Program-made: the position numbers and the translations under genes
Shown here: positions 1-64,000 of the stretch, one piece after another
Layout of the letters: each line of letters starts with the position of its first letter
Position numbering within the stretch: the first letter of the stretch is position 1
Notes under the pieces: model-generated
What the model was told of the DNA's origin: nothing
The model's database searches: none
Seen by the model: only the letters and a program-made list of their open reading frames with translations
Source of the DNA: a candidate division FCPU426 bacterium
GTDB lineage: Bacteria; Oederibacteriota; Muellerivitia; Muellerivitales; Muellerivitaceae
Assembly: GCA_963771075.1 (NCBI GenBank)
Contig: CAVYSE010000028.1
Coordinates: 366,234-430,233 of the forward strand
Reading direction: 5' to 3'
DNA length: 64,000 nt

Positions 1-174
1 CGTGTCCGTAAGAATTTCCGCGTGCGGCCGGGCAATCGCCCAGGTCACCGCGTCCTGTATGTTCGCGTGCTCCGCGCGGTTGAGTTCCCCTTGGTTTGTG
101 ACATGCCCGGGAACCAAGCCTTCCATTTCATCCGGGTCTAACGGCGTGCTGCCCGGCGCCGGGTATTCAATCAT
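1..174 (-). CDS. Mobile mystery protein B (Fic-family), N-terminal part, runs off the window edge
   Basis: Manual translation MIEYPAPGSTPLDPDEMEGLVPGHVTNQGELNRAEHANI matches the typical MMP-B N-terminus. Its start overlaps the end of MMP-A. Confidence 0.8.
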   Translation of the reverse strand, partial: MIEYPAPGSTPLDPDEMEGLVPGHVTNQGELNRAEHANIQDAVTWAIARPHAEILTDT

Positions 175-664
175 TCGTTTCCCCATCCATTGGCTCCCAG
201 ATTCGTGGATCCCCGTCGCGTATCAGGTCCATCGTCAATTCAATGATCTTTTTGGCAGAAACTTCAGAGTGAATACCTTGGGCTTCAAGATTCATGGTCT
301 GGTCCACGGTTTTTACGATTTTTTCAGCCATCTTCCTGGCCCGGTATTCCACGATCTCGGAGAGGGAGGCGTACCCCGGTTCGGGGACGATGGCCCAAAC
401 CAGCTGGCAGTTCATGGCCCGCGCAGCACGGTCGAGCGAACCCAAGGTGGCTTTTTTGGTGATCTCGTTGTTTTCAAATTGGTTGATGCCGGGGGCTTGG
501 GTACCGATCTTCTTGGCCAATTGTGCCGTTGTAAGGCCAAGGGCCGTTCGAACGGTCTTTAACCATCCGTTTTGTGGCATGGCATCTCGCAACCCGAGAA
601 ATGGAACAAGTTTGGTGTCTATCATTTCCCTTTGGTTTTTTAGCTTTTTACGGTTAGTTTTCAT
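167..664 (-). CDS. Mobile mystery protein A (XRE-type HTH)
   Basis: Motifs PQNGWLKTVRTALGLTTAQLAKKIG and AMNCQLVWAIVP; paired with MMP-B. Confidence 0.85.
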   Translation of the reverse strand: MKTNRKKLKNQREMIDTKLVPFLGLRDAMPQNGWLKTVRTALGLTTAQLAKKIGTQAPGINQFENNEITKKATLGSLDRAARAMNCQLVWAIVPEPGYASLSEIVEYRARKMAEKIVKTVDQTMNLEAQGIHSEVSAKKIIELTMDLIRDGDPRIWEPMDGETND

Positions 665-815
665 GAATTTATATTAAGTTTTATATTAAAATAAATCAAT
701 ATAAGATAATCTAAATATTATTATAAATGTCTATATATTAAGTTATACATTAATAATATTTGTTTTTGGGGTTAGATTTCACCATCTTTTAAATGTTTTG
801 AGATTTAAAAAGGGG

Positions 816-1913
816 CTAGACGATTGTCTCCGCCCTTCGATACCGATAATAGGCCGAGCAGGCGCCCTCGGTGGAGACCATGGGGGCTCCCAGGGGATGT
901 TCCGGGGTGCAGTTCTTCCCGAAGGCCGGGCACTGGGCGGGTTTCTTGATGCCTAAGAGGATCTTGCCGCTAATGCACTCGGTGCTTTCCTCGGCGGTGA
1001 CATGGGCCACGCCGAACCTTTCTTCCGCGTCAAAGAAACGGTAGTTGTCGTTCAAGGCCCAGCCGCTCTTGGGGATTTCGCCGATTCCCCGCCACTTCTT
1101 GTTCACTACCTGAAACACTTCCTTGATCACCTTCAGAGCCTCGAGATTTCCTTCTTTAAGAACCGAGCGAGAGTATTGGTTCTCGACCTCGTGCCGCCCC
1201 TCTTCCAGCTGTTTCACGCACATATAGGTGCCCTGGAGGATATCCAACGGCTCAAAGCCGGTCACGACGATGGGAACCTTGTACTTTTCTGCAATCGGCG
1301 GGTATTGCTCCCAGCCCATGATGGTGCAGACATGGCCCGCGGCCAGGTAGCCCTGCACCCGGTTGTCGGGCGAGGAAAGGATGGCTTCCATGGCGGGGGG
1401 CACCAGCACGTGTGAGGCGAGGAGGGAGAAATTATTGAGCCCCAAGGCTTTCGCCTGCACCACCGCCATGGCGTTGGCGGGCGCGGTGGTCTCGAACCCC
1501 ACGGCGAAAAAGACGACCTGCTTGTCGGGGTTCTGTTTGGCGATCTTGACCGCGTCGAGGGGGGAATAGACCAGCCTCACCTGCCCCCCATTGGCCTTGA
1601 CTGAGAGCAGATCCTTATTCGATCCGGGAACGCGCATCATGTCGCCGAAGGAACAGAAGATGACCTCTGGGCGGGCGGCGATCTCCACCGCCTTGTTGAT
1701 GACCTCCACCGGCGTCACGCAAACAGGGCATCCCGGGCCGTGTACCAGGGAGATTTGGGGAGGAAGCAGGTCTTCCAGCCCGTAGCGGGCGATGGAATGG
1801 GTCTGACCCCCACAGATTTCCATGATGACCCAGGGCTTGGTGGTGATTTTCTTGATGGATTCGGCGAGCTTCAGGCAGGCGGGACCGTCCCGGAACTCGT
1901 CGACGTACTTCAT
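816..1913 (-). CDS. hypD: Hydrogenase maturation protein HypD
   Basis: Motifs [21 protein letters not shown] and PMVSTEGAC. Confidence 0.97.
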
Positions 1914-2158
1914 TGCGCGCCCTCGTTGGCCAGGGCCTTCAACTGCTGGAAATCCTCCAGGGTTAGCTTGGCTTCTGCTTCATCCAGCAAGCTGATGGCG
2001 ACCCCCACGTGCACGATCACGTAATCCCCCACCTTGGCCTGGGGCAGGCAGGAAAGGGAAACCTCGCGGGCCACGCCGTCAAAATCCACCTTGCCCGTGC
2101 GGAAGAGGGGGTCTTCCCCCGTGACCGTCACGATTTTTCCCGGAATAGCTAAACACAT
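1910..2158 (-). CDS. hypC: Hydrogenase chaperone HypC
   Basis: MCLAIPGK N-terminus and VIVHVG motif; AAGGAG RBS upstream. Confidence 0.97.
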
Positions 2159-2811
2159 GTAAGGCTCCTTCTGCGAATTCAGGTCCCAGTTGTGGAAATT
2201 GATTAATTCGTTTTTCAGTAATGACTTAGGCCAACGACATTTGGTAGGTCTGCAAAGCAAGCTTCAGAATTCTAAGCGCTTCCTTTTTATGGCCTTGAAC
2301 AACCAGCATATTTCCTAAGAGCTCCATCGTAAAGCCCAGCAATTTTCATTAAAACGTCCCCATTGAGTAGGATTTCTCTAAATAATTGGATAGACCGACA
2401 ATTCAATTATTGCGTCTTTCCGAACGCTCCATTTGAGGTAAACAAAGTATTTTTATTTTTTGTGTACAAACTAAAAGTTTCAAGACATAACTTGATCAAA
2501 AAATCTGAAACCTGCACAAATTCCGCTTGGTGAACAACAAAATACTGATATAAATCCATGGTTGTTTTCGTGGTATTTAAATACCAATTCCGAAGCTGAT
2601 CACTGAACTATCAGCACTTTTTAACGTCCTAAGCCATATTCTCGGCGGACTATATATGCCTGTTTACAGGCCCAACAGTTTTTAGGATGTGGGGGATACT
2701 TATCATGTGTTTTTTGAAATTTCATTCTTAAATCCAATTTAAAGTCGCATTCAAACGTTTACTGCATGACTTATCTTAACCGGTAGTATTAATTGGATTA
2801 TCTGACGGCGG

Positions 2812-5128
2812 TCATTTGTTCTTGAGAATTTTTCTCGCGTAGGCGGCCTGGCCAAGGGCCAAACCCCCGTCGTTGGGGGGCACCTGCTGGTGCCAATAGG
2901 GGGTGAAACCCTCTTCTTTCAGGCGCCGGATGGCGCCCTCGGCCAGATACCGGTTCTGGAAACAGCCCCCGCTTAAAAGCACCTGGGTGCAACCTTCCCG
3001 CTTGGCCGCATCCACCAGGCATTCGATGAGGGCATTATGAAATTTGCGGGAAATGATCCCGGCGGGTTCTTCGCTCCTCAAGTCCGATCAGGATCTCCTT
3101 CATCATCGGTTCCCAGTCGAGGATAAATCCAGCTCCCTGCAGAGCAATAAGGGAAAGGGATAGCGTTCCTTGGTATCGGCCCTGGAGAGCGCGAATTCCA
3201 GGCGTCATGGCCGCGTCGCCCTCGAACCGGCTCTTTTGGCATAACCCGGCCAGGGAGGAAACCGCGTCAAACAACCGCCCCATGCTGGAGGTTCGTCGGC
3301 GTGGCCGGGTTATTCAAGAGGTTGCTTGAGCACCGACAGTTCGGCGGGCTCAAAGGCCGACAACGAGGGGAATGTCGATCCAGGTGAAGATTTCGTCCCC
3401 CTCCATCTCATAGAGAATCCCCAAGGCGCAACGCCTGGGTTCTTTGGCATGCCTGGTCCCCCCCGGTCAGGGGAAAGGTCCGCTGGTGGCCCACCCGCTC
3501 ATCCTTATCACCCAGCCGGAAAAATTCCCCGCCCCAGATGGTCTGGTCCTCCCCCAGGCCCGTGCCGTCCCAGGCCGCGCCGAAAGCGGCGCCGTCCACG
3601 TGGTTTTCCGCCGCGCAGGCGTAAAGATGCGCCAGGTGGTGCTGGACCTTGATGACCGGCAAAGCCCCACTCGCATCCCTTGCGGGTCGAGGGGTAATCT
3701 GGGTGCAGGTCCACCGCCACCGCTACGGGGTCCGCCTCATAAAGCTAGGAAGGTCGAGAGGGATTGCTCGAAGGCTTCCATGGAAGGCAGGGTTCCCAGG
3801 TCGCCCAAGTGCTGGCTCAAGAAAACCTTGTCGTCCTTGGCCAGGCCTACCGTGTTCTTGAGAAAGGCCCCGAAGGCCAGGACCGATTCCCCCTTTTCTT
3901 TCATTTGGACCGGAAGGGGCGCGTAACCCCGGGCCCGGCGCAAAACCTGGGGCTGGCCGCCTAACAACCGGGTAACCGAATCGTCCATGGGCCGGGCGAT
4001 GGGGCGGTTGTGGACGAGGAAAAGGTCGGCCAAACCCCTCAAGCGTTCCAGCGCCTCTTTTTCCTCGTAACAAATCGGCTCTTCGGACAGGTTGCCGCTG
4101 GTGGCCACCACGGGAAAGCCCAGGTCCCGCATCAAGAGATGGTGCAGGGGGGTTGTGGGAAGCATGACGCCCAATTGGGGATTGCCCGGCGCCAACCCTT
4201 CCGCAAACCACTCAACCCCTTCCTTCTTATAGACCAACACGATGGGTGCCGCGGAGGAGAGCGAGGAGTGATTCCTCTCCCCGGGTGATACCACACAGAC
4301 TTTTTTGATCTCCTCCATCGAGGGAAACATGACCGCGAAGGGTTTGGCCTCCCGGTGCTTGCGGATGCGCAAAAGATCCACCGCCTCATGATTGCGGGCG
4401 TCGCAAACCAGTTGGAACCCGCCCAGCCCTTTCAGGGCGATGATCTGGCTTTTGCGGATGGCTTCCTCCGCCAACCGAAGCGCGTCTTCTTCTTTCGCCA
4501 ATACAGCCCCCGATTGGGGGTCCCAGGCTTCCAGTTGGGGGCCGCATTGGGGGCAAGCCGTGGGCTGGGCGTGGAAACGCCGGTCGGCGGGATCTTTGTA
4601 TTCTTTTTTGCATTTCGGGCATAGCGCGAATGCCCTCATGGTGGTGTGGGGCCGGTCGTAGGGGAGCTTCTCGATGATGGAAAAACGGGGCCCGCAGTGG
4701 GTGCAGTTGGTGAAGGGGTAGCGGTAGCGGCGGTCGGAGGGGTTGAGGATTTCCGCCACGCAATCCGGACAGGCCGCCAGGTCAGGCAGGACGAGCACAG
4801 TCTTGTCGCCCGCTGAGTCGCTTTCCCTGATCTCAAAATGCCCATAGCCCTTGGGCGGGAAGAACTCCACCTTCAGGTCATCGATTCGGGCTTGGGCGGG
4901 CTTTTCGTCCCGCAGGCGCTTCAAAAATGGGACGAGATCGGAAGAAAGGCCCTCCACCTCCGCTTCCACCCCTGCGGCACCGTTCAGGACATAGCCCTTA
5001 AGTGAATGTTCCTTCGCCAGGCGGTACACGAAAGGGCGGAAGCCCACGCCCTGGACCACCCCGCTCACCCGCACCTTCACCCGGGACAGGGGGAGGGAGG
5101 ACGGATCGCTGTTGTTTTTCGCGTTCAT
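2812..5128 (-). CDS. hypF: Carbamoyltransferase HypF, broken by several frameshifts (probable sequence errors or pseudogene)
   Basis: VQGVGFRP acylphosphatase motif and CxxC zinc fingers in 3737-5128; QHHLAH/DGTGLG in 3408-3662; MGRLFDAV in 3035-3283; PPNDGGLALGQ in 2812-3081. Confidence 0.93.
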
Positions 5129-5190
5129 GGAAGATCTTATTCTTTCACCTTCTCCCCTGGAGGGAGAGGGTTCACTCTTTTACATCCTGT

Positions 5191-5616
5191 TCAGCCCTTA
5201 ATCCACTCCAAAACCGCCTCGACCGCCTCATCCAGGGCCTGGAGGGTGACAGGGGAGAACCTTTCGGTGAAATCGAATTGGCGGGCCGGGACCCGGCAAA
5301 GGTAAAGACGGGGGGTGGAACCGTAAAGGATGCCCGAGAGCTCGAGCAGGGCTTCGGGTGAAAGGTGGTGGGTGGAGGCGGAGGCATTCGCTTTCGGGTC
5401 TATTTTTTCCACAAGTACCCTGTCACCCTGTGGGTCGGCATCGACAAGGAGGACCCGCTCAAAAGAGCCCCATTCCTCGGCCAGTTCCAGGTTGAGCTGC
5501 TGGGCGGTGCGTGTTTCCACGCCCGGGATCTCGCGTTTTTCCAGCCTGCGGGCCACTTCCCAGCCTGCCCCGTCGTCGCCCCGGGTGGGGTTGCCGTAAC
5601 CCAAAACCAGAATCAT
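5191..5616 (-). CDS. hoxW: Hydrogenase maturation protease (HoxW-like)
   Basis: GYGNPTRGDDGAG, VDAD and STHH motifs; lies directly downstream of hoxH. Confidence 0.9.
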   Translation of the reverse strand: MILVLGYGNPTRGDDGAGWEVARRLEKREIPGVETRTAQQLNLELAEEWGSFERVLLVDADPQGDRVLVEKIDPKANASASTHHLSPEALLELSGILYGSTPRLYLCRVPARQFDFTERFSPVTLQALDEAVEAVLEWIKG

Positions 5617-5633
5617 TTAAATTCCAATCTGTA

Positions 5634-5742
5634 ACCACAGATTGCTTCGCAATCACAGAGGCACAGTAAAAAAGGAATATTTTAGGTTTAAAAAATCCAA
5701 AAGCCTTAACCGTGTCTCTGTGGCCCCAAAGGGGCCCGTGGT
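5634..5742. repeat. Imperfect palindromic intergenic element
   Basis: Arms ACCACAG..CACAGAGGCACAG and CCGTGTCTCTGTG..CCGTGGT, each containing a small internal hairpin. Confidence 0.6.
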
Positions 5743-5767
5743 GAAAACTTTTTTATCTTTGAGATTC

Positions 5768-7201
5768 TTAATCCCTCTCCACGCTCCGGACCAGGTTCCC
5801 TCGGTGGTCGTGGATTTTCAAGACCATGGGCATCGATCCCAGGGCGTGGGTGGAGCAGGAAAGGCAGGGATCGTAACAGCGGATGGCCGCCTCGACCCGG
5901 TTCAGCGCCCCTTCCTTCACGTCCGCCCCCTGGATGTACTGGCGGGCCACTTCCAGGACCGACTTGTTCATGGAGGGATTGTTTTGCCCCGTGGCGATGA
6001 GAAGGTTCACCTTCAGGAGGGCGCCCGCGGCGTCCACCTTGTAATGATGGAAGAGCGTGCCCCTCGGGGCCTCGCAGCAGCCGACGCCCTCCAGCTGGTT
6101 GCGGGAGGCCACCACGTGGACATCGGTGGAAAGGATTTCCTTGTCGGTGAGAAGCCGCTCGATTTCCTCGACGCAGGAGAGGGTCTCAATAAGCCTGGCG
6201 TAGTGGTAGAAGAAGGTGCCGTTGACCGCCCGGCCCTTGCCCAGGGCCTTGAAGGCCTCGAACTCCACCTGTGCCTTGGGGGTTTTCATTTTGGACGCCA
6301 CGTTCAGACGCGAAAGCGGCCCCACCCGGTAGACGCCCTCCGGATAGCCCATGGGCTTGTAGTAGGGGTACTTGAGGTATGAGAAATCCACCGGCATCTC
6401 GGCGATGTAGGCTAGGTAATCGGCCGGGTTCACCTGGTCGATCACGATCTTGCCGTCCGGCCCCACCCAGCGCAGTTTGCCGTCGTAAAGCTCGTGGGAA
6501 CCGTCGGCCGTGACCAGTCCCATGTGCAGGGTGTCGCTGGGCGCGAAGCTTTCCACCTCTTCCCGATGGGACGCCATGTAGTCCTTGAGCAATTTCAGGC
6601 CGATCTGGGAGGTTTCCAAGGCCTCGGGAATCCACTTGAGGAGGGTTTCCCGGCTCTCGGGCCTCATGGGATTGGTCATGCCCCCGGCGATGACCCCGTC
6701 GGTGTGGATCTTCTTACCTGTCAGGTGCTGGGAAATTTCCTGTCCGAACTTGCGAAGCCGGATGCCCTTCCTGGCCACATCGGGAAACTTGGCGGCCAGG
6801 CCCACCACGTTGCGCAGGGCCGGGTCCGAATCCCACCCCAGCAAGAAGTCGGGGGCGGAAAGGTAGAAGAAGGAAAGCGCGTGCGAGGACAACTGCTGGC
6901 CCAGCTGGATCAAGCGGCGCAGCTTGACCGCCGCCTCGGGAATGGCCACCCGCTGGATGGAGTCGCAGGCCTTGGCGCTGGCGATGGAATGGGATACCGG
7001 GCAGATGCCGCAGATGCGCGGAGTGATGACGGGCATCTCGGTGTAGAGGCGCCCCTCGCAGAATTTCTCGAAGCCTCGGAATTCGTCCACATGAAACTGG
7101 GCGTCGGAAACTCCGCCCTTGTCGTCGAGAAAGAGGGAGATTTTCGCGTGGCCCTCAATGCGGGTCACGGGGTTGATCTTGATGATCTTGTTCTCAGCCA
7201 T
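5768..7201 (-). CDS. hoxH: [NiFe]-hydrogenase large subunit, group 3d
   Basis: L1 motif [12 protein letters not shown]2 motif [10 protein letters not shown]-terminal extension; hox operon context. Confidence 0.95.
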
Positions 7202-7739
7202 ATGCGGCCTTCCTTTCGTTGGGGAGGTCGGGCACCTTGTCGGTGAGGAGCGCGGAAAGGACCTCGAAAATCAGGTCCGCGTCGGGGGGACAGCCGGGCA
7301 GGTAATAATCCACCTTCACCACCTGGTGCAGGGGCATCACCTTGGGGAGCAGGGGCGAAACCCCCAGGCCGTCGCCCGGGGGAAGCTTGCCGGGGACGTT
7401 CGATTCGGCCTCCACATAAGCCCGCTTGAGACACACGTCGGTGCCGACCTGGTTGCGCAGGGAGGGCACGTTGGAAGTCACGGCGCAATCGCCGAAGGCC
7501 ACCAGAACCTTGCAGTTTTCCCGGATATGCTTGATCTCCGCCAGGTGTTCCTCGCTGGAAACGGCGCCTTCCACCAGCGCGATGTCCACGGGGGGAAAAT
7601 CCTTCCCGTCCACCACCGGGCTCTTCACGATGTCGGCCAGTTTCACTACTTCCAGGAGCCGCTCGTCGATGTCCAAAAGGGACATGTGGCAGCCCGAGCA
7701 TCCGCCCAGCCAGACCGTTCCGATCTTTTTCTTGCTCAT
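7194..7739 (-). CDS. hoxY: [NiFe]-hydrogenase small subunit HoxY
   Basis: [15 protein letters not shown] and PGCPP motifs; short single-cluster form. Start corrected to MSKKK. Confidence 0.93.
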
Positions 7740-8443
7740 AGCTCTTTCCTCTTTTCGACCAGTTCGGTGACCAGGTTGGGGAACCGAAGCAACTTGCCCT
7801 GCGAGGCTTCCTTGGGCCAGATGGCGCCCACCGGGCAGATCATGCTGCATTTGCCGCACCAGGTGCAGGCGCTGGTGGAGCCCCAGGGGTCGTGGAATCC
7901 CGCGACAATGCGCGAATCGGCCCCCCGCCCCATGACGTCCCATACGTGGGCGCCCTCCACCTCGTCGCAGACCCTGACGCATCGGGTGCACATCACGCAC
8001 CGGTTGTGGTCAATGACGAAGCGGTTGTGGGAAAGGTCGATTTCCGCCTTGGGCTGGAGGTAGGGGAACCGCACGTGCTCCATGCCGACCGATTTAGCCA
8101 GGTCCTGGAGTTCGCAGTTGTTGTTGGCCACGCAGATGGCGCAGATGTGGTTGCGCTCGGAGAAGAAAAGCTCCACGATCATCTTGCGGTATTTCTGGAG
8201 CTTCTCCGTGTTCGTGTGCACCTTCTGGTTGGGATGAACCTGGGTCACACAGGTGGGCAGGAGCTTGTTGACTCCTTCCACCTCCACCAGGCAGAGGCGG
8301 CAGGCGCCCACCTCGGAGAGCCCGTCGAAATGGCAGAGGGTCGGGATGAAGATGTCGTTCTTGCGGCAGGCTTCCAGCAATGTCTGCCCCGGATAGGCCT
8401 GGACCTCGCGGCCGTCGATGGTGAGGGTGAATGGCTCGGCCAT
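7736..8443 (-). CDS. hoxU: Diaphorase Fe-S subunit HoxU
   Basis: [28 protein letters not shown] and CTWCGKC motifs; GGAGG RBS before the ATG at 8443. Confidence 0.92.
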
Positions 8444-10130
8444 TAGCGCACCTCCGCGGGCGACGGGAGCGAAGTTGCAGACCCCCGCCGGACAGCGTTT
8501 TTCTTTTACGTGCGCCTCATATTCATCCCGGAAGTACCGCAGGGTCGAGAGAAGCGGGTTCGGGGCGCTTTGGCCCAGACCGCAAAGACTGGTTTCCCGA
8601 ACCATGGGCGCCAGGGATTCCAGGAGCTCCAGGTCGTACTCGGTGGCGGTGCCCTTGCAGATCTTGGTCAGAAGGTCGTACATCTGCTTGGTGCCCACCC
8701 GGCAGGGCACGCACTTGCCACACGATTCGTCCATGCAGAATTCCATGAAGAACCGCGCCACGTCGGGCATGCAGGAACCCTCGTCCATGACGATCAGCCC
8801 GCCGGACCCCATGATGGAGCCCAGCTTCTGGAGCGCGTCGTAATCGAGCGGGGTATCGAGATGCTGTTCGGGGATGCAGCCACCCGAGGGACCGCCCGTC
8901 TGGGCGGCCTTGAACTTCTTTCCGTTGGGGATGCCCCCGCCGATGTCGAAAATGACCTGCCGCAGAGTGGTGCCGATGGGCACCTCCACCAGGCCAGTGT
9001 TCTGGATGCAGCCCGAGAGGGCGAAAACCTTGGTGCCCGTGCTCTTGGGGGTGCCGATGCCCGCATACCATTCCCCGCCCCTTTCCACGATGGGGGGAAT
9101 ATTGGCGAAGGTTTCCACGTTATTGATGATGGTGGGCATGCCCCAGAGCCCTTTTTCCGCCGGGTAGGGCGGCCGGGGATGGGGGGTTCCCCTCTAGCCC
9201 TCAATGGAGGCCAGGAGGGCGGTTTCCTCGCCGCAGACGAAAGCGCCGGCCCCGATTCGGATTTCCACATCAAAGGAGAAGCTGGTTTCCAGGATGTTCT
9301 TGCCCACCAGGCCCAGTTTTTTGGCCTTCTGGATGGCGGTTCCGAAACGCTGGATGGCCAGGGGATATTCGCCCCGGATATAGGCGAAACCCCGGTTGGC
9401 GCCGATGGCGTAGCCCCCTAAGATCATGCCCTCCAGCACCCGGTGGGGGTCGCTTTCCAAGACCGAGCGGTCCATAAAGGCGCCCGGATCGCCCTCATCG
9501 CCGTTGCATACCAGGTATTTCTGCTCTCCCACGTATTTGTACGACATCTCCCATTTGTTGCCGGTGGGGAAACCGGCCCCTCCCCGGCCCCTGAGGCCGC
9601 TTTGCTTGACCTCGCCGATGACCTCCTCGGGAGTCATCTGGGTCAGGGCCTTTTGCAGGGCCTTGTAGCCCCCGATGGCGATGTAATCTTCGATACTGTC
9701 GGGGTCGATCTTCGAGCAGTTTTCCAGGACGATCATTTGCTGGTTCTTGTAGAAGGAATGCTCGCTGGATTTCATCGTGGGCGAGGCGTCGGTGTCGGAA
9801 AAGATCACCATGTGGGGTACGGGCTTATGGTTCTTCACGTGGTCGGCGAGGATGGGTTTGAGGTTTTCAGCCGTGACCTTCTGGTAGATCACGTCGTCGG
9901 CCTCGATTTCACCAGCGGACCCTTGGCGCAGGCGCCCATGCATCCCACCGCTTTCACTTCCACCCCCGAGCCAGGGTTCAGGTGGCGGACTTCCTCTTTC
10001 ATCTTCTCGAGCACCTTCTGGGCGCCCGAGGAAATACAGCTGCCCCCCATGCAAACGCAGACCTTCTTGGTCTGAGGGCGCTCTCGGCGTGCAGCTTCTC
10101 GCGCAGGTTGTAGAGGGCGTGGTTTTTCAT
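8443..10130 (-). CDS. hoxF: Diaphorase flavoprotein subunit HoxF, with frameshifts and one in-frame TAG
   Basis: [33 protein letters not shown] and [10 protein letters not shown] motifs. Frame breaks near 10075, 9900 and 8460; TAG at 9194-9196. Confidence 0.92.
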
Positions 10131-10643
10131 ATCTCGGCCCCCAGTCTTTCCTGGATCTTGGCGACAATTTCCGTCGGGATTCACCCGGGGAAGCACCTCG
10201 CCGTCATAGACCACCGCGGGGGCCAGCCCGCAGGAACCGATGCATCGCGCGGTCTGAAGCCCCAGCTTGTTGTCCTTGGTGACGTCGCCCGGCTTGATGT
10301 GGAAACCCTTGTCCATCTCCTCCAGAAAGGCATGGGCGCCCTTCACGTAGCAGGCCGTTCCCGTGCAAACCACGCAGCTATGCTCACCCCGAGGCTTAAG
10401 GGTGAAGAAATGGTAGAAGGTCACGACCCCGTAGACGCGGGAGGCGGGAAGGCGCAGTTCCTTGGCGATGAGCTCGATGACGGGCTTCGGCAGGTAGCCG
10501 AAAAGTTCCTGGACCGAGTGGAGCACCTGGATGAGGGCGTCGTGCCTTTTGCCGTGGGTATTCATGATGGTTATGATCCGCCGGACCCTCGGGTCGTTTT
10601 TGGGGATGGCCGGGGCGGCCGGCGGCGGATTCAGGGAAGACAT
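10127..10643 (-). CDS. hoxE: Diaphorase 2Fe-2S subunit HoxE (frameshift near the 3' end)
   Basis: VYGVVTFY, CTGTACYVKG and CIGSCGLAP motifs. Removing one base near 10175 gives ...ERLGAEI* with an ATGA overlap into hoxF. Confidence 0.9.
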
Positions 10644-10707
10644 GGTTTTTCTCCAATCCAATCTAGAGCTTTACGCACATGCAAATTACAGGGCCTGGAC
10701 GAAAAAA

Positions 10708-11117
10708 TTTATGATACCACTCATAAAAAATATTCTAAATGAAGGATCTCCCACTAAACGATAAGGGCGAGCCAAAACAACCCTCAAGTCAAGAATCGAA
10801 CCCTGTCCCGGGAGTATCCACAAACCGAAGGGAAGAACTTAGGCAAATACAAATGCGCTCTTTCCCAATTCGAGTAAGTGACCCTTATTCCCGCCCGCAG
10901 AAAATTTTCGGGCTTCCTTGATTCATCAAAATCTTTTTCCCCCGCCGAAATATTTATCATCCCCTTTGGGTTGCCTCAGCCCATTTGCTAAATAACATTT
11001 TCATGAATGGGGGGCCTGGCACCAGCTATTGGAACACAAAAACCTTACCCGGATTGCATAAGTGTTCAAGATTTGTATGACATGGCTCATAGGATTAAAA
11101 CTATGAGTTCGCTCATA
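10708..11117. promoter_or_regulatory. Three TATGA-N6-TCATA palindromic sites in the divergent hydrogenase promoter region
   Basis: Cores at 10710-10725, 11076-11091 and 11102-11117. Confidence 0.7.
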
Positions 11118-11196
11118 CGATTTTCGACAAGAGCGGTCCATAAACTGTCATCGAGTGATTCGTCTTTACATCTTGTCCGGTTCCTTGGAGGACCCA

Positions 11197-12219
11197 ATGA
11201 CCGTCAAGCAACTTGATCCCGGATATCTCAATGGTTGGCTGGAAGGCCTGCTCCTCAACCAAACTCTCGTCGCGCCCGTTGAGAAAAACGGGCATTTCGC
11301 CTTCGAGGCCGTCAGTCGCGTGAGCGACATCCGCCTCGATTACGACGTGACCACGCTCCCCCCAAGAAATTCCTTCTGCCGCCCAAGGAAGTGCTGGTGA
11401 CCTTCCACAACGGCGTCCCATTACCAGAGTGTCTTCCAGGCCGATCCTTTCATTCTCTTCGGCGTGCATCCCTACGACGTGCTGGCCATCTCGCAGATGG
11501 ACCAGGTTTTCAGCGGAAACCAGAAGGATGAGCACTACCTGGCCCGACGGGCGCAGTGTTCCATCGTGGCGCTGGACCCGCTCACCATCTCCCCCAACAA
11601 TTTTTCCGCCTGCATGAACGCCGGGATGGTGAAGGAAGGCTGGGACGTGCTGCTTTCCAAGGTCGGGGACGTTTTTCTCGCCGAGGCCAAGACCGAAAAG
11701 GGCCTGGCCCTGATGCGCTATCTCGCGCCCACGCCCGCGGCCACGCCCGAGCAATTGGCGGCCCGTGAAAAGATGTGGGAGGCCAACCTGCAAACCCAGC
11801 AAAAGCACAAGCTCAAATGCGCCGCCGAGGACCTGCCCGACCTTTTGGGCCGCAATTACGACCATCCCCTTTGGCAGGAAAGGGCGAACCTCTGCTTTTC
11901 CTGCGGGGCCTGCAACATCGTCTGCCCCACCTGCTACTGCTTCGACGTGCAGGACGACGTGGACTGGAGCCTGAATTGCGGGACCCGCTGCCGGTCCTGG
12001 GACGGCTGCCTCTTGCGGGACTTCGCCACCGTGGCGGGGGGGCATAATTTCCGCAACCGTTCGGCGGAACGTTTCCGCCACCGTTTTTACCGGAAAGCGA
12101 AGTATATGCCTGAAAAAATGGGCGAACTGACCTGCGTGGGCTGCGGCCGATGTGTCAGCGCCTGCGTAGCGAAGATCTCGAATCCGGTCGAAGTCTACAA
12201 CAAACTTTGGGGGGAATAA
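11197..12219 (+). CDS. hydB: Group 3b (sulf)hydrogenase beta subunit (4Fe-4S), frameshifted near 11365-11430
   Basis: CFSCGACNIVCPTCYCF, RCRSWDGC, GGHNFR and CVGCGRC motifs; GGAGG RBS before the ATG at 11197. Confidence 0.88.
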
Positions 12220-12221
12220 CC

Positions 12222-13082
12222 ATGGCCACCACCGCCGAGCAAAAACAGGAAACCCTGACGCCGCACGATATTTACCTGCCCCAACCCGCCACCCTGACGC
12301 GGGTGGAAACCATGACCGCGGTCGACTCCTTTTTCGAGGTCCGCATGGACTCCGGGGCCGACCTGGGCCATATGCCCGGCCAATTCGTGGAGGTCTCCGT
12401 GACCGGCGTCGGCGAGGCGCCCATCTCGATCTCCTCCTCCCCGACCCGGCCCGGGACCTTTCAGATGGTGATCCGCCGCATCGGAAACGTCACCCAGGCG
12501 CTGCACCGCAAGAAAGCGGGGGATAAGATCGGCATCCGGGGACCTTTCGGCACGGTGTTTCCCGTGGACACCGACATGAGGGGCAAGAACGTCCTCTTCG
12601 TCGGGGGCGGGATCGGGCTGGTGCCCCTGCGCTCCGCCATCCAGTACGTCCTGGACCGCCGGAAGGATTACGGCCGGGTGATCATCCTGTCCGGGACCCG
12701 GTCCCCCGCGGACCGCCTCTTCCTGGAGGACCTGGAGGAATGGAAAAAACAACCCGACGTGATGGTCCTGGAAACAGTGGACCAGGCTTCCCCCGACTGG
12801 AAAGGCCATGTGGGAGTGATCACTTCCCTCTTCCCCATGGTCAAGCTCACCGGAGGGCCCTGGGCCTCCGTGATCTGCGGACCCCCGATCATGTACAAGT
12901 TCGTCATCAAGGAATTGAGGCACCTGCAGGTTCCCAACCAGAACATTTTCGTTTCCCTGGAGCGGCGAATGAAATGCGGGGTCGGCAAGTGCGGCCACTG
13001 CCAGATCAACGGACTCTACGTCTGCCAGGACGGGCCGGTATTCCGCTACAAGGAACTTTTTGACCTTCAGGAGGCCCTCTAA
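12222..13082 (+). CDS. hydG: Group 3b hydrogenase gamma subunit (FAD/NAD(P)-binding)
   Basis: GEAPISISS, GGGIGLVP, CGPPIM and ERRMKCGVGKCGHC motifs. Confidence 0.9.
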   Translation: MATTAEQKQETLTPHDIYLPQPATLTRVETMTAVDSFFEVRMDSGADLGHMPGQFVEVSVTGVGEAPISISSSPTRPGTFQMVIRRIGNVTQALHRKKAGDKIGIRGPFGTVFPVDTDMRGKNVLFVGGGIGLVPLRSAIQYVLDRRKDYGRVIILSGTRSPADRLFLEDLEEWKKQPDVMVLETVDQASPDWKGHVGVITSLFPMVKLTGGPWASVICGPPIMYKFVIKELRHLQVPNQNIFVSLERRMKCGVGKCGHCQINGLYVCQDGPVFRYKELFDLQEAL

Positions 13083-13834
13083 TGGCTAAACCCAAAGTCG
13101 CCATATTCGATTTCGCCTGCTGCGAGGGTTGCCAGCTGCAGGTGGTCAACATGGAGGAGGCCCTGCTGGACCTCCTCAACGTGGTGGACGTGGTGGAATG
13201 GCGCGAGGCCATGAGCGAGCAAAGCGAGGTCTTCGATATCGCCCTCATCGAGGGTTCCATCACCCGCGCCCAGGACGAGGAAAAACTGCAGCGCATCCGG
13301 AAGAAGGCCGGCATCCTGGTCTCGCTCGGCGCCTGCGCCGTCTCCGGAGGCGTCCTGAACCTCAAAAACCAGCGCTCCAACGAGGATGCGGGCCAGGCCG
13401 TTTACGGCGACCGTTTCCACATGCCCCACTTGCAGACCGAGAGCGTCAAGGCGGTGAAGGACGTGGTGAAGGTGGATTACGAAATCCGGGGCTGTCCCAT
13501 CGACCGGAAGGAATTCAGCTACATCGTGCGGTGCCTGGCCCTGGGCCGGGAACCCTATGTTCCCAGCTATCCGGTCTGCGTGGAATGCCGCATCCGGGAA
13601 AACAGCTGCCTCTGGGAAAAAGGCGAGATCTGCCTGGGCCCCCTGAGCCGGGCCGGTTGCGACTCCAACTGTCCCAGCAAGGGCGCCCCCTGCGTGGGGT
13701 GCCGGGGTTTTTCCGAGGACGCCAACCCGGCGGCCATGAGCACCATCCTGAACCTTTACGGGAAAAAACCGCAAGACCTGGAAAGCCGCCTCGCCCTTTT
13801 CCTGAAACCCACCAAGGAGGCCGTCCATGCCTAA
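13082..13834 (+). CDS. hydD: Group 3b hydrogenase small (delta) subunit
   Basis: ACCEGCQ, GACA and GCP motifs; distal cluster motifs VCVEC, CLGP and CVGCRG. Confidence 0.9.
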   Translation: MAKPKVAIFDFACCEGCQLQVVNMEEALLDLLNVVDVVEWREAMSEQSEVFDIALIEGSITRAQDEEKLQRIRKKAGILVSLGACAVSGGVLNLKNQRSNEDAGQAVYGDRFHMPHLQTESVKAVKDVVKVDYEIRGCPIDRKEFSYIVRCLALGREPYVPSYPVCVECRIRENSCLWEKGEICLGPLSRAGCDSNCPSKGAPCVGCRGFSEDANPAAMSTILNLYGKKPQDLESRLALFLKPTKEAVHA

Positions 13835-15125
13835 GAACGTCAAGATCGATGTCCATCACGTCACCCGGATTGAGGGCCACGGCAACCTAGTGGTTCGGGC
13901 CGCGGACGGGAAGGTGGAAAAGGCCGAATGGCAGGTGCCCGAGGCCCCGCGATTCTTCGAATCCTTTGTGCGGGGTCGCAAGTGGGACGAGGTGCAGGGC
14001 GTGGTCTCGCGCATTTGCGGCATCTGCTCCATCAGCCACTCGCTGGCGGCCATCAAGGCCGTGGAAAACGCCTTCAAGATCCAGCTGACCGAGGAACTGA
14101 ACCAGCTTCGCACCCTCACCCACTATTCGGAAATGCTTCAGAGCCACGTGTTGCACGTGGGTTACCTGATCGCGCCGGACCTTCTGGGCGTGAAATCGGT
14201 GGTGCCCCTGGTGGAGACCCACCTGGCCGTGGTGAAAAAGATCGTGGCCCTTCACCGGGCCGCCAATGAGTGGTCGGACCTCTTGGCGGGCCGAACCACC
14301 CATCCCATCACCCTGGTGCCGGGAGGCTTTACCCGCATCCCCACCCAGCGCGAGTTCCGCGACCTGCACAAGCGCCTCAGCGACCTGGTTCCCCTGGCCC
14401 AGGAAGTGGCCGAGGTGGTCCTGTCCCTCGCCGACAAACTGCCCGGCTTCACGCGGGAGACCGAGTATGTGGCCCTGAAAAAACCCGGAATCTACGCCTT
14501 CTATGAGGGCGAGATCGCCTCCTCCGACCTGGGGGAGGTCACGAGCGTGAACCAGTTCGAGAAGGTGGTGAACGAGTACGTCACGCCCCAATCCACGGCC
14601 AAGTGGGCCCGCTGGCACCGAGACTCCTACGCGGTGGGGGCCCTCGCCCGCTATAACCTGAACCGGGAGGAGCTATCGCCCCTGGCCAAGAAATGGGCCC
14701 AGATGTTCGGCCTGGGGGAAAAGGTGATCAACCCCTATTTGAACTCGGTGGTCCAGCTGGTGGAATGCGCCCATGTGCTGGAGCATTCCCTCTCGATGTT
14801 GGAAGGGATGATGACGAACCCGCCCAAAACTGCGAAGGTGGAATTTCAGGTGAGAGCGGGCAACGGCGCCGCCGCGGTGGAGGCCCCGAGGGGCATCCTG
14901 TTCCACCGCTACCAGTTCAACGAGGACGGGGTTTGCACCGCCGCCAACCTGTGCATTCCGACCAACCAGAACCACGGGAACCTGCAGAAAGACGTGGAAG
15001 CCCTGGTCCCTTCCATCCTCAACCTGAGTCAGAACGACATCCAGAAGTACCTGGAGATGCTGGTCCGCTCCTATGATCCCTGCGTGTCCTGTTCGACCCA
15101 TTACCTGGACGTCAAGTTCGTTTAA
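13827..15125 (+). CDS. hydA: Group 3b [NiFe]-hydrogenase large (alpha) subunit
   Basis: TRIEGHG, EAPRFFE, L1 motif SRICGICSISH and L2 motif DPCVSCSTH. Confidence 0.93.
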   Translation: MPKNVKIDVHHVTRIEGHGNLVVRAADGKVEKAEWQVPEAPRFFESFVRGRKWDEVQGVVSRICGICSISHSLAAIKAVENAFKIQLTEELNQLRTLTHYSEMLQSHVLHVGYLIAPDLLGVKSVVPLVETHLAVVKKIVALHRAANEWSDLLAGRTTHPITLVPGGFTRIPTQREFRDLHKRLSDLVPLAQEVAEVVLSLADKLPGFTRETEYVALKKPGIYAFYEGEIASSDLGEVTSVNQFEKVVNEYVTPQSTAKWARWHRDSYAVGALARYNLNREELSPLAKKWAQMFGLGEKVINPYLNSVVQLVECAHVLEHSLSMLEGMMTNPPKTAKVEFQVRAGNGAAAVEAPRGILFHRYQFNEDGVCTAANLCIPTNQNHGNLQKDVEALVPSILNLSQNDIQKYLEMLVRSYDPCVSCSTHYLDVKFV

Positions 15126-15161
15126 CGCCTGTCCGGGCGCCGGTTTCCCTATAATCTTCCC

Positions 15162-15641
15162 ATGGAAAACCGGCGCTCCCAACCCGATGCGATCGTGGCC
15201 CTCGGCAACCCCTTCATGGGGGATGAGGGTATCGGCCCCTTTTTGTTGGACCGTTTACGCAAGGATTCCCGACTGCCCTCCCAAGTAGACCTGATCGACA
15301 CGACCGGCAATATCCTGACCGCTCTTCACGCCCTTTCCGACCGCCGCAAGGTCATGTTTTTGGACTGCGCCCTCATGGGTTTAAAACCCGGAGATTTCCG
15401 CCTTTTTCACCCTTCCCAAGCGCAAACCGAAAAGAACCTGCCCGGGCTTTCCCTGCACGAGGGGGACCTTTTGGGGATGCTGCGAACCTCCGGGCTTTTG
15501 GGCGAATCGGCGGAAGAAGTGCTGATCTTTGGCGTCGAACCCGAAAGGGTGGAGCCGAAACAAGGCCTCTCGGCAACCCTTTCTTCCCGGCTGGACCAGT
15601 ATCTCTCGGAAATTTTGAGGGAATTCAAAAACCAGGTTTGA
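15162..15641 (+). CDS. Hydrogenase maturation protease
   Basis: LGNPFMGDEGIG and SLHE motifs; follows hydA. Confidence 0.9.
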   Translation: MENRRSQPDAIVALGNPFMGDEGIGPFLLDRLRKDSRLPSQVDLIDTTGNILTALHALSDRRKVMFLDCALMGLKPGDFRLFHPSQAQTEKNLPGLSLHEGDLLGMLRTSGLLGESAEEVLIFGVEPERVEPKQGLSATLSSRLDQYLSEILREFKNQV

Positions 15642-15914
15642 TTTTTCCGTTCTCTGTTCTGGTCCAAAATCGGTTGACCTCCACATGTAAAGAACCCGGA
15701 ATTCCGGGGGCATGGTTTCCTTCGGGATGAACGTTTTCTGAAAACGTTCAACTCTCCGCGATTGGGAAAACGTTAGGCCCAAAAAAAGGCAGTTCCCCCT
15801 TTCTCCTCCTCCCTCCCGGTGCTAATTTGAACTTGGGGGATCCCTCCCCTCCTTTCCCAAAACAATTTTCCAACCGCTTGAAATACGGAATCTTTTCACT
15901 TCCCGGAGGTTTCC

Positions 15915-18014
15915 ATGCCCAAACATCAAGTGGTTCCCTTGCCCTCGGATCATCTCGACCAGCTGCCGCTCTTGGGCCATGATTTAAAAACGGCCTTGAG
16001 CTACGCTTCTTTTTATTCCGTCGAGAGTCCGTTCGTCTCGCAGTCCATCCAAAAATTCCACAAATCCCTGACGCGGTTGATCGAAAAGATCGGTCCCCTT
16101 TTCATTTGGCGCAGGGATTCGAAACTTTATTTGAACGGCACCGAATGGACCGACATGTTCGATTTCACGGAGACCCTGGAGAACAAGGGTATGGACGGGA
16201 TCGAAGTCCAGGCCCACCTCTCGGTGGGGGAACTGACCCTCTGGCTGAAATGGGCCACCTTTCCGGTGGCGAAACCCAACCCGGAGTTGAGGGCCCATTG
16301 CCCCCATTTGCGCTTCCTGGATAAGGAAGAAACTGAGACCTTTGAGTTGCCTTCCCCGTCCCTCGGGGAAGAGGTTCTGGTGGACGATTCCCCCGAGGTT
16401 CCGGAATCCGTGGTCCCCTCAGCGGCTGAAAAGACTCCGGGAACGAAAGCGGCCCAGGCGGGGAAGAAACCCGAACCATCTCGCCCGGCACTTGGAACAC
16501 CCAAGGAATTAAATACTCCCCTACCACAAGAAACTCCGGCCCGGGAAACCCTTTTAAGTTTCCTGGCGGAGGCATGGCAACACGCCCAGCTCCAACGCCG
16601 ATTGGTGGGAACCAGCGCGGAATCGGCGACCCTGACCCAATCCTTTGAGAAACTTTTCGGCAGGCTCTTGGACCGCATCGAAAATAACGGGCCCGAGTTC
16701 GAGCATATCGCTCGGTGGTTCAAGGCCAACGAAGGCGACCTGATGGACAGGAACTCCTCGGAAGCTATGGTTCCGCTGATGGAAACGGCGGTTGAACATG
16801 ACTGGACCTCCGTTCTCTTTGATCCCTCCACAGCGGGCTTGGTGAACGACTGCCTGGCCCATTGGGGAGCCACCGGCAAATCCGGTCTGGTTGAGAAAAC
16901 CGTAACACGCCTGGCGGAGGGCCTGACCGGAGACCGCTATGAGCGGGAACTGGCCCTGACCCATTTGATGGACGCTCGCCCCTGGGTGCACCGCCGTGAG
17001 CTGGTGGATAGGGTGCTGGAGAATCTCAACCTTCTGTTGGCCAACGAGACCTCCCCTTCCCTCTATCAAAGCGGCTTACTCCTGGCGTGGGACCTGGTGG
17101 AGCCGGCCCTCCAAACCACCAACGAGTCGCACGTGCTGAACCTCCTGGCAACCCTTCATTTCCACGCCGATGAGGACAACTCCGCCTTTCCCGACCGCAA
17201 CCGAATCGCCCGCCATTGGCTCTTTGAGCGGTCCAACGCCGAGCTCGTGAGGAAGCTGGCGGGCTGCGCTTTCCATGCCGGACAATTGAGGCACTTTCCG
17301 CTTTTGGGGGAAATGGCCGCTCCCCTGCTCCTGCAGGATTTTGTCCAAGCCCCGCCAGAGGAAAAGCCCAACCTGATTCCGATCCTCTCCGAATTGCGTG
17401 AGCCGGTCCAATCCGTTTTGGCCGAGCAATTGGCGGAAATGAATGAGGAAGAGGAAGTAAAATCCCTTTTCCCCCTTCTACGCGTCTCGGGTTTCGACCC
17501 CTCCCTGGGCCTTCTCTTGGCGGGTTGGCTCTCCCGGGGAAGCCATGACCTCAAGTTGAGGTTGCTGGCCCTGATCGAGGAATTGAAAGACCCCATTTCC
17601 GGGTTGGCCCTCCGCCTGGCTTTGTTCGACGATTCGGAGGAAATCGCGGCGCGGGCGGCACGGGTAGCGGGACGGATCGGCTACCAGGCGGCGCTTCCGG
17701 TGCTGTTCAAGGCGGCTAAGCTTCGGGAAGGGCGCTTCCCCAACAACGATCAATACTTGATCGCGGTCTGCCAGGCCCTGGGTGAACTCCGGGCCCCCGA
17801 TAGCTTGAACTTGTTGGAGGATTTCGCGCGGAAAAAACCCCTTCTCCGGGGCAAGAATTATTCCCTGAAGGTGCGTTTGGCGGCTATCGACGCCCTGATC
17901 CGGCTCCAGAAACCCGAGGCTTGGGAATTCGTGGAAACGCTGATGGAGGAAAAAAACCCGGCCCTTCAGGAAGCCTTGGAGATGCTGATCCAAGAGCAGA
18001 CGCCGAACATTTGA
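15915..18014 (+). CDS. HEAT-repeat-containing hypothetical protein
   Basis: 699-aa ORF with GGAGG RBS and helical C-terminal repeats (ALFDDSEEIAARAARVAG, VRLAAIDALIRL). Confidence 0.7.
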   Translation: MPKHQVVPLPSDHLDQLPLLGHDLKTALSYASFYSVESPFVSQSIQKFHKSLTRLIEKIGPLFIWRRDSKLYLNGTEWTDMFDFTETLENKGMDGIEVQAHLSVGELTLWLKWATFPVAKPNPELRAHCPHLRFLDKEETETFELPSPSLGEEVLVDDSPEVPESVVPSAAEKTPGTKAAQAGKKPEPSRPALGTPKELNTPLPQETPARETLLSFLAEAWQHAQLQRRLVGTSAESATLTQSFEKLFGRLLDRIENNGPEFEHIARWFKANEGDLMDRNSSEAMVPLMETAVEHDWTSVLFDPSTAGLVNDCLAHWGATGKSGLVEKTVTRLAEGLTGDRYERELALTHLMDARPWVHRRELVDRVLENLNLLLANETSPSLYQSGLLLAWDLVEPALQTTNESHVLNLLATLHFHADEDNSAFPDRNRIARHWLFERSNAELVRKLAGCAFHAGQLRHFPLLGEMAAPLLLQDFVQAPPEEKPNLIPILSELREPVQSVLAEQLAEMNEEEEVKSLFPLLRVSGFDPSLGLLLAGWLSRGSHDLKLRLLALIEELKDPISGLALRLALFDDSEEIAARAARVAGRIGYQAALPVLFKAAKLREGRFPNNDQYLIAVCQALGELRAPDSLNLLEDFARKKPLLRGKNYSLKVRLAAIDALIRLQKPEAWEFVETLMEEKNPALQEALEMLIQEQTPNI

Positions 18015-18041
18015 TTATTTTATAAAAAGCGGTGTCAACCC

Positions 18042-19055
18042 TCAAAACAGTGAGAGTTGATCCTGGGAAATAAAGGACGATTTCCGACGCCTGGCTTTCA
18101 GGACCGCCTCTCCAAAAACGGGAGTGGCGTTCGGGGAGGGTAAGCTAGCGGCCGCTTCCGATGCCACGGCGGGCGGCAACTCCCGCACCAGGGGGGAAGC
18201 CGGTGTATCGGAGGCATTCCCTTCTTTTTGGCGCCTTTTGTTCTCCACGAAAGCCTGCCCGTCCGCGCAAAGGGTCAGATATTCGCACCATCCGCAAAGA
18301 GCGCTGGTCTTGGTCGGATAATCCTGGGTCTTCTCGATGGTTTTGATCTTGCTGATGTATTTTTGCTTGAGCCATTCGATTTCCTTGGCATTGCGCTCCC
18401 CCACCACCTGGTCCTTCTCGAAGGCCACGAAATGCCAGATGTGCTTGATCTTTTCCTTCGTCCCGTAGCGGGGATGCTGGATTAGGCCGATCTGGTAGAG
18501 GGCCAATTGGTCCTCGTTCTTCACGTCTTCCTCGCTCATTTTCCGGGAGCTGGTCTTGTAGTCGTGGATCCAAAGCACATTATCCTCGTCCCGGCCCAGC
18601 CGGTCGATAAAACCCTGCATGCGGTATTGTTTTTGGGTATCCAGGTCAAAGGTGACCTTCATCTCGATGGCTTCCGTCTTGTCCTGGTCGAAGGGATGGT
18701 ATTGGTGGTAATAATTTTCCAGGTAGAGCTGGCCCTTTTGGAAGTAATCCTCCATCGTTTCCCCGGGACGGACGATCCTTAGGGGGCTTTCGAAGTTTTT
18801 TTGTTTTTGTTTCTCGATGGCCGCCCGATATTCGTTTTGCCAGTGTTGCTTGAAGTAATCCATCAGCTCATTGACCGTGGGCACCCGCTCGGGGATCTGG
18901 TGATAGAGGTATTCCATGGTTTCGTGGAACCGGGAACCCAAAAACAGTTCCACCCCCTCCGAGACCGGGGAGGGCAGCTTGAGGATGTAGCGGTATTGGA
19001 ATTGCGCGGGGCAGGTAAAGTAAGTGTTGATGCGGGAATAGGAATAAACCGTCAT
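18042..19055 (-). CDS. PD-(D/E)XK RecB/Cas4-like nuclease
   Basis: YSYSRINTYFTCP, GFIDR, HDYKT, QLALY and LCGWCEYLTLC motifs. Confidence 0.88.
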   Translation of the reverse strand: MTVYSYSRINTYFTCPAQFQYRYILKLPSPVSEGVELFLGSRFHETMEYLYHQIPERVPTVNELMDYFKQHWQNEYRAAIEKQKQKNFESPLRIVRPGETMEDYFQKGQLYLENYYHQYHPFDQDKTEAIEMKVTFDLDTQKQYRMQGFIDRLGRDEDNVLWIHDYKTSSRKMSEEDVKNEDQLALYQIGLIQHPRYGTKEKIKHIWHFVAFEKDQVVGERNAKEIEWLKQKYISKIKTIEKTQDYPTKTSALCGWCEYLTLCADGQAFVENKRRQKEGNASDTPASPLVRELPPAVASEAAASLPSPNATPVFGEAVLKARRRKSSFISQDQLSLF

Positions 19056-19110
19056 GACCGGATTATAACGGTCCAATCCCAAATTGTCGAACGCCGAACT
19101 TTTCGAATGC

Positions 19111-19593
19111 CTAATTCAGGCGATGGACCAGGTGGCAGATCCCATCGGTGAGATACAATTCCAGCCGAGCCTTCCGGTCCTGCCAAACATAGGTCCTTCC
19201 TCCCCATCTTTGTTGGAAGCCCGGATTGCCCAGTTTCTGGGTCCACAGGGCCAACAGCTCCTTTTCCTTGGAGTCGGTCATGCTGGAATGGAACCGCCAC
19301 TCGATCCGAACAAGGGTTTTAGTCTTCACGTTGAAAAAGAAATAAAATCCCATGACCGAGGGGTCCCGGCTCACCCCGCGGTAAACCAGTTCCGACTCGT
19401 TGCTCATGGTTTGATCCAGCTGAAGGGGTTTGGTGGAAAAGAGAAACCAGTCGGTCTTGACATCATCAAGCCGGGCGCAAAGGGTCAAGTCCTCGGCCAC
19501 CTGTAATTTCGAAAGACCCCGATCCTGCAGGCTGCAGGCTGAAACCAGCAATAGGACCCCAAAGATCCCATACCAGCGTAATAAGGAAAGCAT
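19111..19593 (-). CDS. Hypothetical lipoprotein
   Basis: Hydrophobic N-terminus with lipobox-like LLVSAC. Confidence 0.55.
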   Translation of the reverse strand: MLSLLRWYGIFGVLLLVSACSLQDRGLSKLQVAEDLTLCARLDDVKTDWFLFSTKPLQLDQTMSNESELVYRGVSRDPSVMGFYFFFNVKTKTLVRIEWRFHSSMTDSKEKELLALWTQKLGNPGFQQRWGGRTYVWQDRKARLELYLTDGICHLVHRLN

Positions 19594-19695
19594 GGACGAC
19601 CCCCGCCCCCTAGCATAAATCCAACAAGGCTTTTTTTCTAATCACGCCTTTGTTAAAGTCGGGAATCCTTTCATATCCTTTATCCGGAGCCTTTC

Positions 19696-21432
19696 ATGCC
19701 CCTGCTGAATCCCGCCTCCCTGCCACACGATTTTCCGCGTGTTTTCGTCCCTCCCCAAGCGGATTTGGGGGATTGGCTCACAGTGGAAAAACTATTCGCC
19801 TCGCTGGAACATCGGCCCCTTTCCTCCCGACAAGACCTAGAACGCTGGATGAAGGATCTGGGGGAATTCGAGGATACACTGGATGAAGAAGGTTCCCTAC
19901 GCTATATCCGCATGACCTGCGCCACGGACGACCCCCAGACCGAGCAGGCCTACCTGGACTTTCTCCAGAATGTTTCCGAACCCAGCAAATCCAGGTTTTT
20001 TGCCTTGCTCAAGAAATATTGGGAGTGCCCCTACCGCGCCAAGTTGCCTCCGGAAAATTTCAAGCTTTTTGACCGTTCGGTCGAGAACCAGCTTGCCCTC
20101 TACCGCGAGGAGAATATCCCGCTGGAAACCGAGGTGGAGAAGCTTTCCCAGCAATACCAAAAACTAAGCGGCACCCTGACAGTGAATTATGAGGGAAAGG
20201 AGCAGACCCTCCAGCAAATGGGGCGCTACCAGGAAACGACGGACCGGGCCAAACGGGAGGAAACCTGGCGCCTGACCGCTGAAAGGCGCTTGAAGGAGAA
20301 AGACGCCTTCGAGGAACTCTTCGACCAGATGCTTCGAGCGAGGATAAGGATCGGCCAGAACGCCGGTTTCGGCAATTACCGCGATTACGCATTCCGTCGG
20401 AAGGAACGGTTCGACTATTCGCCCGCCGATTGCGAGGCTTTCCACGAGAGCGCCGAAAAGGCCATCAAGCCGTTGGTGCACAAAATCCAGCGTAAACGGG
20501 CCGAAAAGATGGGGTTGGATCAGCTAAGGCCGTGGGACCTTTCCGTTGATCCGGAAGGCAAGCCGCCCCTCAAACCCTTCGAGAAGATGGAAACGCTCGC
20601 CGAATCGTGTGAAAGAATCCTCAGACAGGTGGATCCCGAATTTGGGGACCAGTTCAAGACCATGCGCGACCTAGGCCTGCTGGACCTGGAATCACGCAAG
20701 GGCAAGGCCCCCGGCGGATACAACACCACCCTTTCCGAGTCCCGACTTCCCTTTATCTTCATGAACGCGGTGGGGATGGACAATGACGTGCGAACCCTTC
20801 TGCATGAGGGAGGGCACGCCATGCATGGTTACGCCTCCCGCATGATCCTCTTCTCACCCTACCGCCACGCGCCCATGGAATTCTGCGAGGTGGCCTCCAT
20901 GAGTATGGAATTGATGGCGGACCCCTTCCTGGGAGAGGTCTACCCCGACCCGAGGGACGCGGCACGGTCCATCCGCCGCCATTTGGAGGACGTCATCCTC
21001 CTCTTGCCTTGGATCGCCACCATCGATGCCTTCCAGCACTGGATCTACACCCATCCGGGACACGGCCGGGAAGAAAGGTCCGCCTTTTGGGTTTCCATAC
21101 GTCGAAGGCTGGGCGGGATGGAGAATTGGACCGGACTGGAGGAGATCCAGTCTTCCCTCTGGCACCGCCAGCTGCATATCTTTGAGTATCCCTTCTATTA
21201 CATCGAATACGGCATCGCCCAGTTGGGAGCGCTCCAGGTCTGGAAGAATTTCAGGAAGGACCGGAAAGAGGGGGTCCGTCTTTATAAACAGGGCCTGGCG
21301 GTGGGAGGCAGCCAAACCTTACCCGAGATATTCAATTCCGCCGGGATCCGCTTCGATTTCAGTTCGAGGATGATCCAACCATTGATGGAAGAAGTAGAAC
21401 AGGAACTGGAGCGGTTGGAAAAGGTTAATTGA
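19696..21432 (+). CDS. M3 family oligoendopeptidase
   Basis: HEGGH, EVASMSME, GKAPGGY and PFYYIEYGIAQLGA motifs. Confidence 0.93.
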   Translation: MPLLNPASLPHDFPRVFVPPQADLGDWLTVEKLFASLEHRPLSSRQDLERWMKDLGEFEDTLDEEGSLRYIRMTCATDDPQTEQAYLDFLQNVSEPSKSRFFALLKKYWECPYRAKLPPENFKLFDRSVENQLALYREENIPLETEVEKLSQQYQKLSGTLTVNYEGKEQTLQQMGRYQETTDRAKREETWRLTAERRLKEKDAFEELFDQMLRARIRIGQNAGFGNYRDYAFRRKERFDYSPADCEAFHESAEKAIKPLVHKIQRKRAEKMGLDQLRPWDLSVDPEGKPPLKPFEKMETLAESCERILRQVDPEFGDQFKTMRDLGLLDLESRKGKAPGGYNTTLSESRLPFIFMNAVGMDNDVRTLLHEGGHAMHGYASRMILFSPYRHAPMEFCEVASMSMELMADPFLGEVYPDPRDAARSIRRHLEDVILLLPWIATIDAFQHWIYTHPGHGREERSAFWVSIRRRLGGMENWTGLEEIQSSLWHRQLHIFEYPFYYIEYGIAQLGALQVWKNFRKDRKEGVRLYKQGLAVGGSQTLPEIFNSAGIRFDFSSRMIQPLMEEVEQELERLEKVN

Positions 21433-22177
21433 ATTTCCAGGAGAGGTTCAGTTGACCAGGACCCGCCGAGAGTGAAACATCCTTGGGGGCGTAGACCACC
21501 GCGTTGCCGATGAGGATGCCGAAAGTCGCGCCCGCGAATACATCGGAAAGGTAATGATAGTAGCCTTCCACCCGGGCCAAGCCCTCCAGGGTCCCCAAGA
21601 GATAGGCCGTGGCGCCCGCTTCCCATCCCCAATATTTCGTGACTACCGGCGCGAAACAAAAGGACGTGATGGAATGGCCCGATGGAAAAGAATAGGTGTT
21701 CCCCCCGCTGGGGCGCACCCTCTGGATGGTATATTTGAATCCTGCGGCAACCACCGCGTCCAAAGCCAAGGCTTCCATGGTGTCCCTTCCGAATTCCTGT
21801 AGCCTTAAATCGTCAGTCAAGGCTCCCAAACCCCACCCCCCCAAGCCCAAGCCCCCCTCGACCCAGCCCTCCCCGTAAAAATCGCCGAAATCAAAGAGGG
21901 GCTGGATATTCCAGTTTTGGAGGTCCGAGGCCAGGCTATTTTGGCCGTCCAGGGTGGCCCAGTCCACGGCAGTGGCCACGCTGCCGACGGCAAGGGGGGC
22001 TATGTTTTCGGTGATAAAGAAATGGGGAAGATCATCGAGAATTTTGGAGGGAAAATGAACCAGACTCACATCGGAATCAGGGGAAAGGGAATTTTCATCC
22101 GCCAGGGCTATTCCCCCGCTTAAACATTCCGCGAACAGGATGAGGATAAAAATGAATCGAACAAGGCCTTTTAACAA
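21425..22177 (-). CDS. PAP2-family phosphatase
   Basis: KYTIQRVRP, SFPSGH and ARVEGYYHYLSDV motifs. Confidence 0.88.
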   Translation of the reverse strand: MLKGLVRFIFILILFAECLSGGIALADENSLSPDSDVSLVHFPSKILDDLPHFFITENIAPLAVGSVATAVDWATLDGQNSLASDLQNWNIQPLFDFGDFYGEGWVEGGLGLGGWGLGALTDDLRLQEFGRDTMEALALDAVVAAGFKYTIQRVRPSGGNTYSFPSGHSITSFCFAPVVTKYWGWEAGATAYLLGTLEGLARVEGYYHYLSDVFAGATFGILIGNAVVYAPKDVSLSAGPGQLNLSWKFN

Positions 22178-22671
22178 ACCTCTTCTTCCGTCTCATCTTC
22201 TTGGGGGTACTTGTCGTACAACCAGACACCGACCAGGATACCGCCAACGGTAGCGATGGCCATCAGTTTTCCCTCGCCGATCTGGGTCAGGGCCGTTCCG
22301 GGGCAGGCCCCCGAGAGCGCCCAACCCACCCCAAAAAGCAACGCGCCGAAAATCCGGCCGGGGGTGAACTTCAAGGGCTTCCAATCCAGGGGTTTTCCCT
22401 GAATGGTGGGTTTCTTGATCCATTGGAACAACAGCAATCCGAGGGCCACAACGAATATGGCCATTCCGATCACACCCCACAATTGCGGGCTTTTGAACCG
22501 GAACATGTCCATCATGGCGTCGAAATCGGTGGCTTGGGACTTGGAGAGAAAATAGCCGAACAGGAGCCCGAATCCTCCCAAGATGAGGGGATTGGACCCG
22601 GATTGGGAGGAGGCGGAAGTTTTCTTGCGGGCTGGTCTTTTCAGCGTGGATAAGTTCTTACGGATAGCCAT
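22171..22671 (-). CDS. YeeE/YedE-family sulfur-compound transport membrane protein (second half-size subunit)
   Basis: GALLFGVGWALSGACPG motif. Confidence 0.85.
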   Translation of the reverse strand: MAIRKNLSTLKRPARKKTSASSQSGSNPLILGGFGLLFGYFLSKSQATDFDAMMDMFRFKSPQLWGVIGMAIFVVALGLLLFQWIKKPTIQGKPLDWKPLKFTPGRIFGALLFGVGWALSGACPGTALTQIGEGKLMAIATVGGILVGVWLYDKYPQEDETEEEVC

Positions 22672-22672
22672 A

Positions 22673-23152
22673 TTAATTCACCCCAAAAAATTTAAAGATC
22701 AGGTGGGCCGTCAGGATGCCCGCCGTCAAAAACCCCAAGGTCGCCAAAATCGACATTTTGCTTCCCATGGGAATACCCATGATGCTGTTGCCGCTCACGC
22801 AGCCCCCCGCCCAACGGGCTCCGTAACCCACCAAAAGACCGCCGATAAAGAGCCAAATAAAGGTTGGGAAAAAACCGCCCATGGTTAAGGAGTCCAATTG
22901 GCCAAAGAGGAAGGTCCAGGACCAATGGCCGATGGTGGCCAGGGCACCTCCCAAAGGAAGACCCAATATGAAAAAGAATTTCCAACCCGGTTTGGATTTT
23001 TCCCTGGTGACCAGGGAGCAGGCGTCCATCACCCCCCCTGTCACGCCCAATTTCTTTCCCATGAACCAGGCCAACCCCAGGGCGGTCAAACCAATGCCCA
23101 AACCTCCAGCCCACCAGGACCAGGTTTGAAAAAATAGAACCCTTGAAAGCAT
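22673..23152 (-). CDS. YeeE/YedE-family sulfur-compound transport membrane protein (first half-size subunit)
   Basis: GGLLVGYGARWAGGCVSG motif. Confidence 0.85.
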   Translation of the reverse strand: MLSRVLFFQTWSWWAGGLGIGLTALGLAWFMGKKLGVTGGVMDACSLVTREKSKPGWKFFFILGLPLGGALATIGHWSWTFLFGQLDSLTMGGFFPTFIWLFIGGLLVGYGARWAGGCVSGNSIMGIPMGSKMSILATLGFLTAGILTAHLIFKFFGVN

Positions 23153-23278
23153 CGGAACCTCCCTTATCGTTTTGACGCCGCCTATTGTAACTTAGCGTTT
23201 TTTTAGAACTTCAAAAAAAGTCATAGGCCATGTAACTGGTCAACTAATTTGGTGGCGGTTGAAACCTCTTTGTGTCCC

Positions 23279-24193
23279 TTAATAGGCCTCAAAATGACCG
23301 AATTTTCGTCCGGTCAGCCGTTCAAAGGCTTCCACATATTTCTCGCGCGTTTTTTGCACGATTTCCTCCGGTAATGGGGGCCCGGGAGGAGTCTTGTTCC
23401 AATCCTTCAGCGTTTCAAGGTAATCCCGGACGAATTGCTTGTCATAGCTTTTTTGAACGACCCCTTCCCGATAGTCCGCCTTGGGCCAGAACCGGGACGA
23501 ATCGGGGGTCATGACCTCATCAATCAGGATTAATTTACCATCCAATAGGCCAAACTCAAACTTCGTGTCCGCAATGATGATGCCCTTGGCGTCGGCGAGA
23601 TCCCGGCCCTTCTTGTAAATGGAAAGGCTGGCTTCCTTTACCTTTTCGGCAAGGGGCGAATCTTTCAGGATGCTTTTCATTTCCTCGAAGGAGATGTTGA
23701 GGTCGTGGCCCTGTTCGGCCTTCGTGGAGGGGGTGAAGATGGGCTCGGCGATTCGGGAGGATTCCATCAGCCCTTTGGGAAGTTCAATACCGCAAACCTT
23801 ACCGGTTTTTTGGTATTCCTTCAAACCCGAACCCGTTAAATAACCCCGAACGATGCATTCGGCCGGAAGGGGCGAGGCTTTTTTCACGATCATGGAACGG
23901 TGGACTAATTGGTCCTGCGCCTTACGGAAAGGTTCGGGAAGGGTGGAGATATCGGTTGAGATCACGTGATTGGGCAGGATTCCCTCGACCTGCTTGAACC
24001 AATAAAGGGATATTTGATTCAAGACCACGCCCTTATCGGGAATGCCGTTGGGCATGATGACATCAAACGCCGAAATGCGGTCCGTCACCACGATCAGGAG
24101 CTTATCGCCCAGATCATAAATATCCCTCACCTTGCCGCGTTTGGGAGCGGGCGCGCCGGGGATGTTTGTCTGAAGAACGGGATTTTTACTCAT
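23279..24193 (-). CDS. purC: SAICAR synthetase
   Basis: [22 protein letters not shown] and TPDSSRFW motifs. Confidence 0.97.
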
Positions 24194-24213
24194 CTATTTT
24201 CCATTTCCCCCCA

Positions 24214-25475
<1,262 letters not shown>

Positions 25476-25546
25476 TGGGTTCCTTTGGTTAACCTAAAAT
25501 CGACAATATATTAGATGAAATAAGCCCCAAAAACACCGACTTTTTA

Positions 25547-26687
25547 TTATAACCCCGCTGCGGCGTGGGGTAGGCGCCCGGGAGCGAAAGGCTCGAGCGA
25601 TAAATCGGTTTTTTCGTTGTTAAGCGCCTGGGCCATCAAGCGGCCTGTCACAGCTGATTGTAATAGCCCATGGGTAAAGTGCCCTGTCGCCAACCAGGCC
25701 CCCTCCGTTCCCGGAAGCCGGCCAAGATAGGGCCAACCGTCCACCGAACCCGTCCTTAATCCCGACCAACAGCGTTCGATTTTTTCGGGCCCTAAGTGGG
25801 GGTAAAACCGTTGGGCCCCATTTTTTAATTTTTCCATCCCCTCGGGCGTATTGATTTTCTCAAATCCGGCTTCTTCCAATGTGCTTCCCAAAAATAGACG
25901 GCCATCCCGCCGGGGAACCATATAGACAAAGGCTTTCCCAATGCCGGTAAAAAGGATATGCCTTGCCTTTCCGGGTTCATCCTGGAATAAAACCGCTTGC
26001 CCCCGGATGGGTTGGGTCGGAGTGGAAAATCCAAGCCGCTCGCAAAGCGATGCCGTCCAGGGGCCCGCGGTCAGCACCACTTGATCGGCTTCCACATCTT
26101 CGCCGGGTTGTTCTTACCCCGACGACCTTTCTTCCATGGAGAATAAAATCCTCCACCGGTTCCTGATCCCTCAAGATCGCACCGTTTTTTCCAAGAAAAG
26201 CCAGAAGCGCTTGGCCTAAACGGGGGGGCAAAATCTGGCTTGTTCCTTCCACGAAAAAAGCCGATTGTAAATCGCCCGAAAGACCCGGCTCCCGGCTCAA
26301 TACCTCTCGGGGGGAAAGCCATTGGCCCTTTACGCCGAAGCCCTCCATCGCCTTTTCCATGAATCGGATGGAAGCTTCTTCCTCGCCACCAAAAGCCAGG
26401 TCCAAACTGCCGGATCGTATAAATTCCGGGTCTATCCCTGTGTCCTTCCTTAATTTCTCGCACCAGCTTGGGAAAAGATCGAAGGAACTTTTGCAAAAGT
26501 GGAAAAAATCCGCGTCCACCCTGGAAGCGCTGCGCAGGTCCAGAAAACCCGCTCCTGCCCAGGAAGCCTCGCGGTAGAAATGGGACTTTTCCAGCAAGAT
26601 CGGTTGAATTCCCAACTCCAACAAGCGATAGGCGATGGAAAGTCCGATTACCCCGCCCCCCACAATCACGATCCTATTGGATATCAT
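25547..26687 (-). CDS. thiO: Glycine oxidase ThiO-like FAD oxidoreductase (frameshift near 26100)
   Basis: IVGGGVIG and ASWAGAG in the first part; PIRGQ, WSGLR and ATGHF in the second part. Confidence 0.8.
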
Positions 26688-26761
26688 CTTGTTCGCCTTC
26701 TGAATACCAGGGAAGAAGTCATGGTTTTCACTCGGAATATCAAAAAATTACGCCAATATGC

Positions 26762-26795
26762 AAAAAAGCCTTCTCCGCCAAGGAGAAGGCTTTTT
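26762..26795. terminator. Intrinsic terminator hairpin
   Basis: AAAAAAGCCTTCTCC-GCCAA-GGAGAAGGCTTTTT, just downstream of the 26813 gene. Confidence 0.8.
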
Positions 26796-26812
26796 AAACC
26801 AAGACAACGCTT

Positions 26813-27514
26813 TTATTTACCGGAAGGCATCGGAAGTTCGGGAGTCACCACAGGCGTTACGACAGCGGTCGTAACCGCGGAAACAACCGGTGTATTCACG
26901 GCATCCAGGGGAGGAATCGCGACGGAAGCATCCGACGCGGGAGGAAGAGTGGTCGATGGGGAGGTCGATGACGTCATGTTAGCCGTGGCCGCACCCGGAG
27001 CCGGTACAAAAGCATAGGGTCGGAGTGCCAAAAAATACCAACGGTTATCCCTAAGGGCTAAAGCAGCGTAAATATGGAATGAACGGTTGGCCGCATCCGT
27101 TCCGTCCGCATTTTTCAATCCGGAGATGGTCGCGGTACAATCCACCAGGGCAAAGTTAAGGATAAAGCGGAATTTAAAATCATCGAACGTTTGGGTGGAA
27201 CCTTTCATCATTTGTACGTCCGCTCCCACCAGCTTTTCAATATCCCCCCGATTCCAAGCATCCTGCCCGAATGGGTTGATCAGAGAACCATCCTTGACCC
27301 AAAAGGCGGCCAATGGCTTCGGGTCCCCGGCGGTCCAAGCTTGGGAAAAATCCGTGAATGTTTTTTTAATTCCCGCTTCGTCGTTCGTGGACTTTGCATT
27401 CGCTTTGACCGATTTCGAAGCGGAAGCCTTAGGTTCCGATACACCCTGTTGCGCCATGGACAGGTTCAAAGGCACCATTAACAGGAAAGAAAATAAAACT
27501 AAAAACTTGTTCAT
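26813..27514 (-). CDS. Secreted NTF2-like (SnoaL/DUF4440-type) protein with a Pro/Thr-rich tail
   Basis: Signal peptide; AWTAGDPKPLAAFWVKDGSLINPFG pattern. Confidence 0.7.
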   Translation of the reverse strand: MNKFLVLFSFLLMVPLNLSMAQQGVSEPKASASKSVKANAKSTNDEAGIKKTFTDFSQAWTAGDPKPLAAFWVKDGSLINPFGQDAWNRGDIEKLVGADVQMMKGSTQTFDDFKFRFILNFALVDCTATISGLKNADGTDAANRSFHIYAALALRDNRWYFLALRPYAFVPAPGAATANMTSSTSPSTTLPPASDASVAIPPLDAVNTPVVSAVTTAVVTPVVTPELPMPSGK

Positions 27515-27752
27515 GGACGACTCCTTCAATTCATTTTTAATAGGCCCGAGTGGATGAATAATGGCCCGAAGAAGGCGTCATTATGCCCAGGCCCCGGAAA
27601 AAGGGTCAATCAATGGCAACAAAACCAAACAAAAAATTACATGTTGGTATAAAAAAGCGCTTACAAGGTAAACGATTTTCCTTAACATATTCACAAACAA
27701 GGTTTAACATTAAACTTAGGTAGAACTCTAAATCTAGTCAATCAGGTTCTTT

Positions 27753-28037
27753 ATGGAACAGCCCATGCGCATCCATGAAATGCTTGATTCCTGTCTGACC
27801 ACAGAAATCCTTTCAACGATCGATTCTTCCCTTTACCGCTGGTTCGACCTATTGAGAACCGACGAATCCAAATTTTTGCGCCACCGGAAAATACAGATTG
27901 AGTTACTTGAAAAAATTGGGAACCAATTGGAAAAAGATTTGAAGGGCCCTCTACAGGGACAAGATCTTATCGAGGTAGGGCGAAGGGTCGATGATTTCCT
28001 CAGAGGCAAGGGTTACCACATAAAATCTTTCTTATAA
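27753..28037 (+). CDS. Hypothetical protein
   Basis: 94-aa ORF filling an intergenic gap. Confidence 0.5.
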   Translation: MEQPMRIHEMLDSCLTTEILSTIDSSLYRWFDLLRTDESKFLRHRKIQIELLEKIGNQLEKDLKGPLQGQDLIEVGRRVDDFLRGKGYHIKSFL

Positions 28038-28134
28038 TTCGCCGGATGTTTCTATCGTTGAACGCTTCCCAGCCGAACCCTTTCTAAAAAAGAAAAGGCC
28101 TAAATGATCGGGGTTCATATTTTTTTTGAAATGA

Positions 28135-29346
28135 TCAATTACTAAATTGGGCCTTGACCGCGAGGATGCGCTCAATGTTGTTGTTGAAGGCCTGGAGGAC
28201 ATTGGGATCAAAATGACGCCCGGTTCCCTCCCGGATGATCCGCAGGGACTCCTCCAGGGAAAAAGCCGGTTTATAGCAGCGCTTGGTCGTAAGCGCGTCA
28301 AACACATCGGCCAGTGCCACGATCCGACCGTTCAAGGGGATCGCTTCCCCCTTCAAGCCACGGGGATAACCGGACCCATCCCACTTCTCATGGTGGGTCA
28401 TGGCGATTTCCTCCGAAACTTTCAACAATTCCGCCTTGGCGTTTTCCAAAATTTTTCCGCCGAAGACCGTGTGGTTCTGCATCTCCTTGAATTCCGCCGG
28501 GGTCAATTTTCCAGGCTTCATGAGGATTGAATCAGGGACGCCTAATTTCCCGATGTCATGCATGGGGGAAGCATAACGGATGCTTTCCACTTCGTGGGCG
28601 GAAAGCCCCAAACCCTCGGCCAGGATCGCCGAATAGCGGCTCATCCGGTGGATATGTACCGCCGTGTCGTCATCCTTGTATTCCGCCGCCACGGACAGGC
28701 GGAAGATGGTATCCAGGTAGGCTTCCTTAAGTTCCTGGGTTAGCAAGGCGTTCTTGATGGCGATGGCGGCCTGGCTGGCCAGGGAAAGGACCAGGTTCTC
28801 AAAATGTTTCTCGAAGGGGACGATCTGCTTACCCTTGCGGGCGTTGATCAGCTGCAAAACACCCACCACATTGCTGGAAGCGTCCTTCATCGGCACGATC
28901 AGCATGCTCTTTGTGCGGTAATTATTCTTCTCGTCGAAGGATCGGTTGAACCGGTATTCCTTGTTGGCCGGAATCTTATAGGCGTCCGTCAGGTTCAAAA
29001 CTTTTGCGGTGACCCCGACATAACCCGCGAGAGAACTTTTGTCGAGGGACACATAAAAGCCGGTGAAGGTGGAGGGAACCACTTCCAGGGTTTTCTTTTG
29101 GGCCTTGGCTTCGGCTTTTTTGCGGGCTTCCAGCACATCGTTCTGGCTGACCGAAAAACGGAGCTGGTTCCCCTCCCGCACGTACAAACTTCCCGCCTCG
29201 GCATTGGTGAATTGTCGGCTCTCAGTGAGGATCAGCGTCAAGAGTTGATTAAGATCCTGCTCCCGGGAAAGAGCGATTCCTATACGGTTGAGGGACATCA
29301 ATTGCTCGTGAAGACCGAGGACACTGACCTTGGATTTTGGGGACAT
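28135..29346 (-). CDS. GAF + HD-GYP cyclic dinucleotide phosphodiesterase
   Basis: YRTKSMLIVPM GAF signature; HDIGK, HHEKWDGSGYP and ADVFDAL motifs. Confidence 0.93.
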   Translation of the reverse strand: MSPKSKVSVLGLHEQLMSLNRIGIALSREQDLNQLLTLILTESRQFTNAEAGSLYVREGNQLRFSVSQNDVLEARKKAEAKAQKKTLEVVPSTFTGFYVSLDKSSLAGYVGVTAKVLNLTDAYKIPANKEYRFNRSFDEKNNYRTKSMLIVPMKDASSNVVGVLQLINARKGKQIVPFEKHFENLVLSLASQAAIAIKNALLTQELKEAYLDTIFRLSVAAEYKDDDTAVHIHRMSRYSAILAEGLGLSAHEVESIRYASPMHDIGKLGVPDSILMKPGKLTPAEFKEMQNHTVFGGKILENAKAELLKVSEEIAMTHHEKWDGSGYPRGLKGEAIPLNGRIVALADVFDALTTKRCYKPAFSLEESLRIIREGTGRHFDPNVLQAFNNNIERILAVKAQFSN

Positions 29347-29557
29347 AAAAACCTTTCAAGGGTTAAGAAGGTGTTGTGTCGTTAAAATAACCGCACTCCA
29401 TCAAATATACAAGGGCAGGGGGCCCCTTATGGCCGGGTGAAATATCTTTTTAAAACACCATTTTCTAATGGGATTTTAACCTAGGTCATTTTTTCATTTG
29501 GAGCCTTACAGCACTTCCCCTTGGCCGAGGCCCTGCTTTGGGTGCGGCGATTACATA

Positions 29558-29744
29558 GAAGAACGAATCATAAATTCGTCCTAGGTTTAATTCTGACTTT
29601 CCCCCTTTGAAAAAGGGGGGAGAGGGGGGTATTAGCTGTTTCCGATGCAGTACGACAAGGCTAACTCCCCCTTGGTCCCCCTCTTTCAGAGGGGGGAAAA
29701 ATCATGCAACCTAAAACCCGGAACGGACTTATGATCCGGTCTAC
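29558..29744. repeat. Nested ~187-bp palindrome (REPIN/MITE-like)
   Basis: Outer imperfect inverted arms enclose two mutually inverted C-run/G-run hairpins. Confidence 0.7.
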
Positions 29745-29810
29745 TTAGGGGAACCGGCCCACCTGCCGGGAGCCCTCCAGACGAGCAGCGGGACTTGGTT
29801 GTGCCGGTTC

Positions 29811-30218
29811 CTAATGGGAACCGGCTGGAGGAATATCCACAAGCCTGTATCGGACGGTTTTTCCCGCCCCCAGCCGTTCAATCCGCCTTTGGCCCAACAG
29901 ATGCGGGAGCAAATAGGGGTTAAAGAACTTTGGTTTTGTCGTCAACCGGTTCAGGTTATAGGTCAGGCTGCTACGGGCCATGCCCAGTTCTTGGGCCAGT
30001 TCGCCCGGGGTCACCTCCCCCCGTTTTTCGATGCAGGCGATAATCCTTTCCAAATCCCCTAGGCTATCGTGGTGTTCTTTTCTTCCCTTTTTCCTGTTTT
30101 TGTAAGCCTCGGTCAGGGGGATAGGGGGGGATGGGGCCGATTGGGCCCGGGGTGATTCATTCTTCTCCAAACCAAAAATATTCCTCAGAAAACCCTTCAT
30201 AGGCGATTGTTCAACCAT
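29811..30218 (-). CDS. Small winged-helix-turn-helix DNA-binding protein
   Basis: GEVTPGELAQELGMARSSLTYNLNRL followed by IERLGAGKTVRYRL wing; GGGAGG RBS. Confidence 0.75.
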   Translation of the reverse strand: MVEQSPMKGFLRNIFGLEKNESPRAQSAPSPPIPLTEAYKNRKKGRKEHHDSLGDLERIIACIEKRGEVTPGELAQELGMARSSLTYNLNRLTTKPKFFNPYLLPHLLGQRRIERLGAGKTVRYRLVDIPPAGSH

Positions 30219-30256
30219 TGGATACCTCCCAAATTATTGGCTCAAAATCCTATTTT

Positions 30257-30597
30257 CCGCCAATTCTTCTTCGCAGTGGAAAAAATTGGCAGAAAGGACG
30301 GTAGGTCCGTTTTCCCAGTAAAATAAATTGGTAATTAGGCGTTATCCCGGTAAATTTAATTGGCAGGTAGGCCATTCCCGGTAAATAAAATTGGCAGAAA
30401 GGCGGTTTTTCAGTGGCAGGTACCGGTTACCCGAGAAATTAAATTGGCAGAAAGCGCAAAAAGTCCGGTCTCCCGTGTAATTAAATTGGGAAAAAGGCAG
30501 TCGGGGCTTGGTCTTTAGCAACAAAAATTGGCAGGAAGACAGTCCCTGGTTAAAAAAATTGGCAGGTTGCGGACAATCAAAGGCGGGTTTTGCCAAT
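30257..30597. repeat. Helically phased direct-repeat array, consensus about CCCGGTAAAWTAAATTGGCAG
   Basis: A(T/G)TGG cores start at 30285, 30327, 30359, 30390, 30412, 30443, 30485, 30527 and 30558; partial inverted copies at both ends. Confidence 0.85.
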
Positions 30598-33454
30598 CTC
30601 ATAGACTTTCAAGACTTCATCCCCATAGTGGTTGATGACTTTATGGCGATCTTCCCGGTTTGCCATTTTCAGGTTGGGGGATATCAAAAGGCCGGCTTTC
30701 GGTCTTATAGAGCGCCGACCAGGCGGATTCATCAATTTCAGCCCGTAAGGCCCGCTTGAGCTTGTCATAGGGTTCCTCGGCGCCGGTGAAGTAGGCGTGG
30801 CGCACGAAAAAGCTTTCGCCGTTGTAGTTGGTGTCGAGGAACCAGCAGGCGATATCGTCGGTCTTGTTGCTTCGCACGTCCCCGGTGGTGGGGTCATAAA
30901 CGTCCACCCCCTTGATCTTGACCGTCAGCTTGCCGTCCTTGGTTTTCTTGATATCCACATCCGGTTCCCCGAAGACCATGAACAGGTTCCCGGAACCGGT
31001 TTTCTTGAGCAATTCGTCGCCCATGGCCAGGTCGGGGTTCATGCGGGCTAAGAGGATAGGCAGTTTCCCGAATTGTTTGGCCTCTTCCGCCACGGCGAAA
31101 TCGTCGGCTTTTTGCTTGTCCGGTATGAATTCCTTCACCGTTTCCCCGGCATGGGCGTCATAGGCAAAACCCAACACCACCAAAAGGTCAAACCCCGCGC
31201 CTTTCATGGCCTCCTTGGCGGCTTCTTTGACTTGTTCTGGCCCCACGGTGCCATGTTCCGGCCCAATGGAAACCGCCACCCGGCGGGTTCCACCTTTTTT
31301 ATCAGTGTATTCGCCGATGGCGTGTATCCAAACACCCGCGAAGGGTTCTAACCGGTCAAACTTAATGCCTTCGTTTTTATGGGTGCTTTTAACCCCGGCT
31401 TTTCGGAGGTTATCGAGGATCGTGGTTTCGAACTGCCCCACCACCGCCTGTTTCTTGCCATCCACTTCAGAAACCGGCCTGGATTCGTCGGTGGATAACA
31501 CCCGATGGGGTGAAAGGCTTTCTACCGTGAAGGGGCCGGTGACCCGAACCCGCTTGTTGTCTTCGTAAGGTTGGTCGTAGAGGTATTCGTAATCGCCGTG
31601 TTTGGAAATGGATTCGTCCATTTCCTTTTGCCGTTCCTGCCGCAAGGCCCACCATTCTTCCAACAGCTTTTTGGCCTTGTCGGACCAGTCTGATTCCGCT
31701 TCTCGTGGAACTTCCCATTCTTCCCACTTTTGCTTGAGGGCCTTATTCAAGGATTCCAAGACAGGTACCAGCTTTTCCTTCCATTTGTTGTGAATTGTGT
31801 CGATCTCTTCGTTGTTGGCGATGGATTTGAGGGTGATGTGTGGCACGCGTTTATAGACGAACCCTTTTTTGATATCACTATCTGATTTTGGAAGGGGCAT
31901 TGATGGTGTTTTGTTGGTAACTTCGGCTTCTTTCATTATTCCAGTGTCAGAATCAGTAAGTAAGTAGTAAGGAAACTTAGCGGCCATAAGTCGTGTGCGT
32001 GCTAAGGCTAATGCCACACGCGATGTATCTGTTGTTATCCATCGTCTTCCCCATTGTTCGGCCACATAAGCAGTTGTCCCAGAACCGCACGTAGGATCAA
32101 ACACAAGATCTCCTGGATCAGTCGCCATAAGAATACAAGTTTCAATAATTTTTGGGCTTGTTTGAACTACATAAGTTTTTTCGTAGGAGATGGCAGTTGT
32201 TAACCAAAAATTCGTTAGTTTTTTATAAGGGAAATCAGCGAATTCCAAACGATAGCTTAAACTTTTCCCCTCTTCTTGAAGCCTATTTGCACATACCAAA
32301 CGGTCTAATTTTTGTTTATCGACTATCCAAGCCCCTCTACTTGGTGGGTTGAATTTTTCATTCCTAAAAGAATATTGAAAGTCAGTTTGTTCACTATACG
32401 AAGGCGCTATTACCGAAAATAATCGGTAATACTTTGTTCCCTTCGAATGCAGCTTATTTTTAAAATCCGAAGGGTCAATTTTCTCCCATTCTTCATTTGG
32501 GTATAAAGCGTATGGACCATGAGAACTAATTTGCGAAACATCGTTCTCTTCAAATAATTGTTTATACTTAAGCATCTGTTTGTTCTTTGCATAAAACAAT
32601 ATATGGTCATGCATTGTTTCTAAGTATTTAGCGCCGAGTGGTAATGTCTTTTTCCTGAAAATTATATTTGCAATAAAATTTTCGCTTCCAAAAACCTCAT
32701 CAAGTAAATTACAAACCAAGTGGTTATTTTCAGAGTTAATCTGGACAAAAATACTGCCTGATTCGGTTAATAAATCTCGGCTCTCTATAAATCGATCTCT
32801 TAAGTAGCTCAAATATGAATGAATCCCTTTTTCCCAAGTATCCCGGAATGCTTTTATTTGTTCAGGTTGTCTGGTTGCATCCTCAGCACGATCCTTAAGA
32901 TCATTTTTTCTTGTTGAAACCTGCCAATTCGAACCAAATTTAATACCATAGGGCGGATCCATGTAGATCATTTGGACCTTGCCCTTGAGCCCTTCCTTCT
33001 CCGCCAACGAATTCATCACGAGTAACGAATCACCCAAGATCATCCGGTTCGCCCATTTCACGTCATGCTGGTAGAAATCGATCATTTCCTCGAACTTGAT
33101 GCCGTTGAAATCTCCGAAAAGGTCGGCTTGGGATTCGGGCGCGTCCTTCTTTGCCTGCTTGCGGATATCCTCGATGATGTAACGGGGGTGGATTTTTTCC
33201 TGGATATAAACGGGAACGGCCGGAACCTTGAGCGGTTCCCTGTCCTGCTCGTCCTTTCCCTTCCAAACCAATTGCGGGTCCAGCGACGGGTCGCGGGCGT
33301 AAAGCAGGCCGGGGTATTCGATCGTTTTGGGCTTGTTCTCGTCCGCCTTGACGAAATCCCGCAGTTCCTCGGTGGGTATGTTCGCCCGCCGGTCCTTGTG
33401 CTTCAGGTTCTCGACTGGGATTTTGTTCTTTCCACTGCCCTTTTTAGGCGGCAT
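30577..33454 (-). CDS. mod: Type III R-M DNA methyltransferase (Mod)
   Basis: DPQLVWKGK, DPPY and DPTCGSGTT motifs. The conserved tail KVINHYGDEVLKVY lies out of frame at 30577-30650 because of an indel. Confidence 0.92.
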
Positions 33455-33501
33455 AAGAAGTCCTTGCTGTTAAAAAATTTGAATCTTTATGGCCATCCCT
33501 A

Positions 33502-34332
33502 TTATCTCTGTTTCAGCTTCTTCAAGCCTTTTTTAGGCGGTAAAAAATTCTCGCCTGTCACCACCTTTCGCCCTGTTTTGTTCTCCAACTCGAGCCGCGC
33601 CTTACGGGCGATGCCGCCTCCTTTTTGCCCTGCCTCTTTGTTCGGCTCCAGCCCCACGGCGCCTTCGGTTTCCGCGATCTGCCGGGTTGAAAGCTCGGCG
33701 AGGGCCGTGAAGATCAATTCCGCCTCGCTCATGTGGTCGCGGAGATTCTGGGTCTTGAGGCCTTTTATTTGCTTGTGGTCTTTTACCGAGACATCCGCCC
33801 ATTCCCGGTGGATGAGATCGGTCAAAAGGGCATATTCTTCATCGCCCTTGATCTCGTGATTTTTCCAGTAGTCCGTCAGTTTGTTTCGGGTTTCCTGGCC
33901 CATCATCCTCTGTTGGACCCATTTCTCGCTGCGGCCCTGCCGCAACCAATACTCCCGGGCACGGTCCAACGAAAGAGCGGGGTCTGCCATATCTTTCAGG
34001 CGTTCGTGGCCCACCTTAGCCAGCCACTGCTTGAGGGGCTCAACCTTGGGGGAAGGGATTGACTGCACGAGTCGCAAGATCTGTTCCGTATCCGCCATAT
34101 CCGTTAACCGATTCTTGCCATCCGCAGCGGTCATTTTCAACCTGTGACAATTTGTCACGGTTTGATTACCTTCTTTTCTAAGCCTTTCCTTGAGCTTTCG
34201 CCAATAAGCGCCGGGATCGACACTTTCAGTCAATGCGGAGACTATATCCACAATAACGAAAAACCATTTTTGGTTTTTCTCATCCCAAATACGCCGGACC
34301 TTTTTATCTTCAAATAAGACCATATTACCCAT
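33502..34332 (-). CDS. Bro-N domain DNA-binding protein
   Basis: FEDKKVRRIWD, YWRKLKERL, RLVQSIPSPK and NLRDHM motifs. Confidence 0.88.
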   Translation of the reverse strand: MGNMVLFEDKKVRRIWDEKNQKWFFVIVDIVSALTESVDPGAYWRKLKERLRKEGNQTVTNCHRLKMTAADGKNRLTDMADTEQILRLVQSIPSPKVEPLKQWLAKVGHERLKDMADPALSLDRAREYWLRQGRSEKWVQQRMMGQETRNKLTDYWKNHEIKGDEEYALLTDLIHREWADVSVKDHKQIKGLKTQNLRDHMSEAELIFTALAELSTRQIAETEGAVGLEPNKEAGQKGGGIARKARLELENKTGRKVVTGENFLPPKKGLKKLKQR

Positions 34333-34356
34333 GTTTCCTCCTCCCCCTTTTTCGTT

Positions 34357-37300
34357 CTATTTCATTCGGACCTGCTGCTCATCCGCGCATGATTTGCAGG
34401 ATTCTAAAAACTTCCTGATGGCCGTCTTTACATTCCAAGGGTCCGTGATTTCCAAAAAAGCCCATCTCCCATAACCCCCATCGTTATTCACGGCGGGCAC
34501 CCAGAAGTCCCTGGCGGTAGCCACTTTGGCTTGCTTTTCACGGCGTTGTTCACCGGTAACTTCTAATATCAGGTTTAAGGGATCTTCATGGCCATCTTTT
34601 AAACGCACAATGAAATCCGGAATATAGTCGTGTTCCTCGCCCTCAAAAATATAAGGAATCGTGAAATTCAAGTGCCGGTCGTTCTTGATGTAGCTGGAAA
34701 CTTCATCCATGTTTTCCAGGGACTCGGCCAATTTTTGTTCCCAATCCCTGGTATCCGCCACGATGAAATTGGCGTGGCACTTTCCCGGTTGGGTCTGGTA
34801 TAGGCGTTTCTTGGACGCCCGGAAATCAATGTACCGCGTGGAACCGACCGTGTCGAAAGACCGCAAGATGGGTTTTAAAACTTTCTGGCCTTCCGTGGAA
34901 CGGACGATGGCCCCGTAAATCTTCTCCGCCGCTTCCTCCAGGGGCCTGCTCAAGGATATGAGCGGTTTAAACGTATCGTCCTTGCATTCCAGGTATTCGT
35001 CATACCATTGGCGGACGATGGAAAGGATTTGGGGGAAAAGCCAAGGCTTGGGATTTCCCTCCGCGTCCGCGAAATACTTTTCCATGACCCTTTTGGCGAT
35101 ATGGAACTGCACTTCCTGGTTCCTCAGGCTTTTAAGCTTATCGAGCGTGTGGATGGTGACCTCGCCCACGATGGGGGCCACTTCGGTGGAGGTGGGCAAA
35201 TCGGCGGTGGAGAGGACCTTTTTGGATTCGGGCCCGAATTTCACGGACAATCTTTCCTCCGGCAGGTCGTAGCGGTATCCCGAAAGCCGGGGGAAGGTGA
35301 TTTCGGTTTTGGAGGGGTTCCCGATGGCAAAAACATGTTCGGGTGGATCTCCTAAATTGACTTCCGAGGCCGATCCGGAACAGGGAATGAATGAGAACGG
35401 GACGCCATAAACCTCGGCGTATTCCGGGTCAAAATAATCTTTCCCATCTTCTTTCCGTGTTGGGACGTAACTCATCCGGCGCAAGCCACGGCCCACGACC
35501 TGCTCGCATAAAAGCTGGGTTCCAAAGGCCCGGACGCCCAGGATATGGGTGACGGTGTTGGCGTCCCAACCCTCGGTCAGCATGGAAACCGAGACTACGC
35601 ATTTGATGTGCTCGCCCAGCTTCCCGGGTTTCCCGACCGTGTTCATGACCTCGCGCAGGATGTCCTGGTCCGTCAATTGGTCGGCGGAACGCCCCGGGTA
35701 GCGGACCATGTATTCCCGCTTGAATTCCTCGATCTCGTGTTCGGCCATTTTCTTGAAATCGGGGTTCATGGCGTCCTCCGATTCCAACTGTTCGCTGTCC
35801 ACCAGGATCGTATTGGGCCGGCCAAGCCACCCTCCGTTTTCGACGTTGCTGAAAAGCTCGAAAGCCCCCTTCACCAAAACCGTTTTGTCTTTTTTAAGCG
35901 TTTTCTCGTGGCCCGAAACGTAATCATATACCAGCTTGGAAACGTTGGTGTTGTTGCAGACGACGATGAAAACGGGAGGGGTCAGGCCGCGCCTGCGGTT
36001 CTCCGTGTTTTCTTCCCATTTCCGGTAATGCTTCTCGTAATTCTCGTAAAGGCTTTGGAGGGCGCCTTCCAATTCCAGGGGCAGCCGGGGGTTAGAGCCC
36101 AGGCCCTCGGTGCCGCGTCCCTTTTTGGGCAGGTTGTCCCGGATTCTCAGCCAAAGGTCCCGGTAGGTCGGCTGGTCCCCCACCATGGAGTTGTCGGAGA
36201 TGGGAACCCTGGGGATCTTGACGATGCCCGATTCGATGGCGTCCACCAGCGAAAAATCCGAAACCACCCAGGGGAACAGCGCCCCTTCCCTGTAACCGGA
36301 GCCCTTCAGGAAAAAGGGCGTCGCGGACAGGTCATAAACCGCCTTCACGCCCAGCTTGTTTTGGACGGCTTCCAGGCCGGAAATCCAGACGCGGGCTTCC
36401 TCATTGCGCTTTTCCGCCTCACGGGATTCGGCCCCGGAGAGGTCCTCCTCAATATCTTCCGCCGTTTCCACCCTGCGGCGGTAGCAATGGTGGGATTCGT
36501 CGTTGATCACGATGATGTTTTTCTTGTTCCCGAATTCCCGGCATACACGGCGGACCATCTGGTCCGGGGTTTCCGTGAAGGGGCTCGCGCCATTGTTGGC
36601 TTTGTCGTCTTTTCCGCGAAGGATGGCCTTGGTAAGTTTGCCCGCCTTGATAATTTCCCTGGGTTTGAATGAGTGGAAATTGGTGACGAGTATTTTGGCC
36701 GACCCGAGTTTCTCCAAGTCCTGGGAGGGGACCAAATCCATTTTTCGGTAATAGTTTTCGGGGTCATTGGGCAATAGGACCCGCAGGCGGTCGCGGATGG
36801 TGATGCCGGGGGTCACGATGAGAAAGGAATCCCCGAATTTGGGGTTCTGGGTTTCGGCGGCCTTGTTCAGGACGTGGTAGGCGATGGCCATGGCCATCAC
36901 GACGGTCTTCCCGCTTCCGGTCGCCATTTTGAAGGCCATGCGGAAGAGAAGCGGGTTCGCGTCGTCGTTGAATCGGCGGATGTCGTTCAACATCCAACTG
37001 TCGTTCTTGGGGGCGATTTCCGTCAGGTAAACCAGCGTCTCGATGGCTTCCACCTGGCAGAAGAAAAGCCGTTGGGGCCTTCCCGGGTTTTTCCAGTAAT
37101 CCAAAAGGCGGGCGGTGGTTCGGGTGATACCCGGATACTTGATTTTCCGCCATTCGGAAACCTTGGCGCGGATTTGGTTGATGAACTGGTTTTCCTGGAT
37201 GCGGTCCCCGGTCCATTCGGTGTTGAGGGAAAGCTGTTCCCTGCTTCTTTTCCTGGATTTGGGGATGGGCATGAAGTAGGAACTGACGCGCCTGGCGTCC

Positions 37301-37401
37301 TCGACCGTGTTCGTGATGCCCTCGTCGTCGAACTTGAAATGGCGCGCGGGTTCTTCGTAGGGGGAATTAAGGATGGGGTTGTCGATAACGACTTGGTTCA
37401 C
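34357..37401 (-). CDS. res: Type III restriction endonuclease/helicase (Res)
   Basis: FFCQVEAIET, MATGSGKT, DESHH and EGWD motifs; C-terminal YIPDF..ILEVTG nuclease region. Confidence 0.92.
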   Translation of the reverse strand: MNQVVIDNPILNSPYEEPARHFKFDDEGITNTVEDARRVSSYFMPIPKSRKRSREQLSLNTEWTGDRIQENQFINQIRAKVSEWRKIKYPGITRTTARLLDYWKNPGRPQRLFFCQVEAIETLVYLTEIAPKNDSWMLNDIRRFNDDANPLLFRMAFKMATGSGKTVVMAMAIAYHVLNKAAETQNPKFGDSFLIVTPGITIRDRLRVLLPNDPENYYRKMDLVPSQDLEKLGSAKILVTNFHSFKPREIIKAGKLTKAILRGKDDKANNGASPFTETPDQMVRRVCREFGNKKNIIVINDESHHCYRRRVETAEDIEEDLSGAESREAEKRNEEARVWISGLEAVQNKLGVKAVYDLSATPFFLKGSGYREGALFPWVVSDFSLVDAIESGIVKIPRVPISDNSMVGDQPTYRDLWLRIRDNLPKKGRGTEGLGSNPRLPLELEGALQSLYENYEKHYRKWEENTENRRRGLTPPVFIVVCNNTNVSKLVYDYVSGHEKTLKKDKTVLVKGAFELFSNVENGGWLGRPNTILVDSEQLESEDAMNPDFKKMAEHEIEEFKREYMVRYPGRSADQLTDQDILREVMNTVGKPGKLGEHIKCVVSVSMLTEGWDANTVTHILGVRAFGTQLLCEQVVGRGLRRMSYVPTRKEDGKDYFDPEYAEVYGVPFSFIPCSGSASEVNLGDPPEHVFAIGNPSKTEITFPRLSGYRYDLPEERLSVKFGPESKKVLSTADLPTSTEVAPIVGEVTIHTLDKLKSLRNQEVQFHIAKRVMEKYFADAEGNPKPWLFPQILSIVRQWYDEYLECKDDTFKPLISLSRPLEEAAEKIYGAIVRSTEGQKVLKPILRSFDTVGSTRYIDFRASKKRLYQTQPGKCHANFIVADTRDWEQKLAESLENMDEVSSYIKNDRHLNFTIPYIFEGEEHDYIPDFIVRLKDGHEDPLNLILEVTGEQRREKQAKVATARDFWVPAVNNDGGYGRWAFLEITDPWNVKTAIRKFLESCKSCADEQQVRMK

Positions 37402-37616
37402 GATATTCCCGCGGACATGAGATAAAACGGGGCCATTATAACTGCCTAATAAGTCGGGCTATGCCCCAATCTGTATTGGATTTCAAAAGCAAAAGGGGGC
37501 CGTGGATTGGCCGGAGGTGCTTCTAGGGGCAACAAAAAATCGTAAATTTAGGCGTGATATCAGAGGTATTCTTGATTGATGAGATCTGTGCTTTCTTATT
37601 CCAGGTGAGACGCCCG

Positions 37617-38000
37617 TTATCCGGCAAGGGATTCCAGCTTTTCCTTCAGGGCCGTGATCTTCCGAACCGTTCCGGCACGGTCTAAAGGGTCCTCGGCGGG
37701 ATCGTGCGACTCATAACGGAATTGGACGGCAAAGGCGTTGAGTTCGACCAGGTCCCAGAAGGGTTCCACATCCTCTCCGTCCGCCTTCAGTTCGGCGAGC
37801 AGCGCCCGGATGTCGTGCGTGAGGGGGTATTCCCTTCCCTTGGACGCAAGCCAGGCCTTCAAGTATTTTTCCACGGCCTGCTGGGCATGGAAGCCGAACA
37901 CTTCATCCGCGAATATCGCGGCGTTTCCCATGGCTTGCAAGGCCAGAACATCCCTCGCTGCTGCGTCCATCATTTGGCGGGCGGGATCATTCACGCTCAT
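37617..38000 (-). CDS. HEPN domain protein
   Basis: FHAQQAVEKYLKA, THDI and FRY motifs. Confidence 0.9.
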   Translation of the reverse strand: MSVNDPARQMMDAAARDVLALQAMGNAAIFADEVFGFHAQQAVEKYLKAWLASKGREYPLTHDIRALLAELKADGEDVEPFWDLVELNAFAVQFRYESHDPAEDPLDRAGTVRKITALKEKLESLAG

Positions 38001-38322
38001 AGAGGATCTTTCCCTCCCGCAAGGCCCGTCCCAACACGTGGTTGCGGTCGCCCCTCCAGCGTTCCATCTCATCCCGGCTGTAAAGCAGGAGGTCCAAGGG
38101 AACCCGCCAATCCCTCAATTTCATTCCGATGCGCGCCAATTCCCTCCGCCGGCTCCTGGCCGCCGAAAAAGGCTCCGATTCCACAACGATCAGGTCGATA
38201 TCGGAATGGGCCCCTCCCTCCCCCCGAGCCCGGGAGCCGAAAAGGATGATTCGCTCCGGATGCGCCGCCTCCACAATGGCCCGCCCTATTTCCTTGATCA
38301 TCCCTTCCGTGACCGTGACCAT
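37987..38322 (-). CDS. Minimal nucleotidyltransferase (MNT) of a HEPN-MNT pair
   Basis: IILFGSRARG..SDIDLIVV motif. Confidence 0.92.
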   Translation of the reverse strand: MVTVTEGMIKEIGRAIVEAAHPERIILFGSRARGEGGAHSDIDLIVVESEPFSAARSRRRELARIGMKLRDWRVPLDLLLYSRDEMERWRGDRNHVLGRALREGKILYERE

Positions 38323-38589
38323 TGCCTGTCCTTTTCCAAACTTTGCGGCCTATTCTATCCGGAAACCAAGGCCTCTTCCCATCGGCGGCCCGTAAAAGAT
38401 CGTCGGTTAATGCGGTTTTAAATGGCCTTATCCAATGAAACCCACCCTAAAAATGGAAGCGCGTAAATTTTGTATAATTGAGTATACAAAAATCACTTAT
38501 CAAAAAAGGCCTATTTTATTGGATAAAACAAGGGAATGGCTTTTGAGCTGGTAAACAGATGGAGACTGCGCCTTTATCGACCAATCGCA

Positions 38590-38752
38590 TCACCACTTCA
38601 CCGGGCATTTCATGATTTCACCTGATTGCTTGTGCTTGAAAAGGACATGCCCTTTTTCCCGGCCGAATTTCCAGAGGTCGTGGGTGAGCTTCACATCCTG
38701 CCGGCAATAGTCGATCACCTGGTCGAACTTCCCCTCCCGCCACCACTTCACC
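38590..38752 (-). pseudogene. Duplicated 3' end of the DUF1998 helicase gene
   Basis: 38593-38752 matches 42704-42863 at 148/160 nt by manual alignment and has its own TGA stop. Confidence 0.92.
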
Positions 38753-38764
38753 TCAATTATGCAC

Positions 38765-38926
38765 TTAACGTTTGAACTCCGTCCTCACCCCCCCTTTCAC
38801 GCCCTTCAAGTCGAATTTCTCCGGTTCGAACTCGCGGTCGAGCCAATCCGGCATTTGCCGGTGCTCGGGATGCTTGAGGTCAGCCACAACTGCCAAAAGG
38901 TCCTCATAGCCTGGCGGACCGCCGCC
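38765..38926 (-). pseudogene. C-terminal remnant of a pRiA4b ORF3-like protein
   Basis: Manual translation GGPPGYEDLLAVVADLKHPEHRQMPDWLDREFEPEKFDL; no start codon or N-terminus. Confidence 0.7.
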
Positions 38927-38955
38927 GGCCTGACTGTCAATCCTCAGGTATTTTC

Positions 38956-38993
38956 AATGACCCTCCCCGGGGCAAGCCCCGGGGAGGGTCATT
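38956..38993. terminator. Perfect GC-rich hairpin downstream of the SWIM gene
   Basis: AATGACCCTCCCCGGGGC-AA-GCCCCGGGGAGGGTCATT. Confidence 0.6.
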
Positions 38994-39027
38994 TTCATTT
39001 TCTGCACCATGACAATTTCTCCAAATA

Positions 39028-40779
39028 TCAACCCCATTTCTCCTTCTCAAGCAGGGCCATGAAATTACGCTTGGCTTTGTGCTTAAGGCGCATGACGGCC
39101 ATGTATTGTTTGAAGTCAGCCTCACGGCCCAGCCGGATCATGAGATCCCGGATCTTGCGGAGCAAGCCCACGGCTTCCCCATAGGCCTCGTTGTTCTTCC
39201 GGTCCAGTGTGGGCTCCACCCGTTTCTGGTAAATAGGCAGGGAGTCCGCGGGATGTTCCTTCTCCCTCTTGGCCGCCAACTCCATCCAAAGGCCTTCCGC
39301 GCAGCCGCCTTCCTGGGCCTCCCGCCACGCGGCTTCCAGGTTCCTTTCCCACAGGAACACGCGCACCAACTCGGAACGGCCGACGCCGTACAGGCCCCGG
39401 GAATGGAGCCGTGCGTCAGCCGCTTCCTTGGCGCCTTTTTTCCTGAGTAGCGCGATGGCCTTTTCCCGCCAGGAGGGCCACTGGGCCGCGCGGTCGGCGC
39501 TTTTTTTCAGCTTCTTGTATTCGTCCAAGCCGGGCGATCCGGCAAAACCGTCCCAAACTACTTTTATGGCTTCGTCATGCCGCTTGCGCCGGTGGTATTC
39601 CTCGGCCAGGAACTCCCTTAAATCAGGATGGGTGTCCCCCGGGAAGGCCTTGAGCCCTTGTTCGGCCCAATCCAGCGCCGAATCGTGTTTTCCCGCCTCC
39701 TTGTAGGTCCGCGCGATCCCAAGGAAGCCGTAGGCGCTTGATAGTTCCCGCTTCTTGACCTCAACCAAAGCCTCCACGTCCCCGGATTGCCGGGCCAGGG
39801 TTTCCATGATGCGCGTGATCCGGAAGCGCTTCCCGTATCTTTCCTCGTCCTTGCCGCCGGGTCCCAGGGCCGGCACATCCACCCACTCGACCTCGGCCAG
39901 TTTCCTGTACGAGGCGAGTCCCTCTTTCCCGAGGACATCCGCGTAGCTTTCCGCCGCGCCGAGGAAGGTTTCCCATTCCGAGTTGAGTTCCCAATCGAAA
40001 AGCCGCCGGGCCAGGTTCCCGGGGTCAGGCTTGGCTTTGCGGCAGGCCTGGAGGTGGATCTCCTGGAGATCCTCCAGGAGGCCGCCCATGAGCCCGTCCG
40101 AGTCGTCCACCGAACCCAGGGCCCCCTCGACGGCGGCCAGGGCGTACTCGCAAATCTCGACGGCCTCGTCGGCGTGGCCTTCCTTGAGGAGTTCCTCCAC
40201 CGATTCCACCGCTTCCCCGATCCGCGAGGCGTAATCGGGCAGGGCGCGGTAGTCCACGAAATCCCCGGCGCTGACCGCGTCGTCGATGGCCCGCCGGTAG
40301 GTGGAAAGGGCGATGCCCTTGGAACCCTTTTTCGCCGCGGCCAGGAGAAGCCGCTGCCGGAGGCGGTCATCGTTCATGGCCTGGTCCATGAGCAGCTTGA
40401 CGAGGGCATCCTTGCCTTGGGCCCCCAAGTGGGAACGGACGTCCTCCATGGTCACGGAGGGTTTTCCCACCTTTCCACCGCCCTTGGAGTTCCCGGCCTT
40501 TTGATGGAGCCAAGCCAGGCCCACGGCCACGCAATGCTTGCAGAAGTCGCCCTCAATACCCATTGGACAGGAGCAGTCATAGTCGAGTCCCCCGCCCTTA
40601 TCCCGCAGCTTCACGCGGTAGGCCCCTTGGTCGCCGTGGACCTTGGCGGTGATGGTTCCCTCGTAACCCTCCAAGGACCGCACCCGTCCATTGTTGAAAT
40701 AGTCCTCCCCCCGGGCGAACGAACGCTCCCCCGCCATGCGGCGCAGCGCCGAAGGGTTGAATGAAGCCTCCTGGGCCAT
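39028..40779 (-). CDS. SWIM zinc-finger protein with helical C-terminus
   Basis: SFARGEDYF and CSCP..FCKHCVA motifs. Confidence 0.88.
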   Translation of the reverse strand: MAQEASFNPSALRRMAGERSFARGEDYFNNGRVRSLEGYEGTITAKVHGDQGAYRVKLRDKGGGLDYDCSCPMGIEGDFCKHCVAVGLAWLHQKAGNSKGGGKVGKPSVTMEDVRSHLGAQGKDALVKLLMDQAMNDDRLRQRLLLAAAKKGSKGIALSTYRRAIDDAVSAGDFVDYRALPDYASRIGEAVESVEELLKEGHADEAVEICEYALAAVEGALGSVDDSDGLMGGLLEDLQEIHLQACRKAKPDPGNLARRLFDWELNSEWETFLGAAESYADVLGKEGLASYRKLAEVEWVDVPALGPGGKDEERYGKRFRITRIMETLARQSGDVEALVEVKKRELSSAYGFLGIARTYKEAGKHDSALDWAEQGLKAFPGDTHPDLREFLAEEYHRRKRHDEAIKVVWDGFAGSPGLDEYKKLKKSADRAAQWPSWREKAIALLRKKGAKEAADARLHSRGLYGVGRSELVRVFLWERNLEAAWREAQEGGCAEGLWMELAAKREKEHPADSLPIYQKRVEPTLDRKNNEAYGEAVGLLRKIRDLMIRLGREADFKQYMAVMRLKHKAKRNFMALLEKEKWG

Positions 40780-40820
40780 AGGACTTATTTTCCTTCCCGT
40801 CCCTACTTGGCGTAGGCCGC

Positions 40821-41108
40821 CTAAAATTTCACGTCCGGATATCTTTTAACGATCATTTCCAACAAACCAGGGAACTTCCGCTCACAGTCCCTTTTGCCTT
40901 GCCCGCCATCGGAAAGGAAAAAAGAAAAATCATAACCCTGTGCGCGGGTGGTCAATCGAGTCCTGCGGACTTGAAAATCGATGTATGCCGATCCGTCGTA
41001 TTGAAGGAAATAATCCACCTGTGACCCATTATTTAATACCAAAGAACCGTATCTTTCCTTAATTTCACCCATGAAATTCCATCCCTGGGATTTAATTTCC
41101 AAGACCAT
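40821..41108 (-). CDS. Hypothetical protein (AT-richer than neighbours)
   Basis: 95-aa ORF co-oriented between the ATPase and SWIM genes. Confidence 0.5.
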   Translation of the reverse strand: MVLEIKSQGWNFMGEIKERYGSLVLNNGSQVDYFLQYDGSAYIDFQVRRTRLTTRAQGYDFSFFLSDGGQGKRDCERKFPGLLEMIVKRYPDVKF

Positions 41109-41153
41109 TGTTTTTAACTTTTTTACTAATTCATCTATCCTTTTCCAAACTTC

Positions 41154-42647
41154 CTACCCCTCCCTTCCCCAGCCCTCCAGGAAACGGTTGAGGAACTCGG
41201 ACAGGGACTTCTCGCGCTCCACGTATTGGGACAGCACCCAGGCCACGGTGACGGCGATATGGTAGCTCTCCGACCGGGACTGGGCGGCCCGACGGTAGGC
41301 GGGGTGGGCCTGGTTCACGCAGACGGTGGTGCCCGAGAGCCAGCCCATCTCGGGGCGGTCCGGCCTCAAGTCGAAGGTGATCCTCAAGCCCGCCGGTTTT
41401 TTCTGGCTTTCTTCCCCCTCCTCGCCCGGCTCCACCGCGTCCACAGGTTTTTCCGGTTCCGCCGCGGCCGACGGCTTTTCCGCGACGTCCTTTTCCACGG
41501 GTTCGGCAGGGGGCGTTCCCGGTCGCGCCTCTTTCCCCTCCCCGCCGCCGGGGATAGCCCTGCGCCTCGTGTCCAAGAGGGGCCGCAACTCAGGAAAATC
41601 CCCCACCAGGCCCGCCACCACCTGCTCGATTTCCTTCTGCGAGGGATAGGCTTTCTTGGGGGAGGATTCCAGCGCCGCCTCCCATTCCCCCAGATCTCCT
41701 AGGGCCGGTTCCACCATCTTCAGGATGGCTTTCCGGTACCGGTAATACTGCTTGAGGCTGGTGGAGTCCTTGAGGAAATCCGCCTTGTGGGTCGTCAGGA
41801 GAGCGGCCCAGCCCGGGATCTCGATCATACCGGTGATCCGGTCCGGGTTGCCGGGGCGGATACCCAGCCATTCCCACCCGCGCTTGATGACCTTTCCGTA
41901 GGTGGCGGCCCCCAGGCCGCGCTTTTCCTCGGGCAGGGGGGCGGGGGAAACCCCCACCCACCCGAAACCCGCCAGGGTGCGCCGGGCACCCAGGTGGATG
42001 GGGAAAAACCGGCTGCGTTCGGGCGGGAACTGCGCCGCTTCACCCTCCAAACGCCGACCGGAAACGATGAAGGAAAAGGGACGCCGGTAGAGCCTACCGT
42101 AAATGGCTTCCACGAAACGAGGATGCAACAGGGGCTCAAAATGCCTGCGCAAGACCTCCTCCAGCCAGGGGGCTTCCAGGAGTTTCGAATGGGCGGAGGC
42201 CAGGTGGAACGAGATGGCGGTTCCGTTTGTGCCTTCCGGCACCAGCCCCTGGGGCCCGACATATCGCCAGGGAGCCCGCAGGGGGGATTCCAGGTGCCAG
42301 CGGGTCGCGTGGTGGGATTTCCCGCAGCGGCTCTCGGTGGTCACGGCCTCGCAGATCAAAAGCGAAAGCTTGGCGCCGATGCCGGCGAACCCGATGCCCT
42401 TGCCCCGGACCTTGGTGGAGGAAGCGATGTCGTGGTAGCCCTTGAGGCTGCCGCGGGCCATGCCCTTGCCGTCGTCTCGCACCACGAGGGTTTTCTCGGC
42501 GGGATGGGGCTCGAACCACGCGGTGGACGCCCCCGAATCCAGGGCATTGGCCACCAGTTCGGTGATGATGGTTTCCTCCTCGGGGAAGGGATAGCCGTCC
42601 CGGATATCCTCCAGGAGGTGCCTCAGGTTGATGCGAGTCTGGCCCAC
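41154..42647 (-). CDS. GHKL (MORC/Hsp90-like) ATPase
   Basis: ELVANALD, DDGKGM and GIGFAGIGAK motifs. Confidence 0.85.
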   Translation of the reverse strand: MGQTRINLRHLLEDIRDGYPFPEEETIITELVANALDSGASTAWFEPHPAEKTLVVRDDGKGMARGSLKGYHDIASSTKVRGKGIGFAGIGAKLSLLICEAVTTESRCGKSHHATRWHLESPLRAPWRYVGPQGLVPEGTNGTAISFHLASAHSKLLEAPWLEEVLRRHFEPLLHPRFVEAIYGRLYRRPFSFIVSGRRLEGEAAQFPPERSRFFPIHLGARRTLAGFGWVGVSPAPLPEEKRGLGAATYGKVIKRGWEWLGIRPGNPDRITGMIEIPGWAALLTTHKADFLKDSTSLKQYYRYRKAILKMVEPALGDLGEWEAALESSPKKAYPSQKEIEQVVAGLVGDFPELRPLLDTRRRAIPGGGEGKEARPGTPPAEPVEKDVAEKPSAAAEPEKPVDAVEPGEEGEESQKKPAGLRITFDLRPDRPEMGWLSGTTVCVNQAHPAYRRAAQSRSESYHIAVTVAWVLSQYVEREKSLSEFLNRFLEGWGREG

Positions 42648-42697
42648 GAAAACCTCCGGCTTGCGACTATTAAATATTTCTCCCCTGGACGGTCATC

Positions 42698-45600
42698 TTA
42701 TCCCCACTTCACAGGGCATTTCACGATTTCACCCGATTGCTTGTGCTTGAAAAGGACATGGCCGTTTTCCCTTCCGAATTTCCAGAGGTCGTGGGTGAGT
42801 TTTACGTCCTGGCGGCAATAGTCGATCACTTGGTCGAACTTCCCCTCCCGCCACCACTTCACCGCCAAGAGGCCGTCCGCGCTTTTTTCCGCCCCTCCCA
42901 GAGTATGCTCCGCCAGGTGGGCCAGGGAAAGACGGTGGTTCAGCGTTTTTTGCAGGTCCGCCATTAAATCCAGCGAGGGGAGGCTCTGAAGGTTGAAGGA
43001 TGCGTAACCCTGAAGCACCCCGTAGTCGAACCGAAGCGTGTTGAAACCAATCACTAAACTGGCGGCTTTAAGGTGCCGCAATAAATCTTGCACCGTGCTC
43101 TCCACGTAGGTGAAATATTTATCCAGCTGGATGTCATAAACCACCGCGCAGGAAAGTTTCATGCCCGGCAGGTTGCCCCACCCCCCCTGAATTTCCCCCG
43201 CCAAGTATTGGGTTTCGATGTCGAATACAACCGTGCCCGTCTTTTCCGGCGGATTTTCTTTGTACGTTCCGGGTTGGGGGCCCTGGGAAGGCGAGAGGGG
43301 GTTCGCGATGGGAGCTTTTTTCACGAACAGGTTTTCCGTTTTCGGAAACAGATCCGGGCTTGGTCCGGGGGCAGGCGACTGGGTTCGAGCCTTATAGTCT
43401 TCCCGCCCGAGAATAAAACCCAGGATACGAAGGGCTCCTTCCTTATCCAGCGGATGGTTCCCGCTCCCGCACTTGGGGGATTGCACGCAGGAGGGACAGC
43501 CCTCCTCACATCCGCAATCCCGGATCATCTCAAAGGTGGTCGAGAGCAGTTCTTCCATTGTCCCGTAGGCCTTTTGTGTCAACCCGACCCCGCCGGGATA
43601 ACCATCGTAAATGAAGATGACCGGCTGAGGCACTTGTGGATGGGCCGGGGTGGAGATTCCTCCCAGGTCCCATCGGTCGCAAACCACATGCAGGGGCATC
43701 ATGGCGATGGTTCCGTGTTCGGCGGCGTGGAGCCCGCCCATGAAATGGATCTTCCGGTCCGTGACCTGTCGTTGAAGAGTCTCGGGAAGCGCCATCCAAA
43801 GGGCTTTCGTCTCAAAGGTTTGCGTGGGAAGAGTGAGGGGATAGGTGGAAACCAGGCCCTGGTCCAGGAGGCGATGAACCTCATAATTGATGAACCGCTG
43901 GGTGATCTTGACCCGGCCGAAGCGAATGGAACATTGGGATTTGGCCGGGCCCAGGTGTCTTCGGTTTTCCTCCTGCAGGATCTCCGTTTCCTCCTCATAA
44001 TTGACCTGGGTGTAATAATCCACAGGCTCATCCAGGACCAGTATCTTGCGCTGTTCCCATTGCAGGTCCTTGACCACGTATTGGATGCCCTGGTGCAAAT
44101 ACACCGCGCCCGGGTGGCAGTCCCGAAAAGCGCGCGAGCCATCGATGGTTCCGATCACTTCCCCCGTGTCCTGCCGGATGATGGAATAACCCTCCCCCAT
44201 TTCCCGAATACTGACCGAACGCTGGGGATTTTTATCCGTTACCAGGAATTTATCCCCGGCCGCGGTCTCCAGCACCAAACCTTCTTGGACCATGGGTTTT
44301 AACCATTGGCCCAAAGCCGGGCCGTAGATAGGCCCGTCCCCCTCCAAGGTAATGGGGATCTCGGATGACGCGCAACGCAGGTGGTTTTTCGCGATAACTT
44401 CATTTTCAAAACCCACCATCAGGGACTCGGGCCTCATAGAAAAAAACCGCGAAGGGTGCTTCATCCAATATTGGTCCATGGCGTCCGCCATCCCGACGAG
44501 AAAGACCGCCGAAGGAGCCTGCCCCCGGCCAACCCGGCCCGAACGCTGCCATGTGGAGATCATGGTTCCGGGATAACCCACCAGGACGCAGGCGTCGAGA
44601 CCGCCCACGTCGATGCCCACCTCCAAAGCGGAGGTGGAGATGACCGCGCTCAATTCATCCTTAAAAAGCAGGGATTCGATCTCCCGCCTTTCCTCCGGCA
44701 AATATCCCGCCCGGTAACTTCGAATCCGGGAGGCCCATTCCGGCCTCGACTGGTGGACCCACAGGCTGATGAGTTCGGTGATCTTTCGCGCCTTTGTAAA
44801 AACGATGGTTTTAAGGCCCTGGTCCAGGCACTCGATGAGAAGTGTCACCGCCGCGGTGTAAGGCGATCCCGACTCGGGGTTCCACAGGACAAAAGTTTTT
44901 TTATTTTGGGGCGCCCCAGATTCGGAAATAATCTCAAAATCCTGGCCGGTCAACCCCTTGAGGAATTCCTCCGGGTTTCCCAGCGTAGCCGAACATGTCA
45001 CAAAGTGGGGATCGGTGCCATAATGGCGACAGACCCGCCTTAATCGGCGAACAACATGCGCGACATGGGCGCCAAAGATTCCCCGGTAACTGTGGGCCTC
45101 ATCGATCACCACGATTTTCAAGTTCTTGAAAAATTCGGCCCATCCGTCGTGAAACGCCAAGATGCCCAAGTGGAGCATATCCGGATTGGAAAGCAATATA
45201 TTCGGCGGGTTCTTTCTAATTTTGGCTCGAACCCCGGATGGGGTATCCCCGTCGTAGATCTCGGCGCTGAATTCCGGTAACCCGTTCGTTTTAAATCGGC
45301 CTTTCCATTCCTGGAGGTTTTTAAGCTGATCCTGCGCCAAGGCTTTCACGGGATAAAGGTAAAGGGCCCGGTATTTGGGGCTTTCCAAAATTCCATTAAA
45401 TACTGGCAGGTTGAAACACATGGTTTTACCCGAGGCGGTGGGGGTGGTCACAGCCGTGTGTTTCCCCGCGAGGATGGCGTCCAAGGCTTGCGCTTGATGG
45501 GTCCATGGGGCCTCAAACCCCGAATTTTTAAGGACCCCCATCAAAGAATCGGAAAGCCCCTTGGGCCACGCCGAATACCGGGCTTGGGTTGCCTGAATGA

Positions 45601-45703
45601 CCTCTACATGCTTGATATTGTCTTTTAAGTCTTCCCGTGATTGGAGATGGGATAAAACCCTGGAGAATGGGGAATTAATATTTTTAGCCTCAATGAATCC
45701 CAT
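42698..45703 (-). CDS. DEAD/DEAH-box helicase with DUF1998 (MrfA/Hrq-like) fused to a C-terminal RNase H-like exonuclease
   Basis: TPTASGKT, DEAH, SAT and QRSGRVGR motifs; CGCEEGCPSC; then FDIET..GFNTLRFD..YCRQDV. Confidence 0.92.
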   Translation of the reverse strand: MGFIEAKNINSPFSRVLSHLQSREDLKDNIKHVEVIQATQARYSAWPKGLSDSLMGVLKNSGFEAPWTHQAQALDAILAGKHTAVTTPTASGKTMCFNLPVFNGILESPKYRALYLYPVKALAQDQLKNLQEWKGRFKTNGLPEFSAEIYDGDTPSGVRAKIRKNPPNILLSNPDMLHLGILAFHDGWAEFFKNLKIVVIDEAHSYRGIFGAHVAHVVRRLRRVCRHYGTDPHFVTCSATLGNPEEFLKGLTGQDFEIISESGAPQNKKTFVLWNPESGSPYTAAVTLLIECLDQGLKTIVFTKARKITELISLWVHQSRPEWASRIRSYRAGYLPEERREIESLLFKDELSAVISTSALEVGIDVGGLDACVLVGYPGTMISTWQRSGRVGRGQAPSAVFLVGMADAMDQYWMKHPSRFFSMRPESLMVGFENEVIAKNHLRCASSEIPITLEGDGPIYGPALGQWLKPMVQEGLVLETAAGDKFLVTDKNPQRSVSIREMGEGYSIIRQDTGEVIGTIDGSRAFRDCHPGAVYLHQGIQYVVKDLQWEQRKILVLDEPVDYYTQVNYEEETEILQEENRRHLGPAKSQCSIRFGRVKITQRFINYEVHRLLDQGLVSTYPLTLPTQTFETKALWMALPETLQRQVTDRKIHFMGGLHAAEHGTIAMMPLHVVCDRWDLGGISTPAHPQVPQPVIFIYDGYPGGVGLTQKAYGTMEELLSTTFEMIRDCGCEEGCPSCVQSPKCGSGNHPLDKEGALRILGFILGREDYKARTQSPAPGPSPDLFPKTENLFVKKAPIANPLSPSQGPQPGTYKENPPEKTGTVVFDIETQYLAGEIQGGWGNLPGMKLSCAVVYDIQLDKYFTYVESTVQDLLRHLKAASLVIGFNTLRFDYGVLQGYASFNLQSLPSLDLMADLQKTLNHRLSLAHLAEHTLGGAEKSADGLLAVKWWREGKFDQVIDYCRQDVKLTHDLWKFGRENGHVLFKHKQSGEIVKCPVKWG

Positions 45704-45923
45704 GGGGGGATTCTAAGGTGAATTTTTTAAAAAACCCACTTTTACAGCAAATTTACGCAGTTCTACTTTCCCTAAAATGGGTGGAGTTTAAAATAATTCT
45801 GGTTCCATTCTATTTCGCCTTAAATTTGACAATATTTTAATATTTTAATTTAGAACCATTTGAATAATCGACCAATTCAGATTGGCATTCAGGTTGCATC
45901 TGTTGATTGCGGGAGACGAAGCC

Positions 45924-46103
45924 ATGGAAGAGATTCGGTGTGAGGACGTTCGAAAGAAACTTGATGATTTCCGCCAAGCCCATTTGACCCCGCCAGAGAA
46001 GGGACGAATGGAAAGACATCTTTTTTATTGTCCGGATTGCATCAATCAACTGGCCGCACAAGCCTCGAACAAGGATAAGCGGGAAGTCTCTATTCTTTCC
46101 TGA
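45924..46103 (+). CDS. Small zf-HC2 (anti-sigma-type zinc finger) protein
   Basis: CEDVRKKL..ERHLFYCPDC motif; GGAG RBS. Confidence 0.65.
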   Translation: MEEIRCEDVRKKLDDFRQAHLTPPEKGRMERHLFYCPDCINQLAAQASNKDKREVSILS

Positions 46104-46180
46104 TCAAAAGCGATAAATTCCGGCCCTCCACTTATACGCCTTCAATTACGGTTATAACCTTTGATTTCTATAAGGCGGCT

Positions 46181-47302
46181 TTAAACCCGCATCGGCATGA
46201 TCACACAAAGATAATCCCCATCCCCCTTGGGACGGATGATACCAGGACTTAAAGGTTGGGTAAGTTCCAAACTAATTTCCTTAGTACCGACATTCTTCAA
46301 AACATCCAAGACGTATTTTGAGTTGTAAGCAATACTGATTTCCTCGCCCTTGTAGGCTATGTCGATTTCTTCTTTGGCTTCCCCCATATCGGGGGTTTTT
46401 GAGGAAATGGTGAGTTTGTTTCCCTTGGCTTGGTAACGAATGGAATTGGATTTTTCGGAAGTCAAGATAGCGACGCGGCGGGTGGCCGCCGCCAATTCTT
46501 CGGTCGAAGCCTCGATCTTTTTATCGGATTCTTTGGGAATCACCTGTTCGTAATTCGGAAATTGCCCTTCGATTAGACGGGAGACAATCTCCACGCCTTC
46601 CACAACAAATTTGATTTGATTGTCAGTGGCCATTATTTCTACAAGAGTTTCTTTTTCCTCTTCTCCTTTATCTGACTCGGAAATGACTTTCGAGAGTTCA
46701 TTTAATGTTTTAGTGGGAATAATGACGCTGCATTTATCTTCATTCTTGCCGTCCATCTTTTTTTGAATAAAGGCAAGCCGGTGGCCATCGGTGGCGACCA
46801 TTCTCAGTTTTCCATTCTCCGCTTGGAAAAAGACACCATTTAAGACATATCGAGTTTCATCGTTTGAAACGGCAAAAAGGGTTTTCCGGATCATTTCCTG
46901 TAAAAGGCTTCCTTTTACCTTAAACGACTTGTCTTTTTTCACCTCTGGAAGAATTGGAAAATCATCTTTTGGCAAGCCATGAATTTTGAAATTGGATTTT
47001 TGGCAGACCAATATGACCTTATGATTATCGTCGATTTCAATATCGATCGATGCGTCGGGTAATTCCCTCACGATATCCGCTAATTTTTTAGCGTTTAAGG
47101 TAATGCTACCTTTTTCAACCACTTCGGCTGGAACACTGCATCGCACACCCATATCCAAATCGGTGGCTACAAACTCCAATTTTTTATCCCTGGCTTCCAA
47201 AAGCACATTCGCCAGAATGGGCATGGTATTTTTAGCGGCAACCGCGCTTTGAACCGTTGAAATTCCCTTTTGAAAATCAGACCGAGTAAGAACTACTTTC
47301 AT
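46181..47302 (-). CDS. dnaN: DNA polymerase III beta clamp
   Basis: ATDLD, ATDGHRLA, GQFPNYEQVIP and IMPMR motifs. Confidence 0.98.
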   Translation of the reverse strand: MKVVLTRSDFQKGISTVQSAVAAKNTMPILANVLLEARDKKLEFVATDLDMGVRCSVPAEVVEKGSITLNAKKLADIVRELPDASIDIEIDDNHKVILVCQKSNFKIHGLPKDDFPILPEVKKDKSFKVKGSLLQEMIRKTLFAVSNDETRYVLNGVFFQAENGKLRMVATDGHRLAFIQKKMDGKNEDKCSVIIPTKTLNELSKVISESDKGEEEKETLVEIMATDNQIKFVVEGVEIVSRLIEGQFPNYEQVIPKESDKKIEASTEELAAATRRVAILTSEKSNSIRYQAKGNKLTISSKTPDMGEAKEEIDIAYKGEEISIAYNSKYVLDVLKNVGTKEISLELTQPLSPGIIRPKGDGDYLCVIMPMRV

Positions 47303-47334
47303 GAGAAACTCCTATGGCCATGGATTAAGAAGAC

Positions 47335-47635
47335 TTTAACTGAAAGACTTTTAAATTTAAAAGGAATTAGAAGTAGTAGTAGGCTTTGCGGATATGTGTA
47401 AAAAACCCTAATTGTTTAACTTTTTATTGGAATATTGGGCTTTTTTAGCTGTGTATAGATTGAGGGTATTATATGGGAAATTCACAACCCCGCAATCCAT
47501 TTGCCCCCTATCCCCAATCATCCGGAATGTTTCCCCAGAATGTCCACTTGTTTTTGTGTATCGGAAAAAAATTATATTCGGGATGGATGTTACGAATGAA
47601 ATTGTGGAAAAGTTGCGGATGAGTCGTGGATAAGG
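47335..47635. other. oriC, unwinding sub-region between dnaA and dnaN
   Basis: AT-rich tract; DnaA-trios TAGAAGTAGTAGTAG at 47368-47382; tandem boxes TGCGGATAT/TGTGTAAAA at 47387-47403; further boxes near 47450, 47603 and 47625. Confidence 0.88.
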
Positions 47636-47652
47636 CAAAATATAAAAAGGAA

Positions 47653-49044
47653 TTAGTTGGAGTAAAAACCGTCGGTGAGTTGTTTTTTCAAGCTGTTGAT
47701 TTCGGCCAACAATGCGATATCGGAAACGAGCAAGTCCTCGATTTTCTCATAAGCGTGAATAATGGTCGTGTGGTCCTTACCTCCAAAAGCGGCGCCGATC
47801 TCACTCAGGGAATGAGGTGTTAATTCACGGGAAAGAAACATGGCGATTTGCCTTGGGAAGGCGATCTGTTTCGTCCTTTTTCTGGATTTCATGTCCGAAA
47901 ACCGACAATTGTACCTGTCCGCGACCACCCTTTGAATATCTTCCACCGAAACCCTTTTATCCTCGTTGGGAAAGGTATCTTTTAGAATTTCCTTGGCCAA
48001 GTCTAGGGAGACCTCCTGGCGGGTGAGGGACGAAAAAGCGATGACCCGGAGCATGACGCCCTCTAATTCCCTAATGTTGGCTTTCGCGTGATTCGCGATG
48101 AAGGCCGTCACGTCATTGGGGACGAGGATTCCCTCATGCTCGGCTTTTTTCCTTAAAATGGCGATTCGGGTTTCCAAATCGGGCTCTTGAATATCGGTGA
48201 TCAGCCCCATTTCGAACCGGTTTTTGAGTCTTTCCTCGAGCTTGATTTCTTTGGGATGGCTGTCCGAAGTCGCAACGATTTGTTTTTGGGCCTCATAGAG
48301 GACATTGAACGTGTGAAAGAATTCTTCCTGCGTGCTTTCCTTACCTTCCAAGAATTGAATATCGTCTATCAATAGAACATCAACGGTTCGGTACTTATTC
48401 CTGAAATCTTGGGTGCGCCCGGATTGAATGGATTGGATCATGTCATTCATGAATTTTTCGCTGGATAAATAAAGAACCCGGGAAGCCGGATTCTGGATTC
48501 TTACGAAGTTTCCGATCGCCTGCAAAAGATGAGTTTTTCCTAAACCAACTCCCCCGTAGATAAACAAGGGGTTGTAGGAACGGGCAGGGGATTCCGCTAC
48601 TGCTAGGCAGGCCGCATGGGAAAAACGGTTGCTGTTGCCGACAACGAAACTTTCAAAATTGAATTTTGAATTCAGGATAAATTCAGTATCGGTTGAATTT
48701 CCGTGATTTAGGGGATTTATTCTGGATTTTTCCGCAATTTCAATGGATAAAGAGGGCTTAGCAGTTAAAGGAGCTGTTTCGGGATTGAGAATTGCATTTT
48801 CGATTTCAAATTGAATTTCCAATTGTTCAGGATGGAGGGCATTCAAGGCCTTTTGGATTTGGGGTTGGTAATGGTCCCTGATCCAATCCCGGAAAAACTC
48901 ATTGGGAACCTGGACATGTAGAGTTTTTTCGCGTACCGAGGCTTTGGTAACCTTAAACCATGTTTCAAAACTTTGTTGGTTTAGGTCTTTTTTTAGGTTT
49001 TCAAGGCAACGATCCCAAAGATCGGCAGTAACACTCATCCACAA
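47653..49044 (-). CDS. dnaA: Chromosomal replication initiator DnaA
   Basis: YNPLFIYGGVGLGKTH, DDIQF and GGKDHTT motifs. Confidence 0.99.
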   Translation of the reverse strand: MWMSVTADLWDRCLENLKKDLNQQSFETWFKVTKASVREKTLHVQVPNEFFRDWIRDHYQPQIQKALNALHPEQLEIQFEIENAILNPETAPLTAKPSLSIEIAEKSRINPLNHGNSTDTEFILNSKFNFESFVVGNSNRFSHAACLAVAESPARSYNPLFIYGGVGLGKTHLLQAIGNFVRIQNPASRVLYLSSEKFMNDMIQSIQSGRTQDFRNKYRTVDVLLIDDIQFLEGKESTQEEFFHTFNVLYEAQKQIVATSDSHPKEIKLEERLKNRFEMGLITDIQEPDLETRIAILRKKAEHEGILVPNDVTAFIANHAKANIRELEGVMLRVIAFSSLTRQEVSLDLAKEILKDTFPNEDKRVSVEDIQRVVADRYNCRFSDMKSRKRTKQIAFPRQIAMFLSRELTPHSLSEIGAAFGGKDHTTIIHAYEKIEDLLVSDIALLAEINSLKKQLTDGFYSN

Positions 49045-49124
49045 GCCTCCCGAAAACTAAAAAAAGATAAAAACCCTTTAATAAGGCCTATTTCCGCATA
49101 GCGGAAGATAGGAGTATCCCCAAC

Positions 49125-49340
49125 TTATCAACAACCCTACATCCACGTGAAAATAGGGCCTATTTTTAACATTTTTCCCTAATTCTGGTTTATTCACAAT
49201 TGTGAATAGCCCTGTGGACAACTAAAAGGCCTTTTTCCACCGTTTAGAACCTGCTTACTATTTCCTCAATAAATTTTTTTATTAAATCTTTTGAGGAGAA
49301 GCTTTCAACTTATGCACCGTTTACTCACAACTATCCACAA
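49125..49340. promoter_or_regulatory. DnaA-box cluster upstream of dnaA
   Basis: TTATCAACA 49125, TTATTCACA 49190, TGTGAATAG 49201, TGTGGACAA 49213, TTACTCACA 49321, CTATCCACA 49331. Confidence 0.85.
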
Positions 49341-49617
49341 ATTCACGTTTGAAAAGCGCTAAGACGAAAAAAATTTTTTCGTGGATCGCGAGGGTTGGCA
49401 TGGCGAAGACGAAAAAATTTTTAGGTACATCTTTAGATTTTCGAAAAATGTAACTTGCTCACTCCTTTTAAACCTTTTAACGCCCAAGTCAAGAAAATAT
49501 TGAGAGGAAGAAGAAAATTTATTTCCCCAACAAATTAAATGCGCTCTTGACAGGTCGTGGTTCCGGTTCAAAAGTGAAAATTTTTTTCCCTGGAAAAAAA
49601 TATTTTTCTTTGAGCCA

Positions 49618-50639
49618 TCAATAACTGTTCGCGTCCAATTTCACTTTGCCCCGGAAGATCCAATAGATGCTGGCGGTGTAGGAAATCACGAGAGGCATTC
49701 CGATGGCTGCGATGACTGTCATGATTCGCAAGGTTTTCAGGGAGGAGCAGCGTTGTAAATGGTCAGACTGTTCTCGGGCAAAGGCGTGGAATAAACCATA
49801 TAGGGATACATGCCGATGCCAAAGAGCGCCATGAGGCTGGCGCAGGCCGCGCAAGATGAAAGGAACGCCGCCAAGCCTTGGCCTCGGCTGACATTTCGCG
49901 GGATATTGGCGATGGAGAGCACGCTCAAGACCGGGACGATGAATAGGTAAGGGTGGGTTTGGAGGGTGGTCAGCATGTGGGGCGTGAAAAGAAGCGTGGC
50001 CATGGTTGTGAGTGCGTAAAGAAGGATAAAGAAGATCATAGTGTTCTTGACCCAGCCTTTGATTTTTTCTTGCAAAGCGCCCTCGGTTTTCAAAACGATA
50101 TAGATCGAACCATGCATCATAAAGAGGGCTAGGGTCGTGATCCCCAATAAAAGGGAATAGGGGTTTAAAAGGCCCAAGAAACTTCCGGCGAATTCGTGGT
50201 CGCCGGCCAAAGGAATTCCCCAGGCGATGTTGCCCATGGCGATGCCGACCAAGAGGCTTGAGACAATGCTGGAGAGGGAGAAACTCACGTCCCAAAATTG
50301 CCTCCACCAGGCCATCGATTGTTTGCTCCGAAATTCGATTGCCACGGCCCGGAAGATAAGAGCCAAAAGAAGAAGCATGAAGGCTAGGTAGAATCCGGAA
50401 AAGACGGTGGCGTACACTTCGGGAAAGGCCGCGAAAAGGGCCCCCCCGCCCGTCACCAGCCACACCTCGTTCCCATCCCAGATGGGCCCGATCGCGTTGA
50501 GAAAGATGCGACGGTCCCGGTCCTCCTTCACGAACAAATGCAAAGCTCCAACGCCCAGGTCAAATCCATCGAGAATGGCGTAGCCCATGAAAAGGACGCC
50601 TACCAGGATGAACCAAATGGTTTGAAAATCTAGTGTCAT
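49618..50639 (-). CDS. cydB: Cytochrome bd oxidase subunit II (frameshift near 49740)
   Basis: LDGFDLGVG and [10 protein letters not shown] motifs. The tail YWIFRGKV lies in another frame ending at 49618. Confidence 0.93.
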
Positions 50640-51976
50640 GCGCGGTGGCCCTCCTCCACTTTCATGTGCAGCCCATGCTGGATCTTATCGTTCAGGAGAT
50701 AGAGGAAAAGAACTAAGAGCAGGAGATAAATCACCGTAAAGAGAATGAGGGAAGCCAATATTTCGTTCGCGGTGACCGTCTTTGAAAGGCCCTGGGCGGT
50801 GGTCATTAGGTTGTAAACGATGTAAGGCTGGCGGCCGACCTCGGCGGAGAACCAACCCAATTGATTTGCCGCTTGAGGCAAGAGCACCGAGAAGACCAGG
50901 ACCCAGAGGAACCACCGTGTCTCGTAAAGTTTTCCCCTCCATAAAAGGAAGACGGCCGACCACGCCACTAGAATGAGAAGGAGCCCGATCAGGATCATGG
51001 CGTGATAAGTTTGGAAAACGAAATTGACGGGAGGTCTTTTATCGGGGGGAAAGGAGGAGAGGCCGGTGATGGGTGAATTGAAATTTCCGGTGATGAGATA
51101 ACTTAGGAGCCCCGGTACGACAATGCCGTGCGTTTGACCGTTTTTCTCATCCACCCAACCGACGACGTATCCGTCGGCGGGGGCCAGTGCGGGGAAATGG
51201 CCCTCGTAAGCCGCCAATTTGGCGGGTTGGGTTTGGGCCACTACCCGGCCGCTTTGGTGACCTGAAACCAGTTGTAATAAGGAAGCAACGCAAGCCACCC
51301 CGAGGGCTATTTTTAGGGATGCTTTTGCGAATTCCTGGTTTTTATCCCGTAAAAGGTAATAGGCGCTGACGCTCAGAACCGCGAAAGCCCCGGCCTGCCA
51401 AGCGCCCATATAGACATGGAAAATACGGTCCATGGAAGAAGGGTTGAAAACCAAGCCCCAAAAATCGGTGATTTGCGCACGCTGGGAAGCCCCTTCCCCT
51501 ACCAGATGATAACCTGCGGGGGTCTGTTGCCAGGAATTGGCGATCACGATCCAAATGGCACTGAAATGGGCTCCCAAACAAACCATTGTCGTTGAAAATA
51601 GATGGGTTCCTCGGTTGAGGCGGTCCCACCCAAAAAGTAAAAGCGCTAAAAATCCCGATTCCAGGAAAAAGGCGAAAACGCCTTCCGCCGCCAAAGCGCT
51701 GCCAAAAACATCGCCCACGAACCGGGAATAGTTGGACCAGTTGGTTCCGAATTGGAATTCCATCACGATGCCTGAAGCGACGCCGATAGCAAAAACTAAC
51801 CCGAAGATCCTCGTCCAAAATTTTGCCATTTCCAGGAAGAGGGTTTTTTTTGTGAGGAAATAGGACCCTTCCATTAAGACCAGGATGAGTCCCAAGCCGA
51901 TACTAAAAGGGGGAAAAATATAGTGGAAAGCGATAGTAAACCCAAATTGGGCCCTGGCCAGCATCAAGGCGTCCAT
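50636..51976 (-). CDS. cydA: Cytochrome bd oxidase subunit I
   Basis: FHYIF, FQFGTNW, QPAKLAAYEG and EVGRQP motifs. Confidence 0.97.
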   Translation of the reverse strand: MDALMLARAQFGFTIAFHYIFPPFSIGLGLILVLMEGSYFLTKKTLFLEMAKFWTRIFGLVFAIGVASGIVMEFQFGTNWSNYSRFVGDVFGSALAAEGVFAFFLESGFLALLLFGWDRLNRGTHLFSTTMVCLGAHFSAIWIVIANSWQQTPAGYHLVGEGASQRAQITDFWGLVFNPSSMDRIFHVYMGAWQAGAFAVLSVSAYYLLRDKNQEFAKASLKIALGVACVASLLQLVSGHQSGRVVAQTQPAKLAAYEGHFPALAPADGYVVGWVDEKNGQTHGIVVPGLLSYLITGNFNSPITGLSSFPPDKRPPVNFVFQTYHAMILIGLLLILVAWSAVFLLWRGKLYETRWFLWVLVFSVLLPQAANQLGWFSAEVGRQPYIVYNLMTTAQGLSKTVTANEILASLILFTVIYLLLLVLFLYLLNDKIQHGLHMKVEEGHRA

Positions 51977-52201
51977 TTTCCTCTCCTTGATAAACTTTGA
52001 TCCTTGAACAAAAAGTAGGTTAGGGGTTTATGGATGTTTCCTCAATAGTTTTTAAAAGCAACTTATCATCATTGTGGGAAAATGCAGGGTTCCAAGCCCG
52101 CCTTGACCGGCTGATTTAAGTCCCCGGCTTTAGCCGGGGATAAGCCGAGTACTTGGGCAGATTTATGAACACCGCCCAAGGGACAGCCCATAGGCCGTCC
52201 C

Positions 52202-52230
52202 TTGACAGTCTTTCCTGCCCCACCTTTAAT
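52202..52230 (+). promoter_or_regulatory. Sigma70-type promoter before riboswitch 1
   Basis: TTGACA-17 bp-TTTAAT. Confidence 0.6.
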
Positions 52231-52237
52231 AGGTTTC

Positions 52238-52372
52238 GTTCAAGGTGTTCGGGAAACCGGTGTAAATCCGGTGCGGACCCGCCACTGTAAGGGATAATCG
52301 CTACTTCCGAAAGCCACTGGCAAGATGGGAAGGCCCGGAAGCCCCGTCTCAAGCCAGGAAACCGGCCTTGAA
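52238..52372 (+). ncRNA. Cobalamin riboswitch
   Basis: GGGAAACCGGTGTAAATCCGG, CCCGCCACTGT, GCCACTG..GGGAAGG and B12 box AGCCAGGAAACCGGCC; upstream of ABC transporter genes. Confidence 0.93.
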
Positions 52373-52512
52373 TCAAAACACCAGACCCTCTTGGTTGGGT
52401 GTGAAAAGCAAGCCTCGAGGAATGGGCTTTGTGCTTCTTTATAGGTCTCATCCATCCAAAGAAGACGCTCCTCCCTTTGCTTTTCAATAGAACGGATTAG
52501 CTTGGGGAAAAG

Positions 52513-53419
52513 ATGTCTCTTTTTACAATTCAAAACTTATCTTTTCGATACCCCACCCTTTCAACTTTTGAATTGCACCCCACGAATCTTTCCATTGAAA
52601 AAGGGAATTTGGTCGGGCTTTTGGGACCGAACGGCGCTGGAAAATCCACGCTTTTAAAATTGATGGCCGGATTACTTGCGCCCCAAACGGGACAAATTTT
52701 ATTTGAAGACCGTCCCTTGAAAATCATTCCAGTAAGGGACCGGGCCAAGAAAATAGCCTACGTCCCCCAATCGCTCCATTTCACTTTTCCTTTAAGCGTA
52801 ATGGAAGTGGTGGAGATGGGACAGGCATCCCCACCTGGGCCGGTTTGAGCCGATGGGGACAAAAGATAGGCAAGTCTGCGAAAGGGCCCTGGACCTATGC
52901 GACGCGCTTGGTTTTAAAAACAGGCTATATGAGGAACTCTCGGGAGGTGAAAAACAAAGGGTATTATTGGCTTCCGCCTTGGCCCAATCACCCCATGTGC
53001 TTCTCCTGGACGAACCAACCTTGTCCTTGGACCTTTCCCATCAAATCCTACTCTTTGAAATAATCCAAAACCTCCATCGGGAAGAGAACCTGACCGTGGC
53101 CGTCGCCACCCACGAATTGAATTTGGCGGGCCGATACCTCGATCGGTTGGTTTTGATAAAAGAAGGAAGAATATTAGCGGATGGCCCTTCTTCTTCGGTT
53201 TTAACGCCTTCCGCGATCCAAAATCTCCTTGGAGTTAAGGTAAGGCCCATCCGGATGACGGGGACCTCGCCCTTCTTTATTCCCGGAAATCGGGAGAGAA
53301 AAAATGGAAAATATAAATATTCACCAAAAAGAGACCCAGAAAAAAACTTAATTCCTAAAATAAAAAAATCGGAAAAAACATTTGTTAGAGGTGTCCCAAA
53401 GAGAGTTCAAACCAAATGA
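52513..53419 (+). CDS. Cobalamin ABC transporter ATPase, BtuD-like (frameshift near 52822)
   Basis: GPNGAGKST in the first frame; LSGGEKQR and LLDEP in the second. Confidence 0.88.
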
Positions 53420-54429
53420 TTTCCTCCCAGCAAAGATCAACGGTCCTTTTTCTCCTTTCCATTTCGTTTCTTCTTGCCTTGACCGGCTGTCCCCTGCTTG
53501 GATCAACATCCATTTCCTTTTCAAAAGTTTTCCAGGCTTGGCCTCCCGCTCCTGATAACCAGGACGCGCAAATATTCTTCCAAGTGCGGTTGGCGAGGAA
53601 TCTTTTGGCGGCCCTAACGGGGGCGTCCATGGCCGTCACGGGCGTGGTTTTCCAAGCGATCCTTCGAAATTCCCTGGCTTGTCCTTTTACCTTGGGAATC
53701 GCGGGAGGATGCTCTTTTGGGGCGGTCGCAGCCATCGGACTGGGATTCACGATCGGTTGGGGTGGAATTTCAATGGTGACCCTCTTCGCCTTTTTGGGCG
53801 CGATGGTTTCCATCGGGTTGGTCTATTCGCTAGCTTCCCTGATCCGTTCTTTCTCGGCGACAACCTTGTTATTGGCCGGCGTGGGCATCAATTATTTCTT
53901 CAGCGCCCTGGTCCTTCTTTTTTATTTCATGGCGGATTTTTCTCAGAGTTTTGCCATGATGCATTGGCTGATGGGAAGCTTGGATGTGGTGGAGATCACC
54001 ACGGTAGGCGGTGTGGCTTTGGTTTTTATCATTGTTTTTGTGGCCCTTTTTTCACTTTCCCGTGAGCTGAATCTTCTATCCGCGGGAGAGGAACTGGCGA
54101 GGGTAAAGGGAGTGCCGACGGTTCAAGTGGTCCTGATAGCCGTATTCGCGGCTTCTTTTTTGACCAGCACGGTGGTGGCCTTAACCGGACCAATTGCTTT
54201 CGTGGGTTTGATCGTGCCCCATATTTGCCGTCTTTTGATTGGCAACGATCACCGGGGTTTATTAATCGGTAGCGCCTTGGCGGGAGCGACCTTTTTAATG
54301 CTCTGCGACACCCTTTGCCGTTCTTTATTCGGGCCGACCGAACTGCCAGTGGGTGTCTTAACCGCTTTGGTGGGAGTTCCGGTTTTGCTGGTTTTGCTTT
54401 TCAAAAGAAGGACCTACGTCCAAACATGA
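53416..54429 (+). CDS. Cobalamin ABC transporter permease, BtuC/FecCD-like
   Basis: FQAILRN, GPIAFVGLIVPH and ELPVG motifs. Confidence 0.9.
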   Translation: MISSQQRSTVLFLLSISFLLALTGCPLLGSTSISFSKVFQAWPPAPDNQDAQIFFQVRLARNLLAALTGASMAVTGVVFQAILRNSLACPFTLGIAGGCSFGAVAAIGLGFTIGWGGISMVTLFAFLGAMVSIGLVYSLASLIRSFSATTLLLAGVGINYFFSALVLLFYFMADFSQSFAMMHWLMGSLDVVEITTVGGVALVFIIVFVALFSLSRELNLLSAGEELARVKGVPTVQVVLIAVFAASFLTSTVVALTGPIAFVGLIVPHICRLLIGNDHRGLLIGSALAGATFLMLCDTLCRSLFGPTELPVGVLTALVGVPVLLVLLFKRRTYVQT

Positions 54430-55310
54430 AATTAGCGATTTATCTATTGATCCTTTTGGGGTCCCTTAACCGAATTCATGGAGAAGAAACGCCCAAACGC
54501 CTGATTTCCATGTCGCCCAACTTTACCGAAATTCTCTATGACATTGGCGCACAAGACCAATTAATCGGGGTCACAGATTTTTGTCGGTATCCTCCCGAAG
54601 CGAAGACCAAGGAAAAGGTTGGCGGTTATTACAACCCGAATATTGAGAAAATTGTTTCACTGAAACCCGGGTTAGTTTTACTCCTTCCCTTCCAACAGGA
54701 AACCATTTCCACCCTTCAGAGGTTTCACATTCCCTTGTTCATCCAGGATAATTCTCAATTGAGGGACGTGTACGACAGTTATGACCGGCTTGGCCAATTA
54801 TTGGGCCGAGAGAAACAGGCTCAACAAGCTAAGGAGAAACTTCAAAAGGGGATCGATTCGATACGGGAGAAGGCCAAAAAACGAAAGACCTTTTCCATCC
54901 TTTTTGTGGTGGGTCACGACGCAGAAACATTAAGGCAGATTTACGCGGCGGGACCGAAATCTTTTGTGGATGAGATCATTACCCTATGCGGGGGAAAGAA
55001 TATCATGGCCGGCGCGGGGATGCCTTATCCCCTTGTATCCAAGGAAAACTTAATCGCCCAGGACCCGGACGTCATCGTCGATTCAATGCCAACAGACCAG
55101 TCGACGAACGGCATGATGGAAACCGCGCGTAAGGAATGGAATAAGTTCACTTCCCTTAAGGCAGTCAGGAACAACCGGGTTTACTTTTTAACTCGAGATG
55201 AGGATTTGATCCCAGGCCCTACGGTGCTTGGCTTGGCGCAAACTTTGGATCATATTTTCGAAGAAGTTTTGAAAAGTAATAGTTTGAATGCTCGAAATCC
55301 TGGTCGTTGA
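54426..55310 (+). CDS. Cobalamin-binding periplasmic protein, BtuF-like
   Basis: RLISMSPNFTEILY and PNIEKIVSLKP motifs; start corrected to MKLAI. Confidence 0.88.
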   Translation: MKLAIYLLILLGSLNRIHGEETPKRLISMSPNFTEILYDIGAQDQLIGVTDFCRYPPEAKTKEKVGGYYNPNIEKIVSLKPGLVLLLPFQQETISTLQRFHIPLFIQDNSQLRDVYDSYDRLGQLLGREKQAQQAKEKLQKGIDSIREKAKKRKTFSILFVVGHDAETLRQIYAAGPKSFVDEIITLCGGKNIMAGAGMPYPLVSKENLIAQDPDVIVDSMPTDQSTNGMMETARKEWNKFTSLKAVRNNRVYFLTRDEDLIPGPTVLGLAQTLDHIFEEVLKSNSLNARNPGR

Positions 55311-55552
55311 TAACCCGTTTTTTACAATCAATTTAGAGAAACTTCACTGTAGGTAATCTTTTGGGTACGACCTAAAAACCTGAAAATGGATGATATGCAG
55401 CCTTCTTTGAGTCGCTGTACATATGAATCAATATTCGTTGGATAAAGCAGATCTGGTTTCAAACGGGGGAGCATTGGTCTCAATACTGCAGTAATAATAC
55501 GCATAAACTTTCGTTGACAATTTGTCCTTACAAGAGTATTTAACCTCTACAA

Positions 55553-55692
55553 CTCAAGGTGCTCGGGAAGCCGGTTCGAATCCGGCGCGGACCCGCCACT
55601 GTGAGGGGCGAAATTTTTCTCCCAAGCCACTGTCCAAAAGATGGGAAGGCTAAGAGAGCAAGATGCCCCAAGCCAGGAGACCGGCCTTGAGA
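55553..55692 (+). ncRNA. Cobalamin riboswitch
   Basis: GGGAAGCCGGTTCGAATCCGG, CCCGCCACTGT and AGCCAGGAGACCGGCC; P1 stem CTCAAGG/CCTTGAG. Confidence 0.93.
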
Positions 55693-55800
55693 TGAATTTT
55701 CGACGGCTTCTTCGGGGACTAAGAAGCGGAGAATAAACCTTTTTTCATGGTTTTTCTTCCTTGCCGCTCCCCTAGAAGTCATCGCCTCGGGAGTAGGCTC

Positions 55801-57900
55801 ATGATAAAAGCTTCACGGTTTTCCGCTGTCATTTTGGCTTTTTTTGCAGGTTTTTCACCCGCCTTGCTTGTTGCTCAATCTTCAGAAGCCCCCTTTTCAG
55901 ATAGTCAGGCTAAGGTTGATACCAGTCCCGCGATTGTTACCCCAATTTCAACGGTGGTCAGTTTCCCAACCGTCGTGGAGTCCTCGCCTAATACCCAGTC
56001 AGCGGTGCAATTACCGGAGGTGGTCGTAACCGCCAACCGGCTGGAAACGCCTGCTTCCCAAGTGCCCAATTCGTTAACTGTCATAACGGCTCAGGACATG
56101 GAAAGAAAACAGTCGGAGACGGTGATGGACGCGCTTCAAAATGTTCCGGGGATGGCGGTCGCCCAATCGGGCGGGCCAGGGGAAATCGCGTCCCTTTACA
56201 CCCGTGGAACCCGGGATGGGGATACTTTGGTGCTCATGGATGGCATTCCGCTGAACGACCCGCTGGGTACGTCCCGGTCTTATGACTACCTGGATGAGCT
56301 GACCTTGGGGGGAATCCAGAGGATTGAAGTCCTGAGGGGACCCGAGAGTGTTCTTTTCGGTTCCAACGCCATGGCGGGAGTGATCAATATCATCCCCCGG
56401 GAGGGTTCCGGTCCCACCAGTGGCTCAGTTTTGGCGGAGGGAGGTTCTTACGGGACGACCCGGGAATCGGCTTCGGTGCAGGGTGGAAATTCCAAGTGTG
56501 ATTATGCCTTGAGCACATCCTATTTTAGCACGGCGGGGTTTCCCTCGGCGGACAAGGCTTTTGGGAATAGCCTCAACAATCCCTACAGCGATTTTTCAGG
56601 TCTTCTGAAGGTAGGGGCTCCCCTGGCGTCCAATATCCGGGAAGAGATATTGCTCAATTACAATCAATCAAGCCTAAATACGGACGATGGGGCTGGTTCT
56701 GCGGCTGGTGATCCGGTGATGGATGACCCCTTCTCTTGGGCCAACCAGAAACAGGTTCTCTTGGGCAGTAAAACCCGTTGGACGTTGGGAAATTGGGAAC
56801 AGGACCTCATCCTTTCATTTGTGGACGATAACAGGTCCAATACCGATGTAGCTTCCCCGGCCGCTCCCAACGCTGTTTACGGTGACGCTCAATACCTATA
56901 TGACGGACAAACAGCCCAAATCACCTGGCAGAACGACTTGAGACTTTTGCCGGAGGAAACCTTGGTTTTGGGCCTCCAAGGTTTCCGGGAATGGGGAAAC
57001 AGCTCCTCTATCTCCAACTTTTTCGGTTATAGCACCTTCTACAGCGCGCCTACCCAAAACAGCCAATGGGAAGAAAGTGGCTTCCTGGAGAGCCAGACGA
57101 ACTTGGGAGAACGGTTCTTCTTGAGTTTGGGGAGTAGGATCGATAACTACAACACCAATGGGACCCATGGCACTTATCAGGCTGGGGCGGCCTATTTTGT
57201 CCCGGAACTGGATACGAAGTTGAAAACAACCTATGGGACGGGGTTCTTGGCGCCGACCCTTTACCAGCTTAACGATCCCACCCACGGCAACCCGGCCCTC
57301 CAGCCTGAAACCAATACCGGATACGATTTCGGCTTGGAACAACCCCTAGTAGGGGGTCAGTTAAGGATCGGGGCCACCTATTTCCATAACGATTTTGAAA
57401 ACCAGATCACCTATTACGGCACCAATACCAATGGGGTTTACATCAACAGTAGTTCTTTCCAATCCGAGGGGGTGGAAACTTTCGCCGACGTAAAGATCGA
57501 GAAGGTTTTAACCCTGAAAGGGTCTTATACCTATACTGATGTTGAGACGAATATCCCGGTCACTCTGGCTTATTCCCCACTCCTGAGAAAACCGGCCTAT
57601 CAAGCCGGAGTGGATCTGAATTACCAGTTGGGGCCGGTGGAAGCAGGGGTATCAGGAACCTATGTGGGAAGAAGGCCGGATGTGGATTTTTACGGCTATA
57701 ACCTTCCACCTAACAATTTACCAACCCCGGTTACCCTAAGCGATTATTTTCTGGTCAATCTTCGAGCTTCTTACCAGGTCGATCCGAGCATCAAGTTTTT
57801 CGCCCGGGTGGACAATCTTTTCAACCAGTTCTACGAGGAAGTCTACGGTTACGGAACGCCGGGATTATCCGGGTACATTGGGACCAAAGTTTCCTTTTAA
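55801..57900 (+). CDS. btuB: TonB-dependent receptor, BtuB-like
   Basis: EVVVTANR TonB box, IEVLRGP plug motif, C-terminal Phe; downstream of a B12 riboswitch. Confidence 0.85.
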   Translation: MIKASRFSAVILAFFAGFSPALLVAQSSEAPFSDSQAKVDTSPAIVTPISTVVSFPTVVESSPNTQSAVQLPEVVVTANRLETPASQVPNSLTVITAQDMERKQSETVMDALQNVPGMAVAQSGGPGEIASLYTRGTRDGDTLVLMDGIPLNDPLGTSRSYDYLDELTLGGIQRIEVLRGPESVLFGSNAMAGVINIIPREGSGPTSGSVLAEGGSYGTTRESASVQGGNSKCDYALSTSYFSTAGFPSADKAFGNSLNNPYSDFSGLLKVGAPLASNIREEILLNYNQSSLNTDDGAGSAAGDPVMDDPFSWANQKQVLLGSKTRWTLGNWEQDLILSFVDDNRSNTDVASPAAPNAVYGDAQYLYDGQTAQITWQNDLRLLPEETLVLGLQGFREWGNSSSISNFFGYSTFYSAPTQNSQWEESGFLESQTNLGERFFLSLGSRIDNYNTNGTHGTYQAGAAYFVPELDTKLKTTYGTGFLAPTLYQLNDPTHGNPALQPETNTGYDFGLEQPLVGGQLRIGATYFHNDFENQITYYGTNTNGVYINSSSFQSEGVETFADVKIEKVLTLKGSYTYTDVETNIPVTLAYSPLLRKPAYQAGVDLNYQLGPVEAGVSGTYVGRRPDVDFYGYNLPPNNLPTPVTLSDYFLVNLRASYQVDPSIKFFARVDNLFNQFYEEVYGYGTPGLSGYIGTKVSF

Positions 57901-57938
57901 TCATTGGTTGGGGATGGGCGGATTTGATGGTGTTCCGC

Positions 57939-58679
57939 CTATCCCCTTTGTATTTCCAGCCATCTTTGATCCATGACTTCCAGCATCATGGGGTGAAATC
58001 CCAGGGGGGGTGACATACGAATCTCTATCGTTGGATGTTGAAGACGGAAAATTTTAAGTTGTTCCCTAACCCGATACTGCCACGATCCTCTGAACAATAA
58101 ATAAGGGACAATAAGGACATTTTTTGGATGAAACCCAGCCGCTTCTTTGAGCGCTTCAATGACTGAGGGATGAGCGGCTTCCATAGAACAGGGCAAGACT
58201 TTCTTGAAGCGGGTCAGTTTCGTGAAGTTTCCAGCTTGAGATCGGAAATCCTCCAAAGCTTGAGGGTCGCGAGCCCCCCGGCCCAGGAAAAGAACCACGG
58301 TAGAACCCGGGTTTTTAACCTTTGGCTTTATCCTAACAAGTGCGAGACGAGCGAGTTGAGGGTCAGGCCCCAATTCTTTCCCCAATCGTAATTGAACTTC
58401 GGGATGTTGGTTTTTAAATACATCCAATAATCGAGGGATGTCCGTTTTGAGGTGTTGCGCCGAAAAAAGAAACAGGGGCAGAACATCGATTTCGAGAGAT
58501 CGGGCCGAAAGATGATTCAAAGCTTGATGGATGGAAGGTTCAGCGATTTCTAAAAACGCGGACTGAATAGACCAGGCGGGATGTTTTTTGGCGTATCTTC
58601 GAACCAGGGAATGAAAATCGCGATTAGCTTTGGCTTCCCGGCTGCCGTGTGTGATTAATAAAATCGTCGGAGTTTTCAA
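57939..58679 (-). CDS. cbiX: CbiX/SirB-type sirohydrochlorin chelatase, two domains (start uncertain)
   Basis: THGSR, AFLEIAEPSI and PLFLFSAQH motifs. Confidence 0.8.
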   Translation of the reverse strand: MKTPTILLITHGSREAKANRDFHSLVRRYAKKHPAWSIQSAFLEIAEPSIHQALNHLSARSLEIDVLPLFLFSAQHLKTDIPRLLDVFKNQHPEVQLRLGKELGPDPQLARLALVRIKPKVKNPGSTVVLFLGRGARDPQALEDFRSQAGNFTKLTRFKKVLPCSMEAAHPSVIEALKEAAGFHPKNVLIVPYLLFRGSWQYRVREQLKIFRLQHPTIEIRMSPPLGFHPMMLEVMDQRWLEIQRG

Positions 58680-58731
58680 AGAAATAGGACCCGCCACCGT
58701 TGTTTTGGAAAATGGAAAAATTAGTACTGGA

Positions 58732-59838
58732 TTAATCCTCCGGCTTTTTCTTGCGAGAAGTTTGGGAAAGAGGTTCTTTCCTTTTTTTGAGTTTCGTTGA
58801 AACTTTCGCTGATTGGAAGGTTCCCATTTCAACATGGGTTCGTAAGGCCGACTCGAGAATGTTCAAGGCGAGGGTCCCGCCGGCCCCTTCCCCCACGTGC
58901 ATATTAAGATCTAAAAGGGGCTTTTCCCCGATCATGTTCAAAAAGATGGAATGGCCGGGTTCTTCCGATCGATGAGAAAAGAAAGCGTAATCCAAAACCC
59001 GGGTATTTAACCGATAGGCGACCAGGAATGCAGCCGAAGTGATAAAACCATCCACCACGATGGGAATCCGGTTCTTGGCGCAACCCAGGACGACGCCCGT
59101 GAGGGCCGCTATTTCCAGCCCGCCCAGGCAGCGTAACGCTTCCAGGGGGTTAGCGAGTTCCGAATCGTGAAGCCGTAAACCGTCCTGGATTACCCGGCAT
59201 TTAACGAGCCATTGGGTCCGATTGATCCCTGTTCCAAATCCGGTGACGTCCTCCACCGCGCAAGGAAGAAGCGCGGCCATCAAGGCGGCCGCAGAGGTGG
59301 TGTTTCCGATCCCCATTTCCGCTAAAACGACCCATTGAACATGGTCCCGCTTGGCCTGGGCCGCGAGTTTTAACCCAAGCTGGACGGCTTGGGCGCATTG
59401 GCTTTTGGTCATGGCGGGTTCCACTTTGAAGTTTTTGGTGCCAGGGGCGATTTTGAAGGAAAGTAGCCCCTTTATTTTTGGAAGGTCACTGGCAACCCCC
59501 ACGTCCACCACTTGGAGTTCCGCGCCTGCTTGCTTGGCCAAGGCGTTGATGGCCGCTTTGCCCTTGAGAAAATTGAGAACCATCTCGCGTGTGACCGATG
59601 GGGGATAGGCTGAAACGCCCTCCGCGGTTACCCCGTGATCAGCCGCGCAAAGAATGATTCGTTTCTTCCCGAGCCGGGGCACCTCCTTGACTTGAATCCC
59701 CGCGACTTTCAGGACGATAGTCTCCAAACGCCCCAAACTGCGGGAGGGCTTGATCAATTGGGTTTGCCTTTTTGCGGCTAAGTGGATCGCTTTTTGGCTT
59801 AAAGGTGGAATGGAAATAATGGACTTCGGCAAATTCAT
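58732..59838 (-). CDS. cobT: Nicotinate-nucleotide:DMB phosphoribosyltransferase
   Basis: SLGRLE, ADHGV, EMGIGNTT, GGLEI and GEGAG motifs. Confidence 0.95.
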   Translation of the reverse strand: MNLPKSIISIPPLSQKAIHLAAKRQTQLIKPSRSLGRLETIVLKVAGIQVKEVPRLGKKRIILCAADHGVTAEGVSAYPPSVTREMVLNFLKGKAAINALAKQAGAELQVVDVGVASDLPKIKGLLSFKIAPGTKNFKVEPAMTKSQCAQAVQLGLKLAAQAKRDHVQWVVLAEMGIGNTTSAAALMAALLPCAVEDVTGFGTGINRTQWLVKCRVIQDGLRLHDSELANPLEALRCLGGLEIAALTGVVLGCAKNRIPIVVDGFITSAAFLVAYRLNTRVLDYAFFSHRSEEPGHSIFLNMIGEKPLLDLNMHVGEGAGGTLALNILESALRTHVEMGTFQSAKVSTKLKKRKEPLSQTSRKKKPED

Positions 59839-59923
59839 GGGTTCCCCTTTTGTGAAGCGCTAGGGTCTTGTTTTACCACAGGATTTAAGGAGGAATGAAG
59901 GGTAAAAGTCTTGGAAAGACTAT

Positions 59924-60535
59924 TTATTTTTTCCTGGATTTATTATTCGAGCGAGGGAAGTGGATATCCGAGAAGGAAGGTTTTAGAGGAGATAACCAGA
60001 AACCATCACGAGTGTTGATCCGGACCGCATGGCTTAAAAGGCGAGCTCGATGACGGGGTGAATATTCCAATTTTTTTTGGACCCAAGCTTTTGATTTGTT
60101 CGAACGTTGCGCCCAAAGCAGGTAATGGGTGGATAAGGTCTTAAATGGAAATCGCGTATTCCAAAGGCCCGATAACGCCTTGTTTTCATTTGGGTTTAAG
60201 CGAGGCTTAGCTCCAAGCCGAGAATAAAAAAGAAGGAACTTTTTATGAAATGAGAGCGGTGAATTCTTCTGGTAGATTGACCGCCAAGCATGCCGTAAAC
60301 GGACTGATTTTTTGGAGTATCCTAACGAAAGAAAATGTCCTTGAATTGTATTGCGGTGAACCTGAATGGCATCTGCGGCTTTCAAAATATTCCCATCAAA
60401 GACAACAAACCAATATAGAAAGTAATGCCTTTCCAGGTCCTTGGGGAGCAACCCGCGAGCCCATAATCGATCCAGTAATCGAAGACCGCGAAGTAAGGTT
60501 ATTTTTGAAATAGAGGATGGATATTTTCTGGTCAT
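59924..60535 (-). CDS. Basic hypothetical protein with HTH-like segment
   Basis: DGNILKAADAIQVHRNTI resembles a Fis/PucR-type HTH. Confidence 0.6.
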   Translation of the reverse strand: MTRKYPSSISKITLLRGLRLLDRLWARGLLPKDLERHYFLYWFVVFDGNILKAADAIQVHRNTIQGHFLSLGYSKKSVRLRHAWRSIYQKNSPLSFHKKFLLFYSRLGAKPRLNPNENKALSGLWNTRFPFKTLSTHYLLWAQRSNKSKAWVQKKLEYSPRHRARLLSHAVRINTRDGFWLSPLKPSFSDIHFPRSNNKSRKK

Positions 60536-60892
60536 TTAGATCTCTTTACAACAAAGATGAATAAGCAAAAGATAAGGCTAGTGTCCCATGTTCAGGTCAA
60601 TTTTCAAGTTTTGAGGAGAAATTTATTCTCATCACCGCGGGATTAATAGGATTACTAATATTTTGGCCATATCCATCCATTGAACCTCTAGACCAATCCG
60701 GAGAATTATTTTTAAAGGAATGAATTTTGAATTGAGGTGTTGAATAACACCGCCAAACCAAAAACCGCTATGGATGGTAATTTTGGAAATAAAATCTGAA
60801 AGGATGGAATAGGCACATTTCTTTTAGATATTTGAAATAATAAAGAAGGGTTTTTACCCTAAGTCATGTTCAAAAAGGTATAAAAATTGAAT

Positions 60893-61944
60893 GCTGAATT
60901 CAACCAGTAAGTGCAACACCTAGGCGAAAGACTTGCTCCGGCGTTTTGAAGCCAAGACACTTGCGGGGACGACCATTGAGAATCCGTTCCACGCGCCTGA
61001 CTTGAGCTGGGGTTATGTTAGCAAAATCGGTTTTCTTCGGATAGAAGCGTCGAATCAAACCGTTGGTGTTTTCCACGGTGCCTTTTTCCCAACTGTGGAA
61101 TGGCAGGCAGAAGAAAGACCTAGTGCCCAAAACGGCATTGACCTGGAGGTGTTCGACGTTCTCCGAGCCGTTGTCATAGGTGATGGTCCTGCGGAGTCCC
61201 TTGGAAAATTGACCGAGGCGACGATTGATAGCCATACGGGTATTTGACGCGGATTTCTGGGGCAGCCAAGCAAGTTTTACCAGTCGGCTCTTTCTTTCGA
61301 CCATGACCAAGATAGAAGCTTTGCTCTGCCTGGAAATGATAGTGTCCATCTCCCAGTGGCCGTATTGGTCCCGTGCCTTGACGATGGCAGGGCGTTGGGT
61401 GATTGAAACGCGTTGTGGGATATGGCTTTTGCGGTGATTGTGGGAATGCCATCGCCGAAGTCGTTTTCGATGGGAGCGAGCCAAGAAGGGAATGAGATGC
61501 CGAGCTTTGCTATAGATGAACTGGTAGACGGCCTCGTGGGAAATGGAGATTTTGGATTTCTCCTGGTGAAGTTGACCGGCGATTTGTTCGGGTGAAAGAC
61601 CTTGCCGAAGTTTACGCAAGACATACCGGCGCAGTTCGGGTTTCTTGAGCCGAAAGTGAGTTCGAGAGATCTGGTTGCGCAAGATGGCCCGATCGTGAGC
61701 CCTGGCAGGAAGATACCGGCCGGGACGTAAGGGAGGGGCGTTGCGCTTCAACTCTCGGGAAACGCTGGAAACATCACGGCCAAGGCGTTTGGCGATTTTT
61801 CGCAGGGAAAGGCCTTGAGCCTTCCAAATAGAGATTTTTTCACGTTCGGCTAACAATAGATGCCTGTAGGATTGTTTCATGAAACTTAGGATAACCCCCG
61901 GGTTCTGCCGGGCCTAAGTGTTGCACTTCGTTATTGAACTGGGG
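60893..61944 (-). mobile_element. IS30-family insertion sequence
   Basis: Imperfect terminal IRs (TTCAA..AAGTGCAACACYTAGGC) at about 60893-60925 and 61912-61944; candidate AAT target duplication. Confidence 0.9.
60900..61880 (-). CDS. IS30-family DDE transposase
   Basis: SPEQIAG, GHWEMDT, TYDNGSE, WEKGTVENTNGLIR and RPRKCLGFKTP motifs. Confidence 0.96.
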   Translation of the reverse strand: MKQSYRHLLLAEREKISIWKAQGLSLRKIAKRLGRDVSSVSRELKRNAPPLRPGRYLPARAHDRAILRNQISRTHFRLKKPELRRYVLRKLRQGLSPEQIAGQLHQEKSKISISHEAVYQFIYSKARHLIPFLARSHRKRLRRWHSHNHRKSHIPQRVSITQRPAIVKARDQYGHWEMDTIISRQSKASILVMVERKSRLVKLAWLPQKSASNTRMAINRRLGQFSKGLRRTITYDNGSENVEHLQVNAVLGTRSFFCLPFHSWEKGTVENTNGLIRRFYPKKTDFANITPAQVRRVERILNGRPRKCLGFKTPEQVFRLGVALTG

Positions 61945-62120
61945 AATTTAATTATAATTCAAAGTCCCCATTAATTTTTTCATCAATTATTTTTCTTCTT
62001 TTATTACACGACACTTCATACGCTTATGATGAAAAGTTAGATGAATTTAGAGGTCAAGTTCAGCAATTTTGTTTATCGGCCAATAAATTAGACATCGAAA
62101 AACAATATTTAGATTCTTTC

Positions 62121-63089
62121 TTGAACACCGAACAAAATCCAAAAATACGAGTATTTTGGAAATATTGGTATGCCATTAACAATCCTGAAGAGGAAATGTT
62201 ATTAAACAAACTGGTTTCAGAAGAACCGGATGCAACTTTTCCTGAAAGCAAATACACAGATTGTATTTCCCATGCGTGTTATCCATTCTTGGTCAATCCG
62301 GATCAAAAAATAATTCATTCAGTCAATATTGCGCTTGGCCTTAAATATTATGAGATGGCGAAAAAATCGAGCGTATCGGAAAGCGAAACCAAGAGAGATG
62401 TTCAAAAAGCAGAGTACTATTTTGAAAAAGAGATCCAAACTTCGGAGGAAAACAGCGACTTTAAAAACATGTCTTATTATTTCCTTTTAGATCTTTATCG
62501 GAATGTTGGGTTAAAAGAAAAACTGTGTTCGCTGATCGACCAAATCCTTTCGAAAGTAAAGAACGATTTTTATGTACTGCCATTCGACTGTGGCGAAGGC
62601 GAGAGCGGAAGATTAATGCCGGAAGCTCTCTTAACTAAAGTGGGTTGTTGTGCAAAAGACGAAAGTGAGAAAAAACAACTTTTGAGAAAACTTGTATTAC
62701 CGAAAGGAGAGAAGCGAATTTTTAATGGCCAAGAATGGTTTGATTGTAACAGGAGCGGTGACTATTACGAATTGGCAATTTATTTAGGCGACGAAAGTTT
62801 TTGCCGCGAATTACTAAAGGACGAGTCGATAAAAAACAGTCATGGATTTGTATTAAACATTAAGTTAGCGCAGATATTTTTATTAAAGGGCGATAAAAGT
62901 ACTGCAAAAAAATATTGGAAGGATTCTATAAAATATGTCCCCCCCACTGGTTGGGCTGGTCAATTTGAGTTGGATAAAGAAAAATTTATAAACGATTTTC
63001 CTGATGACTTTGAAACAGGGGATAAATTGCCATTGAAATTTCTAACCGATATCGCTAATCGGTATTATTTGAAAAATGGTAACAATTAA
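62121..63089 (+). CDS. AT-rich hypothetical helical-repeat protein (true start probably upstream, at the IS junction)
   Basis: 322-aa ORF. The frame stays open back to the IS end and includes a hydrophobic signal-like segment. Confidence 0.65.
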   Translation: MNTEQNPKIRVFWKYWYAINNPEEEMLLNKLVSEEPDATFPESKYTDCISHACYPFLVNPDQKIIHSVNIALGLKYYEMAKKSSVSESETKRDVQKAEYYFEKEIQTSEENSDFKNMSYYFLLDLYRNVGLKEKLCSLIDQILSKVKNDFYVLPFDCGEGESGRLMPEALLTKVGCCAKDESEKKQLLRKLVLPKGEKRIFNGQEWFDCNRSGDYYELAIYLGDESFCRELLKDESIKNSHGFVLNIKLAQIFLLKGDKSTAKKYWKDSIKYVPPTGWAGQFELDKEKFINDFPDDFETGDKLPLKFLTDIANRYYLKNGNN

Positions 63090-63294
63090 TATCAGAAAAT
63101 GGAGTAGCGCGATAACCTGATGTGGAAAAATCTAACCGTTTTTTCCAGGCTTTCTATTTCCCGGTCCTAAAATTCATCAATGCACATGGCGCCAACTTGC
63201 CCCCTTGAAGCTTTAGCGGAAAGGGGCCAGTTTTTACCTGGTTTTGGTAAAAATTGGCGGGTTGGCACAATCACGGTGGCACAATACCTACAGG

Positions 63295-63325
63295 CAGTTG
63301 GCAGTTCACAGTTCGCAGTCGGCAG
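63295..63325 (+). repeat. Short tandem heptamer repeat
   Basis: CAGTTGG CAGTTCA CAGTTCG CAGTCGG CAG. Confidence 0.6.
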
Positions 63326-63492
63326 CCTAACAATCGTACGGCCAGAAAGAACTCTAATACCCACCAAAATACAGACCAAATACCGCCTCAGCATACGGCC
63401 CGAAACAGCCATATAGCAAGTGGCACAATGCAGAGTTCACCAAGGTAGTGGCTCTTTTCTTAATTTAGCTATAATCAAACCAGGAGAAGGAA

Positions 63493-63690
63493 ATGAACAT
63501 TCACGAACCTGCGGCTGAATATATCGTTGATAAAAAAGGGCGTAAAAAAGGTGTCCTCCTCAGTTTGGACCATTACGAGCAATTGATGGAAGATTTACAC
63601 GATTTATCGGTCATTGCTGGCCGGAAAAGCGAAAAATCGATACCTTTTGGGAAGACCCCCAAACGCCCGGGGAAAAATGGGAGTTTATAA
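63493..63690 (+). CDS. Putative type II antitoxin
   Basis: EYIVDKKGRKKGVLL..YEQLMEDLHDL; overlaps the start of a RelE-like gene. Confidence 0.75.
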   Translation: MNIHEPAAEYIVDKKGRKKGVLLSLDHYEQLMEDLHDLSVIAGRKSEKSIPFGKTPKRPGKNGSL

Positions 63691-63943
63691 CCTTTTTCAA
63701 AAACCTTCCATTGAGAAAGACTTCCGTAAAATTCCACCCGCCATCGCCCGGATGATGTTCAAAAAAATAAATCAATTGGCAGATCAACCCATACCCCCCC
63801 AAGCCATTAAATTGACAGGTGCGGAGCGCTTTTACAGGATCAGGGTTGGGGATTATCGAGTTATTTACGAAATTGATCACGCTGAACGCCGAATCACCGT
63901 CCATTATGTTCGTCATAGGCGCGATGTTTATCGGAGTCTATGA
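63677..63943 (+). CDS. RelE/ParE-family toxin
   Basis: KLTG..YRIRVGDYRVIYEID..RHRRDVYR motifs. Confidence 0.9.
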   Translation: MGVYNLFQKPSIEKDFRKIPPAIARMMFKKINQLADQPIPPQAIKLTGAERFYRIRVGDYRVIYEIDHAERRITVHYVRHRRDVYRSL

Positions 63944-64000
63944 AGGCGTAGATACTTTGTTTTAATGCCGTGACCACCTTGATTAATAAAGGCAATCCAT

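Follow-up and report, generated by a model that had tools for sequence, protein, structure and literature searches.

A winged-helix protein family with helically phased operators and a predicted membrane anchor: a candidate DNA-to-membrane tether in the Muellerivitaceae

The window analyzed here (one stretch of 64,000 nucleotides) encodes a 135-residue winged-helix protein, P0001, directly downstream of a row of helically phased repeats, and these repeats are half-sites of an inverted operator, CCAATT-N19-AATTGG (47 bp with its outer bases), that is shared by a family of such genes. Based on the operators, their co-variation with the recognition helix, their phasing, and a predicted membrane anchor, we favor, on balance, the reading that protein and sites form an autoregulated tether between DNA and membrane, which would hold the locus that carries it at the inner membrane. 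The best reading of its mode of action, by analogy, is that it would work like RocS, RicO, Noc, or pSK1 Par while standing outside those families. The window lies on a 430-kb chromosomal contig and contains both dnaA and dnaN; its DNA is present in soil and bog metagenomes, no RNA run is among the sequencing runs listed as containing it, and the organism is uncultured. Table 1 lists the features discussed.

Table 1. Features of the winged-helix module and its surroundings, in window positions
Feature	Position	Strand	Basis or remark
Gene of the 135-aa winged-helix protein P0001	29811..30218	-	ORF; Pfam HTH_24 E 4.9e-6; AlphaFold2
Recognition-helix segment RSSLTY, residues 82-87; R82 and T86 co-vary with the operator	29958..29975	-	Co-variation
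Predicted amphipathic membrane-binding helix, residues 7-17 (MKGFLRNIFGL), then Pro/Ser-rich linker	30168..30200	-	Hydrophobic moment 0.66, family conservation
Ribosome-binding site GGAGG, 6 nt 5' of ATG	30225..30229	-	Sequence
Proximal full inverted operator, CCAATT-N18-AATTGG, outer bases CTG/CCG	30252..30297	.	Family norm N19
Seven further direct-repeat half-sites and one partial unit (30412), single 10.5-bp register	30300..30570	-	Sequence, phasing
AATTGG of the seven further half-sites	30326, 30358, 30389, 30442, 30484, 30526, 30557	-	Sequence
Degenerate inverted half-site, membership doubtful; probably within the true methylase gene 3' end	30590..30597	+	Sequence, public contigs
Accessory island (wHTH module, mod, Bro-N, res, HEPN/nucleotidyltransferase, SWIM-TPR, HATPase)	29400..42700, approximate ends	.	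Domain annotation

An earlier note on this DNA had described an orphan winged-helix gene with a good ribosome-binding site. The domain and the site are as described, with an HTH_24 match that exceeds the Pfam cut-off, but the gene is no orphan, since P0001 has three close paralogs in the same genome. In the AlphaFold2 model, residues about 49 to 128 form a confident winged helix, while residues 1 to 24 are unfolded with low confidence (the helix segment has a pLDDT of about 45). P0001 contains no hydrophobic 19-mer. Fold searches return generic winged helices in the PDB, with best E values of 3e-4 (sequence) and 4e-3 (fold) and with TubR and archaeal AspA among the weak matches, and the ESM Atlas matches are all unnamed clusters of winged helices, at best 0.91 with P0001 and 0.87 with the multi-pass protein described below. 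There is no match to P0001 above a cut-off in NCBIfam, PHROGs, or PADLOC. Another member, P0025, passes Pfam PF22168 (DIP2311-like C-terminal winged helix) with 30.4 bits against a cut-off of 27, so the family's domain is probably of the DIP2311-like kind; it differs from DIP2311-like proteins in standing alone, with a predicted anchor. We found no published description of the family or of its layout in the open-access literature, and no promoter was located.

The note had counted nine repeats upstream of this gene. Their core positions and their spacings of 42, 32, 31, 22, 31, 42, 42, and 31 bp are confirmed, except that the unit at 30412 has only a partial core. The eight complete units have the gene-strand consensus CCTTTCTGCCAATTTTATTTACCGGGA, and array units are ~70% alike and recur with a period of 22 to 42 bp. 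The claim of helical phasing holds, with a mean cosine of 0.96 at 10.5 bp (p ~5e-6 for all eight spacings and 1e-3 for the four distinct ones), and for AA/TT amplitude at 10.5 bp the array ranks within the top 0.05% of genome windows (n = 28,308). The genome-wide motif scan that the note had proposed shows the array to be unique: a density of eight same-strand AATTGG in 300 bp is reached nowhere else in the 4.39-Mb genome, and neither a unit-profile scan nor BLAST of the region finds a second copy in it. A public contig covers positions 29806 to 32112 without any substituted base, and the array is therefore not an assembly artifact.

Several ordinary identities for such an array can be set aside. 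We agree with the note that spacings that are not multiples of 3 rule out a protein repeat and that this is no CRISPR array, which would have near-identical repeats and unique spacers of roughly constant length; the similarity and period of the units do not fit, and Rfam gives nothing beyond chance-level matches in the window. The window also contains no tRNA or tmRNA. An iteron origin was rejected, as there is no Rep family match for P0001 or its neighbors and no plasmid or phage match, and the array is 17 kb from the chromosomal dnaA. The REP-like repeat and the 28-bp cassette palindrome of this genome are different sequences from the array. A link to the latter was rejected, since the palindrome is absent from all four paralog loci. 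The REP-like repeat forms a double hairpin at window positions 29593 to 29699 and has more than 30 relatives in the genome, one of them also 3' of the paralog on contig C24.

The inverted copies that were thought to cap both ends of the array call for correction. The proximal one (30260 to 30265) is not a cap but the second half of a family operator. As to the distal one, three public runs yield contigs in which the methylase gene is two bases longer near its 3' end (at 30642 and 30653); with these the methylase stop falls at 30577, and the distal copy thus probably lies inside coding sequence. The methylase C terminus as given in the window is probably misassembled. Single-base insertions or deletions relative to the public contigs also occur at 39801 and 42179, and in the Bro-N gene, which has an in-frame palindromic stretch at 33700 to 33725, the public contigs differ at three positions near 33706 to 33721.

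Upstream regions of homologues, which the note had proposed to search for a common motif, were compared for 31 distinct loci, leaving out duplicates, remnants, one locus without upstream DNA, and one weak false match. By a rule that requires, no more than 700 bp upstream, an inverted CCAATT-N16-22-AATTGG whose outer bases are symmetric, 26 of the 31 loci share the operator, and 42 of the 49 operators found have the 19-bp spacer. The same rule finds none downstream of the gene in 26 regions (0.005 expected per 700 bp). Over the whole genome the operator rule gives 29 sites, and operators with symmetric outer bases are confined in this genome to the four paralog loci and to three places elsewhere. 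Most loci have one to four operators, and a direct-repeat array proper is found in only 3 of 31. In the window, the proximal pair (30260 to 30289, with an 18-bp spacer) is centered 56 bp before the start codon, and the remaining units are half-sites in direct repeat. In 15 of 26 loci the center of the nearest operator is 31 to 56 bp away from the start codon, on its 5' side; in L051 an operator is 5' of a DUF1016 gene, which is itself 5' of the winged-helix gene. Of the loci that lack an operator, L009 and L044 have half-site arrays like that of the window, L036 has one half-site, L019 has nothing, and L007 has a degenerate pair before the preceding gene instead. Thus, the two-part module that the note had proposed, a winged-helix protein with cognate phased sites, recurs among homologues. 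Phased sites are found family-wide; the basic site, which the note had missed, is the 47-bp inverted operator. The 19-bp spacers are palindromic yet variable, with pairing of 0.67 to 0.95 per position versus 0.24 to 0.59 between different spacers, and the spacer bases beside the center pair too (0.69 versus 0.29).

The operators co-vary with the recognition helix, as the note had suggested should be checked, in that two helix residues track the outer bases across 28 loci. At base -2 (two outside CCAATT), an R at the start of the recognition helix is found with T in 17 of 17 loci and a K with G in 11 of 11, an association that represents one event on the tree; the loci are kin. Base -1 follows the residue four places on: A with T (11/11), I or V with T (9/9), K with G (2/2), and T with G (5/6, the sixth T-type locus being a tie). 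In this genome, P0001 is of the T type and the C3/C11 paralogs are of the I type. In an independent-pair test for base -1, using a tree built without the helix columns, 4 of 4 pairs agree (sign test p 0.125), and L047, a T-type protein within an A-type clade, carries the T-type base. We regard this as good but small-sample evidence of cognate binding, and it is likely, judging from the sequences, that the repeats are bound by the adjacently encoded protein.

The phasing also extends across the family. In 22 of 23 cases, the distance between successive operators (62 to 377 bp) deviates from a whole number of 10.5-bp turns by no more than 0.2 turn, and the mean cosine of 0.75 is reached in 0 of 200,000 random draws, likewise for the 21 distinct values; these p values are overstated because the loci are kin. 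The one exception (289 bp, in L008) spans a repeated insert. The direct-repeat arrays of L009 (best period 10.6, p 0.006) and L044 (p 0.003) are phased too, and the recognition sites within an operator are ~31 bp (three turns) apart, which is the commonest step of the window array. Phasing by itself is equally required by looping repressors and plasmid centromeres.

What the two-part description had missed is a predicted membrane anchor. One fixed rule predicts an anchor in 35 of 51 complete-domain members; in the control set, soluble ORFs from the same genome, the figure is 77 of 380. There are 26 N-terminal, 8 C-terminal, and 2 transmembrane anchors, with 1 member having both ends. In long-form members the N terminus carries a motif of the MKGFLRNIFGL type; a short-form clade is without it and has an equivalent C-terminal one (e.g., LKGLLKKVLKG), and two family members have a C-terminal transmembrane helix. 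A distant member, P0064, consists of a winged helix, a transmembrane helix, and an outer domain. Of the 16 members that fail the rule, several are near misses or cut short and about six are anchorless by eye. The anchor-like segment is always attached through a low-complexity linker, which is rich in Pro and Ser, and no coiled coil was detected in any of 62 members by a crude four-heptad rule. The fact that the element is kept while its position and type change, on a flexible linker, suggests that it most likely binds a surface rather than a specific pocket.

A profile search among 1.84 billion entries returned 54 representatives at E ≤1e-10, all of 69 to 221 aa. No longer fused forms were found at E 0.001 among 8,000 candidates, which is a weak test, and there are no AlbA_2 or HATPase fusions among the best 101 profile matches or in a weak search of longer proteins. 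In 99 genomes of the phylum, many of them incomplete, the family is present in 12, all from one bacterial family (11 of 30 besides this genome, compared with 0 of 68 from other families). Broken copies are seen at L016, L017, L036, and L048, and this frequent breakage, together with the patchy distribution, argues against a core role of the family in segregation. There are 0 matches in collections of 72,556 plasmids and 50,697 phages, and one scan of IMG/VR with a narrow pattern found none. The neighbors of family genes include cas operons, MazF, PIN, and DUF1016 genes, efflux genes, and metabolic genes, and many are defense or toxin-antitoxin genes. Five copies are at the cas6e/cas1 junction of CRISPR operons (L003, L008, L010, L052, and L054), often after a DUF1016 gene; these include two different specificity types, and in L003, L052, and L054 the winged-helix gene overlaps cas1. 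The next gene has the same orientation in 18 of 26 loci and is convergent in 8, and no target gene beside the module is conserved across the 26 loci. Several copies stand alone among ordinary genes, with their operators intact and phased. At L017/L025 and L041, a partial second winged-helix 3' end is found ~1.3 kb downstream, and the copies bracket a toxin-antitoxin-like gene pair. On contig C24 of this genome, a 360-bp operator-containing stretch is present twice (G000:C24:143062-143420 and 150431-150790; 90% identity, 7.4 kb apart), and the duplicates bracket a paralog and several accessory genes.

In the window, the winged-helix gene is the last gene of an accessory island of ~13 kb that is located between an MrfA-like helicase gene and an HD-GYP gene, about 17 kb from dnaA. 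These two genes adjoin each other in the same-genus genomes G002 and G003, where the island is missing between them, and their junction, which holds different inserts in different genomes, looks like an insertion hotspot. In G008 (L069:13269-13870), a second copy of the final 96 codons of the MrfA-like helicase gene is found 4 kb downstream, where it immediately precedes an operator and a truncated winged-helix gene. Four DNA sequencing runs showed no joint across the island. The island has no integrase, Rep, or transfer gene, in agreement with the earlier observation that no Rep, ParA, or integrase partner is beside the winged-helix gene. The note had placed this gene at the edge of a type III R-M island; it is at an island edge, but the link to R-M looks incidental because the module has many unrelated neighbors elsewhere. 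Dependence on an R-M system was rejected, being unseen at other loci except for one methylase neighbor (L061). Origin anchoring as a general role was also rejected: only the copies in G000, G018, and G008 (truncated) are 11 to 17 kb from dnaA, while others are 74 kb (G044) and about 260 kb (G014) away or are on other contigs.

Two further anchored families are present in these genomes. One is represented here by L006, a more distant protein in which a winged helix is fused to a multi-pass membrane domain that has no Pfam match (L006/L074, G000:C24:86950-88340; L075, L081, and L082). A repeat particular to it is present upstream in 13 copies; the upstream repeat of this family is ATTGTGCCA. Relatives in G001 and G002 have 17-bp tandem repeats in 26 to 30 or more copies, the period of which is not helical. 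In the L009 array (G014), the half-site of the winged-helix family is interleaved with a second repeat, and this is also arrayed before the broken multi-pass-family winged-helix genes L077, L084, and L085 (G024).

The other family is ParB-like. Its site, a variable 15-bp palindrome plus AAATAAGGG, is found in frame inside the coding sequence of each of four ParB-like members; two of the four proteins carry amphipathic and hydrophobic segments at the C-terminal end. There are 11 matches to this family in this genome, including L086 (G000:C11:541179-542891), and it is present in 13 of 31 genomes of the bacterial family: 9 of the 12 that have winged-helix members and 4 of the 19 that have none. 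At 8 of 31 loci, though not in the window array, its sites are interspersed with the winged-helix operators (0.004 would be expected per 700 bp), and they are in the helical register of the operators (17 distances with a mean cosine of 0.84; 12 distinct, p 5e-6). A shared surface fits this common register better than looping by one protein. L087 (G000:C22:24164-24530) is a row of six different perfect 15-bp palindromes, AATT-framed and mostly followed by CAAATAAGGG, at spacings of 63, 63, 52, 63, and 64 bp, which are whole turns; it is located between rplI and an HTH/peptidase-like pair, with no winged-helix gene adjoining. Elements of this type are also found at C20:35800-36560, C1:34080-34400, and C24:42276-42380, and the same element is present inside the ParB-like genes. 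A broader and rather doubtful extension is that a kit of mobile single-gene membrane tethers might organize the chromosome of this bacterial family: three unrelated anchored families, with their own sites, orthogonal specificities achieved through one- or two-residue changes, and one shared register, for which DNA would be an oligomerizing scaffold that docks accessory loci (CRISPR adaptation, restriction, and toxin-antitoxin genes) on the membrane.

As we picture the tether, each protein would read ~11 bp, with the outer bases contacted by the recognition helix and the AATT tract probably by a basic KKGRK arm or the wing. Sites that are whole turns apart would put all of the proteins on one face of the DNA, so that their weak helices could insert into the membrane together. 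In this way multivalency, which RocS owes to a coiled coil and Noc to spreading, would come from the phased DNA itself; since the family has no coiled coil, the DNA array would be the natural source. Filling of the sites next to the start codon would stop synthesis, and the level of protein would then roughly match the number of sites. Possible gains for the cell or the module would be the positioning of accessory DNA, anchoring of the nucleoid locally, or the inheritance of a mobile piece.

A possible alternative, to which we give appreciable but clearly lesser weight, is that the protein is a looping or wrapping repressor of its own promoter that controls co-transcribed accessory genes, with a helix that senses the membrane (e.g., its potential) or binds a partner, and that any tethering is a side effect. 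The short distance from the nearest operator to the start codon is what such a repressor would show, as are the frequent co-orientation of the next gene, the overlap with cas1, the two further loci in cas operons, the operator that precedes the DUF1016 gene in L051, the many defense or toxin-antitoxin neighbors, and a fold like that of ordinary MarR/ArsR-type regulators. However, no target gene is conserved, and in 8 of 26 loci the next gene is convergent. The small members have no ligand or sensor domain, such operators are found almost only beside the winged-helix genes themselves, and the sites of the unrelated ParB-like family are in the same register.

In another reading, which is unlikely, a plasmid or an integrative element has left copies of the module stranded in chromosomal insertion hotspots; it would be a one-gene cassette for partition, of the kind represented by pSK1 Par and R388 StbA, and the array would be an idle centromere. 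A gene with upstream phased repeats and no NTPase is indeed the StbA-stbS layout (bioRxiv 2022.04.29.490116). The island is missing from its site in two same-genus genomes, the G008 copy follows a duplicated helicase 3' end as it would after integration of a circle, and paralogs of different specificity resemble incompatibility types. Against this, the plasmid, phage, and IMG/VR searches found no match, the island is without an integrase, Rep, or transfer gene, and copies that stand alone between ordinary genes have kept their operators intact and phased. Even less probable, to the point of being very unlikely, is that the repeats are mobile-element ends or recombination sites, or single-stranded DNA or RNA hairpins, with which the gene merely travels. 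The palindromic though sequence-variable spacers and the duplicated operator-containing stretches on C24 could be explained in this way, but the pairing of bases beside the spacer center would not be needed in a hairpin loop, and both the helix co-variation and the phasing over long distances speak for binding to duplex DNA. Rfam gives no family match, and the REP-like repeat and the cassette palindrome, with its absence from the paralog loci, are distinct from these sites.

We compare the proposed tether, our favored reading, with known systems. Few DNA-membrane tethers are known; they are mostly from Firmicutes and need a coiled coil or a CTP clamp for multivalency. If our reading is correct, a 135-residue protein that owes its multivalency to phased DNA sites would be simpler than any tether known so far, and orthogonal protein-site pairs would make the effects of membrane attachment on a locus (expression, recombination, spacer uptake, and inheritance) testable in laboratory strains. 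The family offers natural specificity variants and a readable helix-base code. ToxR/CadC-type regulators are likewise winged helices held at the membrane, by a transmembrane helix, with an outer sensor domain; in contrast, P0001 has no transmembrane helix, sensor domain, or conserved target, and P0064 matches these regulators only in outline.

The closest parallels are RocS of Streptococcus pneumoniae, RicO of Staphylococcus aureus, and pSK1 Par, in which a small HTH protein joins DNA to the membrane through a terminal amphipathic helix and no NTPase takes part (PMC11500499; bioRxiv 10.64898/2026.03.06.710092); in our family the helix is predicted and the membrane link proposed. A single RocS helix is described there as insufficient for membrane hold and as replaceable by a transmembrane helix (PMC11500499), and evolution of the winged-helix family appears to have made the same swap. 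In contrast to these MerR-type proteins, the family has an HTH_24/MarR/ArsR-type winged helix with no MerR match, no coiled coil, and, in the members scanned, no match to DUF536 (found in RocS and Par). Its anchor can be at either end, its sites are only beside the gene, and it has a visible specificity code, while RicO has nine non-palindromic sites across about 700 kb (bioRxiv 10.64898/2026.03.06.710092). It is also patchy, multi-copy, and accessory.

The Noc-NBS system (Bacillus subtilis) resembles the module in having an N-terminal amphipathic helix followed by a variable spacer, and the Noc helix is reported to be weak and to need nucleoprotein complexes with many DNA-bound copies (PMC4331003). 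However, P0001 has no ParB_N match or ParB/CTPase domain, no spreading is evident, and each family gene has one site cluster rather than the about 70 dispersed sites given for Noc (PMC4331003). TubR-tubC and StbA-stbS share with the module a small (winged-)helix protein and phased direct repeats directly upstream of its gene, and their autorepression is proposed here as well (PMC5016525; bioRxiv 10.1101/2022.04.29.490116). In contrast to TubZRC, neither TubZ nor another motor is encoded next to the gene, in the window or at the annotated loci, and the family was not found on plasmids. Compared with TubR and StbA as described there, the basic family site is an inverted pair three turns apart, and the protein has, in addition, a predicted membrane anchor (PMC5016525; bioRxiv 10.1101/2022.04.29.490116).
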